Positions 1 through 64,000 of a DNA stretch of 64,000 bases are shown in pieces (within the stretch, counting starts at the first letter, position 1; every line of letters begins with the position of its first letter). The notes under the pieces were generated by a model that was given only the letters and a program-made list of their open reading frames with translations, had not been told where the DNA came from and searched no databases. Source of the DNA: Patescibacteria group bacterium (GTDB lineage: Bacteria > Patescibacteriota > Dojkabacteria > J137); NCBI GenBank assembly GCA_016861265.1, contig BOLA01000001.1, positions 395,569 to 459,568 of the forward strand. Reading direction: 5' to 3'. The translations under genes were made by a program, and so were the position numbers.

Positions 1-251
1 GCAATTTTTAAAGCGTCAGTAAAGTCTGTATGCTCAACTTCTTCAATGAATTTAATTACATCCCCTGCCTTACCGCATCCAAAACATTTAAAAATCTGCA
101 GTGATGGATTTACAGTAAAGGAAGGAGTTTTTTCGGAGTGAAATGGACAGCAGGCCTTATAGTTGGCTCCTGCTTTTTTTAAATCCGGCACATAAGAAGC
201 TATAACGTCTACTATATCAAGTTTTGATTTTATTTCCTCTATGTCTGCCAT
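1..251 (-). CDS. dnaG: DNA primase DnaG, N-terminal CHC2 zinc-finger region (partial, continues beyond window start)
   Basis: Minus-strand translation from the ATG at 251 reads MADIEEIKSKLDIVDVIASYVPDLKKAGANYKACCPFHSEKTPSFTVNPSLQIFKCFGCGKAGDVIKF. This is the classic primase zinc-binding motif (CPFHxEKTPSF...FxCFGCG). The ORF runs off the window edge. Confidence 0.8.
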   Translation of the reverse strand, partial: MADIEEIKSKLDIVDVIASYVPDLKKAGANYKACCPFHSEKTPSFTVNPSLQIFKCFGCGKAGDVIKFIEEVEHTDFTDALKI

Positions 252-448
252 ATTTTATACATTTGTATACTAGATTATACCCAATGTATACCTAATACCG
301 CGATTATTTTATATTAGCTTTAGCTAATAAACAATTAGACCAATTTCTGACAAAATATGACTTAAACCTGGCTTACTTTCCTATCTGTTTTTGCTTAAGT
401 CATATACCTAAGGTATACCATTATGTAGAATTATTTCTATCACCTATT

Positions 449-919
449 TTAAAGTAGATAGAACAACAGAAAGATTAAAAAAATTGGTATGGCAAATTTA
501 AGAAACTTTAACAGTGTAAAATCTTTTTCCAGAGCTCTGAAATTATTAAGCTTATCTTCGTCAAAATCCCAGTCCGGAGTATCTTTTAAAATATCAGGAG
601 CTGATTCCTTTAACTTAGTAATCATTTCTTCATAATCTTCATCGGATATTGTTTCCTGGTTAAGAGCGTTATTTAGTAATGTAAAGTTTTTGAAATATTC
701 AAAATGCTCAGTGGTTAATCGAGTTGCCTTGTCGCATACCGGACAAGATAAATAATATTTTGTACTGTAAGGCACCACAGGTATAAAGAAGAATTCAAAA
801 TAAGTTGTAACCTTAGATAAATGCCATTTTGATACATTCTTACAGTTATTGCACTCATGTGTGTAGACTGGGCCGTAATTAGTAAATTTTTTATGTCCCC
901 AACCGAAAAGTATTAACAT
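449..919 (-). CDS. zinc-ribbon (CxxC...CxxC) domain protein with C-terminal hydrophobic tail; function unknown
   Basis: 156-aa ORF with two Cys pairs (CNNC, CPVC) and a hydrophobic C-terminus. No recognisable catalytic motif. Confidence 0.45.
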   Translation of the reverse strand: MLILFGWGHKKFTNYGPVYTHECNNCKNVSKWHLSKVTTYFEFFFIPVVPYSTKYYLSCPVCDKATRLTTEHFEYFKNFTLLNNALNQETISDEDYEEMITKLKESAPDILKDTPDWDFDEDKLNNFRALEKDFTLLKFLKFAIPIFLIFLLFYLL

Positions 920-1054
920 ACAATCAAATAGGATAATTAATTACATGGATTTTAACACTAAGACCAATACAATTACATTACAAGCCTCGCGATATTCAAA
1001 TAAAGCTATTTGTGTATATAATGAGCATAAATCATAACTTTTTAAATAAAACTT

Positions 1055-1525
1055 ATGCAGGTATATATTGCAGCTGATCATGGTGGATTCGAGCTTAAGG
1101 ACAAAATTAAACACTTACTTTTAAGTATGGATATTACCCCAATAGACTGTGGCGCAGATAGTGTTGACCCCGAAGATGACTATCCTACATACGCATTAAA
1201 ATTATGCAATAAACTTACAGACGACAATATTGAAGGTGCAATAGGGATACTAATATGTAGATCCGGAGTAGGAATGTCTATTGTCGCTAATAAGGTTAAA
1301 GGTGTATACGCTGCACTATGTACAGCACAAGAACAGGCCATTAAAGCCCGAGAACATAATAATGCTAATGTTATATGTTTAGACGCAGATTATCAGGACG
1401 ATCAGTTGCATTTTGATGTAGTAAAAGCGTTTCTAACTACCGAATTTGCAGGCTGGGATTCAAGACACGGACGAAGACTTAAGCAGATCCTGGATTACGA
1501 AAATAACCATTTAAGCAGAGCTTAA
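1055..1525 (+). CDS. rpiB: ribose-5-phosphate isomerase B (RpiB/LacAB family)
   Basis: N-terminus MQVYIAADHGGFELK and the CRSGVGMSIVANK region match RpiB. The length of 156 aa is typical. Confidence 0.85.
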   Translation: MQVYIAADHGGFELKDKIKHLLLSMDITPIDCGADSVDPEDDYPTYALKLCNKLTDDNIEGAIGILICRSGVGMSIVANKVKGVYAALCTAQEQAIKAREHNNANVICLDADYQDDQLHFDVVKAFLTTEFAGWDSRHGRRLKQILDYENNHLSRA

Positions 1526-1533
1526 GAAAGAAA

Positions 1534-1556
1534 GAAGGGCGCCAAAGACGCCCTTT
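1534..1556. terminator. bidirectional intrinsic terminator between the convergent rpiB and 1568..2221 genes
   Basis: GC-rich hairpin aagggcg-ccaaaga-cgccctt flanked by A and T runs. Confidence 0.6.
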
Positions 1557-1567
1557 AAATAGCCTTA

Positions 1568-2221
1568 TTATTTAGCTGTAGAACTTATAGTTAAGATCAT
1601 ATCCTCACCTGCCTCTGTTGATCCTAATACAGAAATCAAAACCTCTCTTTGAGAGTTTTCGTACTCTAGTATGTTACCAAATATATTAACTTCGGATTTT
1701 AGTTCGTAACCTGCAGTTTCCATTTTAGTTTTATAAAATGCTACCACATCGTTTAAATTAGCCTTTAATGCAAATGTAACAGACGAAGTTTCTTTACCCT
1801 GATCGTTTACATCGGAAGCACTAAACGAAGCAGTTGCACCACTGTAAATAGGAATATCACTTGGAAAGTTTGATGGCAATGACGTTCCAACACTAAAACT
1901 TCCTGATCCGTCAGATGAATTAAAAGTATAAGTATCATCTTCTGTATTTGAGTCACTTGAAGTATTGTACATAGAGTTTAGTACAGTATTTGTAAATGAA
2001 CTGTTTAGTGTATCAGAAGCTCTATTCAATACTTGTGTAAAAACTACCCACGCAGCTCCAGCGCAAACAACACATAAACAAAGTAATATAACTAAGATAA
2101 TAATAATCTTTGGTAATGCTGAGCCTGATTTTTTTTCCTCAACTTTTGTAGTTGTGGTAGCTGTAGTTTCCGGCTTAACATCAGCAGTAATCGTATCTGA
2201 GTTTTTTACTTCTTCGGACAT
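1568..2221 (-). CDS. membrane-anchored Ser/Thr-rich hypothetical protein
   Basis: 217-aa ORF with an N-terminal TM helix (IIIILVILLCLCVVCAGAAWVVF) and a low-complexity S/T-rich region. No known motif. Confidence 0.45.
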   Translation of the reverse strand: MSEEVKNSDTITADVKPETTATTTTKVEEKKSGSALPKIIIILVILLCLCVVCAGAAWVVFTQVLNRASDTLNSSFTNTVLNSMYNTSSDSNTEDDTYTFNSSDGSGSFSVGTSLPSNFPSDIPIYSGATASFSASDVNDQGKETSSVTFALKANLNDVVAFYKTKMETAGYELKSEVNIFGNILEYENSQREVLISVLGSTEAGEDMILTISSTAK

Positions 2222-2282
2222 AGATTTATTTTAAAAATTAATTGTGATTAAAATATAGCAGTATAGCAGGGGCATTACAAGG

Positions 2283-2963
2283 TTACAGATCACTCAGATT
2301 AAAATTAGTCCAGGGGTCAGAATTAGGAGGCGTAGTTCTGAATGTAACCAATTCCTTAGAGACCGGATGAAAGAAGCTTAGCTTATATGCCCATAGAGCT
2401 ATTGGTGTTTTACTGTCTCTAATGCCATCTATATACAAACTATCTCCCACTATTGCATGCCCTATCTTTGAAAGCTGCACCCTTATCTGGTGAGCTCTTC
2501 CCGTCTTTAGTGCAACTTCAACTAACGAGTAACCATTTTTTACATCCATTACCTTAAAGCTTAACTCAGCATATTTTGAATTATTTACCTCATCATCGAA
2601 TGCAATACTCCTTCTCTGTTCCTCAGATTTTACGAGGTAATGTTTTAGTGTTTGTTCTTTTTCTTTTATCGCACCTTTAACAACAGCTAGATAAGTCTTC
2701 TGAAATTTGTGACTTTGTATTTGCTTGGATAATCTTGCTGCTGCCTTTGAAGTTTTGGCAAAGACCATTACCCCTCCAACATTCTTATCGAGTCTATGTA
2801 CTAATCCGACAAAAACATTGCCTGGTTTATCGTATTTTTGCTTAATATATTTCTTTAATTCGGTTAATATGTCGGGATCACCCGTTATATCAGACTGTGA
2901 AAGCAATCCAAAAGGTTTTTCAGCAACAATAATGTGGTTATCTTCGAAGAGTATTCTAATCAT
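2283..2963 (-). CDS. RluA-family pseudouridine synthase
   Basis: Catalytic HRLDKNVGG motif (the HRLD aspartate motif) and the RluA-family size. Confidence 0.8.
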   Translation of the reverse strand: MIRILFEDNHIIVAEKPFGLLSQSDITGDPDILTELKKYIKQKYDKPGNVFVGLVHRLDKNVGGVMVFAKTSKAAARLSKQIQSHKFQKTYLAVVKGAIKEKEQTLKHYLVKSEEQRRSIAFDDEVNNSKYAELSFKVMDVKNGYSLVEVALKTGRAHQIRVQLSKIGHAIVGDSLYIDGIRDSKTPIALWAYKLSFFHPVSKELVTFRTTPPNSDPWTNFNLSDL

Positions 2964-3831
2964 TTATCTGTGCTAATCCGTAAAGCCCTGCGGGAAGAAT
3001 AAAACCTCTATTTGAGTCCTTTAGACCGACTTCCCCTGATTGAATCAAGAATTTGCTGCCAAGATTATCTTTTAGAATATTTTCTAGTGCAACCGATGAA
3101 AAGGTAGTCGCGTAGGCATTTACTAAGAAGAATAATGGATCCTCTATAATGCGGCTGCACGAGGCAACTAAATCGCTTAAATTATTCTCAATCTCCCAGA
3201 GTTGGCCTGTTGGGCCTCTTCCGTATGCAGGGGGGTCCATTATAATTCCAGAATACTTATTGCCCCTTCTTTCTTCCCTTTCTACGAATTTTAGTACGTC
3301 CTCAACTATAAATCTTGTACCAATACCGTCAAGCCCTGAATCTATTATATTTTGTCGAGCAATGGTAGTCATTCCCTTTGATGCATCAATGTGGGTAACA
3401 ATTGCCCCTGCTGCTGTACAGGCAGCGGTTGCTCCTCCTGTATACGCAAACAGGTTTAAAATTTTTATATCTTTAGAACCGTTTATACTTTTTCTTTTTG
3501 AAATTAATTCTGTTAGTTTTTCCCAATTAACTGCCTGCTCGGGAAATAGACCGGTATGCTTAAACTGGGTTGGTCTAATATTGAATGTTAGCTGCTTGTA
3601 GTTAATTTGCCAGTCTTGTGGAACACTTGTTAACTCCTCCCAATGTCCGCCCCCTGAGTTACTTCTGTGATAAATCATGTCAGGATTTTCCCATTGTTTT
3701 ATAGAGTTATCTCTATTCCAAATTGCCTGGGGATCCGGTCTTCGTAGAATATATTGCCCCCATCGCTCCAATTTCTCACCATTTCCTGAATCTAGTAGTT
3801 CATAGTCCTGCCATTCTTTTGGAAATTCCAT
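2956..3831 (-). CDS. class I SAM-dependent RNA methyltransferase, RlmI/RlmK-like (rRNA m5C)
   Basis: Motif I NLFAYTGGATAACTAAGA and motif IV IIMDPPAYGRG (DPPxY). It overlaps the upstream rluA-like gene by 8 nt, consistent with an operon. Confidence 0.7.
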   Translation of the reverse strand: MEFPKEWQDYELLDSGNGEKLERWGQYILRRPDPQAIWNRDNSIKQWENPDMIYHRSNSGGGHWEELTSVPQDWQINYKQLTFNIRPTQFKHTGLFPEQAVNWEKLTELISKRKSINGSKDIKILNLFAYTGGATAACTAAGAIVTHIDASKGMTTIARQNIIDSGLDGIGTRFIVEDVLKFVEREERRGNKYSGIIMDPPAYGRGPTGQLWEIENNLSDLVASCSRIIEDPLFFLVNAYATTFSSVALENILKDNLGSKFLIQSGEVGLKDSNRGFILPAGLYGLAQIND

Positions 3832-3933
3832 TTTTATAATCTTAAATTTATATTGTAATTTTAGCAGAAACTTTGAATTGACTTAAATATACGGGTGTGA
3901 CAAACTTTAAGAACCACTTTTAAGCGAAAAAAT

Positions 3934-4656
3934 ATGCTAAAAATTAATAAGACAAAACTTTTAGGCTTCTATAAACTTACACGAGTACGAACAATAATGG
4001 ATTTCTATCCTTTTCTTGTGATATTTGGAATTTTAAGTACAAGAACATATATAAATCTACTTAGTATTGTAGTATCTGTAAGTATTTTACTCCTACTTAT
4101 TGGCTCTTTTATTATAAACGATATTGAAGACTCAGAAGATGATGCGAAGGATCCAAAAAAAGTAAATAGAAATCCAATCTCTGCGGGAATAATATCAAAA
4201 AAGGAAGGATATCTTTTTTATATTGCTACAAATGTAGTGGCTCTACTTCCTCTACTATTTATTAATAATCAGATATTCCTAGTAGGAACCCTGGCAGCTA
4301 TTATTGGCTATGTCTACTCATGCTTACCATTAAGGCTTAAATCAAGACCTATTGTAGATATACTTTCCCACGGGTTCTTTCTTGCAGGAGTACAAGTGAT
4401 TATGTATGCCTTATTACCTGACAATTTGACTGATAGCAGAACACTAATTGTATTTGTAGGTTTATACCTATTTTCCATGGGTGGGGATTTATACAACGAA
4501 GTCAGGGACTGGAAGGTAGACAGGGAGGTTGGTTTAAAGAATTCTGCCTCATTTCTAGGTTTTAATCTAGCACGCTACGTGAGCTACCTCTTTTATATTG
4601 TCGGAGTTCTGCTAATTACAATAGCTTCAATACTAATAGTCTTTAAGATTAATTAA
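3934..4656 (+). CDS. UbiA-family prenyltransferase (polytopic membrane)
   Basis: NDIEDSEDDAKDPKKVNRNPISAG matches the UbiA first Asp-rich motif (NDxxDxxxD...R.PL.SG). A second D-rich motif lies near GGDLYNEVRD. Multiple TM helices. Confidence 0.65.
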   Translation: MLKINKTKLLGFYKLTRVRTIMDFYPFLVIFGILSTRTYINLLSIVVSVSILLLLIGSFIINDIEDSEDDAKDPKKVNRNPISAGIISKKEGYLFYIATNVVALLPLLFINNQIFLVGTLAAIIGYVYSCLPLRLKSRPIVDILSHGFFLAGVQVIMYALLPDNLTDSRTLIVFVGLYLFSMGGDLYNEVRDWKVDREVGLKNSASFLGFNLARYVSYLFYIVGVLLITIASILIVFKIN

Positions 4657-4660
4657 TAAA

Positions 4661-4682
4661 AAACCCGCCTAACGGCGGGTTA
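4661..4682. terminator. bidirectional intrinsic terminator (UbiA-like / greA convergent pair)
   Basis: Perfect hairpin aacccgcc-taac-ggcgggtt preceded by an A run and followed by a T run. Confidence 0.65.
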
Positions 4683-4700
4683 AAATTTATCGAATCAATC

Positions 4701-5177
4701 TTACGCAGCCTTTACAAATTTATTAATCTTGTACTGATTTACTTTTCCACTTGGTAATTTTACTTCCACAATATCCCCTATTTTTGCGTTTAGAACGGCT
4801 TTACCAATAGGTGAGTCTGTAGATAATTTTCCTTCTGTAGGGTTTGCAGATTTGCTTTCCTCAGATCCTACCAAAATAATATTTCTCTTTTGACTGTTTT
4901 CAACATTCTCGATTTCGATTGTTTCACCAACATTTACAATGTTATCGGTGTTTGTTGCTTGGTCATCTACTATATAAACCAATGCAATAATGCTCTCTAA
5001 CTCATTAATTCTGTTTTCATTCATTTCTTTCTTTTCCATAGCTACTGTGTAGGCATGGTTTTCTGAAAGATCTCCCAATTCTCTAGCCGCAGAAATCTCT
5101 TCTGCTATTTCAGGCCTAAGTTCCTCAATTCTGTGACTTAACTCTTTTTTTAGCTCATCATATGAGCTTTGAGTCAT
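4701..5177 (-). CDS. greA: transcription elongation factor GreA
   Basis: MTQSSYDELKKELSHRIEELRPEI...GDLSENHAY aligns with the GreA N-terminal coiled coil. The C-terminal FKBP-like domain is present. The ORF track extends to 5225 (MARTKKTT...). The internal Met at 5177 fits the GreA alignment better. Confidence 0.8.
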   Translation of the reverse strand: MTQSSYDELKKELSHRIEELRPEIAEEISAARELGDLSENHAYTVAMEKKEMNENRINELESIIALVYIVDDQATNTDNIVNVGETIEIENVENSQKRNIILVGSEESKSANPTEGKLSTDSPIGKAVLNAKIGDIVEVKLPSGKVNQYKINKFVKAA

Positions 5178-5323
5178 AGTTATTTGATTTTCGTTCTGTT
5201 TTGTTGTTTTTTTTGTTCTTGCCATAATTATTTACCTTTTTTTAATAAATTAGGTTCATACCAACCTTTTCTAGGGTATTTATTTTAACAGACTAATAAT
5301 AACATATGCAAGTCCTAAAAATG

Positions 5324-8300
5324 TTATTTTTTTAGGACAATCTTAACATAAGTGTCATTTTTAGGCTGACTGGTAAATGCGAAGGAATTACCATTTTGTC
5401 CGACCTGAGGGACAAACTCCTCTATTCTCAGAGTTGGGTCAGCTGTTACTTTCATGTCAAGAGTGTTTGAACCACCCCTGATCTTTAATATACCATAAGT
5501 AACCTCTCTTAAGGAGTCACTTGTTATTTTTCCAACTGGTGCGGTCTTCCATTTAAGGCTCACATTCGATTCCGATATTACCATAATATTGGTACATTTT
5601 TCTTCGTTATACGTAGCTTTAACGTACCTTTCTATAGGAATATTATCCACCACAATTGAAGAATCGGAGATGCTTGCCGGTAAGCACAAGGAGATCTCAG
5701 CAGTTGATGCCAGATTAGGAAATCTAAAGCTTAGTTTATTATCTAAACTCAAATCTGAATTAACCTGACTTTCTATGGCAGTGGTAAAGCTAGGCATTTT
5801 GTCTGAACCCAGATATTTTGGATCGTTAATGCTGAAAGCCAAGTCTACAGGCAACGAATTGTTAAGTACTGCAGACTGATTAAAGTCATTACTTACAATA
5901 TAATCTTGGTACTCTAAACCGGAAGTCGAGGTAAGTAAGTCTCTGTTTAACGCACTATTTGTAAGGTTTGCAACTAAGCCAGCTGAATTCATCTTAAGTA
6001 CATCTATTATATTATTCAAAACAAAGCCCGCAAGCTGAGCAAAAATTGCGTTTCTACTCCTTGAGTTCTGATTATCACTTTGTGCTAACTGAATTTGCCT
6101 TAACACATCGTCCTTCCCGAAGGTCACAGAATTAATCTCAACAGTTCTTCCAGTATTATCATTTACAAAATGAACAAGGGAATTCAAAGAATCTGCATTT
6201 ATTGTAACTACCCCTGATATTTCTCTGGAAAAGCTTTCCTTGAAGACTTTGGAAATAATAGTATTAAAGTCATCAATATTTTTAATACTCGCTAAATCGT
6301 TAATTGTAATATTAGCCTTTGTTTTTATGCCGAATTTCCTTAAATTTATTAATTGCAGGTCAGATTCCGATAAAGTATTAAACTTAAAGTTAGTATCGTC
6401 TGTGGATTGAACTACGGTTTCAACAATACTACCCTTGTTCATGGTAACCATTGCATAAGCGCTAATATATCCACCTAGAGGTGATGGAATGGTATTATCG
6501 AGAATAACAAATAAATAGGTCTTTGGTGAATCAATTCCAAATAAGGAGTTAAAATATTTAACAGTATCCATGTTTTCAGTTGTTAATGCCACTGAGTTAA
6601 TTTTTGTATTTAGTGGATTAAGATTCTGAACAAGAAAGTCCGGAATTAAACTGTAGTTTAGGGAATTAATTATTCCTGAACTTTTTTGAATTTTAGCTAT
6701 TCCATCTTGAACATAAGGAAACGAATTATTTAATTGAGCGAATATATCGGAGTAATCTAAGCCTGAACTAGACAAAGATACGTAACTATCAGTGGCAGCC
6801 CTTGCAACTGTATTATTTTGCAGATTTTTCAAATACGTATTAAAAGGCTCTAATCCTTTACTAAGATTCTTAGCTCCATCAATAAAAATTGAATATGCCT
6901 CGAGATTCTTTTGGACTTCGTTATACTGATTATCTAATGCTAGTAAACTTGCAAGACCTTGAAATTTGGTAAATATATTTCTTGTATCTTCAAAATGGAA
7001 ACTTACAGTATCTAAGTTTGATTTTATCTCGGAAAAATTCCCCTTGCTTACACTCTTCTCTATCTGGGAAACTTCTGGATATAGAATCAAAAGATTTCTA
7101 CCCAAAGCAATTACTGGTGAAAAGTAATTAATATAAAAGATTACTAAAACAACAATTACGCCAAGCATCAAAACTATTTGAGATGGCGATTTATTTTTAA
7201 ATATATTAAAGCTTTCGCCCAGTCCTCTAAAGAAACTCCACAGTCCATCCTCTAGCTTTTCTCTAAAAGTTTTCTTAGGTCTTCTTCTTTTTTGAGACGC
7301 CTGAGCTGCATTTGTAATACTCTGTTTCTTAAGTTCCTCCTGACGTTTTCTTTCTGCTATTAATCTGCTGACTGCACCTGCTTCTGAAGACATTGTTGTG
7401 TCTGTTTCTGCTAATGCTAGAAATCCTTTAATCTTATCTACTAGATTATTATTATTTTTAGTTAATGATTTGTTTTCTAATATGAATATCTTTGCTGCTG
7501 CCAATGACTGCTTTACTGCTTTATCAAAATTAACTTTTGGATTCCACCCAATGGACGATAAGTTTGGGGCAGGTTTATATAACTTAAGCGGCGGAAGATT
7601 ATCTGTTTCATCAAGAAAAATTATTTCTCTTGCATCTGAATCGTATTCCTGAATCTTATATGCAACAGAAAGATTAGTAAAAGGGGTTTCGTAAGTTAAC
7701 GAATAGATTTCTCCAGTTGTTACTCTAGAGAATTGTGCTTTTATAATACCGTAGGCTGCATCTAATATATTCACATACCACTCGGTGTCCAAGCCGTCTT
7801 TTCTTAACCTAATTTGATTATTAGTTACAGCATCTAAAAGGATTTGAGTAAATGCAGTACTATTATTAAAGTCTATACCATCTCCAATAAGCTCACCTAG
7901 TCTGATTATTCTTATATCCAACTTTTCACGTTCAAAATATTCAATTGCTAAACTTTCAGCATATTTTTGTAACTCCATTTCTGTGTAAATTGTATGTCTT
8001 GAAGAGCTTATCCCATAACCATATTCAAGATTTAAATCTTGTTTTGAAAGTATCAATTGATGAGCTTTTATTGAAGTAGTCAATAAAAATTTAGCATTGA
8101 ATTTCTTTGCTAAGTTCAGCGATGCGTCTAAGTAATTTGATAAATTCAAGAATTCACTTGTTGAGATCTTCTTATTTAGGTCTTCGGAATCGTGTTGAAA
8201 GTAGAATACGTAGTCGAGTCTTCTAATATCTTCATCGAGATGTGGAATTGCTGTGTAATCCAAGAAACTGATTAAAGCGTTATTTGAAAATACGCTTAGC

Positions 8301-8461
8301 TTTGCATCGGCATCGGGTGTATACGCATCCACAATAATTACATAACCTCCTTGCTCAATTAAGGAATCTGCTATTTCTAAACCAAGCTTATTTAGTCCTC
8401 CAATAATTACTGAAGTAGGATATTTAATTGTATTTTTTAATCTGTATTTTTCCGGAATCAT
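5324..8461 (-). CDS. large multidomain envelope protein: N-terminal NAD(P)-binding epimerase/dehydratase-like Rossmann domain, basic linker, single TM helix, ~600-aa extracytoplasmic domain
   Basis: The N-terminus has an IIGGLNKLGLEIADSL glycine-rich dinucleotide-binding motif and SDR-like spacing over about 330 aa. A KRRRPKK basic stretch follows. A TM helix (IVLMLGVIVVLVIFYINYF) comes next, then a long Asn/Ser-rich domain without known motifs. Confidence 0.55.
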   Translation of the reverse strand: MIPEKYRLKNTIKYPTSVIIGGLNKLGLEIADSLIEQGGYVIIVDAYTPDADAKLSVFSNNALISFLDYTAIPHLDEDIRRLDYVFYFQHDSEDLNKKISTSEFLNLSNYLDASLNLAKKFNAKFLLTTSIKAHQLILSKQDLNLEYGYGISSSRHTIYTEMELQKYAESLAIEYFEREKLDIRIIRLGELIGDGIDFNNSTAFTQILLDAVTNNQIRLRKDGLDTEWYVNILDAAYGIIKAQFSRVTTGEIYSLTYETPFTNLSVAYKIQEYDSDAREIIFLDETDNLPPLKLYKPAPNLSSIGWNPKVNFDKAVKQSLAAAKIFILENKSLTKNNNNLVDKIKGFLALAETDTTMSSEAGAVSRLIAERKRQEELKKQSITNAAQASQKRRRPKKTFREKLEDGLWSFFRGLGESFNIFKNKSPSQIVLMLGVIVVLVIFYINYFSPVIALGRNLLILYPEVSQIEKSVSKGNFSEIKSNLDTVSFHFEDTRNIFTKFQGLASLLALDNQYNEVQKNLEAYSIFIDGAKNLSKGLEPFNTYLKNLQNNTVARAATDSYVSLSSSGLDYSDIFAQLNNSFPYVQDGIAKIQKSSGIINSLNYSLIPDFLVQNLNPLNTKINSVALTTENMDTVKYFNSLFGIDSPKTYLFVILDNTIPSPLGGYISAYAMVTMNKGSIVETVVQSTDDTNFKFNTLSESDLQLINLRKFGIKTKANITINDLASIKNIDDFNTIISKVFKESFSREISGVVTINADSLNSLVHFVNDNTGRTVEINSVTFGKDDVLRQIQLAQSDNQNSRSRNAIFAQLAGFVLNNIIDVLKMNSAGLVANLTNSALNRDLLTSTSGLEYQDYIVSNDFNQSAVLNNSLPVDLAFSINDPKYLGSDKMPSFTTAIESQVNSDLSLDNKLSFRFPNLASTAEISLCLPASISDSSIVVDNIPIERYVKATYNEEKCTNIMVISESNVSLKWKTAPVGKITSDSLREVTYGILKIRGGSNTLDMKVTADPTLRIEEFVPQVGQNGNSFAFTSQPKNDTYVKIVLKK

Positions 8462-8479
8462 TATTAATCTAAATTACTC

Positions 8480-9166
8480 TTAAATGTTATTCACTTCAAC
8501 AGGTTGCAACATTAATTGTATGTCAACGTTAAAATCAGAATTCTTTAACTTATCACGATCACTCTGCATTTCGGGTAACAAGGTAAATACTAACGACTCG
8601 TAACCGGATTTGCCAATTTTAATTTCATGCTGCCTGGAAAAATCTACAGACATTACCTTTGTATTGCTTTCAACTTTTTCTACAGGAAGGCCATCGAAAG
8701 TTAAATTAAAATCCTTTGTATTTACAGTAATATTTAATTTAGAATCCGAATTAGAATTTTCTTTTTTGGTTGTGTAAATTATGTGGCCTTCGGAAAAAAC
8801 TTCGTCAGGACCAATGTTATACCCTATTACAACGGCTGAGTTTTCTTCAAATGTAATTAATTTATTGAATGTAGAATACGAATCTGCAAATTCCCCTGTC
8901 CTTTTTAAGGTCACTAGATGATCACCCGGAGTAACTCTATCCAGTATAAATGGAGAGATATCGGGAGTTACTTTTGCTACTGAATTATTATCTATAAACA
9001 CTTCTATTTCACCTGCCAAAGAACTAACCTGTAAGCCGGAAATTGAATCCGGTTTTCTTACACCAAAAAGATTAGCCAAATCAATGTTCCACCTTAACCA
9101 AGGCGACCAAATTGCCAGAAGTACTAGAACTACTATAGTTAATGTTGCAAATAAGATTTTTTTCAT
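8480..9166 (-). CDS. membrane-anchored hypothetical protein (PEGA-like beta-sandwich region)
   Basis: N-terminal TM helix. The VTPGDHLVTLKRTGE segment resembles PEGA-type motifs. It lies 18 nt downstream of the large protein, so they are probably co-transcribed. Confidence 0.4.
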   Translation of the reverse strand: MKKILFATLTIVVLVLLAIWSPWLRWNIDLANLFGVRKPDSISGLQVSSLAGEIEVFIDNNSVAKVTPDISPFILDRVTPGDHLVTLKRTGEFADSYSTFNKLITFEENSAVVIGYNIGPDEVFSEGHIIYTTKKENSNSDSKLNITVNTKDFNLTFDGLPVEKVESNTKVMSVDFSRQHEIKIGKSGYESLVFTLLPEMQSDRDKLKNSDFNVDIQLMLQPVEVNNI

Positions 9167-9253
9167 AATTATGTGATTATCCCAACATAATTATTCTACA
9201 AGAAATGCAAATAAGATTAAAGCACGTAATTTATTGCTGAAAAGAAAATTCGC

Positions 9254-10144
9254 TTATTTAGCCCAAGACTTTAATAACTCCACCTGCTGCATTGCACCTT
9301 CGGGAGTATCAAGCGCAGGAGTTTCTAATACAAAATCTTTATCTTTTAATTTAGGATGATTCAAAAATGCAGTCATTGCCTTTTCACCAATTTTTGCATC
9401 AGGACTACCTAAATTTTCATGCCTATCCTTATTTGAACCCAGATCAGTCTTTGAGTCATTAAAGTGAATTACAGGAATCTTATTTAAATCTAAAAGTTTA
9501 TCCGCATGCTCTACTACATTATCAAGCTCATTTACTAAGTCGTAACCGGAGGCAAACATATGCTGAGTGTCAAGGCAAAAGCCCAATTTATGCTTATGCT
9601 CATCTTTTACACCTGCATAAATCTCGGCTAACTCTTCAAATCTATCACCAACAACATTTCCCGAACCCGCTGCTACTTCAAGAAATAATTTAGGCTTATC
9701 CCAGAATTGTTTACTAGCACTTGGCATTTCATCGACAGTATCAAAAATCCAATTCAAACCATAAATTACTCTGTCGTACCCTGTCTTTTGGTCAGGTTGA
9801 TCCTTTAAAGATCCTGTATGAAAGATTACACCATCTCCATTAATTTGACGCAGCAAATCTAAATGATGAACTAGCGATAGTTTAGACAGGTGGAATTTCT
9901 GCTTATCGGGATTCGCCAAATTTATTAAATAGATACCATGAAAGTAAACTTTTTGTATATTTGTATCTAGTGTTTTTGCTTTATTATATTTTTCAATTGC
10001 TTCTTCTTTGAATGGTTGAGAATTCCATCTCTGTGGAGGGGCCGGGTGAGTCATAACAGTATTGATATTCAACTGATTGCCTCTTTCAATAATATTGAAT
10101 AATCCTCCTGCACACGAAACAAAGGCTCCGAGATTTCTTTGCAT
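9254..10144 (-). CDS. nfo: endonuclease IV (AP endonuclease family 2)
   Basis: N-terminus GAFVSCAGGLFN (compare E. coli Nfo GAHVSAAGGL). HGIYLINLA and the FHTGS/DTQH metal-ligand regions are present. Confidence 0.8.
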   Translation of the reverse strand: MQRNLGAFVSCAGGLFNIIERGNQLNINTVMTHPAPPQRWNSQPFKEEAIEKYNKAKTLDTNIQKVYFHGIYLINLANPDKQKFHLSKLSLVHHLDLLRQINGDGVIFHTGSLKDQPDQKTGYDRVIYGLNWIFDTVDEMPSASKQFWDKPKLFLEVAAGSGNVVGDRFEELAEIYAGVKDEHKHKLGFCLDTQHMFASGYDLVNELDNVVEHADKLLDLNKIPVIHFNDSKTDLGSNKDRHENLGSPDAKIGEKAMTAFLNHPKLKDKDFVLETPALDTPEGAMQQVELLKSWAK

Positions 10145-10986
10145 TATTTCTTATTCCTAAAAAATACAATTACTATTAACATTGATATTATTACCAGCCC
10201 TACTCCGGTTATAAAGAAACTAGATTTGTGAGTGATATCATCTCTATAAATTATCAACAATGTTAAAAACAAAGTACTTATAAATGTCATGAAGGCATAT
10301 TTGTTGAATCTGTATAAGTCATCTGAGGTTCTAACCTGAAACTTGGTATTTATAGAGTTCATTAATGTTTCGCAGAATTCCTTTGCATAATTTAATTCTT
10401 CCTCAAGATAGGTCTTCTTATAGTTTAAAGAACTCTGCTGAGTCTTATTCATATAATCATCTACTAATTCAATTAACTTATTTTGATTAGCAAATATTAA
10501 TTTAAGACTAGAAATATTAATTTCTGCGTTTGTTAAATGTCTGATAACCTTGTAATTATCAGATTTATACAAATATTCTTTCCTAATCTCATCGGTATCG
10601 CCTAGTATGTGACTTACAATTCTTGAAACATCTTCAAATACTAAAGATAGAAATTTTTCAAAGAAGCCACCAAAAGTCTTAAAATTCATTTGAGCTATTT
10701 CTTGAGAGTATTTTTCAAAAAAATATGTAGAGTTATTTGCAAATACATCTACTGAGCCTTCCTTAGCGGGGAACACAATATTAATTTCTACCGTATCAAT
10801 TGCCTTTGTAGTCTTGTTGTACTCAGGTATATAGAAAATCATGAATAGATGTTCTTCTTCTTCTTTAAATTCTACTCTAGAATTTTCTGCAGTTATCTTA
10901 GACTTAATTGAATCGGGAACATCTATCTTTTTTAATACTGAATTTAATTCAGAATCGGATAGATTTAGGTGAAGGTTTATATTCAT
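10144..10986 (-). CDS. hypothetical protein with C-terminal TM anchor
   Basis: 280-aa ORF with no recognisable motif. Hydrophobic C-terminal helices. Confidence 0.4.
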   Translation of the reverse strand: MNINLHLNLSDSELNSVLKKIDVPDSIKSKITAENSRVEFKEEEEHLFMIFYIPEYNKTTKAIDTVEINIVFPAKEGSVDVFANNSTYFFEKYSQEIAQMNFKTFGGFFEKFLSLVFEDVSRIVSHILGDTDEIRKEYLYKSDNYKVIRHLTNAEINISSLKLIFANQNKLIELVDDYMNKTQQSSLNYKKTYLEEELNYAKEFCETLMNSINTKFQVRTSDDLYRFNKYAFMTFISTLFLTLLIIYRDDITHKSSFFITGVGLVIISMLIVIVFFRNKK

Positions 10987-11064
10987 AGAAAAGTGTTAAA
11001 TTTCTATTAATATATCACAAAAATAAATTACTTTACGAATTGGAATATAGAATACGTATAACTG

Positions 11065-12510
11065 TTACTCGCTTACTTGTAAAAGCTTCTGCAGCTCTTC
11101 TTCTGCAATTTTCGGATTTACCTTTCCCTGAGTCTGACGCATTACCTGACCAACTAATGCCTTTATTACATTTGGATTCTTTGCAAAATCAGAAACAAGC
11201 TTTGGATTCTCGTTAATTACTTTTTGTGCAACATCTGCAACAAAGCTTGAATCAGTAATCTGTGTGAGACCTTTAGATTCAATTATTACCTTAGCACTTC
11301 CTCCTTCTTCAAATATGGTATTTATTACATCTTTTGCTATAGTTCCGGAAATTGTCTTTTCTTGCATTTGCCTTACAAGTTCCAATAAATCTGTATTAGA
11401 AAGCTTCATTTCTAAAATAGAATGATCTCGTTTTTCCAAGTGACCAGAAATCTCGCCCACAATCCATTTTGCAGCCTCTTTAATCTCCTCTTTTATTTCT
11501 GTTAATTTTATAAATTCATCGAACCAATCTCCTTTTTGCTTATCTTCTACAAATATATCGGCCTGCTCTCCTTCGAGACCAAGTTCCATATATCTTTGTT
11601 TACGTTCATGAGGCAATTCTACAAGATTGTTTTTAATTTCTTCAATTTGAGAACTCTCAATTCTGATTGGAGGAATATCGGGTTCAGGAAAATATCTATA
11701 ATCATCTGAAGTTTCCTTTCCTCTTTGAAATAAAGTTTCCCCAGTCATTCCCTTTAAACCTCTTGTCTGAGGCTTTATTTTCTCACCTTTTTCTAGTAAT
11801 TCAGTCTGTCTTTTGACCTCAAAGTTTAAGACTTTCTCCAAAACAGAAATAGAGCCAATATTTTTAACCTCTACCTTGTAATCAGGTAATTGCCCGGCAG
11901 GCATTGTATCGGGTTTAACACTAATATTTAATTCAAATCGCATTTGTCCTTTTTGCATTTCAGCATCGGAAATATCAAGGTATTTAACAATCTGCTTTAG
12001 TCTTTTTGCAAATAGAATAACTTCTTCAATTGATTCAAAATCCGGATAGGTTACTATCTCAATTAATGGTACTCCAGATTTGTTGTAATCAATAAGTGTG
12101 TCATCGTTCTCTGAGTGTAGAGATTTCGCTGTGTCTTCCTCTAAATGAATTCTTTGAAGTCTAATTCTTCTTGAGTCTCCCATAACCTCAATTTCTACAT
12201 AACCATTCTCCCCTATTGGCTGGTCATACTGCGAAATTTGATAACCCTTTGGCAAATCAGGGTAAAAATAGTTCTTTCGGTCGAATTTAGTTTCTTGATT
12301 TATTGTGCAATTTAATGCAACAGCAAGTCTTAGAGCCTTGTTAAACGCTTCCTTGTTAGGAATAGGCAATGCTCCTGGTAAGCCAAAACATACTGGACAA
12401 ACATGTGAATTAGGTTCGCTTTCAAAATACTGAGACGAACATCGGCAAAACATTTTTGAGTTTGTTTTTACCTGTAAGTGAATTTCAAGCCCTACAACTG
12501 GTGAATACAT
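11065..12510 (-). CDS. gatB: Asp-tRNA(Asn)/Glu-tRNA(Gln) amidotransferase subunit B
   Basis: N-terminus VVGLEIHLQVKTNSKMFCRCS...CPVCFGLPGALP is diagnostic for GatB. The C-terminal GatB/YqeY domain is present. Confidence 0.9.
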   Translation of the reverse strand: MYSPVVGLEIHLQVKTNSKMFCRCSSQYFESEPNSHVCPVCFGLPGALPIPNKEAFNKALRLAVALNCTINQETKFDRKNYFYPDLPKGYQISQYDQPIGENGYVEIEVMGDSRRIRLQRIHLEEDTAKSLHSENDDTLIDYNKSGVPLIEIVTYPDFESIEEVILFAKRLKQIVKYLDISDAEMQKGQMRFELNISVKPDTMPAGQLPDYKVEVKNIGSISVLEKVLNFEVKRQTELLEKGEKIKPQTRGLKGMTGETLFQRGKETSDDYRYFPEPDIPPIRIESSQIEEIKNNLVELPHERKQRYMELGLEGEQADIFVEDKQKGDWFDEFIKLTEIKEEIKEAAKWIVGEISGHLEKRDHSILEMKLSNTDLLELVRQMQEKTISGTIAKDVINTIFEEGGSAKVIIESKGLTQITDSSFVADVAQKVINENPKLVSDFAKNPNVIKALVGQVMRQTQGKVNPKIAEEELQKLLQVSE

Positions 12511-12633
12511 AATATTTGTTTAAACTGGATTGATTATATAGCATGCGGAGTTTTTTTTGTACTTGCAGCACAACTCAAGGATTATAAACGAATAAATTAG
12601 TATTATAGATTTGCGATATCACCGAAGACGGTT

Positions 12634-13395
12634 TTATTTAAAGAAGCAATCTACCGCAAATAGATCCTCCGCACTTTCAGTTGGACAAATTCCATTCGCT
12701 CTTCTCTCAAAAAAATTAGAGTCCTGTAATTTTACAGCTGAATCAGCAAAATCCGTCGGATAGACTTTCTCGCTAGTATGCTGCCAGAATGCTACAGAAA
12801 CTAGATAAAAGGATAGTAATACACCCATAAAAATCGCAATTTTCTTAATTTGTGTATTATGAATATATCTTGTTACCTTGCTTTTAAAAGTGACTTCTTT
12901 GTTTTCTGTTAAATCCTCTGCAAATGTACCGCTAATCCATAGAGACAAACCTATTCCGAAGAATGCCCCTGTTAAGAATCTTACTAAGTCGTTACTTGAG
13001 TATACCGGTATTCCCATCAAGCCGCCTTTATACGATAAATTCAACATAGTAAACACTGTTTGAATTCCTCCATCCAATCCAATTGGGATAGCAAAAGGAA
13101 TTACCCAATACCATTTAATCGGTTTTATCTTATTATATTTTAATGCCCATGCTACGAATGCTACACCTGCCCATATTCCTGCATCTCTTGCACACCAAGC
13201 GTACTGGTAATCGAATAGGTGAATCGATCTGGTCGCGAATTGATGACAAAAGAAACTATAAATAAAGTAAATTATCTTTGCTGGGAATATTAAACCCAAC
13301 TTCAGTAAAACAGGGGCGAGAATTGGGAGCGCAACAAGTGTTGTTAATACGCCTAAATACCAATTATAAAAGATTTCTGAAGACTTTTTTGTCAT
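12634..13395 (-). CDS. DUF2085-like polytopic membrane protein
   Basis: Multiple TM helices plus an FFCHQFATRS motif reminiscent of the DUF2085 CHQ signature. The family assignment is from memory. Confidence 0.45.
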   Translation of the reverse strand: MTKKSSEIFYNWYLGVLTTLVALPILAPVLLKLGLIFPAKIIYFIYSFFCHQFATRSIHLFDYQYAWCARDAGIWAGVAFVAWALKYNKIKPIKWYWVIPFAIPIGLDGGIQTVFTMLNLSYKGGLMGIPVYSSNDLVRFLTGAFFGIGLSLWISGTFAEDLTENKEVTFKSKVTRYIHNTQIKKIAIFMGVLLSFYLVSVAFWQHTSEKVYPTDFADSAVKLQDSNFFERRANGICPTESAEDLFAVDCFFK

Positions 13396-13397
13396 AG

Positions 13398-14096
13398 TTA
13401 ATTAATTTCAGTACCTATAAATGCATTGCCAGTTAGTAGATTTTTTAGATTCTCAAAATCCATTCCGCTAACAACATAGAATGTTATACCATTTTCCTTC
13501 GCCAATCTAGCAGCAATTGGATCTACAGGTAAATTAGCCCCCGGGGTGTGCTTTTCTGGATTACCAATAATTCCTAAGTATTCATCCCAATCAACCTTTG
13601 ACAATCTTTTTGCATTAGGGTTCTTATCGGGATCTTCTGAGTAAACAGCATCAATATCCTTTAAGGTTACTATTTGCTTGGCTCCTAAACGCTTAGCTAG
13701 CCAAGTTGCATCCCAATCACTGCTAGGTCCCGGCTGACCAGCACCCGCAATTAGGAATCTTTTATTAAATTTAATCGGCGAATCTGAATTTAAATCGCCT
13801 AGACCTAGAATCTTGTCTTCGGCTAGATTACCAAAGACACTCCTTAACATTACCGCGTTCATATTACACGCAACAGTTCCAATATAATGCTGATCGTATT
13901 CTGGGTAGTTATTATCCTTTAATAATTGTTGATATTCTCTACTAATATTGCCACCCCCAGTTATTAGTACAAATTTTAGATTTGAATCTACTGAATTAAA
14001 AAATTCTTTTATCCTTTGGGCTTCTTGAAAATCGAAAAGTTTATCCTTTAAAGATAAAACAGAGCCACCAATTTTTACAACGAAGATATTTTCCAT
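13398..14096 (-). CDS. pyrH: UMP kinase (amino-acid-kinase fold, archaeal-type short form)
   Basis: VVKIGGSVL N-terminus and a VLITGGGNISREY glycine motif (compare PyrH GGGNIFRG). 232 aa. Confidence 0.7.
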   Translation of the reverse strand: MENIFVVKIGGSVLSLKDKLFDFQEAQRIKEFFNSVDSNLKFVLITGGGNISREYQQLLKDNNYPEYDQHYIGTVACNMNAVMLRSVFGNLAEDKILGLGDLNSDSPIKFNKRFLIAGAGQPGPSSDWDATWLAKRLGAKQIVTLKDIDAVYSEDPDKNPNAKRLSKVDWDEYLGIIGNPEKHTPGANLPVDPIAARLAKENGITFYVVSGMDFENLKNLLTGNAFIGTEIN

Positions 14097-14162
14097 AAAA
14101 ATTCTTAAGTTATTACTTTATATCACAGCTTATATAATCAATAAAGGAATTAAGAAGGGATT

Positions 14163-14183
14163 GCCTCCGAATTATCGGAGGCG
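14163..14183 (-). terminator. intrinsic terminator of the GC-rich islet-1 gene
   Basis: Hairpin gcctccga-atta-tcggaggc lying 6 nt downstream (minus sense) of the TGA stop of 14189..14548. Confidence 0.55.
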
Positions 14184-14188
14184 TCTCC

Positions 14189-14548
14189 TCACAGCCTAGG
14201 ATTAGATGTTATTTCTGGCTGAGGCGGTACTCTTCGCCTTCTGCGGAAATGCTCCTTTCGATCCCAGAGACCGAATATTGCATGACTAGCCACCGCAATC
14301 AGAAAGCCCCACATTGTGAGATTGCCAATGTTCATGTATATCTCACTTCCGGTTTCGAAGTGTACGATATAGCAACCCCAGCCTCCGCCTGCGAACACCA
14401 GTATCGACAATACGCTTATCAGAACAGAATAGTGATCATCCCGTTCCATAAAGCGGATTACGACTTGTGCTACGAAGATGATAACCGCGACTACGGACAA
14501 CACAGGTGCAATATATGCCGTAGCTTTAATTAGCCAAACTAGCTGCAC
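14189..14548 (-). CDS. small 3-TM membrane protein with Arg-rich C-terminus, encoded in a GC-rich islet; function unknown
   Basis: GTG start 5 nt downstream of a strong SD GGGAGGTG. GC-rich codon usage of about 48% GC against about 33% background. Three hydrophobic helices, then an RRRRRVPPQP tail. Followed by its own hairpin terminator. Confidence 0.6.
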   Translation of the reverse strand: MQLVWLIKATAYIAPVLSVVAVIIFVAQVVIRFMERDDHYSVLISVLSILVFAGGGWGCYIVHFETGSEIYMNIGNLTMWGFLIAVASHAIFGLWDRKEHFRRRRRVPPQPEITSNPRL

Positions 14549-14845
14549 GATACACCTCCCAGGTTTACAATGAGCAGTAGCTAATTATAACATTGGTTGG
14601 CTATTTAAAGCCTCTTACAGAATTAATGCTATAATAAATCCGAATAAAAGCAGAAGTTTGATAATAATTAGCACAAAAACTTCAGTAAAAAGCCTAAGAG
14701 AACTGATTTATATTGAATTGCCGAAGAAATTCAACTATAAAAAATCCCTCAGAATATCTTCTTTTTAACGAATAGTTTGTTAATTACCCTATAACTTGGA
14801 ATTGAATAACTTTTGCAACTAAATTAAAATACATTAAAAATAAAT

Positions 14846-16609
14846 ATGGAAAACTTAGAAACAAAGAAAGAAGTTCCTGCGCAGGAACCAAAATTAAATT
14901 TTGGTGGACTTGAAAAAAGACCTACGCACAAAAGAACAGCACCACAAGGTGATTTAAAAATTATACCGTTGGGCGGAGTTGAAGAAATAGGTATTAACTG
15001 TACCGCATACGAATACAACAACGACATTCTTATAGTTGATTTAGGATTGGGATTTTCTGAATTCGACTATTATGGAATCGACGCAGTTGTTCCGGATATT
15101 AAGTACCTTGTACCTAAAAGAAAAAGAATTAAAGGTATTTTTGTAACTCACGGTCACTTAGACCATATAGGTGCGTTTCCTTATCTAATTGAGGAATTAG
15201 GATTCCCACCAGTGTATGGATCTAAATTCACAATTGAGATGATAAAACAGAGAGTTGATGAGATACCTGGCCTACTACAAAGATTATTGCCTAAACTACA
15301 TGTTGTAGAGGAAAAAGACGTAGTTAAGCTTGGTAGCTTTAAGCTTGAATTCTTTCATGTAAACCACTCAATTCCTCAGTGTCTGGGAGTTTGTATACAA
15401 ACACCAACAGCAAGAGTTGTACAAACAGGAGACTTTAAATTTGACAATACTCCAATTAACGAACCCGTAGCAAACTTTGGAAAAATTGTTGAGTTCGGTA
15501 ATAGAGGCGTAGATGTTCTACTTGCTGACTCTACTAATTCACTTAAGAAAGGATATCCGGTTTCGGAGAGCGACGTCGCAAAAAACTTGGAAGATGCTAT
15601 TGATAGAGCTGAAGGAAGAGTTATTGTTGGTACGTTCTCGGGCTTAGTAGGTAGACTTTACCAACTAATTCAAATTGCAGTAAAGCAAAAAAGGAAAGTG
15701 GCTATTGCCGGCTTTTCTATGAACAAAACTTTAACACTAGCACAAGAAATCGGTTATATAAAAATACCACCTGGATTATTAATTCAGATGAAAGATGTAA
15801 TGAGATACGATCCTTCACAGGTATTAATATTAACAACGGGAGCACAAGGTGAGCCCGATGCCGCGTTAAGTAAAATGTCCTCCGAAGATTATAAAGGTTA
15901 TCAAATACAAAAAGGTGACAAAGTAATTATTTCGGCTAAAACAATTCCAGGTAACGATAGGGCCGTTCAGTTAATGGTAGACAACATTACAAGAAGAGGA
16001 GCTACCGTAGCACAATTGGATGATCTTGATTTATTCACATCAGGACACGGTTACCAGGAAGACCAGAAAATAATGTTGAACTTGGTAAAACCAAAATTCT
16101 TTATGCCAGTTCATGGGTACCAATATTTCTTAAGGGCACACGGCGAAACAGCTGTAAAAGTTGGAGTAAAAAGAGAGAATCTTATTATTGCACAAAGAGG
16201 CTGTGTTATTGAGGGTAATAGATTCAAAGGTTTTAAGATAACAAGAAAGTTTCCTTGTGAACCATTAATAGTATCGGGATCAGGGGTTGGCGATATTGGA
16301 ACAGTTGTTCTAAAAGAAAGAGAACAAATGGCTAACTACGGAATGATTATTATAAGTTTGATGGCCGACAAAGATAGAAAACTTACAAGATCACCATTCG
16401 TATTAACAAGAGGATTTGTATATGTAAAAAAGAATCAGGAATTAATTCAATACATTTCTGATAGTGTAGAAAAAATATACGCGGGTGCTATAAAAGATGG
16501 TTTAGACAATAATGCTATTAAGGATGCACTATCTAACGAAATTGGAAGATTAGTGTTTAAGGAAACAGAAAGAGAGCCAATAATAATGACTATACTAAAT
16601 TACGTCTAA
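14846..16609 (+). CDS. rnj: ribonuclease J (metallo-beta-lactamase/beta-CASP RNase)
   Basis: VTHGHLDHIGAFPYL (the HxHxDH motif) and the beta-CASP region. 587 aa is typical of RNase J. Confidence 0.85.
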   Translation: MENLETKKEVPAQEPKLNFGGLEKRPTHKRTAPQGDLKIIPLGGVEEIGINCTAYEYNNDILIVDLGLGFSEFDYYGIDAVVPDIKYLVPKRKRIKGIFVTHGHLDHIGAFPYLIEELGFPPVYGSKFTIEMIKQRVDEIPGLLQRLLPKLHVVEEKDVVKLGSFKLEFFHVNHSIPQCLGVCIQTPTARVVQTGDFKFDNTPINEPVANFGKIVEFGNRGVDVLLADSTNSLKKGYPVSESDVAKNLEDAIDRAEGRVIVGTFSGLVGRLYQLIQIAVKQKRKVAIAGFSMNKTLTLAQEIGYIKIPPGLLIQMKDVMRYDPSQVLILTTGAQGEPDAALSKMSSEDYKGYQIQKGDKVIISAKTIPGNDRAVQLMVDNITRRGATVAQLDDLDLFTSGHGYQEDQKIMLNLVKPKFFMPVHGYQYFLRAHGETAVKVGVKRENLIIAQRGCVIEGNRFKGFKITRKFPCEPLIVSGSGVGDIGTVVLKEREQMANYGMIIISLMADKDRKLTRSPFVLTRGFVYVKKNQELIQYISDSVEKIYAGAIKDGLDNNAIKDALSNEIGRLVFKETEREPIIMTILNYV

Positions 16610-16956
16610 GGATTTAGTGCACTTTCGAGGTCATTGCTTAGTGTTATGTTCTTAAAGCTTAGCCGGAGTTGAATAATAATTGCTTTTTGTAAATCAATTC
16701 CGGTTATGTGAGGCTGCTGGATTAACGACAGAATATCTCTAAGCAATTTCTCCTTATGAATTTCAAAATCATCAGGATTAGTTTCTACCGAGACTTCACC
16801 CTGCCAAAAGCTAAGAAAAGGATTCGAAGACTTTCTACTGAATATTATTACGAAAGAATTAAGGTAATCGATAAAATCAAAGTATATATCGCCAAAAGGA
16901 GTACTATAGTCGGGAAATGGCATTTCTTTGGGGTAAAGATCAATTCCCCTTCTCAA
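16606..16956 (-). CDS. hypothetical protein
   Basis: 116-aa ORF with no recognisable motif. Overlaps the rnj stop by 4 nt on the opposite strand. Confidence 0.35.
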   Translation of the reverse strand: MRRGIDLYPKEMPFPDYSTPFGDIYFDFIDYLNSFVIIFSRKSSNPFLSFWQGEVSVETNPDDFEIHKEKLLRDILSLIQQPHITGIDLQKAIIIQLRLSFKNITLSNDLESALNP

Positions 16957-16958
16957 GG

Positions 16959-17228
16959 TTAAATTCTAACTCGTGTTTGCAGGTACTTTACCAAATAGTA
17001 GCTTAATGGTGTTAGCACTGCACCTAATAAGAAAGAGTTTATTAACCTGGCAAAAAATGAAGACAAGCCAGAAGTATTTGTTAGATTAATTGGAAATCCG
17101 TATAAGAATGAACCCTTTAGTAATTCAATTGCCAAGAAATTAATCAATGCACTAACAATTACGGCAACTATAAAGGAAAAGATCCATAACTGTTTTGCAA
17201 CCGGATCCATTTGATTAAACATAGTCAT
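16959..17228 (-). CDS. small membrane protein (2-3 TM)
   Basis: 89-aa hydrophobic ORF immediately upstream of 16606..16956. Confidence 0.35.
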   Translation of the reverse strand: MTMFNQMDPVAKQLWIFSFIVAVIVSALINFLAIELLKGSFLYGFPINLTNTSGLSSFFARLINSFLLGAVLTPLSYYLVKYLQTRVRI

Positions 17229-17280
17229 ACTTTTAAAGATATTACTAGTATTTTAAGGAAATTAGCAGCTATTTACAAGC

Positions 17281-18579
17281 TTAAAAAAGAGTTCTGATTT
17301 GACTCCAGGTTTTATCTGCGGTCTTTTCCCAGTCGTACCTTTCTGCCACAGCCCTACCCTTTTTAATAAACTCCTGCTGAAGGTTGTTGTCTCTTAGGTA
17401 TTCAATTATTTCTTTACTTGCCTTCTCTATATTTGCAGAATCAACTAAATACGCACCGCCATCTGTAACTTCTGGCAAACATGAGTAATTGCCAACCACT
17501 GCAGGTACTTGGGCCGCCATTGCCTGTAAAGGACCAAAACTGAATCCTTCGTACTTAGAAAAGTTAAAGTAGCAGTAGGCTTCTTTAATTAAGACCGTTA
17601 GGTCTTCATCACTGACCCTATCAGTAGTTGTTATATTTTCTAGAAGTCCATTTCTTTTTAACTCCTTAAGCACTCTATCGGCCCTTTCATTTTTTGGTTT
17701 AATTTTTGAACCTGTGGCCTTTGTAAAGTCCTTCCCAACCAAAACAAGCTTATTAGGTACATTATCAATATTAGATTCGGTTATTACTTTAAATAGTTTT
17801 ATTAAATCAAAAATACCTTTGTTTTTCTCTAAACCTGAATCGTAAATAAAGTATTTTTTTTCTTCGAGAGAAAATGCCTTCATTACGTGAGTCAACAATT
17901 TGGGATCAGTATCTTCAAAAAATTTTTCATCAACACCTAGATATATCGGGTAGATTTTCTCTTCCTTTACTCTTCCGTGTTTTACCAAATCTTTTTTAGA
18001 GAAATTAGAGTTTGTTAATACTAGGTCAGCATGCCTTATTCCATTGAACATTGAACGGTAGAATATTCCTTTAAGAATATTATGGATAAAACTTTTAGAA
18101 GAATAACTGTTTGTTGCAATTGGAATTGCATCGTGGGCCATTACTACTGTTTTAGGAACAAACGAAAGCTCTCTTTTTAATATCCAGGTAGAAGGTAATC
18201 CTCTTTCAAAGTTTACCGAGAAATATACATCAGGTTTGATTTCTTCAATCGCAGGTTTAAAAGTTAATTTCCATCTTTTAATATTTCCAACACTTGAATC
18301 CACTGCTTCTCCCAATGAATAAAAGCCGATTGTTTTAATATATTGGTCAACACTGAATTGAGACAATCCTAATGCAATGAGATTTTTTTTAAGGTCGTAG
18401 AAACCAACAAAATATACTTCTATGCTGTCTTCCAAAGCTAGTTTAATAATTCTTTTTATGACTTCTTTACCGTACTTACCAATCCCTCTAAATGAATACT
18501 GATCAAAGAGAAATGTAGTGTCGATTAGTAATCTTTTTGTCTCAATCTGTTCACTTTGAGTTTGTGCGTTGTCTTGCAT
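17281..18579 (-). CDS. glycosyltransferase family 4 (GT-B, GT1/GT4 type)
   Basis: C-terminal EGFSFGPLQAMAAQVPAVVG matches the GT4 E-x7-E sugar-nucleotide-binding motif. Confidence 0.7.
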   Translation of the reverse strand: MQDNAQTQSEQIETKRLLIDTTFLFDQYSFRGIGKYGKEVIKRIIKLALEDSIEVYFVGFYDLKKNLIALGLSQFSVDQYIKTIGFYSLGEAVDSSVGNIKRWKLTFKPAIEEIKPDVYFSVNFERGLPSTWILKRELSFVPKTVVMAHDAIPIATNSYSSKSFIHNILKGIFYRSMFNGIRHADLVLTNSNFSKKDLVKHGRVKEEKIYPIYLGVDEKFFEDTDPKLLTHVMKAFSLEEKKYFIYDSGLEKNKGIFDLIKLFKVITESNIDNVPNKLVLVGKDFTKATGSKIKPKNERADRVLKELKRNGLLENITTTDRVSDEDLTVLIKEAYCYFNFSKYEGFSFGPLQAMAAQVPAVVGNYSCLPEVTDGGAYLVDSANIEKASKEIIEYLRDNNLQQEFIKKGRAVAERYDWEKTADKTWSQIRTLF

Positions 18580-18677
18580 AAAATTATTTTAATACTTTAT
18601 TGATAGATTAAGAACAAGATTTTAACTCGAGATTGTAAAATAAACATTAAAAAATTTATTAATGCTAAAATTTATAC

Positions 18678-19628
18678 ATGACAACAGCAATAATAATTGT
18701 AAATTATCAAACTGCAAAGTATTTAAAAAAGTGCTTGAGATCTGTATTTAAGAATACTCAAGATTTTAAAGTTATTCTTGTTCAAAATTCCCCTGATGAA
18801 GATTCAATTAAAGTTCAAGTTGAGTTTCAGAGAAAATACCCTGATCTAATTCATGTAATAACACACGGCAGAAATTTAGGTTTTGTAGGTGGAATTAACT
18901 CTGCATTTGAGGAAGCAATAAAATATGAAAAAATATGTTTGCTAAATAGCGATGTTGAAGTTACAAGAAATTGGCTAGCTGAATTAAACAAACTTTTAGA
19001 TGATCCGGAAATTGTTCAAATTAGTCCGGATACAAACACTCTTCATATATATAGAGAACCATTATTAAATAGAATTCTAAGAAGAACTCCTTTGGGTGCT
19101 TACAAAATATTATTCAAACCACTTAAATCTTTAGCAGACACTAAAGGATTTAAAGAATACTCTCAATTCTATGAATTCCCGGGAGGCTATTGCAACGTGT
19201 TCAAATCGGAGTTCTTTAAAGAACCCTATTCAAGAAAGGATTACTTTGTTGACCCCAATATTATTCATGGCTACTGGGACGAGTTTGACTTAACAAACTA
19301 CCTAAGATTATTTGGAAAAGTTGGCTGGACCGACAATTCTTATGTATATCATTACTATAATGTGAGCTTTAACAAGATAAAAGAAGATGCTCAAGGAATG
19401 AAAGAAAAGCTTCAATTACTTAACGGGTTATATGTAATGCAAAAATGGAAAGATTATATGTTTAAATCATTATCCGAAATGCCTATACAAGTATTAATAG
19501 ACAGAAACGATTCCTATGTGGTAAAAATGGCACTATCATATTTGGGAATTCTTCAAACAAATCCGAATGCGGAGGAATATATAAATTCAATACCCGCAAA
19601 AGAAATAGGAGAAAAATTCTTAAAATAA
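18678..19628 (+). CDS. glycosyltransferase family 2
   Basis: N-terminal AIIIVNYQTAKYLKKCLRS (GT2 IIVNYN-type start) and a downstream DxD region. Confidence 0.65.
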   Translation: MTTAIIIVNYQTAKYLKKCLRSVFKNTQDFKVILVQNSPDEDSIKVQVEFQRKYPDLIHVITHGRNLGFVGGINSAFEEAIKYEKICLLNSDVEVTRNWLAELNKLLDDPEIVQISPDTNTLHIYREPLLNRILRRTPLGAYKILFKPLKSLADTKGFKEYSQFYEFPGGYCNVFKSEFFKEPYSRKDYFVDPNIIHGYWDEFDLTNYLRLFGKVGWTDNSYVYHYYNVSFNKIKEDAQGMKEKLQLLNGLYVMQKWKDYMFKSLSEMPIQVLIDRNDSYVVKMALSYLGILQTNPNAEEYINSIPAKEIGEKFLK

Positions 19629-19646
19629 TATTTATAATTAAAAAAT

Positions 19647-20639
19647 TTGCTTATGAAATTAGCTGTAGTTACCGGTTCGGCCGGATTTATAGGGACCAAT
19701 CTTGTGAAATTATTACTTGAGAAAGAATACTATGTTATAGGTATTGATAATTTTTACTCCAGTGAACAATGGAAGTCTGAACTTTTTAAGGAAAATGATA
19801 ACTACGAGTTTATAATGCATGACATTGTAAAACCATATATTGATATTGTAGAAAATTCCAGACTATTTAAATTGCATGGTAAAGTTGATGAAATCTATAA
19901 TTTAGCATGTCCTGCATCTCCACCTAGATATATTGATTTATCTTTGGAGACAATTAGAATTAATACCGACGGAGTGTTCAATGCACTAGAATTAGCAAAA
20001 AAACATAATGCAAAAATATTGCATACTTCAACTTCCGAAGTATACGGTGATCCTCTTGTTCATCCACAGGTAGAAAGTTATAGAGGTAATGTTAATACCG
20101 TTGGGCCACGAAGCTGCTACGACGAAGGGAAAAGAATTAGCGAGACCATTTGTTACGAATATAAAAGATTATTCAATACAAAAATTAAGTTAGTTAGAAT
20201 TTTTAATACTTATGGTCCTTACATGGACCCTAACGATGGTAGAGTTATTACCAATTTTATTAATCAGGCTTTAAAGGGTGAAAATCTAACAATATACGAA
20301 GAAGGCAAGCAAACCAGATCTTTTCAATATATTGATGATTTATTAGAAGCGTTCCTAAAATTAATGGCAACGGAAGATGACTTTTATGGACCAATAAATT
20401 TGGGTAATCCGGACGAATTTACAATAAAAGAATTAGCTGAGATAGTGCTTGAGCTGATTGAGTCAAAAAGTCAAATTGATTATATAAAAATGGATGCCAA
20501 TAACCCATATAAATCATCACACGATCCGCAGCAACGAAGACCAGATATAAGTCTTGCAAAAGAAAAGTTGAACTGGGAGCCTAAAATAAAATTAAGAGAT
20601 GGTTTAGTAAAAACAATTGAATACTATAAAAGTCTGTAA
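19647..20639 (+). CDS. UDP-glucuronate decarboxylase (UDP-xylose synthase), NAD-dependent epimerase/dehydratase family
   Basis: VVTGSAGFIGTNL Rossmann motif and a YDEGKR catalytic region typical of UXS-type decarboxylases (YxxxK active site). 330 aa. Confidence 0.75.
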   Translation: MLMKLAVVTGSAGFIGTNLVKLLLEKEYYVIGIDNFYSSEQWKSELFKENDNYEFIMHDIVKPYIDIVENSRLFKLHGKVDEIYNLACPASPPRYIDLSLETIRINTDGVFNALELAKKHNAKILHTSTSEVYGDPLVHPQVESYRGNVNTVGPRSCYDEGKRISETICYEYKRLFNTKIKLVRIFNTYGPYMDPNDGRVITNFINQALKGENLTIYEEGKQTRSFQYIDDLLEAFLKLMATEDDFYGPINLGNPDEFTIKELAEIVLELIESKSQIDYIKMDANNPYKSSHDPQQRRPDISLAKEKLNWEPKIKLRDGLVKTIEYYKSL

Positions 20640-20642
20640 CTT

Positions 20643-20665
20643 AAAGCGCGGCAAAGCCGCGCTTT
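20643..20665. terminator. bidirectional intrinsic terminator
   Basis: Perfect hairpin aaagcgcggc-aaa-gccgcgcttt between convergent genes. Confidence 0.65.
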
Positions 20666-22187
20666 ATTCTCGCTTAAGGATTTGAAATCCTTTGTACTGC
20701 TCTACTTCAATAAAATTATCATCAATTTCTGTTTTTAAACTTGGTTTAATTGCCAAGTCACTTTGAAGAAAAATTATATCGGCAGAAAGAATGTTTGCTT
20801 TTTCCTTCTCATACATTTCTTCTGTAAAATACATTTGTACATAAAAGAAATAATTATTAATAAAGTGAAGCTTGCTGAATGTGAATACCCAGGTATTAGA
20901 TGTATATAAATAAGGTCTTTTATAGTCTGAGTATTTGTTTACAATATATTCCGAAAAATTTTCAGTTAAATTATCTTTTTGAAAGAATAAACTTTCTACT
21001 TTATTTGTATCTTGGAAAAATGAACTGTAATAGAAATATGGAGATAACGATATATTTAATACTTTACCAACATTGCCCTCCTGCTCTGTAAAAAGGAAAA
21101 GCAGCAATCCAAATCCCGAAATAAAAATTAGAAGTTTTGTAAATTTAAAAAATATTTGAGTTGTCTTCTTAAAGTTATTTACAAAATATATTAATAGAAA
21201 TAATATTCCAGGCATTAACTGTAATAAATAATGCGGATAACTCCTTTGAGGATACAGTACAAGAAAAATCTCAAAAATAATTATATTGATTAGTACATAA
21301 TTCTGATGAGTGAGTATGTTTCTTTTATTAAGAAAAACATATTTAAATGATACTGCCGCAACTGCACCTCCAAATAGAATTAACAAAAGCAGACTTCGAC
21401 CTATCACACTACCTAGAATGTTTACTGTATATGTAGTCTGGTCCGCATAACCAAAGTTAATAGTGATTAGAGTCTTGTATGCTTCTTCTAAATTTCCGCT
21501 TATTATGAATACAAAAATCAGTATTAACAAAGGGACAAGAAACCCCACCAAAAACTTTACTAAGTCCTTGATCAACAGCTTTCTATTGCTAATCAAGATT
21601 GAGAATATATAAATACCTGTAACAAACAAGATCTCTGCAAATGCTTGGAATTTAAAACAAAAGCTCAGAAACAACAGGAAACCTTCAAAGTAGGAAAGTC
21701 TATTATTTAATATCCTAAGAAAAAATAGAGATATTATTGGGACAAAAAAGACTTCAACGTTTACTGTATTACCTTCTAAGACGGGAAGTACAAGTAATAA
21801 GGAAATAATTGATAATACAAAACTTGAGGTTTTCTTACCTACTCCTAGCTTCTTTAATATATGATAAAAAATTATTATATTCAGAATCTTAATTACAATT
21901 GCTGCACATCTGAGAAAGAACATACCACTAATAGGCCCCAGAACAGATGTAACCATATAAATAATATAGATTAGTGGGGGTTTATGGTCCCAAACATCTT
22001 GATATAAAACCTCTCCGCTTAACATTGAGTGGGCAACAGCAGCATATACTCCTTCGTCAATTTCAAAGTATTTCTGAAATAAGTGAGGAATACTCAATAC
22101 TATAAGTAATAAGATTGGGATAAATAGTGTGGATCTAAAAATCTTACTAAGGCTATTTAATTTCATATACAAATACCTTATTATCAA
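20664..22187 (-). CDS. polytopic membrane protein, GT-C-fold glycosyltransferase-like (ArnT/PMT-type)
   Basis: 507 aa with more than 10 predicted TM helices. A periplasmic-loop D/E-rich N-terminal region is typical of GT-C (GT39/GT83-like) enzymes. Confidence 0.5.
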   Translation of the reverse strand: MIIRYLYMKLNSLSKIFRSTLFIPILLLIVLSIPHLFQKYFEIDEGVYAAVAHSMLSGEVLYQDVWDHKPPLIYIIYMVTSVLGPISGMFFLRCAAIVIKILNIIIFYHILKKLGVGKKTSSFVLSIISLLLVLPVLEGNTVNVEVFFVPIISLFFLRILNNRLSYFEGFLLFLSFCFKFQAFAEILFVTGIYIFSILISNRKLLIKDLVKFLVGFLVPLLILIFVFIISGNLEEAYKTLITINFGYADQTTYTVNILGSVIGRSLLLLILFGGAVAAVSFKYVFLNKRNILTHQNYVLINIIIFEIFLVLYPQRSYPHYLLQLMPGILFLLIYFVNNFKKTTQIFFKFTKLLIFISGFGLLLFLFTEQEGNVGKVLNISLSPYFYYSSFFQDTNKVESLFFQKDNLTENFSEYIVNKYSDYKRPYLYTSNTWVFTFSKLHFINNYFFYVQMYFTEEMYEKEKANILSADIIFLQSDLAIKPSLKTEIDDNFIEVEQYKGFQILKRE

Positions 22188-23550
22188 ACTCCTTAATTAA
22201 ACTTGCATTAGAATCGATATCTTCCTTAGTGATTTTGTTTGTAATTGGACTCCATTCTGTCCATACATAAATTCCAGGTGTCCTTAGAGCGTAGTCATCC
22301 GAAAAATAAATCTTTGAATTTAACAAGTTTCTTTGCGAGTAGTAAAGAATCTCAGGTCTATCTGCTGCAATAAATGTTTCTTCCGTATAATTATCTTTTA
22401 ACCATTCACCAGATTCGACAAAGTAACTTTCTACTTTGGGAAACTCTTTGGTATTTACGATTGTCCCAGTTAAATACATACCTAATAATGCAGTTTGTAA
22501 TGCTGAGACAATGACCAAGCTCAATATAAAAATTCGTGGTGAAAATAGTGATCTGATTATTACAAAAATTGAACATATAAAAATAATAAGAAAAGGAATA
22601 ACGGAAACGAAATATCGCATTAGCCCTGCTGTACCAAAGGCTCCCCGACTCCACAAAACCGCTTGTACGGTTACAAAACCAGTAAACAATACGAATGAAT
22701 ATGTAATAAGTTTTTTATTGACTAGTTTATGCTTATATTTACCTAGAAAAAATACTGCAATAATAAAGCAAGTGCTCAAGATAAACTCTTTTGTCAGGAA
22801 AAGTTTTGGATAATCAAACAATGTACCATTGCCATAGTTACCGGCAGAATAAGATTGAAAAAAAGTTCTAAAGTATAGAATATCTCCTGTAATAAAGAAT
22901 CCCAATAAATCCCAAATTATGAATGGCAAGAATGAATATAGAGTATTTTTTACAATTTGTTTTGCAGTTAGTTTATATGCGTACAAAATATAACCAAGAT
23001 AAATAGCAATAAAAAATAGACCTTCAATTCTTGCCAGCACGCTAAGACCAATAAAAAGACTTGCTAACGTAAACTTCTTTTTTGTAAGAAAATAGAAAGA
23101 ACCTACTAATGTTAGTGTGAAAATTGGTTCTGTAAGAACTGATACAGAAGATTTGAATAGCGTTAAGCTAAATGAACTTAATATTAATGCCACAACTGCA
23201 ACTGCAAAATTCTTATAGACATTCAAAACAATTTTATAAACCAACCACGAAATTAAAATAAATATTAAAGTATTAATTATTTCTATAAGAAAAAAATCTT
23301 TAATATTAAATATTTGCACTATTAATCCCAAAGGGTAAATGTAAAGAGGTTTAGACCAAACATTCAATCCTAATATCAGGTTTTGCGGAAAGTCTGCGAA
23401 TATGGATCTTAGTTCTAAGAAATGCATATATGAGTCTGGTTCCCACTCGGTATTATTAAACGTGAATAAGGTTACTAACTTAACAAGAAATACTACTACT
23501 ATTAAAAGTAAGACAAACTTTGTTTTGTTATTTAATATCCAGGATTTCAT
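22153..23550 (-). CDS. polytopic membrane protein, GT-C-fold glycosyltransferase-like (paralog)
   Basis: 465 aa, highly hydrophobic. Overlaps the downstream paralog by 35 nt. Confidence 0.45.
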   Translation of the reverse strand: MKSWILNNKTKFVLLLIVVVFLVKLVTLFTFNNTEWEPDSYMHFLELRSIFADFPQNLILGLNVWSKPLYIYPLGLIVQIFNIKDFFLIEIINTLIFILISWLVYKIVLNVYKNFAVAVVALILSSFSLTLFKSSVSVLTEPIFTLTLVGSFYFLTKKKFTLASLFIGLSVLARIEGLFFIAIYLGYILYAYKLTAKQIVKNTLYSFLPFIIWDLLGFFITGDILYFRTFFQSYSAGNYGNGTLFDYPKLFLTKEFILSTCFIIAVFFLGKYKHKLVNKKLITYSFVLFTGFVTVQAVLWSRGAFGTAGLMRYFVSVIPFLIIFICSIFVIIRSLFSPRIFILSLVIVSALQTALLGMYLTGTIVNTKEFPKVESYFVESGEWLKDNYTEETFIAADRPEILYYSQRNLLNSKIYFSDDYALRTPGIYVWTEWSPITNKITKEDIDSNASLIKEFDNKVFVYEIK

Positions 23551-23697
23551 AAATATATATTATCAATTCTTTTAGATATTAACCTAAAAAATTTTATATT
23601 CATAACCTATAGCGTTAATTGAGTAATTTTTTTGAATAATTATGATAGTATTTTTATTAGTCTAGAACTAGACTGTAAATAATATTCATTTTAAATT

Positions 23698-25284
23698 ATG
23701 GGAAATTCGTCTCAACTAAAACTAATTGGCATATCATTCTTTAATAGACTAATTACAATCTTAAGAAAGTACGGATTACTTATAATATTTTTACTAGCAT
23801 ATCTGCTACTATCACTACTCACCTATAAAGATTATGGAATTACCTGGGACGAAAGAGATGTTTATACATATGGAGAACAGTACTATCTACACTCAACAGG
23901 AAAACCATCTTCCTTTTTTGACCGAGATCTTGGAAGTGCACAGAATGAAAATTTATTAGTACTATACAATCATTTCTATCCTGGCGTTATTTTTGCAATT
24001 AATTACTTTATTAGTGGTAGTAGAGAAATAAATTACACCAACATGCATTTAATCAATCTATGCATGGCATCGTTTATTTTTATTGCAGCTTACGTTGTTT
24101 TATTAAAGAAATATAAAAAATCGACAACAGCAATTCTAGGTCCATTATTCTTGTTACTACTTCCTAGATTCATAGGCGATATACCAACTAATGTTCGTGA
24201 TGTAAGTTTTGCGATTTTCTTCTTTATTGCAATTTCACTTATATATAAGTTTTATCCTAATATTGATAGATTCAAACTAATTATACTTGGGTTAATATTT
24301 GGTCTTACCCAAAGCTCTAGAGTAGTTGGGTTTACACTCTACTTTATTTACTTTACGTATGCGTTGTTAATCTTTTATCGTGATAATAAAAAAATCACGT
24401 TTAAAATAGTACGCAAATTAGTAATTGATTTAGTAATAATTGGAATGATTGCACTACTTGTGAATGTAATCACCTCTCCATATTTAGGCTCAAACTTTTT
24501 AGTCAATTTTATAAATAGTATTAAGTATTCTAGGGCAATTTCTAGCCAGGGTGAAATGTTATTTAATGGAGAAAATGTAATTTATTCCGATGCAGGATTG
24601 GCTTACCTACCTACATTATTTATGATTACTACGCCAATAATGTTTATGTTGTTATCCGGCTATTCATTTTACAGATTAATACGAAACAAACTAGAAAATA
24701 ATCTGCTTCTAATCTTCTGGATTGCAATAGTTTACAGTTTTGGCCTTTACTTTATATCCAGGCCCATAATATTTGATGGCATTCGTCACTTTCTATTCTT
24801 ACTACCTTTAATTTCTATAGTATCTACAATAGGGATTATCGAAATTGCGAAAACACGAAATAAAACAGTAAGATTAGCTACAGTTGCCTTTATAGCACTT
24901 AATTCACTGCTTGTAATAATACAATATGCACGCTTATATCCTTATCAATATATATATTTTAATGAGTTAATCGGATATACAAGCGGTGCCTATCAAAAGT
25001 ATGAAAATGACTATTGGGGAGCAAGCTATAAGGAAGCTATACAGTGGCTAGTAGATAATCAAATAAATGCAAACGATAACTATACAATTAATACATGTGC
25101 ACACCCTATGCAAAGTATCTACTATCTTCCCGACAATTTAAAATGGACGGACAAAACTAGCGATGCAGATTTCTTTGTGTGTTACGGTAGAACTAACGAA
25201 AACTTGAAAGTCGACCAGAGTAAATTAATACATGTTATAACTAGAGAAAATGTTCCACTGAATTACATTTACAAGTTAAAATAA
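23698..25284 (+). CDS. polytopic membrane protein, GT-C-fold glycosyltransferase-like (paralog)
   Basis: 528 aa, with an N-terminal TM bundle and a C-terminal soluble domain, as in ArnT/PMT-type GT-C enzymes. Confidence 0.5.
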   Translation: MGNSSQLKLIGISFFNRLITILRKYGLLIIFLLAYLLLSLLTYKDYGITWDERDVYTYGEQYYLHSTGKPSSFFDRDLGSAQNENLLVLYNHFYPGVIFAINYFISGSREINYTNMHLINLCMASFIFIAAYVVLLKKYKKSTTAILGPLFLLLLPRFIGDIPTNVRDVSFAIFFFIAISLIYKFYPNIDRFKLIILGLIFGLTQSSRVVGFTLYFIYFTYALLIFYRDNKKITFKIVRKLVIDLVIIGMIALLVNVITSPYLGSNFLVNFINSIKYSRAISSQGEMLFNGENVIYSDAGLAYLPTLFMITTPIMFMLLSGYSFYRLIRNKLENNLLLIFWIAIVYSFGLYFISRPIIFDGIRHFLFLLPLISIVSTIGIIEIAKTRNKTVRLATVAFIALNSLLVIIQYARLYPYQYIYFNELIGYTSGAYQKYENDYWGASYKEAIQWLVDNQINANDNYTINTCAHPMQSIYYLPDNLKWTDKTSDADFFVCYGRTNENLKVDQSKLIHVITRENVPLNYIYKLK

Positions 25285-25327
25285 CTAAAGAATAATTAAT
25301 ATATCATTTTTAAATTAAAACATTGCA

Positions 25328-26062
25328 ATGAAAACGCTATCAATAGTAATACCAGTCTATAACGAGGAAAAGACATTAGAAATACTTGTGAATAAAGTAT
25401 TGGAAGTAAAATTTCCTTCTGAAATTCAAACAGAAATTATTTTGGTTAATGATGGATCAAAGGACAAAAGTGGGGAGATAATGGATGAACTTGCAAGAAG
25501 GCATGACAATATAAAGTCTTATCATAACGAAAAAAACTCAGGGAAAACACAGACTGTAAAGAATGGGTTAAGTTATACCACAGGCGAGATTGTTGTTATT
25601 CAAGATGCAGACCTAGAATACGAACCCAATGAATTGGCAGAAATGCTTGAGGTAATGATGAGTAATAACCTAGATGTAGTCTACGGAAATAGATTCGGAA
25701 AGAAGAACAAAGTGATCTATCTACAAAATTACATTGGCAACAAAGCGTTATCGTTTTTTTCAAATGTGTTTACTTACCCTAGAATTAAAACCTACATCCC
25801 TGACATGGAAGTTTGCTACAAAATGATGCCGGGATCAGTTGCAAGGGAACTAGGGAAAACAATTACATCTACTAGCAAATTTGGCTTAGAACCAGAAATT
25901 ACTGCTAAGCTTTCAAAGTATAAATTGAATGGCAAACATTTAAAGTTTGGAATTGTTCCTATTAGTTACTACCCAAGGACAATAGCTGAAGGGAAAAAAA
26001 TGAGTGCATTCAGCGATGGGGCTAAGGCATTAAAAGAAATAATTGAATATAATTTAAAATAA
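25328..26062 (+). CDS. GT2 polyprenyl-phosphate sugar synthase-like (Dpm1/GtrB/ArnC-like)
   Basis: LSIVIPVYNEEKTLE...VNDGSKD...VIQDADLEYEP, a compact GT2 with the DAD motif. Its size and motifs are typical of polyprenyl-P-mannose/glucose synthases. Confidence 0.7.
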   Translation: MKTLSIVIPVYNEEKTLEILVNKVLEVKFPSEIQTEIILVNDGSKDKSGEIMDELARRHDNIKSYHNEKNSGKTQTVKNGLSYTTGEIVVIQDADLEYEPNELAEMLEVMMSNNLDVVYGNRFGKKNKVIYLQNYIGNKALSFFSNVFTYPRIKTYIPDMEVCYKMMPGSVARELGKTITSTSKFGLEPEITAKLSKYKLNGKHLKFGIVPISYYPRTIAEGKKMSAFSDGAKALKEIIEYNLK

Positions 26063-26066
26063 TAGT

Positions 26067-27389
26067 GTGAAGACAATTGCGATATTAGGAGGAGGTTTTA
26101 CCGGACTAACTGCCGCCTACAGACTTGCTCAGAAAGGTTACAAAGTTACAATATACGAAAAAGGTGACTCTGTTGGTGGTTTGGCGAGTGGTTTTGAAAT
26201 AAGTGGCAATAATTTAGAAAAAGCCTATCACCATATTTTCAAAACCGATACCGACATAATTGCTATAACTAATGAACTGGGAATCCAGGACAAACTACAG
26301 TGGCACGATAGTTCTGTATCTATTTACAGAAAAGGTAAATTATATCCATTTATTACACCTATCGATCTAATTAAATTTTCTCCACTTAGCATCTTTAGTC
26401 GAATACGAGCTGGCTTGGTTGTGCTTTATTTACAAAAGTCTAGCAATTGGAAGAATCTACAAGAACAAACAGCTGCACAATGGATGAGAAGATGGTCAGG
26501 ACGACAAGTCTATAACGTAATTTGGAAGCCATTATTACTAGGTAAGTTCGACAAATTCTACGATAAAATATCGATGGCTTGGCTTTGGGCAAGAGTTCAT
26601 ATTAGGGCTAACTCTAAACAAAAAGGAGATAGCAAAGAAAAACTAGGATACTACAAGGGAGGCTTTATACAAGTTGTAAATGCCTTAGAGAATAAATTAA
26701 AGGGACTCGGAGCTGATATTACGTTAAATGCGGCAGTTGATTCCATTAAAACCACACATAACAAGACTGAGATCAAAGTAAATAATCAGCAGTACAAATT
26801 TGACGCCGTACTCTCTACTCTACCTTCAAATGTATTTGCAAAACTAATTAAGGAAGATAGCAAGAAAATTAAAGAATATGTAAGTAAGCTTGACTCTATT
26901 AATTATATTGGGGCGGTATTAAATGTATTTTCTTATCCCGAAAGTCTCAGTGAATACTATTGGCATAATATAAATGATACTAGCTTTCCTTTTCTAGTAT
27001 TTATTCAACATACGAATTTAGTTGGAACTAAAGATTATAATAATCATCATATTTACTATATTGGTACATATGTTCCCCATGATCATAAATACTTTTCGTC
27101 CAACGATAAAGAGATAAAAGACGAATGGTACAGCTATTTAAAAAGGATTTTCAAAGATTTTGAACCTGAAAAAATTATTGAGAATAATATATTCAAGTTT
27201 AAGTTTGCTCAGCACATAGTAGATACAGAATATCAAAATAAAATTCCAGATTATAAAACACCTCTTAAAAATGTTTACTTGTCTAACTTTTCTCAAATAT
27301 ACCCTGAAGATAGAGGTACCAATTACGCTGTAAGAGAAGGTAATAAGATTGCAGAAATCATAGATAAGGATTTACAATTAGCTGAATAA
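26067..27389 (+). CDS. FAD/NAD(P)-binding oxidoreductase (amine-oxidase / protoporphyrinogen-oxidase-like fold)
   Basis: N-terminal IAILGGGFTGLTAAYRLAQKGYKVTIYEKGDSVGG dinucleotide-binding motif. 440 aa. Confidence 0.6.
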   Translation: MKTIAILGGGFTGLTAAYRLAQKGYKVTIYEKGDSVGGLASGFEISGNNLEKAYHHIFKTDTDIIAITNELGIQDKLQWHDSSVSIYRKGKLYPFITPIDLIKFSPLSIFSRIRAGLVVLYLQKSSNWKNLQEQTAAQWMRRWSGRQVYNVIWKPLLLGKFDKFYDKISMAWLWARVHIRANSKQKGDSKEKLGYYKGGFIQVVNALENKLKGLGADITLNAAVDSIKTTHNKTEIKVNNQQYKFDAVLSTLPSNVFAKLIKEDSKKIKEYVSKLDSINYIGAVLNVFSYPESLSEYYWHNINDTSFPFLVFIQHTNLVGTKDYNNHHIYYIGTYVPHDHKYFSSNDKEIKDEWYSYLKRIFKDFEPEKIIENNIFKFKFAQHIVDTEYQNKIPDYKTPLKNVYLSNFSQIYPEDRGTNYAVREGNKIAEIIDKDLQLAE

Positions 27390-27403
27390 TTTATACATAC
27401 AAT

Positions 27404-27892
27404 ATGAAAGAAAAATTTACAAAAGTTACTAATATAGTATTAGGTTTAATTAAGTCCAAGGAGTTTCAAAAGTTCTTTGTTATTGGAATATCGACTTTCA
27501 TTCTTGACTTTACTTTACTACAGATATTCCTAAGAGCCTTTAATATACCACCAGAGGATCATGCTAGGGAAACAGTCGCGAATATAGGTTCCTCACTTAT
27601 TGCAATTGCTGTTAATTATATTCTTCAACGAAGTTGGGCATTTCAGTCCAAGAACAAAGATATTGTAAGAGAATCTGGAAAATTCTTTCTCGTACAGGGT
27701 TTAAATTTGGTATTATTCCAAACACTTCTATTTAGTGCTGTGAACTATTTATTAACTCCTGGAATTTCGAAAGTTATTGTTACTGGAATTCAGATCGCGT
27801 TTAGTTTTGTAATGTACAAATTCTTCGTTTTTAAAACCAAAGTTACTACATCTGAGGAAATTCAGGAAACAGTAGCTGGAGGAATGGTTTAA
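27404..27892 (+). CDS. GtrA-family membrane protein (polyprenyl-P-sugar translocation associated)
   Basis: 162 aa with 4 TM helices, a QRSWAFQSK motif and a C-terminal KFFVFK, typical of the GtrA family. Confidence 0.65.
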   Translation: MKEKFTKVTNIVLGLIKSKEFQKFFVIGISTFILDFTLLQIFLRAFNIPPEDHARETVANIGSSLIAIAVNYILQRSWAFQSKNKDIVRESGKFFLVQGLNLVLFQTLLFSAVNYLLTPGISKVIVTGIQIAFSFVMYKFFVFKTKVTTSEEIQETVAGGMV

Positions 27893-29461
27893 TTAAACGG
27901 GGCGTTTGTAACACCTGGACACAGTAAATACATTATTTGTATAAATAACTTCTTTATCACATAATTCAGCGAATTTTGTGATAAATATCTCATTACCCCA
28001 GTTAAAAAAGTCACTCTTAACTAGATAGACTTTATTATTATCTAAATACTCCTGTTGCATATAGTAACAATTTTTAAAATTCAGCGAGTCCTTCATTATG
28101 TATTCCAGATCCCTATTTGCCCACCAACCGCATCCAGCTAAAACTACATCCGGATTATCTCTCTTAAAATTATCTAGGAACTCGGCAGTCTGCAATAAAG
28201 CTGTAAGTCGGGAAGTATCTGATAATTCACTATTATCTCTTAAAGTAATTGCTGCTCTAGTAATTAATGTAAGTAAGATAAAAAATATACAACAAAACTG
28301 GGTAATATTTCTTTTGTTCCAACTCCGAAATACTAGTACAGAAACTATAAATGACATGTACATTAAAATCTGAATTATGTGTCTTAACCAACCATCTTGA
28401 GATATAGTAAACCACCATACTAAATGTAGTAAGGTATTTAATACTAAGGCAAACATAATTACATTAATTCTATTAACCTTAAAGGAACGAATTATTTTTA
28501 GAGATAGGATTATTGCAATAATAAGCGTTAACAACAAGAATATTAATGCGAAAATATCACCTCTTAAATAAGTAGAAAGCGTACTAAAACTTCGATCAAT
28601 ATTTTCGCCTATGACTACTAACTTTGAGTTAATTCCATGTGTGCTAATTAGTTTTGATAAACCGGAGGCTTTAAGAAAGAATTCGGAAAATGATTCTGAG
28701 GCCTGCATTACATTAGATGGTAGAATCTTTTCCCCGAGAAATTTTAAAATTAAATAAGCTAGGTATGTTATTACAAATGATGCAGAAAATATAGAGACTA
28801 ACTTAGCTTTATGTAGTATTAGGTGTCTTTTATGTGAATTAGACTCAGAACGTGCGGCAATTATTATTGTAATAATTGCCGCTGGGAAAAATAAAAATAC
28901 AATAGATTTTATAAGTGCGGCTAACCCCAATAAAATTCCTGCTACAATTAACGCTTTGGTAGTAAATTTGGATAAGAATATTGCTGCTAATATTATGAAT
29001 AGTGCCGAAGGAACTTCGCCTAAAAATGTCACAAAGTTTTCAACAGGAACTAATAGGAATGAAAGTAGCAAGAAAAGAGTCAACGATAAGTACAACTTCC
29101 TGGATTTAATAAATCTCGTGTAAAGTATTGCTACAATTCCTACAAGGAAGAAAGCGTAAGTTATTAGCTGAGGTACCCAATATTGATTACCAAACAATTT
29201 TATAAGCAGCGCTGCAGGCACAACCATAACCGGACCGGTTGTTACCTCTGAATTAAAATATATATAATTATCGTATGAACTTACATAAGAAAGACCACTT
29301 GCTAAATTCTTGGCTATACTTATATTATAAGCATCGTCATATGCAATAGATTGAGTAAATACTCTAACTAAAAGTATTATCGATAAAGACAAGAAAACAA
29401 AAGTAAATAATGCAAAAGGAAAATACTTTGATTTTACAAAGTTTAAAAATTTATTTCTCAT
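27893..29461 (-). CDS. polytopic membrane protein, GT-C-fold glycosyltransferase-like (paralog)
   Basis: 522 aa, more than 10 TM helices. Confidence 0.45.
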   Translation of the reverse strand: MRNKFLNFVKSKYFPFALFTFVFLSLSIILLVRVFTQSIAYDDAYNISIAKNLASGLSYVSSYDNYIYFNSEVTTGPVMVVPAALLIKLFGNQYWVPQLITYAFFLVGIVAILYTRFIKSRKLYLSLTLFLLLSFLLVPVENFVTFLGEVPSALFIILAAIFLSKFTTKALIVAGILLGLAALIKSIVFLFFPAAIITIIIAARSESNSHKRHLILHKAKLVSIFSASFVITYLAYLILKFLGEKILPSNVMQASESFSEFFLKASGLSKLISTHGINSKLVVIGENIDRSFSTLSTYLRGDIFALIFLLLTLIIAIILSLKIIRSFKVNRINVIMFALVLNTLLHLVWWFTISQDGWLRHIIQILMYMSFIVSVLVFRSWNKRNITQFCCIFFILLTLITRAAITLRDNSELSDTSRLTALLQTAEFLDNFKRDNPDVVLAGCGWWANRDLEYIMKDSLNFKNCYYMQQEYLDNNKVYLVKSDFFNWGNEIFITKFAELCDKEVIYTNNVFTVSRCYKRPV

Positions 29462-31538
29462 TTATTAACCCAATTGAAGTAATCATAGTTCTATCAGCAC
29501 TCTCAGTTGAGTAGAAATCAATTCGAAGTTTATTAGATTCACAATTGAGTTTTACAGGTTTATCTAACGAATCTGTTTGCGAATATACGTATTCAATATT
29601 ATTCTCACTAGAACTTATACAGTCAACACCAAGGCTGTCATTTTTACCGTAGGCTCTGAATGTTAAATATACATAATCAAATTCTGTATCTGAAATAACT
29701 TCCAGGGACGATTTCTTATCAACACTAACGGGAGAAATATTAAAAACGGGAGTCGAATCTGTAGGTTTTTTAATCTGTACTTCAAGTAACTTAGTATCTA
29801 TGTTCATTCCGTTGCTGACCCGATTACCAGAGAAATCAGTAAAGTAACCCTGATAGTCATTTACTGAATTATTTATCTTATAAAGTTTATAACCTTCTTC
29901 ATCCATTACTAATTCTAAATCTGGGTTTTCAATTTTACCTGTATAAGTTGGATTAACAATAACATGGGTTACACCCATTTCTTTAAGCTTTATTAAACCA
30001 ATATCATTTAGGTGATCTTCAAACAAGTGCTTATTGAAATTGTAATCTTTAGGTTCAAACCCACTGTATCCATTTACAATTGGTTTAAAGTGTATTCCTC
30101 CATAATAAATGTATTTTGTAGTTTCAAAAGGACCAACGTCAATAGGAAGTTCCAAGATGGCTTTCACTGTGGAATCGTTTTTAACCTGATTATAGACCTG
30201 TGGTGTTTTGGCAACATCTTCGTAGCTAAAGAAATTATGATATGGGTAATATTCGCCAAGTATGAACACACTTACAATGGCAGTGAATGCTATTGCCCAC
30301 TTTCTACTTTTAAATTTAGATAATATTCTTGCGAAACCAAAGCCAGCAAGAATTCCTAGGAACATAAAGACCACGGTTGCGAACCTCCCCGTAACTCTAA
30401 TAAAGCGAATAGGCGGCAGCAAGTTAAAGACAAACCAATAAAGCAATGGTACCCTAGTTACCATATCGCTTAAATGTAGAAAAGGTCCAAAAGATAATAA
30501 TACAAAGAAGAGTCCAATGGCTGCAAAAATTAGTTTGGTTTTATCAATCTTAACCTTGAAACCATAAGATGTTCTTTTAAAAGAAAAAATTGCAATTATT
30601 GATAGCACTAGTGCAATATAACCTAAGAAGTTTATATTTTCTTGCCACCTATCTTTAGTTATTTTTAACCACGGTAACACTACTCCACCAATAAATGTAT
30701 TGGGTGGTGGCATTAAGTATCCGCCAATATCGGCAGAGTAAATCTTCAATTCATTAATTGTATATGCCGACTGATTCTCTTTATTAAATGCAAAATACGG
30801 CAGTGCGAATGGAAGAATTATAATTAGATTGGCCGCAATCATTACCCCAAATCTAATTAGATCTTTTTTTGCCAACTGCTTTTTATAAATAAAATAAGCC
30901 ACTAATAGCACAAACATGGCCCAAATAAAAATCATGTGGTACCAACTTGTTAATGACATTAGTAATAAAGAAGCTCCTACTCCCAACAAGAATTTAGTCT
31001 TCTTATTCTCAAAGTACCTAAATAGGAAGTAAATCACCAATGGGATATAAAATACAAGCATGTTCTGTAAGTGGCTGAAGTTGGCTATTCTATATGAACA
31101 GTAACCAAAAATTATTCCTGCCACTATTCCAGCAAGTCTTCGTTTTGTTAAATATTTAACTAGAATATATGCGCAGAATGCATTTAATGTATATCCTAGA
31201 ATCATTAAAAAGTTAAAAGATGCTGCAGGATTACCATTAGTTATTAACCATACTGGAATTGCCAAGATACTGCCAGCAATAAAATGCTCGCTATAAGTTA
31301 GGGTGTTTGAATTGGGATAATAAATATTTGCATTGTAAATATTCAGAGGATCAGTAAGTAACTTGTGAATATCCCAAGATACTGTCCATGCAAGTAATCT
31401 ACCGTCATTTTTTTCAATCTGAGTGGAAAATCCCGTAAATATTGTAGGGTTTATTACAAATGTAATACCTAGAAAGAAGATAAGAGGTAAAAAATATGTA
31501 ATTAAAAAATTCTTAAAGATACTTTTTCTTGTAATCAT
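29451..31538 (-). CDS. large polytopic membrane protein (GT-C / YfhO-like) with C-terminal soluble domain
   Basis: 695 aa, with an N-terminal TM bundle of about 450 aa and then a soluble C-terminal domain. Overlaps the downstream paralog by 11 nt. Confidence 0.45.
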   Translation of the reverse strand: MITRKSIFKNFLITYFLPLIFFLGITFVINPTIFTGFSTQIEKNDGRLLAWTVSWDIHKLLTDPLNIYNANIYYPNSNTLTYSEHFIAGSILAIPVWLITNGNPAASFNFLMILGYTLNAFCAYILVKYLTKRRLAGIVAGIIFGYCSYRIANFSHLQNMLVFYIPLVIYFLFRYFENKKTKFLLGVGASLLLMSLTSWYHMIFIWAMFVLLVAYFIYKKQLAKKDLIRFGVMIAANLIIILPFALPYFAFNKENQSAYTINELKIYSADIGGYLMPPPNTFIGGVVLPWLKITKDRWQENINFLGYIALVLSIIAIFSFKRTSYGFKVKIDKTKLIFAAIGLFFVLLSFGPFLHLSDMVTRVPLLYWFVFNLLPPIRFIRVTGRFATVVFMFLGILAGFGFARILSKFKSRKWAIAFTAIVSVFILGEYYPYHNFFSYEDVAKTPQVYNQVKNDSTVKAILELPIDVGPFETTKYIYYGGIHFKPIVNGYSGFEPKDYNFNKHLFEDHLNDIGLIKLKEMGVTHVIVNPTYTGKIENPDLELVMDEEGYKLYKINNSVNDYQGYFTDFSGNRVSNGMNIDTKLLEVQIKKPTDSTPVFNISPVSVDKKSSLEVISDTEFDYVYLTFRAYGKNDSLGVDCISSSENNIEYVYSQTDSLDKPVKLNCESNKLRIDFYSTESADRTMITSIGLINEK

Positions 31539-31564
31539 ACAACTTTACTAAGCTTTAAATATAA

Positions 31565-32758
31565 CTATAAATTTATATTCAACTTTAGCAGTATTGACTT
31601 TAGTTGCAAATGCATATTTGCTTTTGAATATTTCTTCGAAGAAAGAATTGCTTTTTTTGACAACTCCCTAACCAATTCTTCATTTGCAATTAATTTAGCA
31701 GTCTTATTAATTAATTCAGATTTTGAATTCCATAAGAATCCATTTTTACCATCTTCTACAATCTCCACCTGTCCTCCCTGTGCAATTACAACTGGAACTG
31801 CACCTGCAGCCATAGATTCCACAGTGGTCATTCCAAAATGCTCGAATCTATCCGGGAATTTTCTTGGATTTTCACCAAATCCAGATGCATGCCAGAAGAT
31901 CTTAGCCTTTGAATATATATCTTTTAGGTCTGAGAATGCGATATTTTCATGAATAAAGATTGGATAACCTACTGCTTCTTCCTCACATCTTTTCAAGTAT
32001 TCGGCACTTAGCTCATCGTGGTGAACACTTCCGCATAAATGATATTCGTATTTTTTAGCCTCAGGATTTTTATCGTAGAGTTCCTTAAATATTTGAATCA
32101 TTTCAAGTTGTTTTTTATTATGACTATGAACAAAGAATCTACCTACACTCAAGATAATATTTTCTTTTTTCCCAGGTAAAAATTCATCTACATCTATTGG
32201 TGGATACAAGATCTCGCTATCTACGCCAAATTCTTTTTTTATCCATTTTTGAGTGTATCTTGAGTTCGCAATAAACATGTCATAGGTAGAAATATATTCT
32301 CTATCTAGTACGAAGTTATGTTGCGATTGATAGAATCTATTAATAAAATGAATACCTGTATCGTTAGTAAATCTGAAGAGAGTTTTATTCAATATGTTGT
32401 AGGTAAAGTATTTTACCCAAGCAGGAAATTTTCTATTCCATATTCTTGGGAACCATATCAGCATTGCACTTTTTTTGCATTGACTCTTTAACGTAGATAA
32501 ATAAGTGCAGTTTATAAAGAAATCATATTCAGCAGAAATTTCTGAATACTTTTCATGATCATGTTCAAGACCCATTGGTCTTATAGTTACACTAGAAAGA
32601 TCAAGGTTTAACTTATTACAAAGCACATCTTTATCTACATCTTCACTGCAGATAAATTCTACCTCGTGGTTCTTCGAAAGAAATTCAGCGACAACACCTA
32701 TATGTTTTTCGCCACCTCCCATAGTATGTAAATTAGCATTATAAATTCCTATTTTCAT
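31565..32758 (-). CDS. glycosyltransferase family 4
   Basis: C-terminal FGMTTVESMAAGAVPVV (E-x7-E GT4 motif). Confidence 0.7.
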   Translation of the reverse strand: MKIGIYNANLHTMGGGEKHIGVVAEFLSKNHEVEFICSEDVDKDVLCNKLNLDLSSVTIRPMGLEHDHEKYSEISAEYDFFINCTYLSTLKSQCKKSAMLIWFPRIWNRKFPAWVKYFTYNILNKTLFRFTNDTGIHFINRFYQSQHNFVLDREYISTYDMFIANSRYTQKWIKKEFGVDSEILYPPIDVDEFLPGKKENIILSVGRFFVHSHNKKQLEMIQIFKELYDKNPEAKKYEYHLCGSVHHDELSAEYLKRCEEEAVGYPIFIHENIAFSDLKDIYSKAKIFWHASGFGENPRKFPDRFEHFGMTTVESMAAGAVPVVIAQGGQVEIVEDGKNGFLWNSKSELINKTAKLIANEELVRELSKKAILSSKKYSKANMHLQLKSILLKLNINL

Positions 32759-35364
32759 TATACTGATTTAATAACATTGAATTTTTTTAGCAGGATTACC
32801 GGCAAGTTTCTGTAAAAAGTAACAGAGCTCTTCAGTATAACCTTTAACCTTGAATTGTGGTACCCGTTTCTGAGTTTAAATCTTAAGGCATCTTTTAACT
32901 CCCTCAACTCTATTTTTGTTAATTCTGCTAATGCATAAAGACTCGGTCTAATTCCAAAGTTCTTAATTACAAATGCAGGTTTATTCTTCCAAACATGATA
33001 GGTAAACAAAGGAGAATACTCAGTTGAACTACCTGCATGTATGTGCCTTACAACCGCCTTTGGTTGATACATTAACTTGTAACCTGCATGTCGTATTCTA
33101 AGACTCAAATCAGAATCTTCGTAATAAACAAAAAAGTACTCATCAAAGATGCCTACATTCTGTAGCGTTTCCGCTTTGAATAATACCGCTCCTCCGCATA
33201 TCATTTCTGCTTCCTTTATGTGATCATACTGTCCTTTGTCTATTTCGGCATTTCCATTTAAACTGCCGATATCGTAACCATTAAACTGTGCTGTAATTCC
33301 GGAAGAGGCGTTCTGAATTAAATCAAATTTATGCTCCTCTATTACTTCTCTTGGAATATTTACTAAATAGTTTTTTTTACCAGTTTTTAGCTCAAGAGAT
33401 TGTTTAAAATCGCCAATAGAAATTTTAATTGTATGATTTTCTATCTGTTCAGGACTTTCAATAGACAAAACTAGCTCGTAATCTTTGTCTAGTTTAACGC
33501 TTCCGATTGGCAAATCTATTACAAAGGTTTTGTCGGTCCAAGAATAATCCCCTTCCATTCCATAAAAACCTTCCCTCATAAATTTCTTTATGTAATGGGT
33601 ATGTTCAAACCTGCATTCACCTAAGTAGAATTTAATGCCAAGGTTTCTTGTGTCTTCTCCAATTCCAACTTCTTTTGGATTAAATGTTTGAGTGACGGCA
33701 CTTAATCTTACATATGGTTCGTAAAAAAGTAATTTCGAGGTCACCGCACCATAGTCTTTACTTTCTTTTGCTAATTCAATTAGGCTTTTAAGCCAGTCTT
33801 GAGTAACTTGTGTATCATCATTTAGTAGTACTACGTAATCATATGCACCGCTCTTAAGCACTTCTCTCATAACCGAGTTGTTTCCACCGGCAAATCCGCA
33901 GTTTTTTACATTCTTCTTTATATAAACTCTGGGAAATAAACTCTTTGTTAGTGCTAAACTATTTTCCTTCTCTGAATTATCGTATACAAAAATATCGAAT
34001 TCTCTGTGTGATTGTTCGTAAACTCTTTTTATTGCCTCAATTAACAGGCCTTCATTTTGCTCGCGAACAAAGCCTAAAATTACCGCAGCCTTATCTGGTT
34101 GTCTTGTGGTAATTCTGGTAGTTGCTTCAATTAAAAATTGTTTGTAAAAATCTGTATCGTTTTTATATAAAAATAAATCTTTTTCACTTTTAATAAAATC
34201 AGAATTTTCGGTAATGTTATTGTAATGGTTATGTGCTCCACCTTCGGTAGCGTTATTGTATCTAGGTTTTCGCTCTTCAAAGATCTTTCTCTTGGACTGA
34301 GTGCTCGATCTTAGAGGGTAATGCTTTAATAAAAAATTTAATGGATATACCTTTCTGCCTTCAAATAACACTTCATGACCAAAATGAAAACTTAAATCAA
34401 CTTCTTGTTTTAAATTTTTCCAGGCTTTTATTTGTAAAGTATGTCCCGCATTTCTTCCGAAATCAAAATGACTAAAGAATTCTTCTGGATTATCTGAGTT
34501 GCTAAATCCATCTCTTGTTGCTTCAAAGTTTAGAACTGTAAAATCAATTGCATTAAAACCTAAACTATCTACAAACGAGATTGAATCTTGGATATTACTA
34601 TTCAACCAAGGTGAAATTCTTATTTCATCAGAATCATAATGAATAATCCAGTCGTAGTCTTTGTTAATATTTGCTGTTGCCTTCAAATTTAATGTTTCCT
34701 TCCACATAAATTTATCTGAAGGTTTTTCAGGGAATTTTGTAATAAAAATTCTATTAGGATTTTCCTTGGCAAATTCTTCAATAAATTTTGCAGTGTTATC
34801 TGTAGACCAGTTATCAATTACGTGAACATCTACCTCTTGATTAAGTAAGTGTTGTAAAACTTGACTGATAATATCCTCATCGTTAAATGTAGAAACTGCA
34901 GCAAGAATCTTCTTTTTTTCAACGGATTTGATTCTTGTATATTTACCCGATAAAACAAAGTTAATGTTATTGTGACTACTTACAAAATCTTGATTTATGT
35001 TGTTTTCCTTTAATAAAGCGGAAAACTCTTGGCCCGATAAATTAGAACTAATCAACACTAAAGGCACTGAATCTATGTATTTACTCAGTAACTTTAATTT
35101 CTCAGAAAGCTGTTTAGTGGAGTTTTCGTCGATAAATAACACTAAATCGTCTACTTTGACGTTATTTAAATACTTATCCAGGTCTGTATTTACGTTTTGC
35201 AAATGTAGATCTGTCCTTGAATAACTTAAAGATTCCTTAACACCGTCAAAATTTGAAGTCGAAAACACGAGTTCTTTGGCATTTATAGCTTCTGAAAGAA
35301 ACTTTGCGTAGTCAATTAACTTTGCATATTTAGTTCTGCCCTCGGGTGTTAGTTTCTGGATCAT
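32758..35364 (-). CDS. multidomain glycosyltransferase with two tandem GT2 domains
   Basis: Two GT2-like modules (ILAAVSTFNDEDII...VIDNWSTDNT and AAVILGFVREQNEGLL...IFVYDNSEKE) in one 868-aa ORF. Confidence 0.65.
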   Translation of the reverse strand: MIQKLTPEGRTKYAKLIDYAKFLSEAINAKELVFSTSNFDGVKESLSYSRTDLHLQNVNTDLDKYLNNVKVDDLVLFIDENSTKQLSEKLKLLSKYIDSVPLVLISSNLSGQEFSALLKENNINQDFVSSHNNINFVLSGKYTRIKSVEKKKILAAVSTFNDEDIISQVLQHLLNQEVDVHVIDNWSTDNTAKFIEEFAKENPNRIFITKFPEKPSDKFMWKETLNLKATANINKDYDWIIHYDSDEIRISPWLNSNIQDSISFVDSLGFNAIDFTVLNFEATRDGFSNSDNPEEFFSHFDFGRNAGHTLQIKAWKNLKQEVDLSFHFGHEVLFEGRKVYPLNFLLKHYPLRSSTQSKRKIFEERKPRYNNATEGGAHNHYNNITENSDFIKSEKDLFLYKNDTDFYKQFLIEATTRITTRQPDKAAVILGFVREQNEGLLIEAIKRVYEQSHREFDIFVYDNSEKENSLALTKSLFPRVYIKKNVKNCGFAGGNNSVMREVLKSGAYDYVVLLNDDTQVTQDWLKSLIELAKESKDYGAVTSKLLFYEPYVRLSAVTQTFNPKEVGIGEDTRNLGIKFYLGECRFEHTHYIKKFMREGFYGMEGDYSWTDKTFVIDLPIGSVKLDKDYELVLSIESPEQIENHTIKISIGDFKQSLELKTGKKNYLVNIPREVIEEHKFDLIQNASSGITAQFNGYDIGSLNGNAEIDKGQYDHIKEAEMICGGAVLFKAETLQNVGIFDEYFFVYYEDSDLSLRIRHAGYKLMYQPKAVVRHIHAGSSTEYSPLFTYHVWKNKPAFVIKNFGIRPSLYALAELTKIELRELKDALRFKLRNGYHNSRLKVILKSSVTFYRNLPVILLKKFNVIKSV

Positions 35365-35439
35365 TTTTTGTATTATTATTAGCTGTATTATAAAAGTCTA
35401 TTGTGTTTTTCACAACCCTTCTATAATTACACTTAGTTG

Positions 35440-36297
35440 TTAGGAAATTTTTCGTTTCCTAAAGAAATCTGTAATTTTCAAATTTCTAAAATGATCTTTT
35501 AGCGCTTTATTTTCCTTATTCAATCTATTGATCGTTTGATCGTAGTCATAAATTACGTCACTTGCTGCCTTCAAAACCTCAATTATATCAATATTTTTTA
35601 GTAGTAATTCATGTTTCTTCAAGATATATTCATATGTCGCATCTTTAAATGAGGTATTACTTCTTAGCATGGAGTTCTCCCTTATTCTGTAAAGAAACAA
35701 CACCTTATTTATTACCTCCCAGTCATATCCTCTTTCGACAGCAGAGAGCCAAAAATCCCAATCTTGCTTACCTCTTTTCATATTTTCATCATATCCACTA
35801 ACATCAACCCAAACCTTTCTTCTGAACATTGACGCAACATGAGGTACATTTTTCACCAACATTTCGGGAGTATTTTTCTTGATCTGGACTGTGGTATCAG
35901 GTCCATTTATCAATCCAAATGGCTGAAACCACGTCGTTACAAATCCATATGTAGGATTCTCTTCCAAGAATCGACTACAATCAGCTACAAATTCTGGGCA
36001 ATACTTATCATCAGCGTCAATGCAACAAATATATTTCCCTGTGGATCTAGATATTCCAAAATTTCTTGCAGCTGCTAGACCTTTATTTTTAGTTCTATAT
36101 AAAGTTACCCTCTTATCCCAAAAGTCCTTATATTTTTTCAACTTTTTAATAGATTTCACCTCTGTTGATCCATCATCAATTATTATTACTTCAAGATTCT
36201 TATAGGTCTGATTTAAGACAGAAGTCACAGTTTCATCAATAAAATCACCTAGATTATAGAAGGGTATGATTACACTTACTTTAAAGTTTTGCTCCAT
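35440..36297 (-). CDS. glycosyltransferase family 2
   Basis: VSVIIPFYNLGDFIDETVTSVLNQTYKNLEVIIIDDGSTE, the canonical GT2 N-terminus. Confidence 0.75.
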   Translation of the reverse strand: MEQNFKVSVIIPFYNLGDFIDETVTSVLNQTYKNLEVIIIDDGSTEVKSIKKLKKYKDFWDKRVTLYRTKNKGLAAARNFGISRSTGKYICCIDADDKYCPEFVADCSRFLEENPTYGFVTTWFQPFGLINGPDTTVQIKKNTPEMLVKNVPHVASMFRRKVWVDVSGYDENMKRGKQDWDFWLSAVERGYDWEVINKVLFLYRIRENSMLRSNTSFKDATYEYILKKHELLLKNIDIIEVLKAASDVIYDYDQTINRLNKENKALKDHFRNLKITDFFRKRKIS

Positions 36298-37201
36298 TAT
36301 TTAATGTTTGATTATATGTATATTTTAAATAGCTGGAACAAATTGTCCAGTTCCTGCTTTTCTTTGTTTCATCGGCAATAAATTTTCTTTTGTTACGAAC
36401 ATAGTTTAAATTTCTATTACACCAATTCAGTGCACTTTGAAGGTCTTCCACAGTTCGTTGCTCTAATATAATTCCATTATTATAATTCTGTATCAACTCG
36501 GGAACAATACCTACATCTGTCGAAACAGGAAAGCATCCGGTTGCCATGCTTTCGAAAAGAGGAATTGGCTCTCCTTCATTTTTTGATCCAACCAATAATA
36601 CGTCTATGGAGTTATAAAATTTATTCATTTCAGTATGTGTTACATTACCAGGTGCTAACTTAATCTCAAATTTATTTCTTATAGCAGGTTCAATAATATC
36701 TTGATATCCTTTAATTGGATCAGAGATCCTTCCAGCCCAGCCTAGCTTCAAACCACCATTAATATTTCCCATTCTAAAAAATTTTGAGGTATCATAGCCA
36801 TTAGGTACAAAAAAAATATTATTACTTACTTCATTAAAAATATTATATAAACGCTTGGAAACTGTTATAACACTATCTGCATCGTTTAAATAAACCTCCT
36901 TAACTTCCCTAGGAGACTTTGGCCCAATAGGGGGAGTATCTTCCCACCTATGACTTGAGATCTCTTTTATAACTTTGGCTCCTTTCAAATCAAAGTTTTT
37001 ATAATAATCATCTGCGTAAAAGAAAATGTGAAGTAGGTCAAAATCATACCTATTAAGATCAGGTTTAAGTTCCGAATATACAATCTCAAAATCAAAATCT
37101 TTTCTAAGATACGGAATGAAACCTTTCGCACAATTATCAAATGCCCAATCCGGAACGTCTACCATTAACAGTATTTTAGGTTTGGATTTGAAAAATAGCA
37201 T
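36281..37201 (-). CDS. glycosyltransferase-like protein (GT-B C-terminal half-like)
   Basis: 306 aa. It lies in the GT operon and overlaps the upstream GT2 by 17 nt. Motifs are weak. Confidence 0.4.
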   Translation of the reverse strand: MLFFKSKPKILLMVDVPDWAFDNCAKGFIPYLRKDFDFEIVYSELKPDLNRYDFDLLHIFFYADDYYKNFDLKGAKVIKEISSHRWEDTPPIGPKSPREVKEVYLNDADSVITVSKRLYNIFNEVSNNIFFVPNGYDTSKFFRMGNINGGLKLGWAGRISDPIKGYQDIIEPAIRNKFEIKLAPGNVTHTEMNKFYNSIDVLLVGSKNEGEPIPLFESMATGCFPVSTDVGIVPELIQNYNNGIILEQRTVEDLQSALNWCNRNLNYVRNKRKFIADETKKSRNWTICSSYLKYTYNQTLNNGAKL

Positions 37202-37279
37202 ATTTTAAAATAATATTAAGTAATAATTACAAATGGATTAGCATATTAGAGGTGGTCATATGGCCACCTCTCTATCAGA

Positions 37280-38029
37280 TCATTGTATGTAGAACCTGGA
37301 TTCTCCTGTTATATTACTTTCAGATTGAATCATTATTGTACCTGAGGCGCTACAACTATAATTATTGTAGTTACCCTGAAGTATTGGGTTGGAACCACTA
37401 CATCCGCTCTGTTCATTAGCTGTAAAAATTATAGGTGTTCCGTACCCTATATAGCAATACGTTACCGTTTGCCCATTCTCTTGCCTGTGCATCATACATC
37501 CACTCGTACCTTGATCATATTCATCGAAATAGTAACCACTCATTGTAATTCTATCTGGATCGTTTGTACCTTGTTTGCTTTCAAATCTCAAGTGCAGATG
37601 CGTACCATCAGAGTTTCCACATCCATCGGAGAAGGGTCCTGAATACAACTCTCCTAACTTCTGTCCTTTCGTAACTGTCTGACCATTACTAACATTAACA
37701 TGATTTTTGTCTAAGTGATAAAACTGCATTTCATAACCATTGAATTCTATTACCAAATTTGTTGAATAGTTGCAAACATCTTTGTGCGTTACAACTCCAT
37801 CCTCAGGGGAGACAATATTCGCAACACTAGTATCACTTCTTTGAACATCTATAGCATAATTATCACCCGAAACCCAATTGTGGGAAGAATTATAATATAA
37901 TCCCTGTGCATGCCATGTTTGGGAAAATTTTAAATCTAAATTATCTTCAAATGGGAAACGATAGTTTGCACTGACAATATGTTGAGTAAAAAGCGAGAAT
38001 AGGACTAATATAAGAATTAGCGTTTTCAT
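37280..38029 (-). CDS. secreted M23-family (LytM-like) metallopeptidase-like protein
   Basis: Signal peptide. YAIDV...GVV...FYHLDKNHVNVSNGQTVTKGQKLGEL...GNSDGTHLHLRFE follows the M23 motif order (HL...GQ.IG...G.TG.STGPHLHFE). Confidence 0.55.
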   Translation of the reverse strand: MKTLILILVLFSLFTQHIVSANYRFPFEDNLDLKFSQTWHAQGLYYNSSHNWVSGDNYAIDVQRSDTSVANIVSPEDGVVTHKDVCNYSTNLVIEFNGYEMQFYHLDKNHVNVSNGQTVTKGQKLGELYSGPFSDGCGNSDGTHLHLRFESKQGTNDPDRITMSGYYFDEYDQGTSGCMMHRQENGQTVTYCYIGYGTPIIFTANEQSGCSGSNPILQGNYNNYSCSASGTIMIQSESNITGESRFYIQ

Positions 38030-38817
38030 TTTAAATTCTTTAAACTATTAAGTATGATATTTTTTAAAGTATCTGCTTCTATGCTGTTCTCAGTGTTTTT
38101 TGTCTCGATGAATGACTGATATGTATCTGATGTAGCATAATCAATATCCCAATTTTCAAGATTCTCAAACGCCCTGCCATCTATTGTTTGTCTATCATAT
38201 TTACTATATAGAGTATAAAAATTTAGCTGAGTTTCATATCCGAAAGGGGTCTTCTGAAGATAGACTATATCTAACAGAGGGTAATCTCTGTAATATTTAC
38301 TATTTTCAAATATTTTGATAATAGATTTGAGAAAAGAACTCTCATTCTTAACAACTACATCTTTTGAGATTCGGATAAATCGTTTCTCTTTTTCATTAAT
38401 TAAAAATAATCGAGTACTTCCTTTGTAATATTTTGTAAGAAAGTTGTTGTCATAAATTTCTATAAAGTTATCCTGCTCAAATTCATAAGTTACCCATTCC
38501 TTGTTACTATAATCCACTACAGAATATTTACTATAATTTTGAGGAACGAGTAACTTTTCTATTAACTTTGATCTCACCTCATCTGGTAATACAGTAATGG
38601 TATTTTTAATTGGAATATCATCCCTTTCGATATTACTTCCACTAATGAACTCTATGAACTTTTGTTGAAGCTCCAATTCGTCTCCTTCATCACCACCTGT
38701 ACCAGTGGAGATATTTTCTATAGTACTATCATTACTGTTACTTACTTTAGTATACGTAAGATATAAGATAGATACTATAGCAATGATGATGCTCGTTGCA
38801 GCAAGAAATTTTCTCAT
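38026..38817 (-). CDS. hypothetical exported/membrane-anchored protein
   Basis: N-terminal hydrophobic anchor and no motif. Sandwiched in an operon between the M23-like and tail-fibre-like genes. Confidence 0.4.
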   Translation of the reverse strand: MRKFLAATSIIIAIVSILYLTYTKVSNSNDSTIENISTGTGGDEGDELELQQKFIEFISGSNIERDDIPIKNTITVLPDEVRSKLIEKLLVPQNYSKYSVVDYSNKEWVTYEFEQDNFIEIYDNNFLTKYYKGSTRLFLINEKEKRFIRISKDVVVKNESSFLKSIIKIFENSKYYRDYPLLDIVYLQKTPFGYETQLNFYTLYSKYDRQTIDGRAFENLENWDIDYATSDTYQSFIETKNTENSIEADTLKNIILNSLKNLK

Positions 38818-38835
38818 GTTTGTAATCTATAACAA

Positions 38836-39747
38836 TTATTTCTGAAGGCTCAACAATGTTTCTCTAAGTTGTGCATTCTCCTCCTCGATCCTATTCATCC
38901 TCTCATCTAAGTTTATTAGATATAGGGTTAACTCTTCAATTTTTTCCATCTGTTTTTGTTGCATGTCCCCTAGTGACAGCCCATTCTCCTCGATATCTTT
39001 TGCAGCTGGTATTCCAGGTAGATGTTTATTTTTACTAATATAATTTTTTACCTCTGCTAAAGTTCTTAGTCTATAAGTACTCTCAAATACGTAATCTGCC
39101 CATACATTTGATGTAACCTTAACCTCATTAGCTTTAATTTTCCCAGGCACTATGAGCGCACCTCCATTTGTGGTGATGACAACATTGGCTCCAGATATTT
39201 CATTGGCTATTGTAAAATTATCGTCACTTGAATTTCCATAACCAGTCCATGCTTTCCTCCCCGAACTATAGCCATCGGGATACCACCTTATGTATGAATG
39301 TGTACCGCCTTCAAGTGTTAACATTCCTGCTGTAGAACCTTTAATATGTAGTTGAGACTGTGGGCTAGTAGTTCCTAGACCAACGTTTCCAGTAGTATCT
39401 ATTAGTAAACTTGGTGTACTACTAGCGTGGGTTGCTACAGAGAACTTATCTCCAGAGCCAGTTTGAATAGTTACATTTGTTGCTGAAGTTGGAATATCAT
39501 AACTTGAGAAAATCTTTAAATCAGCATAATCAGCGTCATTTCGAATTGCAAAGTTTAATCCAGTAGTTGACTGCTTAATCTGTAGTTTTGTAGACGGGAC
39601 ATCTGTTCCGATACCTACATTACCATCATTATAATATATTACATTTCCTGTGGAAGACCATTGTCCCGCAGTGGCTAATATTGGAAGATTTATAAAGAAG
39701 GTCCCTAAAAGTAGAGCTGTAATAATATATTTTTTATCTAGTTTCAT
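38836..39747 (-). CDS. secreted tail-fibre-like protein with S74-type C-terminal intramolecular chaperone-like module
   Basis: Signal peptide and two GNVG(I/L)GT..P...L.IK.ST repeats, as in tail-fibre-domain proteins. The C-terminus ESTYRLRTL...HLPGIP...GLSLGDM...EELTLYLINLDERMNRIEEEN follows the S74 chaperone pattern (S-x-x-RLK, lPelv, coiled coil). Confidence 0.5.
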   Translation of the reverse strand: MKLDKKYIITALLLGTFFINLPILATAGQWSSTGNVIYYNDGNVGIGTDVPSTKLQIKQSTTGLNFAIRNDADYADLKIFSSYDIPTSATNVTIQTGSGDKFSVATHASSTPSLLIDTTGNVGLGTTSPQSQLHIKGSTAGMLTLEGGTHSYIRWYPDGYSSGRKAWTGYGNSSDDNFTIANEISGANVVITTNGGALIVPGKIKANEVKVTSNVWADYVFESTYRLRTLAEVKNYISKNKHLPGIPAAKDIEENGLSLGDMQQKQMEKIEELTLYLINLDERMNRIEEENAQLRETLLSLQK

Positions 39748-39873
39748 ATTTATAAATAAAAGGTAAGGAATGTAAGAAGAGAATAACTATGGAGGATGTT
39801 CGGTGATAATCATTATTTAATATAACCACTCACATGGTAATCTACTCGGGCAGTAATTTCAATTTATAGCAAA

Positions 39874-41070
39874 TTATAATATTTCCCAATCTACCGGCAA
39901 CGATACTGCACCCTGATCCTGATTCTTAAGAAGAATTCTAAACTGATACCTATTAGAGTGGTAATCTAACGTTTCGTTTGTAACTGCATCAAAGATTGCT
40001 GCCGTAATAGCATAATCGTTATCCAGCAAAAAATTATTAGATATTTTAATTTTCACTAACCCACTGTTGTTTGGAGTAATTACAATGTTTCTATTAGTCG
40101 TATTGGTTCCCGTAATATGCAAACCATCCTGTCTATAGATTCCTATACCAAACATTACTTCTTTATGATCAGGTTTATTTACTTTATAGGAGATATCAAT
40201 ATTAATATTTCCAACTTCTTTAAATTCCTTTACAACTTCACCTTTGTCATTCTTTATTTCTATGTTTGTTATTTCTACATCTTTATTACCCCATCTGTCT
40301 TTTTCTGTTGCTTCTTTCACCTGGGGAATAGAAACTTCGTTAATTCTTTTGTATTCTTCCGTAACTAGGTAAGGGTTTCCATCCATTTTTAGTTCGGATC
40401 TATCTACCAGAAGAGCCCTGTCACAGTAGGCCTTAACTGAGTCCATATTGTGACTTATGTATATAATTGTCTTTCCTTCCTTCTTTAATTTTCTTATTAC
40501 ACTAGCTGATTTCTTCTGAAAATTTTCATCTCCAACAGACAAAATTTCATCAAGCAAATATATTTCTGCATTACTTTGAATCGCTATAGAGAATGCCAGC
40601 CTAACCATCATTCCGCTTGAATAGTTTTTTACAGGTACGTCTATAAAATTTCTTAACTCAGCGAAGTCTACAATCTCGTCAAACTTTTCTTCAAGAAAAT
40701 GTCTTGTCATGCCTAATATAGTTCCATTCAAGAAGATATTTTCTCTTCCGCTTAAATCAGGGTTAAAACCCACACCCAATTCTAAAAAGGGCACCATAGT
40801 TCCATTAATCTTAATTGTACTGCCCTTATTCGCGTTATATATTCCTGCGAGAATTTTAAGCAATGTAGATTTTCCACTTCCATTTCTACCAACTATTCCT
40901 ACAAACTCACCTCGTTTAATTTCAAAGTTGATATTTTGCAGTGCCTTAAATTCCCTTGTTTTACCTTGATTAAAAAACGAGGTAAACAATGCTCTTAGTG
41001 TGGATTTCTTATCTTCGTGTATATAAAAAGTCTTATTTAAATTTTGTACTAAAATTGCTGTTTCATTCAT
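39874..41070 (-). CDS. ABC transporter ATP-binding protein, polysaccharide/teichoic-acid exporter type (Wzt/TagH-like) with C-terminal extension domain
   Basis: Walker A GIVGRNGSGKSTLLKILAG, the LSGRE signature and Walker B IYLLDEILSVGD. An extra C-terminal domain of about 150 aa is present, as in Wzt. Confidence 0.8.
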   Translation of the reverse strand: MNETAILVQNLNKTFYIHEDKKSTLRALFTSFFNQGKTREFKALQNINFEIKRGEFVGIVGRNGSGKSTLLKILAGIYNANKGSTIKINGTMVPFLELGVGFNPDLSGRENIFLNGTILGMTRHFLEEKFDEIVDFAELRNFIDVPVKNYSSGMMVRLAFSIAIQSNAEIYLLDEILSVGDENFQKKSASVIRKLKKEGKTIIYISHNMDSVKAYCDRALLVDRSELKMDGNPYLVTEEYKRINEVSIPQVKEATEKDRWGNKDVEITNIEIKNDKGEVVKEFKEVGNINIDISYKVNKPDHKEVMFGIGIYRQDGLHITGTNTTNRNIVITPNNSGLVKIKISNNFLLDNDYAITAAIFDAVTNETLDYHSNRYQFRILLKNQDQGAVSLPVDWEIL

Positions 41071-41071
41071 A

Positions 41072-41869
41072 TTAAAAATATTCTGCGATTTCTCTTACTT
41101 TAACTGTAAAATACGACCAACCCACAACAAATACAATAATACTTGCTATTAAGTATGCAAACATTAATGGAATATTCAGTTGACCATAAATTCCGAATGC
41201 AGCTCTTGCCTGATTTATGATAATTCCTAATGGGTTTGCTGCAATATAATTTGATACACTACCTTCCACTAAATTTGAAGAAATCGAATAGAAGATAGGG
41301 GTTAGCCATTGTAGTAAAAACATTCCCAATTCGAAAACGTTCTTTAAATCCCTTAATTTTATTGTGGCTATACTTGTGAAGAATGAAATTCCTACACCGA
41401 ATATAAATAAGATTATAGATAAGAATATAAAGTAGATTATTGAGAATGGTGTAATTGTAACGTTATTAATTAGAGCAATAATTATAAAGAACACCATATT
41501 AATGGCTAGATTTATAAACGCGCTTATTAATGCACTGAAAATAGCAATCTGCCTAGGGAAACTAACTTTTAGAATTATGTGAGCCCTATCAAGTAGCGAC
41601 ATTTGCCCTAAGATTATCAGTTCGTTAAAAAAGGTGAACATTATAATTCCTAACAGCAAATAGAGTTGATAATTAGGAATCTGAAAATTAGTAATTCTTG
41701 TCCAAACCACATATTGAACTAAGAATTGCGAATAGGGTTTAATTAAGACCCACAACACTCCTAGGGCGGAGTTTTGATATCTCATTTTAAAGCTGGTTTT
41801 AACTAATTCGCTTAGCAGGTCTATTTTATTTTGTGAAAGTAAATTCATATTCGAAATATTATAACTCAT
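41072..41869 (-). CDS. ABC-2 type transporter permease (Wzm/TagG-like)
   Basis: 265 aa with 6 TM helices, lying immediately upstream of the ATPase with a 1-nt gap. Confidence 0.7.
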   Translation of the reverse strand: MSYNISNMNLLSQNKIDLLSELVKTSFKMRYQNSALGVLWVLIKPYSQFLVQYVVWTRITNFQIPNYQLYLLLGIIMFTFFNELIILGQMSLLDRAHIILKVSFPRQIAIFSALISAFINLAINMVFFIIIALINNVTITPFSIIYFIFLSIILFIFGVGISFFTSIATIKLRDLKNVFELGMFLLQWLTPIFYSISSNLVEGSVSNYIAANPLGIIINQARAAFGIYGQLNIPLMFAYLIASIIVFVVGWSYFTVKVREIAEYF

Positions 41870-41919
41870 TTAATACGGTTTTCTATATTTAGGCAATATC
41901 AATATGTTAAATTATATTT

Positions 41920-43278
41920 ATGACCAAAAATTTACATGTATTCAAAAACAGAAAGGAAACATTATTCTTTGTGGTCTTATTCATTATTTCGATTATTTCT
42001 ACTGGGTTGGTTTACGCACTCCACTTTAATGGACCACCTATTAGAAGCGACGGACTAGGCTATTACGTATATCTACCATCAATATTTGTCTACAACGATA
42101 TTTCTATGAACAAATTTATTGATGCCTACTCAAAACACTATAACGATACCCCTACTGATTATTGGAATGGAGTCTATAAATACGAAAATTCAGGCAACTA
42201 TCTGGATAAATACCCCGTGGGTGTCGCAGTGATGTCTTTACCGTTCTTTTTATTAGCCCATTTTGGTACATTAATTATAAGTAATTTCTCTGGTATTCCT
42301 CCGAATGGTTTTACAGATCCCTTGTATCACGCAGCACAAAGCTTTAGTGGCTTATTTTACGCACTACTAGGACTCTTAATTCTAAAAAGAATATTAGATA
42401 AATACTTTAGTTCCAAGTCGGTTTATCTAACTTTGATTGCAGTAACATTCGGAACAAATTTATTTCACTACTTCACATACGATGCAGTGTTTAGTCACCC
42501 CTACTCATTTTTCTTATTTACTTTGTTTATATACTTAACAATTAAATGGTACAGTAATCCCAATAAAATAAATTCAATATTGATTGGTATTACAACAGGA
42601 TTAATAACAATTGTAAGGCCCACAAACTTGGTTATTGTTCTATTTTTCCTTCTTTTTGGTTTAGGCAGCCGCAACACTTTTACGCAGATACAAGAAAGAA
42701 TAAGTCTGTACTTTTATAAGTATAAAAAGATAATACTTATAATAACTTCTGCCCTTTTAGTATTAAGCATACAAATACTTTATTGGTACTTAATAACAGG
42801 AAGATTATTTGTCTATTCTTATACGGATGAATATTTTGATCTGAAAAATCCTCAGATTTTAAACGTATTATTTAGCATTAGAAAAGGGTTTTTCTTTTGG
42901 TCTCCAATTCTTTTATTGTCTATACCCGGATTAATATTTGTTAGGAGAAAACTAAAAGGCTTTAATCTCGCCTTCTTAATTTTCTTTTTTGTAAATGTAT
43001 ATATAGTGTCAAGTTGGTGGAGCTGGTGGTATGGTGGCGGATTTGGAATGCGTGCCCTGATTGAAGTAATACCATTTTTGGCTTTGCCGATTGCAGCAAT
43101 TTTTGAAAAAATATTAGAAATAAGGAATAAAACAAAAAAATACATATTTCTTTTTGTAATAGTAATCTTAATTGTCTTTACAACATACATGATGATTCAA
43201 TACTGGAGGGGATTAGTTCCAATTGACAATCCAGGGATTACAACTGTTATGAATGCCTTGTTAAATAGATATGTTTAA
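41920..43278 (+). CDS. polytopic membrane protein, GT-C-fold glycosyltransferase-like (paralog)
   Basis: 452 aa, more than 10 TM helices. Confidence 0.45.
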   Translation: MTKNLHVFKNRKETLFFVVLFIISIISTGLVYALHFNGPPIRSDGLGYYVYLPSIFVYNDISMNKFIDAYSKHYNDTPTDYWNGVYKYENSGNYLDKYPVGVAVMSLPFFLLAHFGTLIISNFSGIPPNGFTDPLYHAAQSFSGLFYALLGLLILKRILDKYFSSKSVYLTLIAVTFGTNLFHYFTYDAVFSHPYSFFLFTLFIYLTIKWYSNPNKINSILIGITTGLITIVRPTNLVIVLFFLLFGLGSRNTFTQIQERISLYFYKYKKIILIITSALLVLSIQILYWYLITGRLFVYSYTDEYFDLKNPQILNVLFSIRKGFFFWSPILLLSIPGLIFVRRKLKGFNLAFLIFFFVNVYIVSSWWSWWYGGGFGMRALIEVIPFLALPIAAIFEKILEIRNKTKKYIFLFVIVILIVFTTYMMIQYWRGLVPIDNPGITTVMNALLNRYV

Positions 43279-43280
43279 AA

Positions 43281-43304
43281 AATGGAGCCTTTCGACTCCA
43301 TTTT
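43281..43304. terminator. bidirectional intrinsic terminator
   Basis: Hairpin aatggag-cctttcg-actccatt with flanking A and T runs. Confidence 0.55.
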
Positions 43305-43613
43305 TCAAAATATATCAAAAATTTCTCCTAAAATAGATTCCTTCTTTTTATGTTTATAGTGCCCTCCGTTATTGTTTCTGTAGTCATCATCCCGTTTGTC
43401 AAACTTTGGGGAATTATCATAGTTGCTAAATGAAGGCGCATTAGTATTTGAGTACTTTTGCTTTGCCTTATCTTCAACAATCTCAACTAATTTTTCTAAT
43501 TCACCTTTATCTAGCCAAACGCCACCCGATTCAGGACAATATTCAATTTCTATTCCTCCATACGGTAATACCATCTTACGCATCTCAATTTCCGAATTTA
43601 CTGGACTTCGCAT
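43305..43613 (-). CDS. small protein with degenerate zf-TFIIB-like half-motif (CPESGGVWLDKGELEKL)
   Basis: A C-P-x-x-G-G-x-W-L-D-x-G-E-L-x-K motif occurs in TFIIB-type Zn-finger proteins. Only one Cys pair is present. Confidence 0.4.
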   Translation of the reverse strand: MRSPVNSEIEMRKMVLPYGGIEIEYCPESGGVWLDKGELEKLVEIVEDKAKQKYSNTNAPSFSNYDNSPKFDKRDDDYRNNNGGHYKHKKKESILGEIFDIF

Positions 43614-43631
43614 AAATATAGTTGATAATAA

Positions 43632-44465
43632 TTAAAATCTTATATTAAGTAATCGCTCTACTCTTTTTTCGGTAGGTGGATGTGTAGAAAATAACTCAGA
43701 CACCCCCTTAAACTTAAATGGATTTTGAATATATAACGATGCCATTGCTGAATTTACCTGCATAGGATAATTCATTGCAATTGATTCAATTTTTATTAAT
43801 GCATTCGCAAGACCTTTAGGATCCTTGGTAAATCTTGCAGCAGTTTCATCGGCAATATATTCTCTACTTCTTGAAATCGCAAGTTGAAGTATTAGTGCGA
43901 TTATCGGAGCTACTATAATTAATAATAATGAAACAAGTGGGTTTTGATTATCTTCATCATCTCCAAAAATTGCACTAAACATTAAAAAGTCAGTTATAGA
44001 ACTAATTGTTCCTGCAATTACAGCAGCAATAGTTGATATTAAAACATCTCTATTTTTTATGTGCGCTAGTTCATGTGCTAATACTCCCTCAATCTCTTCA
44101 TTATTTAAATTTGTTAATAACCCCGTTGTAAAACACACTGCTGAGTTATTCAGATTTCTTCCAGTTGCAAAGGCATTGGGCTGAATCGCATTCGAAATAT
44201 ACAGACGAGGCATTGGAATTTGCATTCTGTCGGTTAAACTTTTTGTCATTCTAAAAATTTCGGGATAATCATTTTCTGTAATTTGTTGTGCCCTACTTAC
44301 AGCTAATGCAATTTTGTCACTAAAGAAATAAGATACAAAATTTATTACAAGAGAGAAACCAAACATAAGTATAAGTCCATTACTTCCACCAACTAGGTAA
44401 CCAATAGTAACCAGTAAAGCAGTTAAAGCTGAAAGCAACAAACTCGTCTTAAGGTAGGATGTCAT
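43632..44465 (-). CDS. htpX: protease HtpX (M48 zinc metalloprotease)
   Basis: N-terminal TM helices and a HELAHIKNRD (HExxH) motif. 277 aa. Confidence 0.85.
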   Translation of the reverse strand: MTSYLKTSLLLSALTALLVTIGYLVGGSNGLILMFGFSLVINFVSYFFSDKIALAVSRAQQITENDYPEIFRMTKSLTDRMQIPMPRLYISNAIQPNAFATGRNLNNSAVCFTTGLLTNLNNEEIEGVLAHELAHIKNRDVLISTIAAVIAGTISSITDFLMFSAIFGDDEDNQNPLVSLLLIIVAPIIALILQLAISRSREYIADETAARFTKDPKGLANALIKIESIAMNYPMQVNSAMASLYIQNPFKFKGVSELFSTHPPTEKRVERLLNIRF

Positions 44466-44556
44466 TGAGTATTAAATTAAATATTAATACCGCAATTATA
44501 TATTGAGAAAATGAAATTCTTATGAATATTGTTTGTAGGCAAGAACTTTAAGCAAA

Positions 44557-44580
44557 AAAGCAGCATTGCTGCTGCTCTTT
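44557..44580 (-). terminator. intrinsic terminator downstream of hisS
   Basis: Hairpin agcagc-attgct-gctgct, which has a T run in the minus sense immediately after the hisS stop. Confidence 0.55.
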
Positions 44581-44581
44581 T

Positions 44582-45898
44582 TTAGATCTTAATTTCAACC
44601 TGTTCGCCGCTTTTCATATCTTTTAGTAGGTACTTCCCTTCTGCCAGTTCATTTTCCCCTAGTATAACAACATAATCTACACTCATTTTATTTGCCTGCT
44701 CAAGAGCCTTTCCCATCCTTTGAACATCTAAACCTACTTTAACAACATTAGTTTCACTTTTCCTTAGTATCGAAGCAAGTTCCAAAATCTTATTGGTTAA
44801 TTTTTCATCAAGCACAGGTAAGTAGTAAGACTTGTACTCACTTGTTGAATTTTTAAATAATCCGTATTCTTCTAAGAATATTTTGGTTGTCTCATCACCG
44901 GGTGCGAAGCCAACTGCAGGAAATGATTGGCCTCCAAAAATACCTGCTAGCCCGTTGTACCTACCACCACCGAATAAAGATCTAAAACTATCTTCAGTCT
45001 TTAACTGCCCTTTTCTTTTTAGATAGTCGCGCCTATCGTAAACTTCAAAGACCATACCGTCGTAATAATCAAAACCTCGAACCATTGATGGGTTATACTT
45101 TATATATTCGCCCAAACCTAGGGTCTCAAGTTTATTAGCAATCTGCATTAAATCTTTAATGCCTTCATTCTCTTTTAAATAATTTTGATAAACATACTCA
45201 AAAGCATCTTCTTCAAGGTTTAAAAAGTCTAGTAAGATTGTTGTATTGTCAATTTTTGCTCCCACTTCCTGTTTTAATCTTAAAACCAATTCATCGTTGT
45301 TTATCTTTCCGAATTTATCTAGTATCCTTGTTGCCTCTGCTACCTTAGAGACATCTGCTTTTAAGAAATCAGTTACGATTGCTTCTATTAATCTTCGATC
45401 GTTATAGTAAACAATAAATTGATCTTTGGTAGCACCAAATTCCTTCATTATTTCTATAGCAAGTTGAAGTATTTCAACGTCGGCCATTAATGAATTGCTC
45501 CCAAAAATATCACAGTTTAGCTGCCAGAATTCCCGATTTCTACCCTTCTGAGGTTTTTCATTTCTTAGGAAGTTGGCAATAGAAAATAGTCGTAAAGGTT
45601 TAGGTGAACTTTCATAAATTCTACTCACCATTCTAGTTACTGAAGGAGTCATTTCGGGCCTTATTGCTAATTCCCGTCCTGCTCTGTCAGTCATTACCAT
45701 TAATTCCTTTCCTCCCACATCTTCACCGGATTTAGCTCTGTAAACATCCGCGGATTCTATTACAGGAGTAAGATATTCTTCATAACCGAAACTCAGGCAT
45801 ACCTTACGCCAAGTATCAAAGATAAATTTTCTCTTTTTATACTCTTCAGGAAACCAATCGCTTGTGCCCTTTGGGGGCATATTTGATATTGTATTCAT
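44582..45898 (-). CDS. hisS: histidine--tRNA ligase
   Basis: N-terminus PKGTSDWFPEE...FGYEEYLTPVIE and motif 2 ELAIRPEMTPSVTRMV are typical of class IIa HisRS. A C-terminal anticodon-binding domain is present. Confidence 0.85.
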   Translation of the reverse strand: MNTISNMPPKGTSDWFPEEYKKRKFIFDTWRKVCLSFGYEEYLTPVIESADVYRAKSGEDVGGKELMVMTDRAGRELAIRPEMTPSVTRMVSRIYESSPKPLRLFSIANFLRNEKPQKGRNREFWQLNCDIFGSNSLMADVEILQLAIEIMKEFGATKDQFIVYYNDRRLIEAIVTDFLKADVSKVAEATRILDKFGKINNDELVLRLKQEVGAKIDNTTILLDFLNLEEDAFEYVYQNYLKENEGIKDLMQIANKLETLGLGEYIKYNPSMVRGFDYYDGMVFEVYDRRDYLKRKGQLKTEDSFRSLFGGGRYNGLAGIFGGQSFPAVGFAPGDETTKIFLEEYGLFKNSTSEYKSYYLPVLDEKLTNKILELASILRKSETNVVKVGLDVQRMGKALEQANKMSVDYVVILGENELAEGKYLLKDMKSGEQVEIKI

Positions 45899-45930
45899 AT
45901 TTTCAATTTTAACATTTAATAATTAAGTAA

Positions 45931-46002
45931 TAAAAAACCCTCCTTTTCATGGAGGGTTCTAATTTATATAGATATAGAAAAGCACCCTCTTTAAAGAGAG
46001 TG
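45931..46002 (-). promoter_or_regulatory. hisS 5' leader with tandem hairpins: upstream stem (cacucucuuu/aaagagggug) and terminator-like stem-loop (aacccucc-augaaaa-ggaggguu + U run) about 35 nt before the hisS AUG; candidate attenuator
   Basis: Read in the hisS sense, an 8-bp GC hairpin followed by UUUUUUAUU sits just upstream of the start. The 3' arm of the upstream hairpin (agagggug) can pair with the terminator 5' arm (acccuc). Confidence 0.4.
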
Positions 46003-46109
46003 AATATGGTTTATCAATGTATTTACGAATAATCTTTTCACATGCATATTATAGCACTATATTAGAGTTTTCTGGTAAAATCCTGAACTGGTAACTAAGG
46101 AGGTAACTT

Positions 46110-46331
46110 ATGAGATTAATGCTTGTTCAACGAAAAGTGGGTGATCCGACTTTGGAACAGATAGAGCGTAACCCACAAGGTCATGTCGAGCCTGTCGCTA
46201 TTATCGTCGTTAATACCGAACTTACCGATGCCGAGATGAACGAGTTAGGACAATCTGTCCTTGCAATTATTGGCGATAAGCCAGTAAATACCGAGGAACT
46301 AAGAGATTTTTACTCAATGTTCATGGGTTAG
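46110..46331 (+). CDS. small hypothetical protein (73 aa) in GC-elevated islet 3
   Basis: Strong SD AAGGAGGT 7 nt upstream of the ATG. GC-rich codons of about 45% GC. Followed by a perfect hairpin terminator. Confidence 0.5.
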   Translation: MRLMLVQRKVGDPTLEQIERNPQGHVEPVAIIVVNTELTDAEMNELGQSVLAIIGDKPVNTEELRDFYSMFMG

Positions 46332-46336
46332 TCTCG

Positions 46337-46362
46337 GCAGGGCGGAGTTTACTCCGCCCTGC
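46337..46362. terminator. intrinsic terminator, perfect 12-bp GC-rich stem
   Basis: gcagggcggagt-tt-actccgccctgc, which lies between the small ORF on the plus strand and the convergent rsmB-like gene on the minus strand. Confidence 0.65.
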
Positions 46363-46369
46363 ACTAAAC

Positions 46370-47317
46370 TTAGAGTTTTACTATCTTCGCAACATAAAAA
46401 GCGGTAAATTCCTCGGTTGGTAAAACTCGTACAGTTTTTAATAAGTCATTATTAAATTTCTTATTTCTATATTCAAGTTTTCCGGATTGAAGCGAATGCA
46501 GATTTAAATTAATATCCATTAATTTGGCATTACTATTCTTCTTTAAGAACCAGTTCACAACTTCTTCATTTTCTTCAATACTGTAAGTACACGTTGAGTA
46601 AATTAAAGTTCCATTTCTTTTAAGCATTTTAAATGCAGAATTTAGCAATCCTTTTTGGAGTTTTGAGATATCTTTTGCATTCGATAGTTTCCACTCTTTA
46701 AGTGAATCGTGTTCGTTAATATTTATTTTTGATTCGGTTGTACATGGTACGTCTACCAAAACTTTGTCAAAATAATTATTATATTCCGGTTTTATAAAAA
46801 CTAATCTATTAGCATCCGCATTAAAAACATTTACATTTACTACACCATTCTCATTTAAATTTTCCTTCAACTTGAAGAATCGATTTCTATTTTTTTCAAC
46901 CGCGGTTACAAAAGATTGGTTATTTGTTAGTGCTTGAATTAAAGATGTCTTACTTCCAGGAGAAGCACACATATCCAAAATTTTTTCATTTGGTTTGGGG
47001 TTTAGTTCAATAACGGGCAAGGCACTTGAAACTTCTTGAATATATATTAAATGTTTACTAAACGCTTCGGTCCTTGATAACGGAATGGATTCCTTAGTAA
47101 CCAAATAAAAATTACTAACTTCTGTTTGTTTAAAAACAATACCTTCACGGCTTAGCATTTCTAGAGACCGTGCTTTATTTGCATCTATCAAAGTATTAAT
47201 TCTAAAAGTTTTTGCTCTGTTAATTGAGTGTGTTGCAAAAACTTTTTCAAAATCAGAATTATATATTTCTAATAACTTGTTCTTAAAACTTTCTAATTTA
47301 TCTTCGTAGGATTTCAT
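46370..47317 (-). CDS. NOL1/NOP2/Sun-family RNA m5C methyltransferase (RsmB/RsmF-like)
   Basis: DMCASPGSKTS (SAM motif I), DVPCTTE and YSTCT (catalytic Cys motifs) are typical of RsmB/Nop2. Confidence 0.75.
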   Translation of the reverse strand: MKSYEDKLESFKNKLLEIYNSDFEKVFATHSINRAKTFRINTLIDANKARSLEMLSREGIVFKQTEVSNFYLVTKESIPLSRTEAFSKHLIYIQEVSSALPVIELNPKPNEKILDMCASPGSKTSLIQALTNNQSFVTAVEKNRNRFFKLKENLNENGVVNVNVFNADANRLVFIKPEYNNYFDKVLVDVPCTTESKININEHDSLKEWKLSNAKDISKLQKGLLNSAFKMLKRNGTLIYSTCTYSIEENEEVVNWFLKKNSNAKLMDINLNLHSLQSGKLEYRNKKFNNDLLKTVRVLPTEEFTAFYVAKIVKL

Positions 47318-47480
47318 AAAGTATTTATCTATAAAATGATTATCGCTTAAAGTATTAATCTATTCAATAAACATAAAGATTGAAAGTGTTGATAGTCAAC
47401 TATAATAAAGAGACTAGATATTGACATTCATAAGAATTTATTACACACTATATATGTAATAATTTTTTATTTACAAAAAT

Positions 47481-47654
47481 ATGGCAGTTGCAAAAAGAAA
47501 AACTGTTGCAAAGAGAAAACCAGCTGCAAAAAAAGCAGTTAGAAAGGTTGTTGCAAAGAAGAAGACTGTTGCTAAGAGAAAGCCAGCAGCTCGAAAGACT
47601 GTTGCTAAGAAGGCAACTAGAACAACAGCTAAAAGAAAAACTTCAAGAAAATAA
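47481..47654 (+). CDS. lysine/alanine-rich basic repeat protein (histone H1/Hc1-like nucleoid protein), 57 aa
   Basis: The ATG at 47481 gives MAVAKRKTVAKRKPAAKKAVRKVVAKKKTVAKRKPAARKTVAKKATRTTAKRKTSRK*, a stretch of imperfect tandem repeats. The stop is followed at once by a strong terminator. The ORF track offers a different frame at 47488..47793 that runs through the terminator. Confidence 0.5.
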   Translation: MAVAKRKTVAKRKPAAKKAVRKVVAKKKTVAKRKPAARKTVAKKATRTTAKRKTSRK

Positions 47655-47680
47655 TTTCTTAGAAGTTTTTTTTAACGCTA

Positions 47681-47708
47681 AAAAAATCCCTGCTCGCAGG
47701 GATTTTTT
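47681..47708. terminator. bidirectional intrinsic terminator
   Basis: aaaaaa-atccctg-ctcg-cagggat-tttttt hairpin with an A run and a T run. Confidence 0.65.
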
Positions 47709-47729
47709 ATTACTAATATTTTTAGACGC

Positions 47730-49028
47730 CTATTTTTTGTCTAAACTAAAGTTTAAACTTTGTTTCTTAAACACACCTACTAACCACTTGTGACTTCTCT
47801 GCTCATGATCAATCTTGACAACACTTAATCCTGCAGCCTTTGCTCTTGCCTCTAATTCTTCCACACTAAATAAGTGATAGAATCTTTCCATTTCTGAATA
47901 TTTCTTTTTTTCCTTTTCGTATATTTCACCTTGACCTTCCCTTACAATTACATACAAGACTCCATTTTCAACTAACGAATCACTTATCTTCTTAAACACA
48001 TCTGGTAAATGCTCTTCGGGAATATGATGCAACATATCTCTAGACCAAATTCCTTTATATTTATTCTTTGGCAAATCATAACTAATAATATCTGCGTTTA
48101 TTATTTCAGCATTTGGGTTTTCAAAGCTTGCCATATCAGCAAACTTTTTAACAATTTCTAATCCCGTAACTGAATATTTTTCTGAAAGGACTTTAGTGTC
48201 CGATCCCGGACCGCAGCCCAAATCTAGAACTTGTGCAGGCGGATTTACCAAGGAAATAAACTCATCGAGTTGATCTTGAGCAACATTTTTACCAACATTC
48301 GCTGAATGATATTCAGCCGCAACTTTCTTATAAGTTTCTAATGTTACCTTTACCTTCGGATTAATTACAAATCCAGACTCATCACCTACTCTTGGCTTAA
48401 GGTCTAATTTCTGATACATTTCTTCGAATGATTGTACAAGAGCAAGAACCTGTTCAGGTGTTGTTGCTCTTTTTAGAACTGCCATTTCTACTTCATCAAT
48501 ATACATGGCCTTTTGAAATGATAATATTAAATCATCCCAAAAATCTCCATATAAAATGACAGGTTTATGACTTCCATAATACAATTTTGCTAAGCACCAA
48601 ACCATCCCAAATTCTGAAACCGTTCCGGTTCCACCCTTGCAAACTACAAAAACATCACCCTTTTCTATTAATCCCAATGTTCTCATTACATAATTTGAAT
48701 ATGTTTCGGCTTCATCTGTTAAATTAGCTGTGTTTTTACCTTCAAAGTGAGACGCCAATTTAGGTTCCCAATAAATGGCAATTGTTCTTCCATCTGCTTC
48801 CTGTGCCCCACTTGTTGCAGCTTGCATTATACCGGGACCGCCTCCATCAACAATTGTAAAACCATTTGTTGCCAATAGTTTTGCAGTTGCCTTTACATTT
48901 TCATAAATTGGATCACCTTCTGGTATAGCTGAATCTCCAAAGAAAGTAACATTATTTATTAGCCTACCCTGGTTTTTATTAAGTTCATTATCCGAACCTC
49001 CGTCTTTTTTTAATTCAATATCGAGCAT
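47730..49028 (-). CDS. fusion protein: N-terminal LOG-family (TIGR00730 Rossmann, lysine-decarboxylase-like) domain + C-terminal class I SAM-dependent methyltransferase
   Basis: The N-terminal half carries GGGPGIMQAATSGA...VVCKGGTGTVSEFGMVW, the LOG family signature. The C-terminal half carries VLDLGCGPGSDT (SAM motif I) and a downstream methyltransferase fold. Confidence 0.65.
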   Translation of the reverse strand: MLDIELKKDGGSDNELNKNQGRLINNVTFFGDSAIPEGDPIYENVKATAKLLATNGFTIVDGGGPGIMQAATSGAQEADGRTIAIYWEPKLASHFEGKNTANLTDEAETYSNYVMRTLGLIEKGDVFVVCKGGTGTVSEFGMVWCLAKLYYGSHKPVILYGDFWDDLILSFQKAMYIDEVEMAVLKRATTPEQVLALVQSFEEMYQKLDLKPRVGDESGFVINPKVKVTLETYKKVAAEYHSANVGKNVAQDQLDEFISLVNPPAQVLDLGCGPGSDTKVLSEKYSVTGLEIVKKFADMASFENPNAEIINADIISYDLPKNKYKGIWSRDMLHHIPEEHLPDVFKKISDSLVENGVLYVIVREGQGEIYEKEKKKYSEMERFYHLFSVEELEARAKAAGLSVVKIDHEQRSHKWLVGVFKKQSLNFSLDKK

Positions 49029-49037
49029 ATAAGATTT

Positions 49038-49682
49038 TTAAAATTTACTTTCAAGCACTTCCTCAAGCATTCTATACGATTCTCTTACGTTTTGCGATTT
49101 TTGTAAGTAAGAACCAACACTTAATCTATCTACGGAGGAATTCTTTACTTTATCGACAGTGTCTAAGTTAATTCCGCCATCTAAACTAATTTTGCCAAAG
49201 TACCCAAGCCTGGTAAGCGCTTCAACTCTATCTAGAACTTCTTCCTTAAATGGATTGCCCTGCCTGCCTGTTTCAATGCTCATTAATTGGACCTCCTCGA
49301 ATTGCCTGTAAAATTCAAGAGTCATTAGTGGACTATCTAATTTTACAGCCACACACTTAATCCAATTTTGCGGCCATTCAAAGTAGTTTAGAAATTCAAG
49401 TTCACTTTCTTGATGCAAATAAATTCTGAGAGCTTTTTCTTTAGCATTTGAATTCATCAAAAATTCAAGGTCCCTAATTGGATCATTAACCATAAAATGA
49501 AATCCAATAGAATAATGGTCAAAGTCTATTAAATTCATAATATCTATTAATTGCAAGGTTGTATTCTCTACAAAGGGTGGTCTTGAAATATCAATATCAA
49601 CAGTTTGAGTAAACTCAAATTCTTTGATAAGTTTAGAAAATATATTAATATCAGAAGTTAAAATTGCTGGTGTTATTTGCAT
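49038..49682 (-). CDS. ribulose-phosphate 3-epimerase-like protein (divergent)
   Basis: N-terminus MQITPAILTSD (compare Rpe IAPSILSADF) and C-terminus LDGGINLDTV...SVGSYL (compare VDGG.N...AGAD..V.GSAIF). 214 aa. Confidence 0.5.
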   Translation of the reverse strand: MQITPAILTSDINIFSKLIKEFEFTQTVDIDISRPPFVENTTLQLIDIMNLIDFDHYSIGFHFMVNDPIRDLEFLMNSNAKEKALRIYLHQESELEFLNYFEWPQNWIKCVAVKLDSPLMTLEFYRQFEEVQLMSIETGRQGNPFKEEVLDRVEALTRLGYFGKISLDGGINLDTVDKVKNSSVDRLSVGSYLQKSQNVRESYRMLEEVLESKF

Positions 49683-49748
49683 ATTAAGAGTATAAAAAAA
49701 GTCCTAAAGATAGTTTACTTTAGGACTTTAAATTTTTACAAATTATTA

Positions 49749-50465
49749 TTATCTAATAGACATTTCTCCATACTTTACTATAACGTTTCCATCGCCTCTA
49801 TATAATACTATTTTGTTTGCTCTGCTAAATGTTGCGACTACATCATTCTCTTTAGCCTCTGAGTAAAAATCAGGATTCGAGGTTTTTAGATCTTGCAATT
49901 CAGTAGTAATAATTCTTAACTGTGGACTCTCATCGTCGTCGTTAGGAATAATTCCAGATTCTTTGACCTTAGCGATTAAGTTCTTCACTAATGTTTCTTG
50001 ATTACTGTTTAATATCTGTGCAGGAGTCGCACCTTCGTAAATGATTCTATTCTCTGAGTCTCTAAAAATAATCATTTTATTAGAGTAAACCACAACGTAG
50101 TCACCATCTTTTGCATCCTTATAGACTTGAGCTTGGATCTCGTTATCTTTTCTTAATGTTTCGGCATCTGGAAGTAAGGTGTTATCGCCTACGGTTCCAA
50201 TTGCAGTAGGAATTTCACCTCCAGGAACTACAGTTAGTTTAGAAATCTTATTTACTATTTGAACAGAATTTAACTGTGTTAAAACGTTTAGTGGGTTAAT
50301 CAAAAAGTACAGAATTACGAGTTGAAACACCACGATTAGTAACATTAGAAATTTTACAGAAGTTAATGCTCTTAAAGTATCTCTACTAAAAAATCTTTTA
50401 GGACTAATTCCTCTTTTAGCTTCACCGTCTTTTGAAAGAGAGGAAAATGTCATTATTGGTTGCAC
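49749..50465 (-). CDS. membrane-anchored hypothetical protein
   Basis: Single N-proximal TM helix. No motif. Confidence 0.4.
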   Translation of the reverse strand: MQPIMTFSSLSKDGEAKRGISPKRFFSRDTLRALTSVKFLMLLIVVFQLVILYFLINPLNVLTQLNSVQIVNKISKLTVVPGGEIPTAIGTVGDNTLLPDAETLRKDNEIQAQVYKDAKDGDYVVVYSNKMIIFRDSENRIIYEGATPAQILNSNQETLVKNLIAKVKESGIIPNDDDESPQLRIITTELQDLKTSNPDFYSEAKENDVVATFSRANKIVLYRGDGNVIVKYGEMSIR

Positions 50466-50600
50466 ATGAGAATGATTAAATAAGTACGTAACAAATAATA
50501 CATTAAAAATATTCCTCAGACTAGTTATTTACAGGAAATACATTAACAATTTTATTTGTTAACGGTCTATAAATAATTACCTTATCTTTATACACAAGCA

Positions 50601-52325
50601 TTAAGTCACTGTTGCATATAAATACTTTCCCTCAACTTTAACTGCAATTGGTTTTTCCCCTGCTCCTAGGCTAATAGTACCTGCTGCAGATGGGCTATTC
50701 ACATCAGAAATATTTTCAATTTCAATTGACATTGGAGATTCAGAAGCTATATAAGCATAATTACCTTTAACGTCTAACCCCCTTGGATAACCTGTTAAAG
50801 TATAGGTTGTTATAACTGAAGGGCTGGCTGGATTCGATGTATCTACGATTGACAATGTTTTATCGGTCAGACTAGTGACAAAGGCATATTTCCCTTGCAC
50901 ATCAACTCCCCATGCTGTACTTGTGCCTACGGCTACAGATCCCGCAACACTAGCAATACCTGTAGCAGAAATAATATTTTTAATATTTCCTACTACATCT
51001 AACTTTGCGCTCGGCGTACTTGTACCTATACCTACATTCGCATTAACAAAATTAACTTCATCAGTTGATTGATCATCAAATTCAATTCTCCCTGCAGCAG
51101 AACCTAACCCAATCCATTTATCATCCACCACCGTAAGGTTACTATTAGTAGTAAGGGTAGTTGCACTACTTCTATATAAAGTTGCATCCCCTCCCAATAA
51201 TAAACCTCCATTTGAACCAGTTACCGACAATTGCAATTGTCCCGCGTTTGTTAATACACCTCTAGATGAACCTGCAACTTGAAATTCAAATAAATTCGGA
51301 GTACCGGTTCCATTTTCATTTACTATTAGCAACGGATTTGTTGCAGCTGTCGCTGTACTTATTAAATTAATTAAACTATTTGTACTGGTGGTTGTTTGGG
51401 CTGCAGCTGGTGCAAAACTCACACAGGTAGAACAAGACCCTGCAAGCAAATCAATTGTTGAAGATGCCGATCTAAAATTTAAGCTTGTTCCATTCCACCA
51501 CAAGTCTCCACTGTTTGGAGAAGATGGATTGGTACCTCCACTACTAACTAGTCGCAATGAAGATTGAGCCGTTGTGGCTACTGCAACGTTTAAAAACGCG
51601 GTGTTCGTTGTTGTTCCAGCTAATACGTTGCCATCGAATCTATTTATGCCTGCATCACTCCAAATTGCATAAGTATCTGCACCTTCTACATAAAGACCAT
51701 AATCGTTTGTTCCACCAGTTGTGTTCGCCAGGAAAATGCCGTAATTATCACCTATCGTGCCGCCGCCAGAATTAATACTTGATACGTGTATTCCATAGGC
51801 AGTAGTAACCGTTGCTGTACTTAGCTGTTGAATTGCAAACCTTCCTCCATAGGCAGTTGTTATTGTTCCAGCTGATTGAAATTGAATATATCCATCAACT
51901 GCCCGGGCTTGATTTACGGTGTTTCCAGTACCGGGATTAATTTGCAGATTACTTAATACACCGCCTGTAACTCCGGTCATATTTCCTGTCTGAGTTATCT
52001 TACCCAATAAGGCTTGGTAGCCAGTACCACCACTATAAGTCCTCTCCGTTCTAAAACCTATAGTATCAGATGCCGCTGTATCTCCAACCGCAATCGATCC
52101 GCTATTTTTAAGAGTAAATTTATTAACCCCACCTACTTGAATATTTATTAAATCAGGAGAACCACTGCCGTTTTCGTTTACTAATATTAAAGGGTTAGTT
52201 GCACTTGTAGCAGTTGACTCAAGATTAATGAGGCTGCTCGTGCTTGTTGTAGTTTGAGTTGCACTTGGCGCTAACTGTACAAAACCAGTAGCTCCAATTC
52301 TGTGCAACGAATGCACTCGGAACAC
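50601..52325 (-). CDS. repeat-rich surface protein fragment (tail-fibre-like GIGT motif, internal duplication, C-terminal LVIVD-like repeats); probably the 3' part of a frameshifted gene
   Basis: It contains NANVGIGTSTPSAKLDVVGN. It has duplicated segments of about 55 aa (ATQTTTSTSSLINL... and AAQTTTSTNSLINL...). The C-terminus has KYAFVTSL..LSIVDTSNPASP and NYAYIASE..., which look like LVIVD repeats. The last repeat is cut short. Confidence 0.5.
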   Translation of the reverse strand: MFRVHSLHRIGATGFVQLAPSATQTTTSTSSLINLESTATSATNPLILVNENGSGSPDLINIQVGGVNKFTLKNSGSIAVGDTAASDTIGFRTERTYSGGTGYQALLGKITQTGNMTGVTGGVLSNLQINPGTGNTVNQARAVDGYIQFQSAGTITTAYGGRFAIQQLSTATVTTAYGIHVSSINSGGGTIGDNYGIFLANTTGGTNDYGLYVEGADTYAIWSDAGINRFDGNVLAGTTTNTAFLNVAVATTAQSSLRLVSSGGTNPSSPNSGDLWWNGTSLNFRSASSTIDLLAGSCSTCVSFAPAAAQTTTSTNSLINLISTATAATNPLLIVNENGTGTPNLFEFQVAGSSRGVLTNAGQLQLSVTGSNGGLLLGGDATLYRSSATTLTTNSNLTVVDDKWIGLGSAAGRIEFDDQSTDEVNFVNANVGIGTSTPSAKLDVVGNIKNIISATGIASVAGSVAVGTSTAWGVDVQGKYAFVTSLTDKTLSIVDTSNPASPSVITTYTLTGYPRGLDVKGNYAYIASESPMSIEIENISDVNSPSAAGTISLGAGEKPIAVKVEGKYLYATVT

Positions 52326-52884
52326 TCTTCAATCCTGTCCTAGTGAATAATTCAGAAAAACTACCTAGGGATCCGCTCGTATCGGATGGTGCAAAACCAA
52401 CTTCAATATATAAATCTGCCCTATCAAAATTAACACCAGGGTTCGAGTCACTGTCACTATCATCAACTACGGTACAAGTTCCTACTGTGGTACCCCATTG
52501 ACTATTACCAGATACAGTACTTCCACAACTATTTATTACTAAATTAAAAGTACCATTAGTGTCTCCAATCTCAACGTCTTGAAATGTTTGTGTAAACATT
52601 AAATTCCCAGAACCGGGTGTAGTGCTTGTGTTGGTAGCATGGTTCCATATTCTTATTTGAAAGTCGCAAGTATCGGCACCAGACTTAACGCAAGCCGGTG
52701 TTCCGTTTGTAATATTAAGACCGGTAACTTTATCAACAATTTTACTTTGAAAATTTATTGTATTATTTATAGCAGCTTTGACAGAATTTAACGACGAGGA
52801 AAAACCAACTAGACACAAGAACAAGAACCCAAATAGGAGGGCTAAAAATATGTTTTTTATATATAGGCTATAAATATGTCTCAA
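52225..52884 (-). CDS. N-terminal part (signal peptide) of the same disrupted surface protein gene
   Basis: Signal peptide/TM at the N-terminus. It overlaps the next ORF by 100 nt in another frame, so the two are probably one gene with a frameshift. Confidence 0.45.
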   Translation of the reverse strand: MRHIYSLYIKNIFLALLFGFLFLCLVGFSSSLNSVKAAINNTINFQSKIVDKVTGLNITNGTPACVKSGADTCDFQIRIWNHATNTSTTPGSGNLMFTQTFQDVEIGDTNGTFNLVINSCGSTVSGNSQWGTTVGTCTVVDDSDSDSNPGVNFDRADLYIEVGFAPSDTSGSLGSFSELFTRTGLKSVPSAFVAQNWSYWFCTVSAKCNSNYNKHEQPH

Positions 52885-53066
52885 ACTCGTAAAGGTACTA
52901 TCTATTCAACATATCATACTATCATAAAGAAATATCCCTCTCAAACGTCCTAAGTCTTTACTCATAATAAAAATCACTATGCTTACGGTAGTTTTACAAG
53001 ATATAAAAATTTAACCAATAAATTTTCTAAAAGTAAGAATTAAACAGTATAATTAGCCAGAATTTT

Positions 53067-54131
53067 ATGGAGATAATTAACGCAGAAGACAAAAAAATAA
53101 TTCAAAAAACATGTGAAGTTTTGAATAATGGCGGACTAATAGTCTACCCTACCGAAACTTCTTATGCTGTAGGAGTTGATGCCACTAACTCTGCTGCAGT
53201 TACAAAGTTACTCGAATATAAAAAAAGACCAGAAGGCCGAGCAATATCAGTTGCAGTTGCTAGTAAGGATCAAGCCGAAGAATTTGTAGAAATAAATTCT
53301 CAGGCCCAGAATTTCTATAAGAATTTTATGCCTGGCCCTGTAACAATAATATCAAACTCTAAGAACAAAGTTGATTATAGGTTAGAGGCAGAAAATGGAA
53401 CTCTAGGAATACGAATTCCCAACTATAAATTAATTCTAAATATTCTATCTGAATTTAAGAAGCCCGTTACCGCAACCCTAGCAAGTTTACCAGGAGCAAA
53501 GACTCCCTATTCGATAGACGACATTCTAAGCACTCTGCCCAATAAACAAAAAGACTTAATTGACTTGATTATTGACGGTGGTCAACTACCAAAGAATCCA
53601 CCTTCAACGGTGATCGATACAACTGCAAGTGAACTTACCGTACTAAGAACTGGAAGAATAGATCCACTAAAGACAGTGCTAACTAATACACTAGATAGCA
53701 GTTCCGAACAAGACACAATCGAAATTGGAAAGAGAATAATAAAGGACTTATACAATTCCCATAGCACTCTACTAATATTATTAAACGGAGAATTAGGTGC
53801 CGGGAAAACCCATTTAACAAAGGGATTTGCATTGGAACTTGGAATAAACCAAGTTATAAAATCGCCCACTTATAATTATGTAAATGAATATAAATTTGAA
53901 AATAATAAATTATTTCATATGGATGCCTGGAAGATTCAGAGTAAGGAAGATTTAAATGCTCTCGGATTCTATGAATGGTTCAAACTTGGGAATGTTGTTG
54001 TTGTGGAATGGCCTAGTGTAATAATGAACTTAGACGATCAATTCTTTGAGAATCAACAATACTTATTCATAGAATTTATTAACTATGAACAAAATAACAG
54101 AACTCTAAAAGTGTACTCCTATAAGCCCTAG
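53067..54131 (+). CDS. fusion of L-threonylcarbamoyladenylate synthase (TsaC/YrdC domain) and TsaE ATPase (t6A37 tRNA modification)
   Basis: The N-terminal part has IVYPTETSYAVGVD and KKRPEGRAISVAV (YrdC/Sua5 fold). The C-terminal part has LLNGELGAGKTHLTKGFA...KSPTYNYVNEY...HMDAWKI (TsaE P-loop family). Confidence 0.7.
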   Translation: MEIINAEDKKIIQKTCEVLNNGGLIVYPTETSYAVGVDATNSAAVTKLLEYKKRPEGRAISVAVASKDQAEEFVEINSQAQNFYKNFMPGPVTIISNSKNKVDYRLEAENGTLGIRIPNYKLILNILSEFKKPVTATLASLPGAKTPYSIDDILSTLPNKQKDLIDLIIDGGQLPKNPPSTVIDTTASELTVLRTGRIDPLKTVLTNTLDSSSEQDTIEIGKRIIKDLYNSHSTLLILLNGELGAGKTHLTKGFALELGINQVIKSPTYNYVNEYKFENNKLFHMDAWKIQSKEDLNALGFYEWFKLGNVVVVEWPSVIMNLDDQFFENQQYLFIEFINYEQNNRTLKVYSYKP

Positions 54132-54188
54132 CTGTTATTCAATTCTCAAGATTGGTACTTATGTTTATAATTAGTCGTTAATATATTA

Positions 54189-55064
54189 ATGACTAGTATG
54201 GCAATTACGAAAGCTATTATTACAGCAGCAGGTTACGGTACAAGGTTCTTACCGGCAACAAAGAATGTACCCAAAGAATTACTTCCAGTAATTAATACTC
54301 CAACAATTCACTATATTGTTCAGGATTGTATAAAAGCAGGAATCAAAGATATTATTATTGTTACTCGATTCGGAAATCATTCTGTAGAAGATTATTTCGA
54401 TACAACACCGGCTTTAGAAAGTTATTTAGAATCCAAAGGTAAGGTAAAGGAAGCTGAAGCAATTCATGAAATTTATTCCTCAGCCAATTTTATTTTTATT
54501 AGACAAGACCCTGATTTACCTTATGGAAATGCATCTCCGCTTTATTCTGCAAAGAGTTTAATACAGAAAGACGAATCGTTTATTTACGCATGGGGTGACG
54601 ACATAATACTGGGTGAAAATGCTGGGATTCAGGAAATTATTGAAGACTATAAAAATGAGTATGCCGATGTAATTCTAAACTGTACAAAGGTAGGTGAGGA
54701 TCAAATTACCAAACTTGGAATTGTTAAATTCAAGAACAATGAATCCACACAAATTGAACAAATAATTGAGAAACCTACTTTAGAGCAGGCACCAAGCGAT
54801 ATAGCATCGGTCTCGCCTTATTTATTTAACGCAAAAATTTTTGATTACCTAGATCCACTAACAGTTGAACCGGGAAAAGAATTTATGATTCAAAATGCAA
54901 TCGATGCTCTTTGTAAAGACGGCATTGTAAAAGCAAATGTAACAAAGGGAACATGGCTAACCACAGGCGATCCTTTAAACTATTTAAAAGCAACAGTAGA
55001 GATTGCTCTAAGCAGAGACGATCTTAGAGATGAGTTTATAAATTACTTAAAGACTAAAATTTAA
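54189..55064 (+). CDS. galU: UTP--glucose-1-phosphate uridylyltransferase
   Basis: N-terminus KAIITAAGYGTRFLPATKNVPKELLPVINTPTIHYIVQD matches the GalU signature. Confidence 0.8.
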   Translation: MTSMAITKAIITAAGYGTRFLPATKNVPKELLPVINTPTIHYIVQDCIKAGIKDIIIVTRFGNHSVEDYFDTTPALESYLESKGKVKEAEAIHEIYSSANFIFIRQDPDLPYGNASPLYSAKSLIQKDESFIYAWGDDIILGENAGIQEIIEDYKNEYADVILNCTKVGEDQITKLGIVKFKNNESTQIEQIIEKPTLEQAPSDIASVSPYLFNAKIFDYLDPLTVEPGKEFMIQNAIDALCKDGIVKANVTKGTWLTTGDPLNYLKATVEIALSRDDLRDEFINYLKTKI

Positions 55065-55070
55065 GTTGAT

Positions 55071-55097
55071 AAAGCGAAGCGCATAGCGCTTCGCTTT
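55071..55097. terminator. bidirectional intrinsic terminator
   Basis: Perfect hairpin aaagcgaagcgc-ata-gcgcttcgcttt between convergent genes. Confidence 0.7.
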
Positions 55098-56172
55098 ACA
55101 GAGCTTCATTAAAACCCTTATCCTTTATTTCATCTAAAATCTTTTTTATATCTCCCGTTCTATCTTTTGAACAAACCAATAAAGCGTCGGGAGTATCTAC
55201 AATAACAATATTATCGAGTCCGATTGCTGCTATAACCTTCTCGTTAGAACCTTTTAGTAGTGCATTTGAAGTATCTATATTTATTATTTTTCCATCCTTG
55301 TATACTTCACCTGGATTTACAAAATAACTATATAACGAATCCCATGTTCCAACATCAGTCCAATTAAATGGAGTAAGAATAATATAACCCTCTGCGAAAA
55401 CATGTTTCGTGACATCTTCTGTAGGTCCTTCCTGCATTTCGGAATAAATCTTATCTGTTAACTCTTTTTCGTTGTCTTTCCCAAAGGTTTCTTTAATTTT
55501 CATTAGTGATTCATACCAATCAGGCTTATATTTTTTATATGCATCCAACATTAAATCTGGATACCAACAATTATGGTTACAGTGAGTCGATACATTAAAC
55601 TTTTGTATTAGATCTTTTGTTTTAGAATAATCACCTAATCTATAAACAAATTCATCAACAGCGTAAATATCTAACCCATCGTCAGTTTCTAGTTTTTTAC
55701 CTAACTTAAGATAGTCACTCCCCATGTCTGGATTAATAGCTTTCTGACCTGCAGAAATAAACTTTCTATCTCTTTTTACAAGCATTTCAGCAGATTTAAT
55801 CATCTCTATAAATTTATCTTCAGGAGATCTTATACAGTCTGATTGAATTATCATGAAAGGCTCATCGGGATGGATTACAGAAAGTTTTAGAATTGCATAG
55901 CCTTCCCCAGGTCCTCTATTCTTCTTATACGGAGGTTCAATAATAATATTTCCCTTGGGAATTTCAGGAGAATCTTTTAATACTAATTCTAAATAAATCT
56001 CTTTAGTAGATATAAAAATATCTTCCGGTCTATAGGCTTTTAACAAAGTATCTATTTGGTAACGGAATAAAGTTTTTTCTCCTACAATATTTTGGAATTG
56101 TTTAGGTCTAGCTTCGCGGCTCATTGGCCAAAGTTTTGTTCCTTGACCCCCAGCAGTAATAATAAATTTCAT
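55096..56172 (-). CDS. mannose-1-phosphate guanylyltransferase-like nucleotidyltransferase
   Basis: N-terminus MKFIITAGGQGTKLWPMSREARPKQF matches ManC/CpsB-type enzymes (ILAGG.GTRLWPLSR..PKQF). Confidence 0.7.
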   Translation of the reverse strand: MKFIITAGGQGTKLWPMSREARPKQFQNIVGEKTLFRYQIDTLLKAYRPEDIFISTKEIYLELVLKDSPEIPKGNIIIEPPYKKNRGPGEGYAILKLSVIHPDEPFMIIQSDCIRSPEDKFIEMIKSAEMLVKRDRKFISAGQKAINPDMGSDYLKLGKKLETDDGLDIYAVDEFVYRLGDYSKTKDLIQKFNVSTHCNHNCWYPDLMLDAYKKYKPDWYESLMKIKETFGKDNEKELTDKIYSEMQEGPTEDVTKHVFAEGYIILTPFNWTDVGTWDSLYSYFVNPGEVYKDGKIINIDTSNALLKGSNEKVIAAIGLDNIVIVDTPDALLVCSKDRTGDIKKILDEIKDKGFNEAL

Positions 56173-56275
56173 CTTCTGACTGTAAGAAGTAGTGAAATTA
56201 TTATATCAGAAGAAATTTTTTGAATTAAAACTGTAAAGGTAGCAGCTAACAACAATTGTTTGTTATTAATTGCTA

Positions 56276-56298
56276 CCTTCGGAAAGCCGATCCGAAGG
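56276..56298 (-). terminator. GC-rich hairpin terminator of islet-2 gene A
   Basis: ccttcgga-aagccga-tccgaagg, 17 nt downstream (minus sense) of the stop at 56315. Confidence 0.5.
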
Positions 56299-56314
56299 TG
56301 CCGTTCACGAAGAA

Positions 56315-56785
56315 CTAGCGCTGGGTAAAGATCACGCTGTGGTGGTCGCCGATCCCTGCGGTTGCCACAATGGGCAAACCGTTAAAGGTGGCAAACACGC
56401 CGTAGGCTTTACCCTTAAGAACCATTTGATCACCAACAAACCATCCGACACGCTGGAAGGTTGACCCTCCCGCAGCTGCGGTTGTGTATGTTCCGAATTC
56501 GCTTCCGCGAACCGAGTAGTTTTGTCCGTCAATGGTAACCCAGCCAGCATTAGCTAACTGGTTTGCGACCATTGCGGTTCCAAATCCTTTGGAACCGCAA
56601 TGAATCCCGGCGACCATCAGAACAATTATGAATACAAGGTAGACCATTCCATCGTGCCGTCCGGCAAACTTTCCCAGAATCAGAACGAGAATAGTACCAA
56701 TTCCCAATGTCGCCGCCACTGCAGCATACTCCAGACCGAGAAACATGAATGCTCCCGCTGTGAGTGCTGCAACCAGAACGAACAA
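56315..56785 (-). CDS. membrane-anchored hypothetical protein (156 aa in ORF-track frame) in GC-rich islet 2; start ambiguous / possible frameshift
   Basis: GC-rich codons of about 50% GC. Two N-terminal TM helices, then a Gly/Ala/Thr-rich domain. The track start is TTG. An SD-led ATG (AGGAG-N8-ATG at 56817) opens a 45-aa ORF in a neighbouring frame that overlaps this gene's start. Confidence 0.5.
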   Translation of the reverse strand: MFVLVAALTAGAFMFLGLEYAAVAATLGIGTILVLILGKFAGRHDGMVYLVFIIVLMVAGIHCGSKGFGTAMVANQLANAGWVTIDGQNYSVRGSEFGTYTTAAAGGSTFQRVGWFVGDQMVLKGKAYGVFATFNGLPIVATAGIGDHHSVIFTQR

Positions 56786-56855
56786 AACGCAACGAATCTC
56801 TTACCTGTGCTGCTCATTGCCTGTACTCCTGTGATCAATTAATCCTAGATCGTAT

Positions 56856-56903
56856 GTTACCGATCTTTCTGAGAACCAACTGATTCGCAAGAAGATCGGT
56901 AAC
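56856..56903. promoter_or_regulatory. perfect 12-bp inverted repeat (gttaccgatctt / aagatcggtaac, 24-nt spacer) upstream of islet-2 gene A; candidate operator
   Basis: Exact reverse-complement arms. A third CGGTAAC copy lies at 56993-56999. Confidence 0.4.
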
Positions 56904-57028
56904 AAGCTTTCCGAAGTTTTAAAGAACCTTAGCTTTATTAAGCATAAGATATATATAGTATATACCTATAATATATTTCTGTCAACCATTGTCGGTAACA
57001 CTAGGTAAATTTAATAAGAAATTTAATA

Positions 57029-57052
57029 CCCCGGTACTCTGATTTCCCGGGG
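57029..57052 (-). terminator. hairpin terminator of the 31-aa peptide gene
   Basis: In the minus sense, gccccggg-aaatcagagta-ccggggt followed by a U-rich tract, 12 nt after the TAG stop. Confidence 0.5.
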
Positions 57053-57063
57053 CATTGCTTGTA

Positions 57064-57159
57064 CTACTGATGAATGACCTGTTCAGCATTCCGCTTCAGC
57101 AGAATGTACGCGAGACCAAACAAAACCAACCCTACTACTACCACTTGCCACAGCGGCAT
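57064..57159 (-). CDS. 31-aa single-TM hydrophobic peptide (MPLWQVVVVGLVLFGLAYILLKRNAEQVIHQ); not in ORF track
   Basis: ATG preceded by the SD GGAGGTG with a 6-nt spacing. GC-rich codons. Followed by its own terminator. Its composition resembles small membrane regulatory peptides and type I toxins. Confidence 0.45.
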   Translation of the reverse strand: MPLWQVVVVGLVLFGLAYILLKRNAEQVIHQ

Positions 57160-57460
57160 AGCACACCTCCAATAAATATTTACGGGCAACGAGTTATATA
57201 ACAACAATATATTTTATACAATTTACTTGGCCATCTAACATGCTATAATTTTTATATGAATAGATACAGAATGTTAAATATAACTATCTTCTGGGCCTAA
57301 GCCCTCTACTTTCATACCTAATCTTAGAAAAACAACTACCTTAACTACGGCTTTATAGCTTAGTTTTAATATATCAAAAGGTTCTAATAACAAGAATCTG
57401 CTTTTGAAAATCATAATCCGGCGATTAAGTTGTTATAATCTATATAATTATTATAAAAAT

Positions 57461-58465
57461 ATGACAAATACAAAAAGAATTCTAACAGGAGACCGACCAA
57501 CTGGAAAAATGCATTTGGGCCATTACGTAGGCTCTCTACAGAATAGGGTTAAATTACAAGATGAATACGAGACCTTTATTATGGTCGCAGATGTTCAAGC
57601 CCTGACAGATAATTACGATAATCCAAAAAAGATTCAAGATAATATTCTCGAAACTACTATGGATAACTTAGCATCTGGGGTAGATCCTAAAAAAGCAACC
57701 TTTTTTATACAGTCTCAAATTCCCGAAATTGCTGAATTGACAGTTTTCTTTATGAATTTAGTGACTCATAATCAAGTATTACGAAATCCAACTGTAAAGA
57801 CCGAGATTGCTCAAAAGAAGTTTGGTGAAAGTGTTCCATTTGGGTTTGTAGCGTATCCTGTAAGTCAAGCAGCTGATATCCTTGTGCTAAGAGCTGGATT
57901 GGTTCCAGTAGGCAACGACCAAGCCCCAATGATTGAATTAGCTAGCGAAATATCTGATAGATTTAATAAAACATATAAAACGAATATCTTCCCAAAAGTA
58001 GAAGGCTATTATAGTGAAGCCGGACGACTTATTGGCACAGATGGGAATGCAAAAATGAGCAAATCCTTAGGTAATGCAATACTATTAAGTGATTCCGAAG
58101 AGGAAGTTATTGCCAAGGTAAAGAAAATGTACACCGATCCTAATAGAATAAGGCCTACAGATCCAGGGAAAGTGGAAGGCAACCCTGTATTCATTTACCA
58201 TGATTTATTCAACCCAGATAAAAACGAAGTTGAAGACTTAAAACAAAGGTATTTAGTTGGAAAAGTTGGGGATGTCGAAGTAAAGGATAAATTATCAAAA
58301 GCAATTAATCTGTATCTAGATCCAATTAGGGAAAGAAGAAAGCTATACGAGACAAACCCTCAAATGGTAATCGACATTCTAAAGGAAGGTACACAAAAGG
58401 TTCGACAAGAAGCAAAACTAACACTAAAAATGGTCAGAGAGGCAATGGGTATAAACTACTTTTAA
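57461..58465 (+). CDS. trpS: tryptophan--tRNA ligase
   Basis: [22 protein letters not shown] (HIGH-type motif) and [10 protein letters not shown] (KMSKS). The ORF track starts at 57404. The Met at 57461 (MTNTKRIL) matches TrpRS N-termini. Confidence 0.85.
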
Positions 58466-58508
58466 CCCCTATCGCAGCATACCCGCTCTTAATTGTGGAG
58501 AGCGGGTA

Positions 58509-59729
58509 TTAATAAAGCTTCTTATTTCTTAAGAATTCTGCGGGATAACTTCTCCCGTAATATTTAGTCTTGTACTCTGTAGCTAATTCAATACCAATAA
58601 ACCTATAATGCCAAGGTTCATGGATATAACCAGTAAGCTCATCTTTCCCAAAGGGATACGACATTACAAATCCATATTCATGAGCATGGTCCTTTAACCA
58701 AAGCCAGAAGCTTTCATTTGCAGCACAAACTGTTTCTATACCAATACAATCAAGAGAGGAAATATCTGCAGTAGTGCCAAGCTGGTGTTCTGAAAAACCG
58801 GGTAATGCAGAATATGTATTTGCATCCGATTCTGCTTGTGCTCTGCTCTTACCGAAACCCATCTCGTATTGAACCCATGCCTCATATACTTCTTCCTGAT
58901 CGGTATAGGATCTGTAGGCGGAAGTTAGCCTCATGTTATGACCAGCAGCTACTGCAGCCGAATACAGATCGAGTAAATGACCATATGCAGCCTTTGAAAA
59001 TTTTTGTCCGCCCGGAATTCCGTCAGCATTTATAACTTCAATTGCATAATCTCTAGAGAGTGGATGGGTTTTATCTACTGGATAGTAAGTGCAATCTGTA
59101 CAATTGGTAGGAAAAGGTTCATCGGGAACCTTATACTTTTCACAAAGTGAATTTTCGAACTCAGGAATTCCCGAAAACTCATAGTTCTTTAGGCTCAATA
59201 AATAATTCAGTTTTAAACTATTGTAAAAGTTGCAATTCCCCATGAATACATCAATATTTCCTATACTTAATGTATTTGAACTTAAATTTGTTCTTTCAGA
59301 TAGATTAAAACTAAAGTCCTCAATAGTTAAATTTTGATATTTCTCTTTATCTTCTGAAAATAAATTTTTTAGATTGTCTTGCAAACGTTCAATAACTTCT
59401 GACTTAGAAAGTTTTCCTAAAAACACAACTTCGTTTATTGGGTCAGTGTGTATAGTTTCAAAGGAGGTCTGAATTTTTAGATCTTTTATTACCAATCTCT
59501 TTGTCACTTGTAGATCACTACCATCTTGTCCCTCAGCCACATAAATTTTTCCTTCAATAAAATTAGGATCAATTAGCGTAGTTGTTGTGTACGATATGGG
59601 GGAATAGTCATACTCCGGTGTTACTCTGTAGGATAATTCACTCCCAATAAATGAACCTACTATTATTGAAAGGATTATTAGAACAGTAAGAGCAAATACG
59701 GCTCTTACTGTTTTTTTTAAATTTCGCAT
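58509..59729 (-). CDS. membrane-anchored D-Ala-D-Ala carboxypeptidase, peptidase M15B (VanY-like)
   Basis: N-terminal TM helix. TSAYRSYTDQ, SEHQLGTTADI (SxHxxGxAxD zinc motif) and EPWHYRF are typical of VanY/M15B. Confidence 0.75.
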   Translation of the reverse strand: MRNLKKTVRAVFALTVLIILSIIVGSFIGSELSYRVTPEYDYSPISYTTTTLIDPNFIEGKIYVAEGQDGSDLQVTKRLVIKDLKIQTSFETIHTDPINEVVFLGKLSKSEVIERLQDNLKNLFSEDKEKYQNLTIEDFSFNLSERTNLSSNTLSIGNIDVFMGNCNFYNSLKLNYLLSLKNYEFSGIPEFENSLCEKYKVPDEPFPTNCTDCTYYPVDKTHPLSRDYAIEVINADGIPGGQKFSKAAYGHLLDLYSAAVAAGHNMRLTSAYRSYTDQEEVYEAWVQYEMGFGKSRAQAESDANTYSALPGFSEHQLGTTADISSLDCIGIETVCAANESFWLWLKDHAHEYGFVMSYPFGKDELTGYIHEPWHYRFIGIELATEYKTKYYGRSYPAEFLRNKKLY

Positions 59730-59768
59730 TAAGCTTTGCTTTATTTATTTAAAGTACTGCTTAGTATA

Positions 59769-60860
59769 TTATTTCTCGTCCTTTTTTACTTCCTTTTTTT
59801 CTACTTCTACACCTTTAACAATATCTATTAACTTAGCCAAGCCTCGTTCTCTAGTCATTATCGTTCTTAGATAATCCTTATTAGATTGGTTCTTGTATCT
59901 AGCTCTTAGTTGTTTGTCCTCCATTTTTTCAATCTCAGCCTCAACTTCTTCTTCTGTTGCAACCAATCCTTCCTTTACTGCCAAATTAACCAGAAGTAAG
60001 TCACTAGAAATTCTTGCCTTGGCATCTGCAGCCCAGTGGCTTCTCATTTCCTCTATTGTTGTTCCTTGAGTCTGAATATAGTTCTCTAGGCTTAATTTAA
60101 TCTGTTTTAATCTTGATTTAAAGTCTTCTTCTAAACCCGCAACCTGATCATCTATCATTTCATGCGGTACGTGAAAGTTTGCAGCTTTTATAGCCTCGTC
60201 TAATACCTTATTAGTATATTCAGTATCTGATTGTTGTTTCTTTAGAGTCTTTAATGTCTCACGTACATTTTGTTTTAATTCATCTAAAGTCTTAGAATCT
60301 TCGTACTTTAATTCCTTAATTAACTCGTCTGTTAACTCAAAATCCTTAACATCAGAATCTTTATCTCCTTCTTTTCTTTCTACAAATTTAATCTTATCTT
60401 CTGAAACATTATTTCTAACCATATTCTTAATTACATCCTCAACCTCTTTCTCTGTTATTTCTGTCTTAGGTTCATCAACCTTAATACCTTTAAAATCTTC
60501 TGGTCTTATTACAGGTTGAGTAACAACCTCGAATGTAAATAAAACTCCATGCTCTTTGTCTAATTCCTTTAAATCATAATGCAAGTGAGAAATTGGCGAA
60601 AGCTCCTCTTTTACCATAACTTCCTCTGCAAAATCGGGAAGAATTAGATTAATTGCTCTACTAAAAATCTTAGTAGCAACTTCTTTTTCAATCATTTCTC
60701 TTGGAGCCTGTCCTGGTCTAAATCCGGGTATCTTTACATTCGCAGCCTCAATTTTAAAAGCTCTATCCTCATATTTTTGAAATTCTGAGTAGTCAACAGT
60801 AACTTCGTAGGTGAATTTATTTCGATCTTCTTCAATTCGTTTAAATTTATAATTTTCCAT
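59769..60860 (-). CDS. tig: trigger factor (short form)
   Basis: N-terminal ribosome-binding-domain motif KIPGFRPGQAPREMIEKE (compare GFRKGKVP). Acidic C-terminal arm. 363 aa. Confidence 0.75.
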   Translation of the reverse strand: MENYKFKRIEEDRNKFTYEVTVDYSEFQKYEDRAFKIEAANVKIPGFRPGQAPREMIEKEVATKIFSRAINLILPDFAEEVMVKEELSPISHLHYDLKELDKEHGVLFTFEVVTQPVIRPEDFKGIKVDEPKTEITEKEVEDVIKNMVRNNVSEDKIKFVERKEGDKDSDVKDFELTDELIKELKYEDSKTLDELKQNVRETLKTLKKQQSDTEYTNKVLDEAIKAANFHVPHEMIDDQVAGLEEDFKSRLKQIKLSLENYIQTQGTTIEEMRSHWAADAKARISSDLLLVNLAVKEGLVATEEEVEAEIEKMEDKQLRARYKNQSNKDYLRTIMTRERGLAKLIDIVKGVEVEKKEVKKDEK

Positions 60861-60971
60861 ATATTTGTTTTAACATTTAGCTTTGCAATGATACCAAAAA
60901 ATGGGCTTTTTAGCGAGTGGAAAGCTTGTAGGGATTGAGTACTAAAAAAGTGCCATTTCTGGCACTTTTAT

Positions 60972-61313
60972 TTAAAAGTCATCGTCTCTATATGGATTAT
61001 CTATATCGTAGTCCTGGTCCATATCTAGGAAAATATCTTCATCTTTAACATTTAGCTCCTCATCTACCCAATCTTCTTCATCTTCATCGGTAGAGTCGAC
61101 TAACATTTTTTGTGATGCTTTTTTGAAATCTTCTGCATCGTTATCTTCGGAGTCATTAACCTGAATGTCTCCCATGTTATAGGTCACATCATCACTAGCC
61201 CCCATTGTTTCTGTTGGCTCTGTATAACTTTCATCGACTGTTCTTTTTGCTCTTCTTTTTCTAGGTGCCGCATCCTCTAAATCTGTATTTAAAGTCTTTT
61301 TGGTTTTTGCCAT
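60972..61313 (-). CDS. highly acidic hypothetical protein (D/E-rich, 113 aa)
   Basis: ORF only. N-terminal KKTLNTDLEDAAPRKRRAKR, then an acidic low-complexity region. Confidence 0.35.
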   Translation of the reverse strand: MAKTKKTLNTDLEDAAPRKRRAKRTVDESYTEPTETMGASDDVTYNMGDIQVNDSEDNDAEDFKKASQKMLVDSTDEDEEDWVDEELNVKDEDIFLDMDQDYDIDNPYRDDDF

Positions 61314-61444
61314 ATTTTTGTTTTGTCTAATAGTTACAATTTACTTGGAGGAAGATAAACCAAAAAAGGGATTTTGTCAATTAAATTTAAATCTTCCTTG
61401 CTGAGTGTTAAATAACAAGGATATAATCCCAGTAAGCGATTCCG

Positions 61445-62524
61445 CTATTCTCCCCATTCATTAAGCAATCTTTGTGCAGCAGATTTCCAGGAATATGTGG
61501 CAATAATAGAATTAGAATTTACATTCTCAAACTCTAGAAGTCTTTCCATAGCAGCCGCAATTTCTATGGAACTTGCATTTGGATCAATGTACTCACCTTG
61601 AATATTCAATTCATTATATACGCCAATATTTGAGGCTAGAACCGCCTTATTTCGAGCATTAGCCTCAATCAAAGGTAATCCGAAACCTTCATAAAAGCTT
61701 AAGTTCACTACGAACCTTGAAAGATCGTATACATAAGGCAAATCGTTATCAGGGACGTAACCTAGAAAGATCACGCTATCCTTTAAATTTAACTCCTCTA
61801 CTAGCTTAAAAATACTTTCATAGAACCAGCCTTTTTTTCCGGCAATAACTAATTTATACGCAGGTCTACTATTTAAGAATTCCTTGAACCCTCTAATTAA
61901 TGACCCTATGTTTTTTCTTGGCTCCAATGTTCCTACGAACAAAATATATTCCTCTGGAAGTCCATACTTATGAATAATCTCTTCTTTGTTCGAATCACTA
62001 CTTGAAGTAAACACCCACTCATGAAGTCCTTCAGAAATTAAAGTTACTTTTGGCTTAATGTTACTAAAGTACTTCCTAAGTTCTGACTCTACCGATTTAG
62101 AAGGAACTATAACTAGTCCTTTTCGTCTTAAAAGGATTCTTAGTTCTAACCTATACAACAAATTACCTTTCTTACGAAAAAATTCAGGACGTGCAATTTG
62201 AGCAATATCGTGAATTACAGTTGTGCAATTACTCAGTACGCAACCCCAAAACAAATTAGAAGGAGATAAAAACTTATCTAATTTGAGCTTCCAAATGCTA
62301 GGAAGACATTTAAGCATCCACTTTAGATTACCGGTACCTGCTATCTCAATTACCCTAAAATTATCTGAAAGTTTAAGATCCTCTAGGAGGTTTCTATTGT
62401 ATGTAAATAAATAATATTCATTTTTTTTATCAATCGTAGACAATGCTTCTATTAAGCTATAGGCATAGTAACCAATACCCGCCTTGTTACTATCAACCAT
62501 TGATGCATCAATTCCTATTCTCAT
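61445..62524 (-). CDS. glycosyltransferase family 4
   Basis: C-terminal EGFGLPLIEANARNKAVLASNIGVYNE (E-x7-E). Confidence 0.7.
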   Translation of the reverse strand: MRIGIDASMVDSNKAGIGYYAYSLIEALSTIDKKNEYYLFTYNRNLLEDLKLSDNFRVIEIAGTGNLKWMLKCLPSIWKLKLDKFLSPSNLFWGCVLSNCTTVIHDIAQIARPEFFRKKGNLLYRLELRILLRRKGLVIVPSKSVESELRKYFSNIKPKVTLISEGLHEWVFTSSSDSNKEEIIHKYGLPEEYILFVGTLEPRKNIGSLIRGFKEFLNSRPAYKLVIAGKKGWFYESIFKLVEELNLKDSVIFLGYVPDNDLPYVYDLSRFVVNLSFYEGFGLPLIEANARNKAVLASNIGVYNELNIQGEYIDPNASSIEIAAAMERLLEFENVNSNSIIATYSWKSAAQRLLNEWGE

Positions 62525-62582
62525 AAGTGTATTTTAATTAATTCAATTATACTTTAGAAACTTCCCTGTTAAAATTAGATTT

Positions 62583-63671
62583 ATGCTTAATCATATTGTA
62601 ATTAAAAACTATAGAAATATTACTTCCTTAAACACCAAGGTGTTAGAAGGGGGAAATTTGATAATAGCTCCGAATGGCTCAGGAAAGACAAATGCATTGG
62701 AATCTATTTATTATTCAGTACTGGGTGAGTCTTTTAAACCCATGGAAACCAACTCCGAGGTAATTGGCCCTTCTCAGGAATTTGCCAAAGTATCTACTAA
62801 ATGGGACAGTGATTCTCTTGATGTAACAATCTCAAATAATCAGAAACTCATTCGCAACTTTCAACTTAATACAAAGAAAACAATAATCAGTAAAATAAGT
62901 CCCAAATTCCCAGTAATTCTGTTTGCTCCACATACCGTGGATCTAGTAATCGGGGAACCTCAGATCCGCAGATCAGACCTTAATGCCTTTTTAAGTATAT
63001 TAAATCCTGAATACAAGAAAATCCTAAGTAAATATACAACTGTACTTAAAAATAGAAATGCAGTAATAAAACAAATTAGAGAAGGGAAGGTTCCGGAAAA
63101 GATGCTAGAATTTTGGACCGAAAAATTAATTGAGGATGGCACAGAAATATATAGTTATAGGTTAGATTTTTTTACTCAGATTAAGTCCTTCTTTCTTGAC
63201 GCACAAATGGTTCTATTTGGATTAGAAAACTTTACTTTAGGCATTGAATATATCCCTAACATTTCGCCAACTGAATTTGATTTTAAAACTACAATTACAC
63301 AAAAATTTATAAATAATAGAAGTAAGGAAATTATTGTAGGTAAAACTCTTTATGGTGTTCACAAGGACGATTACACAATATTATTGAATAATCAGAACTT
63401 AAAATTCAAGGGTTCAAGAGGTCAACAAAGAATTGGAATTAGTGTTTTAAAATTTGCGGAGTTACTTCTCTATTTTAAGAAATTTGGAGTTTATCCATTA
63501 TTATTGTTAGACGACATTATGTCTGAACTCGATGATGTTAACAGAAGCAAGATTGCAGGCTACTTGCTCGAAAAGAAACTACAATTTATATTAACCTCGG
63601 CTGAGCAAAAGGAGGTACCGGCAATCTTGCGTAATAATTGTAATATTATTGACCTAAGCTTAGCTGAATAA
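62583..63671 (+). CDS. recF: DNA replication and repair protein RecF
   Basis: N-terminus IKNYRNITSLN...IIAPNGSGKTNALESIYY (Walker A GxNGxGKTNxLEAI). C-terminal LLLDDIMSELDDVNR (Walker B/D-loop). Confidence 0.85.
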   Translation: MLNHIVIKNYRNITSLNTKVLEGGNLIIAPNGSGKTNALESIYYSVLGESFKPMETNSEVIGPSQEFAKVSTKWDSDSLDVTISNNQKLIRNFQLNTKKTIISKISPKFPVILFAPHTVDLVIGEPQIRRSDLNAFLSILNPEYKKILSKYTTVLKNRNAVIKQIREGKVPEKMLEFWTEKLIEDGTEIYSYRLDFFTQIKSFFLDAQMVLFGLENFTLGIEYIPNISPTEFDFKTTITQKFINNRSKEIIVGKTLYGVHKDDYTILLNNQNLKFKGSRGQQRIGISVLKFAELLLYFKKFGVYPLLLLDDIMSELDDVNRSKIAGYLLEKKLQFILTSAEQKEVPAILRNNCNIIDLSLAE

Positions 63672-63992
63672 CATTTTGAAATCTTCGATGGTCTCTATTT
63701 CTGATAAAGAAACATACACATCTAGAATTTCTTCACTCACAATATTTTCCACGTCGCTAAATCTTTTTAATTCATCGGTATTCATGTCTGATTTTACTGC
63801 CGATTTTTTTGTGTTAATTACTCCATCTCCCGGTGAATTAACCTGAAATACATATACATTCTTACAATTAGTACACTCAAGCTTACATACAATTTTATCT
63901 ATATCTACATTCACAACCTCTAAATCGCCCTTTAAATGCTTGTGTCCGCATTTATCGCAATAATGAGGCATTAAAGATGCTATTTGTTGCAT
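63660..63992 (-). CDS. small zinc-ribbon hypothetical protein (CxxC x2), start near window end
   Basis: Carries CDKCGHKH...CTNCKN. Overlaps the recF stop by 12 nt on the opposite strand. Confidence 0.35.
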   Translation of the reverse strand: MQQIASLMPHYCDKCGHKHLKGDLEVVNVDIDKIVCKLECTNCKNVYVFQVNSPGDGVINTKKSAVKSDMNTDELKRFSDVENIVSEEILDVYVSLSEIETIEDFKMLFS

Positions 63993-64000
63993 TAATTGTG

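What the first reader, a model, noticed from the sequence alone, without database searches (positions are those of the whole stretch)
45899..46109. Candidate transcription attenuator in the hisS leader (alternative hairpins + short His-codon ORF), not a T-box
Read in the hisS sense, the leader contains an upstream hairpin (cacucucuuu/aaagagggug) and then a terminator (aacccucc-augaaaa-ggaggguu followed by UUUUUUAUU). The terminator sits only about 35 nt before the hisS AUG.

The 3' arm of hairpin 1 (gagggu) is complementary to the 5' arm of the terminator (acccuc). The two structures are therefore mutually exclusive, which is the core logic of an attenuator.

An 18-codon ORF, MHVKRLFVNTLINHIHSL*, ends inside hairpin 1. 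Its two His codons (CAU, CAC) lie on the 5' arm. That arrangement is what a histidine-sensing leader peptide would need.

I could not find a T-box consensus (AGGGUGGNACCGCG), and the leader is only about 150 nt long.

One caveat applies to the short ORF. Its ATG directly abuts the only -10-like hexamer (TATAAT at 46048-46053, minus sense), so the ORF would have to be leaderless or use another promoter.
Basis: partly seen in the sequence, partly recalled or inferred. Interest (0 to 1): 0.58.

Follow-up and report, generated by a model that had tools for sequence, protein, structure and literature searches.

The report
Histidine-sensing leader peptide attenuator before hisS
Upstream of the histidyl-tRNA synthetase gene of an uncultivated Dojkabacteria (CPR) bacterium lies a conserved mini-gene rich in histidine codons with switchable RNA hairpins, most likely a classic ribosome-mediated attenuator, a well-known mechanism found here in a little-studied lineage.

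Summary

Comparative data support the attenuator reading. The module lies directly upstream of hisS in the window and in 20 related loci (14 distinct sequences, HisRS identity 52-92%), whatever the upstream gene is. It is absent from about 155 other CPR hisS loci.

Every copy has the same parts:
- An extended -10 box 6-8 nt before the start codon, so the ORF is predicted to be leaderless. In the window the conserved start is the in-frame GTG at 46041, not the ATG.
- A 15-17 codon ORF ending ..N-H-(H)-(H)-x-x-TAA, with the stop codon in the hairpin-1 loop.
- An antiterminator pairing that becomes the MFE once segment 1 is masked.
- One or two terminators.

It is not a T-box and not an Rfam His_leader.

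The main caveat is a conserved -10-like box (TGtTAAAAT) 7 nt before the hisS ATG. It predicts a second promoter downstream of the terminator, so the attenuator may only add to basal expression. Covariation is weak and nothing is experimentally tested.

The design is already known (pheM; leaderless aaRS leader peptides in Streptomyces). This is a new member in a new phylum. A similar Trp-codon short ORF precedes trpS.

The parts
46048..46056 (-). P1: extended -10 promoter TGcTATAAT (TG 46056-46055, hexamer 46053-46048) for the leader transcript
   Evidence: A TGnTATAAT-type box lies 6-8 nt upstream of the leader start codon in all 14 distinct homologous leaders. L081 and L165 also have a TTGACT -35 box.
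45991..46041 (-). Leader short ORF, predicted leaderless: GTG(46041-46039) KRLFVNTLINHIHSL TAA(45993-45991); 16 codons
   Evidence: An ORF of 15-17 codons is kept open in all relatives, and length changes are whole codons. The stop is always TAA and always in the hairpin-1 loop. The N-terminal half is not conserved and the C-terminal ..N/K-H-x-H.. is.
46000..46008 (-). Regulatory His codons CAT (46008-46006) and CAC (46002-46000), separated by ATT
   Evidence: 13 of 14 distinct leaders have 2-4 His codons at this place, and CAT/CAC synonymous switches occur. His is 1.45% of codons in the window.
45983..46002 (-). Hairpin 1 (segments 1:2), CACUCUCU-UUAA-AGAGGGUG, with the stop codon in the loop
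   Evidence: dG -9.6 kcal/mol. It is conserved in all relatives, with 85-88% of cells paired.
45961..45982 (-). Conserved U-rich linker CUUUUCUAUAUC... directly after hairpin 1; inferred pause or weak-termination tract and loop of the antiterminator
   Evidence: The TTT.TATA columns are invariant in alignments A1 and A3. Hairpin 1 plus this tract is flagged as terminator-like. The same ACTTTCTATACC motif follows the hairpin of the trpS leader.
45952..45989 (-). Antiterminator (segments 2:3): GAGGGU 45989-45984 pairs with ACCCUC 45957-45952
   Evidence: It is the MFE of the 2..3 segment in all 12 sequences tested, at dG -5.5 to -14.6 (window -10.7, z -3.5). 84% of cells are paired against 41-64% when slid.
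45925..45960 (-). Intrinsic terminator T1 (segments 3:4), AGAACCCUCC-AUGAAAA-GGAGGGUUUU plus a U-run
   Evidence: dG -14.9. It is conserved in all relatives. Relative to L161 it looks like a fusion of the two tandem terminators present in most relatives.
45906..45914 (-). P2: predicted extended -10 box TGtTAAAAT, 7 nt before the hisS ATG (a leaderless hisS promoter downstream of the terminator)
   Evidence: A -10-like hexamer lies 5-9 nt before the hisS ATG in all loci, including those without the leader. Genome-wide, -10-like hexamers at spacer 5-8 occur in 12/40 operon-first genes and 2/19 operon-internal genes.
44582..45898 (-). hisS, histidyl-tRNA synthetase (438 aa), the regulated gene
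   Evidence: Pfam tRNA-synt_His and HGTP_anticodon; homologues.

Best explanation
This is a ribosome-mediated (leader-peptide) transcription attenuator that senses charged tRNA-His and controls read-through into hisS.

Proposed sequence of events:
1. A strong extended -10 promoter (P1) starts a leaderless transcript at or next to the GTG at 46041.
2. A 70S ribosome translates the 16-codon ORF.
3. RNA polymerase transcribes hairpin 1 and the conserved U-rich tract, where it probably pauses (inferred).
4. If His-tRNA-His is plentiful, the ribosome reaches the UAA in the hairpin-1 loop. Its footprint (about 12-15 nt 3' of the P site; established knowledge) covers segment 2 (AGAGGGUG). Segment 3 then pairs with segment 4, the terminator forms, and transcription stops 35 nt before hisS.
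5. If His-tRNA-His is scarce, the ribosome stalls with CAU or CAC in its A site. It then covers segment 1 but not segment 2. GAGGGU pairs with ACCCUC, the terminator cannot form, and polymerase reads into hisS.
6. Without translation, 1:2 and 3:4 both form and transcription terminates.

In most relatives a second terminator follows. There the same logic extends as a chain: 1:2, 3:4, 5:6 switch to 2:3, 4:5.

A second predicted promoter (P2) next to the hisS ATG would give basal, leaderless hisS expression.

Shown by computation: the sequence elements, their conservation, the folding energies and the geometry. Inferred: the transcription start, translation, pausing, the response to histidine, and translation of hisS from the read-through RNA.
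For: Conservation and linkage to hisS
- The module is conserved in 14 distinct sequences from 21 loci, at HisRS identity 92% down to 52%.
- L016 was not in the training set and scores 70 bits with model R1.
- The module stays with hisS while the upstream gene changes. That gene is an RsmB-type methyltransferase on the same strand, a divergent 73-aa ORF, or other genes. It is therefore not simply another gene's terminator.
- It occurs once in the window and in none of about 155 other CPR hisS loci (989 kb searched; next-best hits <=30 bits).

The short ORF
- It is 15-17 codons long and all length changes are whole codons.
- The stop is always TAA in the hairpin-1 loop.
- It has 2-4 His codons in 13 of 14 leaders, against 1.45% His in the genome.
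- The conserved AAC-CAY-CAY block lies outside any helix, so codon identity explains it better than structure does.
- The -10 box lies 6-8 nt before the start codon in all copies.

Structure and energetics
- Hairpin 1 plus terminator: 85.6% of cells paired against 44-60% when slid. Five pairs have changes on both sides (1/500 shuffles).
- L172 has lost one G or C in segments 2, 3 and 4 together.
- Hairpin 1 is -6 to -10.7, the antiterminator -5.5 to -14.6 and the terminator -8.4 to -19.3 kcal/mol. The antiterminator is the MFE when segment 1 is removed.
- With two terminators, 2:3 plus 4:5 is the MFE in 3 of 6 lineages, and 4:5 is -10.6 to -16 kcal/mol in all six.

Context and precedent
- SD-like motifs are rare: 3/59 genes, and 2/19 operon-internal genes. 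Initiation at the SD-less hisS start on a long RNA is therefore plausible.
- Precedents are a His leader peptide predicted upstream of a hisS paralogue in bacilli (PMC2965389) and leaderless leader peptides upstream of leuS, trpS, alaS and thrS in Streptomyces lividans (PMC8079986).
- A parallel Trp-codon short ORF precedes trpS in the window and in a relative.
Against: - There are no transcript, ribosome or starvation data. Everything is sequence inference.
- Covariation is weak. The GAGGG/CCCUC core never varies, and the antiterminator helix shows no change on both sides. Alignment A5 was fitted to the structure.
- A conserved -10-like box (TGtTAAAAT) lies 7 nt before the hisS ATG and downstream of the terminator. 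Similar boxes precede hisS in loci that lack the leader. This box type marks operon-first genes in this genome. hisS can therefore probably be transcribed independently of the leader.
- hisS has no SD, and the short-ORF stop is 95 nt upstream, too far for simple translational coupling. Translation from read-through RNA is assumed, not shown.
- There are only 2 non-adjacent His codons in the window and 1 in L166.
- In L161, L163 and L081 the second terminator remains the MFE even with segment 1 masked.
- L168 has weakened hairpin-1 and antiterminator pairings.
Confidence: 0.7

Rival explanations
1. The module is an autonomous small transcription unit: promoter, leaderless mini-ORF, terminator. 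It encodes a small peptide or a small RNA that acts in trans, and hisS is expressed only from its own promoter P2. There would be no cis control of hisS by read-through.
For: - P1 and the terminator(s) make a complete unit of about 110 nt.
- P2 is predicted downstream of the terminator and is present even where the leader is absent.
- Most relatives have two tandem terminators, which looks like firm termination.
- Attenuator-derived RNAs and leader peptides can act in trans in Sinorhizobium, per the abstracts of PMC6614838 and PMC7298713 listed.
Against: - The peptide is conserved only at the His codons and in length, not along its sequence. That fits a sensor, not a functional peptide.
- The strict adjacency to hisS across at least five different upstream contexts argues for a cis link.
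- The three- to five-fold repetition of mutually complementary segments has no purpose in a plain terminator, yet it gives a stable antiterminator in every lineage.
Confidence: 0.15
2. The hairpins are just terminators or insulators for the upstream gene, the RsmB-type methyltransferase that ends right before the module in most relatives. On this view the short ORF is a chance reading frame.
For: - In L001, L075, L163, L166 and L168 the methyltransferase stop codon lies 15-90 nt before P1, with no other terminator in between.
- Hairpin 1 and T1 are both flagged as terminator-like.
Against: - In the window and in L161/L162 the methyltransferase has its own terminator (about 46330-46355), and a divergent 73-aa ORF lies in between.
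- In L172 the upstream gene is on the other strand. In L171 and L016 the upstream genes are different. The module is intact in all of these.
- Chance does not explain the invariant in-frame TAA in the loop, the fixed spacing from -10 box to start codon, the whole-codon indels, or a His content about ten times the genomic frequency.
Confidence: 0.05
3. The leader is a ligand-, tRNA- or protein-binding RNA. It could be a divergent T-box, a riboswitch, or a HisRS-binding operator like the E. coli thrS leader. The conserved linker UUUCUAUA or the hairpins would be the binding site, and the short ORF would be irrelevant.
For: - The linker after hairpin 1 is more conserved than an antiterminator loop needs to be (invariant TTT.TATA).
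- A similar motif follows the hairpin of the trpS leader, which hints at a shared factor or signal.
Against: - No T-box, His_leader or any riboswitch family appears, even at E<=10.
- The leader is too short for a T-box (about 110 nt) and has no conserved UGGN bulge or specifier loop.
- The hairpin loops are not conserved and do not resemble the tRNA-His anticodon loop.
- A motif shared by the His and Trp leaders cannot provide amino-acid specificity. The cognate codons can.
Confidence: 0.05

Closest known systems
pheM-pheST attenuator of E. coli, and the classic trpL/hisL leader-peptide attenuators (established knowledge)
   Same: It has a short ORF with cognate regulatory codons and a 1:2 / 2:3 / 3:4 alternative-pairing scheme. 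An intrinsic terminator lies just before the regulated gene. The stop codon is placed so that a terminating ribosome masks segment 2. As with pheM, the target is the cognate aminoacyl-tRNA synthetase.
   Different: There is no sequence or covariance-model similarity: Rfam His_leader gives no hit, and Phe_leader gives 25 bits against a 55-bit cut-off. There are only 2-4 His codons, against 7 in enterobacterial hisL. The ORF is predicted to be leaderless, with no SD. Many copies have two tandem terminators. A second promoter is predicted after the terminator.
Leaderless leader peptides upstream of aaRS genes in Streptomyces lividans (LeuL2-leuS, TrpL2-trpS, AlaL-alaS, ThrL-thrS; PMC8079986)
   Same: A leaderless mini-ORF of 12-22 codons carries one to a few cognate codons. 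It is followed by hairpin(s), with or without a U stretch, directly upstream of a monocistronic aaRS gene. TrpL2 has a single Trp, like the trpS short ORF seen here.
   Different: The phylum differs (Actinobacteria against Patescibacteria/Dojkabacteria), as does the genome composition (high GC against 33% GC). No hisS case is listed there. Those cases have mapped transcription starts, whereas here the start is only predicted.
His leader peptide predicted upstream of the hisS paralogue and hisZ in bacilli (Naville & Gautheret 2010, PMC2965389)
   Same: It is a predicted histidine leader peptide with a premature terminator in front of a hisS-family gene.
   Different: It is an unrelated sequence. 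It regulates a paralogue and hisZ rather than the (apparently) sole hisS. It is not described as leaderless.
Poly-Cys leaderless short-ORF attenuators of mycobacteria (Canestrari et al., 10.1101/834739)
   Same: A leaderless sensory short ORF in which ribosome stalling at cognate codons remodels downstream RNA structure.
   Different: [quoted passage not shown] Here the switch is between an antiterminator and an intrinsic terminator, which is transcriptional control.
T-box leaders of hisS in Firmicutes (Rfam RF00230)
   Same: They have the same physiological job: raising hisS expression when tRNA-His is uncharged, through a terminator/antiterminator switch.
   Different: There is no T-box sequence or structure here. 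Sensing would be by a translating ribosome, not by direct tRNA binding.

Membership tests
Leader-peptide (ribosome-mediated) transcription attenuators | Short ORF in the leader carrying codons for the cognate amino acid | tested here: met
   A 16-codon ORF carries CAT and CAC. 13 of 14 distinct homologues have 2-4 His codons near the 3' end. The genomic His frequency is 1.45%.
Leader-peptide (ribosome-mediated) transcription attenuators | Intrinsic terminator between the short ORF and the regulated gene | tested here: met
   A 10-bp stem plus U-run lies at 45960-45925 with dG -14.9. It is conserved in all homologues.
Leader-peptide (ribosome-mediated) transcription attenuators | Antiterminator pairing mutually exclusive with both the upstream hairpin and the terminator | tested here: met
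   GAGGGU pairs with ACCCUC. This pairing is the MFE of the 2..3 segment in 12 of 12 sequences. 84% of cells are paired against 41-64% when slid. No covariation is seen because the core is invariant.
Leader-peptide (ribosome-mediated) transcription attenuators | Geometry: a ribosome at the regulatory codons frees segment 2, and a ribosome at the stop codon masks it | tested here: met
   The His codons lie 7-15 nt before the stop codon. Segment 2 starts 3-7 nt after the first base of the stop codon in all homologues. A footprint of about 12-15 nt 3' of the P site is taken from established knowledge.
Leader-peptide (ribosome-mediated) transcription attenuators | Translation of the short ORF and amino-acid-dependent read-through demonstrated | not testable with these tools
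   This needs transcript mapping or coupled transcription-translation assays.
Leader-peptide (ribosome-mediated) transcription attenuators | The regulated gene depends on the promoter upstream of the terminator | tested here: inconclusive
   A conserved -10-like box lies 7 nt before the hisS ATG (45914-45906) and predicts an independent leaderless promoter. Read-through could still add to expression.
Leaderless leader peptides (Actinobacteria type) | Transcription starts at the start codon of the short ORF | tested here: inconclusive
   An extended -10 box lies 6-8 nt before the start codon in 14 of 14 sequences. The same spacing is enriched at operon-first genes. No start-site data are available.
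Rfam His_leader (RF00514) | Match to the covariance model | tested here: not met
   There is no hit at gathering score or at E<=10 in 45700-46400.
T-box leader (RF00230) | Match to the covariance model (specifier loop, T-box sequence) | tested here: not met
   There is no hit at gathering score or at E<=10.
Rfam Phe_leader (RF01859) | Match at the gathering score | tested here: not met
   The score is 25.2 bits against a cut-off of 55, with E 0.07. The alignment is carried by the terminator hairpin only.

The most novel reading that the evidence does not exclude
The hisS leader may be one member of a lineage-specific set of attenuators in Dojkabacteria. In this reading, each aminoacyl-tRNA synthetase gene is preceded by a leaderless cognate-codon mini-ORF whose stop codon sits in the loop of a GC hairpin followed by a shared UUUCUAUA tract. 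That would be a 'ribulon' for tRNA charging in organisms that cannot make their own amino acids.

In the two-terminator form the switch would work as a chain of three hairpins that re-register (1:2, 3:4, 5:6 to 2:3, 4:5). Output would be a switch between a leaderless mRNA from P2 and a 5'-extended mRNA from P1.
Probability: 0.3. Interest if true: 0.65.

Novelty: new member of a known kind. Interest (0 to 1): 0.5.

Why it matters
Gene regulation in CPR/Patescibacteria is almost unstudied, because most members are uncultivated and known only from metagenomes. This locus gives a concrete, testable cis-regulatory element in that group. It suggests that these reduced, amino-acid-scavenging bacteria monitor tRNA charging with the same ribosome-based logic as E. 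coli and Streptomyces, built from unrelated sequence.

It also gives sequence-level evidence that leaderless initiation, including at GUG, and extended -10 promoters are in common use in this lineage, and that SD sequences are rare. That matters for gene calling in CPR genomes.

The mechanism itself is textbook, so the value lies in phylogenetic breadth and annotation rather than in a new principle.

Tried and rejected
- T-box, His_leader or any Rfam family: no hits at gathering score in the window, and none relevant at E<=10.
All relatives place the start 6-8 nt after the -10 box.
- A second ORF driven by the SD-like GGAGGG of segment 2, with an ATG 12 nt downstream in L001 and L163: not conserved. 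The codon is ACG in L075 and there is no ATG in the window.
- A HisRS or tRNA-mimic operator: the loops are not conserved and do not resemble an anticodon loop.
- Terminator of the upstream methyltransferase: rejected because the module persists where the upstream gene is divergent or different.
- Plain MAFFT alignment (A1) put the terminator arm out of register. I used an N-padded hand-registered alignment (A3) and then a model-fitted alignment (A5).
- Search for more members: a regular expression and models R1 and R2 found none outside the hisS leaders. The weak hit at window 47633-47711 is the tandem terminator of a small basic-protein gene.
- Other His-rich short ORFs upstream of hisS in Falkowbacteria-type loci: these are antisense to a neighbouring gene's start and have no hairpins, so I treated them as background.
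- Pairing of the RNA 5' end (GAAAAG) with the linker (CUUUUC): it appears in 5 MFE folds but is not clearly maintained in the other lineages. It is left open.
- Other aaRS genes in the window: Pfam scans of 16 proteins found only hisS and trpS.

Full report
**What is there**

hisS lies on the minus strand at 44582-45898 (438 aa; Pfam tRNA-synt_His and HGTP_anticodon). Read in hisS sense, the 211-nt upstream region holds these elements in order:

- TGcTATAAT, with the hexamer at 46053-46048.
- An ATG (46047) and an in-frame GTG (46041).
- A short ORF ending ..AAC CAT ATT CAC TCT CTT TAA, with the stop at 45993-45991.
- Hairpin 1: CACUCUCU-UUAA-AGAGGGUG (46002-45983).
- A U-rich linker.
- The terminator AGAACCCUCC-AUGAAAA-GGAGGGUUUU plus a U-run (45960-45925).
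- TGtTAAAAT (45914-45906), then 7 nt, then the hisS ATG.

No Rfam family reaches its gathering score anywhere in the 64-kb window. No T-box or His_leader appears even at E<=10. The best sub-threshold hit is Phe_leader at 25 bits against a 55-bit cut-off, carried by the terminator.

**Organism and context**

HisRS homologues place the window in Candidatus Dojkabacteria (CPR/Patescibacteria). The window has 33.5% G+C.

Upstream of the leader lies a divergent 73-aa ORF (46110-46331, strong AAGGAGG, no Pfam hit). Beyond it is an RsmB-type methyltransferase gene (46370-47317) with its own terminator.

**Comparative evidence**

I collected hisS loci from genome and metagenome collections and by exact-protein look-ups.

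- The leader module is present directly upstream of hisS in 20 loci besides the window, giving 14 distinct sequences. HisRS identity ranges from 92% to 65%, plus L016 at 52%.
- It is absent from L173/L084 (66%), L174 (61%), L002 (59%) and about 150 more distant CPR loci.
- Covariance model R1 was built without L016 and finds it at 70 bits. True members score 53-87 bits. Nothing else in 989 kb of loci or in the window exceeds 30 bits. The 30-bit hit is an ordinary tandem terminator.
- The upstream neighbour differs between lineages: the methyltransferase on the same strand, the divergent 73-aa ORF, or unrelated genes in L169, L171, L172 and L016. The module therefore travels with hisS and is not another gene's terminator.

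**The short ORF**

Every copy keeps an ORF of 15-17 codons. All length differences are whole codons. The stop is always TAA and always in the hairpin-1 loop. The ORF ends ..N/K-H-(H/x)-(H/x)-x-x. Examples:

- MKRSVLNKTLNHHSSL*
- MNIDFIKSTLNHHDLP*
- MSTKGLGYTTNHHHLP*
- MNKGFINSSKHHHSL*
- MTNLTNSNLNHHMPL*
- MKNISLTTLNHHHSH*

Further points:

- 13 of 14 leaders have 2-4 His codons. L166 has one.
- His is 1.45% of codons in the window's genes.
- The N-terminal half is not conserved. That fits a sensor, not a functional peptide.
- The conserved AAC-CAY-CAY block lies outside all helices, so codon identity explains it better than structure does.

**Leaderless start**

An extended -10 box (TGnTATAAT or a near variant) lies 6-8 nt before the start codon in all 14 sequences. 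In the window this points to the GTG at 46041, giving 16 codons. The ATG abutting the -10 box is not the start.

The wider genome agrees:

- Only 3 of 59 genes have an SD-like 4-mer.
- A -10-like hexamer peaks at a spacer of 6 nt in 9 of 59 genes, against a 1.9% background.
- The signal is concentrated at operon-first genes (12/40) rather than operon-internal genes (2/19), as expected for promoters of leaderless mRNAs.

**Structure**

- On a hand-registered alignment, hairpin 1 plus terminator are 87% paired, against 45-62% when the partner is slid.
- On the model-fitted alignment of 14 sequences they are 85.6% paired against 44-60%. Five pairs change on both sides (1 of 500 shuffles). This alignment leans towards the structure.
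- The antiterminator is 84% paired against 41-64% when slid, but shows no covariation because GAGGG/CCCUC is invariant. A three-way constraint would be expected to suppress covariation, but the evidence remains weak by the usual standard.
- L172 lost one G or C in segments 2, 3 and 4 together: GGAGGU, ACCUCC, GGAGGU.
- Hairpin 1 is -6 to -10.7 kcal/mol, the antiterminator -5.5 to -14.6 and the terminator -8.4 to -19.3. The antiterminator is the MFE of the 2..3 segment in 12 of 12 sequences. This ordering is that of classical attenuators.

**Geometry**

This step is inferred from known ribosome footprints.

- With CAU or CAC in the A site, the ribosome covers segment 1 but not segment 2.
- With UAA in the A site, it covers segment 2.
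- Stalling at His codons therefore favours 2:3 and read-through. Smooth translation, or no translation, favours 3:4 and termination.

**Two terminators**

Most relatives have a second hairpin, GCCCUCC...GGAGGGC-UUUUU, after the first. The window's single terminator looks like a fusion of the two, by deletion between the GGAGGG repeats when compared with L161. Because all odd segments resemble CCCUCC and all even ones GGAGGG, a chain 2:3 plus 4:5 can replace 1:2, 3:4 and 5:6.

- With segment 1 removed, this chain is the MFE in L075, L165 and L169.
- The 4:5 pairing is -10.6 to -16 kcal/mol in all six lineages.
- In L161, L163 and L081 the second terminator stays favoured.

**Main caveat**

TGtTAAAAT lies 7 nt before the hisS ATG and is conserved. 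Loci without the leader also have a -10-like box 5-9 nt before hisS. hisS is therefore probably also transcribed as a leaderless mRNA from a promoter downstream of the terminator.

The attenuator would then add inducible transcription from the stronger P1 rather than act as the sole control. hisS would have to be translated from an internal, SD-less start. This is plausible, because 17 of 19 operon-internal genes lack SD-like motifs, but it is unproven. I regard it as limiting rather than refuting.

**Comparison with known systems**

The logic is that of trpL, hisL and pheM. The closest published parallels are:

- Leaderless leader peptides upstream of leuS, trpS, alaS and thrS in Streptomyces lividans (PMC8079986).
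- A His leader peptide predicted before a hisS paralogue in bacilli (PMC2965389).
- Leaderless poly-Cys short ORFs in mycobacteria, which act on translation (10.1101/834739).

There is no sequence homology to any Rfam leader. My library searches found no paper on attenuation in CPR bacteria. That is an absence of hits in the library, not proof of novelty. I class this as a new member of a known kind.

**A parallel at trpS**

The only other aaRS gene found in the window is trpS (57461-58465). It is preceded by TGcTATAAT, then 6 nt, then an ATG (57256) that opens MNRYRMLNITIFWA*.

- The Trp codon is in the 5' arm, and TAA is in the loop, of a small GGGC/GCCC hairpin.
- The hairpin is followed by ACUUUCAUACC.
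- A relative with 80% TrpRS identity has TGtTACAAT, 6 nt, GTG, then MKKKIFTTITSFFWA*. It has the same hairpin and the motif ACUUUCUAUACC.
- No clear downstream terminator was found there.

This suggests a shared design for aaRS leaders in this lineage, but it rests on two sequences.

**Verdict**

The finding is real and the attenuator interpretation is the best supported one, at about 0.7. It is a textbook mechanism in an unusual host. Interest is moderate.

Noticed in passing
window 57241-57330 (+), upstream of trpS (57461-58465); L175 1372-1460: A predicted leaderless mini-ORF lies upstream of trpS: TGcTATAAT, 6 nt, ATG, then MNRYRMLNITIFWA*. Its single Trp codon is in the 5' arm, and TAA is in the loop, of a GGGC/GCCC hairpin followed by ACUUUCAUACC. 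It is conserved in a relative with 80% TrpRS identity (MKKKIFTTITSFFWA*, same hairpin and motif). No clear terminator follows. The layout resembles the hisS leader and Streptomyces TrpL2.
   Followed up: partly
window, all gene starts: SD-like motifs are rare: 3 of 59 genes. A -10-like hexamer, often TGn-extended, peaks 6 nt before start codons and is concentrated at operon-first genes (12/40 against 2/19). Many genes of this Dojkabacteria genome are therefore probably leaderless, which matters for gene calling.
   Followed up: partly
window 46110-46331 (+): A 73-aa ORF with a strong AAGGAGG ribosome-binding site and no Pfam match is inserted between the methyltransferase gene and the hisS leader, divergent from hisS. 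It is present in the window and in L161 (74 aa) but absent in most relatives, so it is a lineage-specific insertion of unknown function.
   Followed up: no
window 45925-45943 compared with L161: The window's single terminator looks like a fusion of the two tandem terminators seen in its closest relative, by deletion between the two GGAGGG repeats. This turns a two-terminator leader into a one-terminator leader.
   Followed up: partly
window 45961-45982 (-) and all homologous leaders: The linker after hairpin 1 (CUUUUCUAUAUC) has invariant TTT.TATA columns, more conserved than an antiterminator loop needs to be. It may be a pause or weak-termination tract. In five lineages it can also pair with GAAAAG at the RNA 5' end. 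It remains unexplained.
   Followed up: partly
window 47481-47711 (+): A small Lys/Ala-rich basic protein gene (MAVAKRKTVAKRKPAAKK..., about 57 aa) is followed by two tandem terminator hairpins. It gave the only weak extra hit (30 bits) of the leader model.
   Followed up: no
L016 2650-2775 and 2900-2960: In the distant Dojkabacteria locus that keeps the hisS leader, a GC-rich long inverted repeat (gtcattgcg...cgcaatgac) precedes P1. Extra hairpins (CCUUCUCC/GGAGAAGG and others) lie between the terminator and hisS.
   Followed up: no

What the first reader, a model, noticed from the sequence alone, without database searches (positions are those of the whole stretch)
46085..46365. Micro-islet 3: SD-led 73-aa ORF with a perfect 12-bp GC hairpin, same signal grammar as islets 1 and 2
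GC is about 45%. The ORF has an AAGGAGGT Shine-Dalgarno sequence 7 nt before the ATG. It is followed by the perfect hairpin gcagggcggagt-tt-actccgccctgc.

The product (MRLMLVQRKVGDPTLEQIERNPQGHVEPVAIIVVNTELTDAEMNELGQSVLAIIGDKPVNTEELRDFYSMFMG) is soluble and acidic, with no recognisable family.

It sits between hisS and an rRNA methyltransferase. This is the third case in one window of a small gene carrying expression signals that are foreign to the host genes.
Basis: seen in the sequence. Interest (0 to 1): 0.55.

Follow-up and report, generated by a model that had tools for sequence, protein, structure and literature searches.

The report
Orphan small gene beside hisS
The 73-codon reading frame is a real, selectively maintained small-protein gene found only in one narrow group of ultra-small (CPR, Dojkabacteria) bacteria; its ribosome-binding site and G+C-rich make-up are kept by selection in a genome whose other genes lack such sites, so they are not traces of a recent foreign import.

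Summary
The ORF is at 46110-46331 (+), AAGGAGGT lies 5 nt (not 7) before the ATG, and a perfect 12-bp hairpin follows the stop.

- **Host:** a 33.5% GC Candidatus Dojkabacteria genome. Only 1 of 54 genes has an SD core, and many carry a -10-like box 6-7 nt before the start codon (leaderless style).
- **It is a real gene:** close alleles give pN/pS of about 0.09. More distant orthologs are saturated at synonymous sites but have pN 0.31-0.50.
- **Signals are conserved:** every copy keeps an SD, a G+C-rich hairpin of different sequence, and GC3 of 0.41-0.54 against 0.15-0.30 in neighbouring genes. All but one keep a TGnTAnAAT promoter.
- **Distribution:** the family exists only between an RsmB/F-like methyltransferase gene and hisS. 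It is present in five lineages, duplicated in one, and absent from six relatives including the basal ones. This fits one old insertion plus later losses. A 10-bp direct repeat flanks the unit in this species.
- **No known relatives:** nothing matched in Pfam, NCBIfam, PHROGs, PADLOC, PDB, BFVD or 1.84 billion protein representatives.

Verdict: a lineage-restricted accessory small acidic protein of unknown role, expressed as a leadered, SD-dependent unit. A "foreign micro-islet" is only partly supported. A probable His-codon leader-peptide attenuator of hisS lies next to it.

The parts
46062..46071 (.). Promoter-side copy of the 10-bp direct repeat (TTAGAGTTTT on +; AAAACTCTAA on -). It lies between the two back-to-back -10 boxes.
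   Evidence: exact 10/10 repeat with spacing 308. It coincides with the indel boundary against L002, L076 and L091. It is 9/10 in L098/L099 and degenerate in L083/L088.
46073..46081 (+). Predicted extended -10 promoter of the small gene (TGGTAAAAT). The inferred transcription start is near 46088, giving a 5' UTR of about 22 nt.
   Evidence: Sequence. It is conserved as TGGTAAAAT (L082), TGGTAGAAT (L083), TGATAGAAT (L088) and TGATAAAAT (L097 copy B). This is a consensus match only; no transcript data.
46097..46104 (+). Shine-Dalgarno sequence AAGGAGGT, 5 nt before the ATG.
   Evidence: An SD is retained in every family member: AAGGAGGC, GGGAGGT, GAGGAGGT, GAGGGGGT, AAAGGAGG and AAGGGGGTG. Host genes: 1 of 54 with an SD core.
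46110..46331 (+). ORF73: a 73-aa acidic (pI 4.5) soluble protein with a predicted beta-alpha-beta-alpha-alpha fold. It belongs to an orphan family.
   Evidence: only same-clade homologs. (pN/pS 0.09 between close alleles; pN 0.31-0.50 against saturated pS). (AF2 pLDDT 89). (no fold match). (no family).
46337..46362 (.). Perfect 12-bp G+C-rich hairpin between the convergent stop codons of ORF73 and the RsmB/F-like gene. It is probably a U-tract-less terminator or a 3'-end stabiliser.
   Evidence: -25.1 kcal/mol. Orthologs have hairpins at the same place with different sequences: L083 AGGCGGAGCGG/CCGCTCCGCCT and L088 AGTGGCGAA/TTCGCCACT, plus both L097 copies. There is no T run on either strand.
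46370..46379 (.). Second copy of the 10-bp direct repeat. It contains the last two codons and the stop (K-L-TAA) of the RsmB/F-like gene on the - strand.
46072..46369 (+). The whole 298-bp unit (promoter, SD, ORF, hairpin). Relatives without the gene lack it.
   Evidence: Alignments. The intergenic spacer is 471 nt here. It is 151 nt (L002), 188 nt (L076), 169 nt (L085), 212 nt (L089) and 219 nt (L095/96) in relatives that lack the gene.

Best explanation
ORF73 is a real accessory gene restricted to one genus-level clade of Candidatus Dojkabacteria (CPR/Patescibacteria). It forms a self-contained monocistronic unit of about 300 bp.

- **Promoter:** a host-type extended -10 promoter sits back-to-back with the hisS leader promoter.
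- **Transcript:** it gives a short leadered mRNA.
- **Translation:** a full-strength Shine-Dalgarno site recruits the ribosome. This is needed because the mRNA is leadered, whereas most genes of this genome start 6-7 nt after their -10 box and have no SD.
- **3' end:** a strong G+C-rich stem-loop 5 nt after the stop ends or stabilises the transcript. It also insulates it from the convergent RsmB/F-like gene.

The unit entered the rsmB/F-hisS spacer once, in an ancestor of the clade. A 10-bp duplication of the target (AAAACTCTAA) is still visible in this species. It has since been inherited, lost in some lineages and tandemly duplicated in one.

The product is a small acidic alpha/beta protein with no catalytic signature. 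It evolves 2-6 times faster than its neighbours but under clear purifying selection. By inference only, it most likely acts by binding another macromolecule (a modulator, immunity-type or conflict-type role) rather than as an enzyme.

Shown: gene reality, distribution, signals, selection. Inferred: promoter use, terminator function, direction and mechanism of insertion, biochemical role.
For: **Gene reality**
- Between close alleles (window vs L098/L099), ORF73 has 12-13 synonymous and 4 nonsynonymous differences. That is pS 0.26, pN 0.023, omega about 0.09, similar to the neighbouring rsmB/F gene.
- Against L082, the differences by codon position are 15/9/28.
- Orthologs of 73-78 aa keep their length and motifs (EPVA, EEMN-LGQ-VL, IGDKPV-T, Y).
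- No antisense ORF of at least 40 aa overlaps it.

**Restricted family**
- 5.8 billion clusters and 1.84 billion representatives give only same-clade hits.
- Nothing was found in JGI metagenome contigs or IMG/VR, phages, or 1.09 Mb of related CPR loci.

**Locus and history**
- The gene is always between RsmB/F-like and hisS: window/L001/L098/L099, L082, L083/84, L088, and L097 with two copies.
- It is absent at the same spot in L002, L076, L085, L089, L095/96 and L091.
- NJ trees place the carriers in derived positions and the basal taxa among the non-carriers.
- The 10-bp direct repeat lies exactly at the indel boundary.

**Signals maintained**
- The SD and hairpin are present in all copies, with different hairpin sequences; the extended -10 box is recognisable in all but L097 copy A.
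- GC3 is 0.41-0.54 against 0.15-0.30 in neighbours despite saturated pS.

**Host grammar**
- 1 of 54 genes has an SD core. TTAA[AG] peaks at -14/-13 in 16 of 54 genes.
- Mixed leaderless and RBS-led starts are described for 'group C' genomes (PMC6028130).

**Protein**
- pI 4.2-4.5 in the orthologs.
- AF2 pLDDT 89.1, pTM 0.68, topology beta-alpha-beta-alpha-alpha.
Against: - There are no expression data. The promoter, transcription start and terminator are consensus or structure matches only.
- The hairpin has no U tract, so it is not a canonical intrinsic terminator.
- The host's 16S anti-SD could not be examined.
- The trees are NJ on 2-3 proteins. Deeper nodes have only 57-82% bootstrap support, so the number and direction of gain and loss events is uncertain.
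- A 10/10 repeat surviving from an insertion older than synonymous saturation is surprising, and it is degenerate in L083/L088.
- ORF73 distances between window, L083 and L088 are nearly equal (pN 0.31-0.33) and do not follow the host tree. That leaves room for transfer between lineages.
- The AF2 model rests on a 4-sequence alignment.
- The proposed binding role has no direct support.
Confidence: 0.72

Rival explanations
1. Recent foreign micro-islet. A small gene was newly imported from a G+C-richer, SD-using donor, perhaps on a tiny mobile cassette that duplicates 10 bp of target. Its SD, hairpin and GC content would be unameliorated donor traits.
For: - A 10-bp direct repeat lies at the exact indel boundaries.
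- The unit is absent from six related genomes at the same site.
- GC3 and SD are atypical for the host.
- Two other G+C-rich small genes with hairpins occur in the window.
- ORF73 distances do not track the host tree closely.
Against: - Orthologs occupy the same locus in lineages saturated at synonymous sites, yet all keep high GC3, an SD and a hairpin. The traits are therefore maintained, not decaying.
- The promoter is host-type.
- There is no second copy in the window.
- No homolog was found anywhere outside the clade, including viral and metagenome collections.
- There are no terminal inverted repeats and no recombinase nearby.
Confidence: 0.1
2. Ancestral native gene. The small gene was present in the common ancestor of all these Dojkabacteria. 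It was deleted repeatedly, for example by slippage between short direct repeats, during genome streamlining.
For: - Losses clearly happen: L088 carries the gene while its closest relatives L089 and L096 lack it.
- Deletion between direct repeats would also place repeats at the boundaries.
- The signals and composition are stable, as expected for a long-resident gene.
Against: - It needs at least 4-5 independent losses, including all basal taxa sampled (L002, L076, L091). The alternative needs one gain and 2-3 losses.
- More distant Dojkabacteria (L093, L003) lack either the gene or the synteny.
- In L002 and L091 the rsmB/F stop abuts the hisS promoter with no scar.
Confidence: 0.14
3. Not a protein gene. 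The G+C-rich stretch would be a structured RNA, for instance a T-box or other leader of hisS on the opposite strand, or an sRNA, and the ORF would be accidental.
For: - G+C-rich islands in A+T-rich genomes are often RNA genes.
- hisS is commonly T-box regulated in other phyla (general knowledge).
- The region lies upstream of hisS on the - strand.
Against: - Rfam gave no hit at gathering score and no T-box even at E<=10.
- The substitution pattern is that of a coding sequence: omega 0.09 and a third-position excess.
- The ORF length and SD are conserved.
- The hisS leader with its own promoter lies downstream of the unit and is present in genomes that lack the unit.
Confidence: 0.02
4. Orphan antitoxin or immunity protein. 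A small acidic protein that neutralises a toxin encoded elsewhere or delivered by competitors, which would explain the fast evolution, presence/absence variation and tandem duplication. This is a guess about function and is compatible with the best explanation.
For: - The protein is small and acidic (pI 4.2-4.5).
- It evolves 2-6 times faster than its neighbours.
- Six amino-acid polymorphisms occur within one species.
- Copy number is 0, 1 or 2 among close relatives.
Against: - There is no adjacent toxin gene; the unit is monocistronic.
- No PADLOC, Pfam or NCBIfam antitoxin or immunity family matched.
- No structural match was found.
- omega is about 0.09, so there is no sign of positive selection.
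Confidence: 0.1

Closest known systems
Taxonomically restricted (orphan) small accessory genes in bacterial genomes
   Same: There are no homologs outside a narrow clade. The protein is short and evolves fast but under purifying selection. Presence is patchy among close relatives at one conserved chromosomal spot.
   Different: It carries a complete and unusually strong private set of expression signals that differ from the rest of the genome. It also keeps a deviant codon composition over long divergence.
Leadered, RBS-led minority genes in genomes dominated by leaderless transcription (GeneMarkS-2 'group C', PMC6028130)
   Same: Most first genes have a -10 box 6-8 nt before the start codon and no SD, while a minority have a 5' UTR with an RBS 5-8 nt before the start. 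ORF73 fits the minority class.
   Different: Group C was described mainly for Actinobacteria and Deinococcus-Thermus. Here the host is an A+T-rich CPR bacterium and SD use is almost nil (1 of 54 genes), even for genes inside operons.
Non-autonomous insertion elements with target-site duplication (MITE-like) and integron gene cassettes
   Same: A short insert of about 300 bp is flanked by a 10-bp direct repeat. Like an integron cassette (ORF plus attC), it is one small ORF followed by a palindromic hairpin.
   Different: There are no terminal inverted repeats, no second copy, and no integrase or transposase. The hairpin is a 26-nt perfect palindrome rather than an imperfect attC of at least about 55 nt with extrahelical bases. 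The unit has its own promoter, which integron cassettes normally lack.
Intrinsic (Rho-independent) terminators
   Same: A stable G+C-rich stem-loop lies immediately after the stop codon, placed between convergent genes. It is conserved in position but not in sequence.
   Different: There is no U tract on either strand. The host's own terminator-like hairpins are flanked by A and T runs.

Membership tests
Protein-coding gene under selection | Excess of synonymous over nonsynonymous change in the proposed frame | tested here: met
   Close alleles: pS 0.26, pN 0.023. Distant orthologs: pS 0.77-0.97, pN 0.31-0.50. Differences by codon position are 15/9/28.
Protein-coding gene under selection | Conserved ORF length and start context in orthologs | tested here: met
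   Orthologs are 73, 74, 75 and 78 aa (70 aa for the paralog), all starting MR/MK-hydrophobic with an SD 4-6 nt upstream. The L082 copy is truncated or frameshifted.
Shine-Dalgarno-led translation initiation | Purine-rich GGAGG core 4-9 nt upstream of the start codon | tested here: met
   AAGGAGGT at 46097-46104 with a 5-nt spacer. Conserved in all family members.
Shine-Dalgarno-led translation initiation | Complementary CCUCC tail in the host 16S rRNA | not testable with these tools
   There is no rRNA in the window or in any fetched locus.
Intrinsic terminator | G+C-rich stem-loop directly downstream of the stop | tested here: met
   12-bp perfect stem, -25.1 kcal/mol. Structure conserved with sequence change in L083, L088 and L097.
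Intrinsic terminator | Run of U immediately after the stem | tested here: not met
   The stem is followed by ACTAAACTT on + and CGAGACTAA on -. The terminator scan does not list it.
Mobile insertion (MITE/IS-like) | Empty site in related genomes | tested here: met
   L002, L076, L085, L089, L095/96 and L091 have the rsmB/F stop 8-47 nt from the hisS leader promoter or leader ORF.
Mobile insertion (MITE/IS-like) | Target-site duplication | tested here: inconclusive
   The repeat is 10/10 in window/L001 and 9/10 in L098/99. No clear repeat remains in L083/L088. Deletion between repeats could give the same picture.
Mobile insertion (MITE/IS-like) | Terminal inverted repeats | tested here: not met
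   The repeat finder on 46030-46410 shows no inverted pair joining the two ends.
Mobile insertion (MITE/IS-like) | Multiple copies, or copies in unrelated contexts | tested here: not met
   Single copy in the window. Every copy found is in the same rsmB/F-hisS spacer. None in viral or metagenome scans.
Integron gene cassette | attC site (imperfect palindrome of about 55-140 nt with R''/R' core sites) and a nearby integrase or cassette array | tested here: not met
   The hairpin is 26 nt and perfect. The adjacent GTTTAGT does not fit GTTRRRY. No integrase or array was found in 20 kb.
Type II antitoxin / immunity protein | Adjacent cognate toxin gene, or a match to a known antitoxin or immunity family | tested here: not met
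   The unit is monocistronic. No hit in Pfam, NCBIfam, PADLOC or PDB profiles.
T-box or other known RNA family | Covariance-model match | tested here: not met
   No hit at gathering score in the whole window. Only chance-level hits at E<=10 in 45850-46420, and no T-box.

The most novel reading that the evidence does not exclude
The three G+C-rich, SD-led, hairpin-terminated small genes of this window would be a distinct class of minimal, self-expressing gene cassettes circulating among Dojkabacteria. In this reading they insert with about 10 bp of target duplication, or are swapped by flanking homology. They keep a 'universal' expression kit (extended -10, strong SD, strong hairpin, higher GC) because they must work in changing hosts, and they encode new-fold conflict or interaction proteins.
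Probability: 0.08. Interest if true: 0.7.

Novelty: new member of a known kind. Interest (0 to 1): 0.32.

Why it matters
- **A marker for accessory genes.** In an SD-poor, apparently leaderless CPR genome, a strong SD plus high GC3 can flag long-resident accessory small genes rather than fresh imports. That is useful for gene calling: the public record for a strain with the identical protein starts this gene at M4, giving 70 aa, and one ortholog was not called at all.
- **An open question about codon composition.** It is unclear why such genes keep a deviant codon composition after synonymous sites are saturated.
- **A candidate for the biology of uncultivated episymbionts.** The protein is a confident-looking but unmatched small fold.
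- **The neighbouring hisS leader.** It may be a leader-peptide attenuator for an aminoacyl-tRNA synthetase in the CPR, which deserves its own follow-up.

Tried and rejected
- **T-box or other RNA upstream of hisS:** Rfam at gathering score and at E<=10 gave nothing relevant.
- **Known protein family:** Pfam, NCBIfam, PHROGs, PADLOC and PDB sequence profiles gave no hits. phrog_4266 scored only E 0.02.
- **Single-sequence AF2 model:** poor (pLDDT 59.5). A 4-sequence alignment gave pLDDT 89.
- **More homologs:** back-translated pattern scans of JGI metagenome contigs and IMG/VR, and a DNA pattern for the GQxVLxxIGDKPVxT motif, all gave zero. tblastn against phages gave none.
- **P0003:** this 714-aa repeat protein (E 3.5e-5 to residues 6-27) was judged a short repetitive-motif match, not homology.
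- **Second copies or terminal inverted repeats of the unit:** none found.
- **Integron attC reading of the hairpin:** rejected on length and core-site mismatch.
- **Antitoxin (Phd/YefM-like) resemblance around 'EPVAII':** recalled from memory and not supported by any profile.
- **Anti-SD check:** impossible, because no 16S is held in any sequence fetched.

Full report
**1. What is in the sequence**

- The ORF runs 46110-46331 on the + strand.
- AAGGAGGT occupies 46097-46104, leaving a 5-nt spacer to the ATG.
- After the TAG stop and five bases comes a perfect palindrome. Its arms are 46337-46348 and 46351-46362 with a 2-nt loop. RNAfold gives -25.1 kcal/mol.
- The ORF is 42.8% GC (GC1 0.58, GC2 0.30, GC3 0.41) in a window of 33.5% GC.
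- The flanking genes are hisS (44582-45898, -) and an RsmB/F-family rRNA methyltransferase (46370-47317, -). ORF73 is divergent from hisS and convergent with the methyltransferase.

**2. The host and its normal gene-start signals**

- The closest genomes in GTDB are Candidatus Dojkabacteria (CPR/Patescibacteria) MAGs.
- Of 54 confidently placed genes in the window, only one has GGAG, GAGG or AGGA at -18..-4.
- A TTAA[AG] motif starts at -14 or -13 in 16 of the 54 genes. That places a TAAAAT-like -10 box 6-7 nt before the start codon.
- This is the signature used to infer leaderless transcription. Genomes of that type are described as also holding a minority of leadered, RBS-led genes (PMC6028130).
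- The host's terminator-like hairpins are flanked by A and T runs, for example 47681-47708. The ORF73 hairpin has the most G-C pairs of all 13 perfect hairpins and no T run.
- It is not correct for the promoter. The candidate promoter TGGTAAAAT (46073-46081) is the same kind of extended -10 box that precedes hisS and its leader.

**3. It is a real gene**

- A 99.1% identical strain (L001) carries it.
- Other alleles of the same species (L098, L099) differ from the window by 12-13 synonymous and 4 nonsynonymous changes. That gives pS 0.26, pN 0.023 and omega about 0.09. The methyltransferase next door is comparable (omega about 0.08), and hisS is far lower.
- Seven allelic proteins exist in public data. 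One version annotated as 70 aa, starting at M4, lies on a 1.11-Mb NCBI contig. M4 is Ile in other alleles and the SD precedes M1, so M1 is the start.
- More distant copies were found by walking from HisS homologs to their contigs:
  - L083/L084: 74 aa, 52% identical.
  - L088: 78 aa, 49% identical, not called as a gene in that assembly.
  - L082: 58% identical over 45 residues, then a frameshift or truncation.
  - L097: two tandem paralogs of 75 and 70 aa.
- Between these lineages synonymous sites are saturated for all genes (pS 0.65-0.97). ORF73 has pN 0.31-0.50, against 0.05-0.11 for hisS and 0.12-0.22 for the methyltransferase. It is fast-evolving but constrained.

**4. Distribution and history**

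- Every copy lies in the same spacer, with the same orientation.
- The spacer is empty in L002, L076, L085, L089, L095/L096 and L091. There the methyltransferase stop lies 8-24 nt from the hisS leader's -10 box, and 38 nt from the leader ORF in L089.
- NJ trees of HisS+RsmB/F(+SLOG-methyltransferase) give this order: L002(-), L076(-), then L097(++) and L085(-), then ((window+, L083+), (L096-, (L089-, L088+))).
- The simplest history is one gain after the split from L002/L076, then 2-3 losses and one duplication. An ancestral gene with 4-5 losses is less parsimonious but not excluded. Deeper nodes have 57-82% support.
- In the window the 298-bp unit (46072-46369) is bracketed by an exact 10-bp direct repeat at 46062-46071 and 46370-46379. 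The second copy contains the methyltransferase's last two codons and its stop.
- From the observed rate of chance 10-mer matches (about 35 between the unit and both strands of the window), I estimate such a repeat within +/-10 nt of both boundaries at roughly 3 in 10,000.
- The repeat is 9/10 in L098/L099 and unrecognisable in L083/L088.
- There are no terminal inverted repeats, no second copy and no recombinase.

**5. Why 'foreign signals' is only half right**

- If the SD, hairpin and GC content were leftovers from a donor, they should have decayed over a divergence that saturated synonymous sites. They have not.
- All five divergent copies keep an SD at 4-6 nt. All but L097 copy A, whose promoter I could not identify, also keep a TGnTAnAAT box.
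- All copies keep a G+C-rich hairpin right after the stop, with different sequences (window GCAGGGCGGAG, L083 AGGCGGAGCGG, L088 AGTGGCGAA).
- All keep GC3 of 0.41-0.54, against 0.15-0.30 in hisS and the methyltransferase. Both C and G are roughly doubled at third positions.
- These features are therefore either selected in situ or refreshed by exchange among these lineages. The near-equal ORF73 distances between window, L083 and L088 leave the second option open.

**6. The protein**

- It is acidic (pI 4.2-4.5 in the orthologs, 8.0 in the divergent L097 paralog). It has no signal peptide or transmembrane segment by inspection.
- AF2 with a 4-sequence alignment gives pLDDT 89.1 and pTM 0.68. 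The topology is beta(2-9)-alpha(15-25)-beta(26-34)-alpha(40-54)-alpha(61-72).
- Foldseek finds no match in PDB or BFVD.
- Profile searches of Pfam, NCBIfam, PHROGs, PADLOC and PDB sequences are empty.
- The exhaustive HMMER search of 1.84 billion representatives returns only clade members and one repetitive false friend.
- Its function is not determined.
  - The size, charge, rate, polymorphism (six variable residues within the species) and copy-number variation point, as inference only, to a binding or modulator protein such as an immunity-type or interaction factor.
  - There is no neighbouring partner gene and no sign of positive selection.

**7. Verdict**

This is a real, lineage-restricted accessory small gene with a private leadered, SD-dependent expression unit. 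It was inserted long ago into the rsmB/F-hisS spacer of one Dojkabacteria clade. It is a new orphan family rather than a new kind of system, so interest is modest.

**8. Side finding: a possible hisS attenuator**

Directly next to the unit, on the - strand (46056 to 45899), lies a conserved hisS leader:
- An extended -10 box (TGCTATAAT) comes first.
- A start codon follows exactly 6-7 nt later.
- A 16-17-codon ORF has 2-3 His codons near its end in most of the relatives examined. The window has KRLFVNTLINHIHSL; others have NHHHSR, NHHHSL, NHHSSL, NHHHLP, NHHDLP, HLHLH or MHFHLL.
- A hairpin holds the stop codon in its loop. It has 7 pairs, two of them with compensatory changes.
- One or two terminator hairpins with T runs follow.
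- The 3' arm of the first hairpin can pair with the 5' arm of the terminator. Constrained folding switches to this alternative in L091 and L085 but not in the window.

This looks like a His-codon leader-peptide attenuator for hisS. It is conserved despite synonymous saturation and is not in Rfam.

Noticed in passing
window 45899-46056 (- strand); also L002, L076, L082, L083, L085, L088, L089, L091: A conserved hisS leader is present in eight of the nine relatives examined. L097 (HisS 83% identical) has no such leader.
- An extended -10 box (TGCTATAAT, 46056-46048).
- A leaderless start (GTG at 46041).
- A 16-17-codon ORF (46041-45991) with 2-3 His codons near its end in nearly every relative that has the leader.
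- A hairpin at 46002-45983 with the stop codon in its loop and two compensatory pairs.
- A terminator at 45960-45934 followed by a T run.

The 3' arm of the first hairpin is complementary to the 5' arm of the terminator. It looks like a His-codon leader-peptide transcription attenuator of hisS in a CPR bacterium. Rfam has no match, only Phe_leader at E 0.06. Constrained folds support the switch in L091 and L085 but not clearly in the window.
   Followed up: partly
whole window (54 genes): The genome is almost free of Shine-Dalgarno sites (1 of 54 genes). A TTAA[AG] motif peaks sharply at -14/-13, meaning a TAAAAT-like -10 box 6-7 nt before the start codon. hisS itself has TGTTAAAAT at 45914-45906. 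This suggests widespread leaderless transcription in this Dojkabacteria genome.
   Followed up: partly
window 14163-14570 (- strand): 'Islet 1': a 119-aa predicted membrane protein at 14189-14548.
- GC 0.47, GC3 0.47.
- GTG start preceded by GGGAGGTG.
- Followed by the hairpin GCCTCCGA-TAAT-TCGGAGGC (14163-14182).
- No Pfam match.
- It lies between an amino-acid-kinase-family gene and RNase J.

Whether sister genomes have it was not checked.
   Followed up: no
window 56275-56840 (- strand): 'Islet 2': a 156-aa hydrophobic ORF at 56315-56785.
- GC 0.52, GC3 0.52, and no Pfam match.
- Followed by a 9-bp hairpin at 56275-56299, with a 15-bp perfect hairpin inside the ORF at 56570-56602.
- The only SD-like site (AGGAG near 56827) precedes an ATG at 56816 in a different frame, so the true start or frame is unclear and a frameshift is possible.
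   Followed up: no
L097 1690-2500: In this relative (HisS 83% identical) the spacer holds two tandem paralogs of the small gene (75 aa, pI 4.2; 70 aa, pI 8.0). Each has its own SD and hairpin. The His-codon leader of hisS is absent, leaving only the proximal TGCTAAAAT box.
   Followed up: partly
L082 529-767: The copy in this 767-nt contig stops after 51 codons. Similarity to the family (LG-) continues in the +1 frame and then diverges and runs off the contig. This is either a pseudogene, a different C-terminus or an assembly error.
   Followed up: partly
L088 vs L089, about 110 nt upstream of hisS: The 3' half of the hisS leader is 100% identical between these two genomes, although their proteins are only about 91% identical and L089 lacks the small gene. 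This suggests recent recombination or very strong constraint at this spot.
   Followed up: no
window 47481-47654 (+) and 47681-47708: A 57-aa Lys/Ala/Arg-rich protein (weak HC2 histone-like match, E 0.016) is conserved next to the methyltransferase in all relatives. It is followed by an A-run/T-run-flanked 13-bp bidirectional terminator hairpin.
   Followed up: no
L099 (ENA ERZ4567617): One contig carrying an allele of the gene comes from an assembly whose record name contains 'Hadza-Nepal ... MoBio_Fiber'. That hints that this Dojkabacteria species occurs in human-associated (stool?) metagenomes.
   Followed up: no
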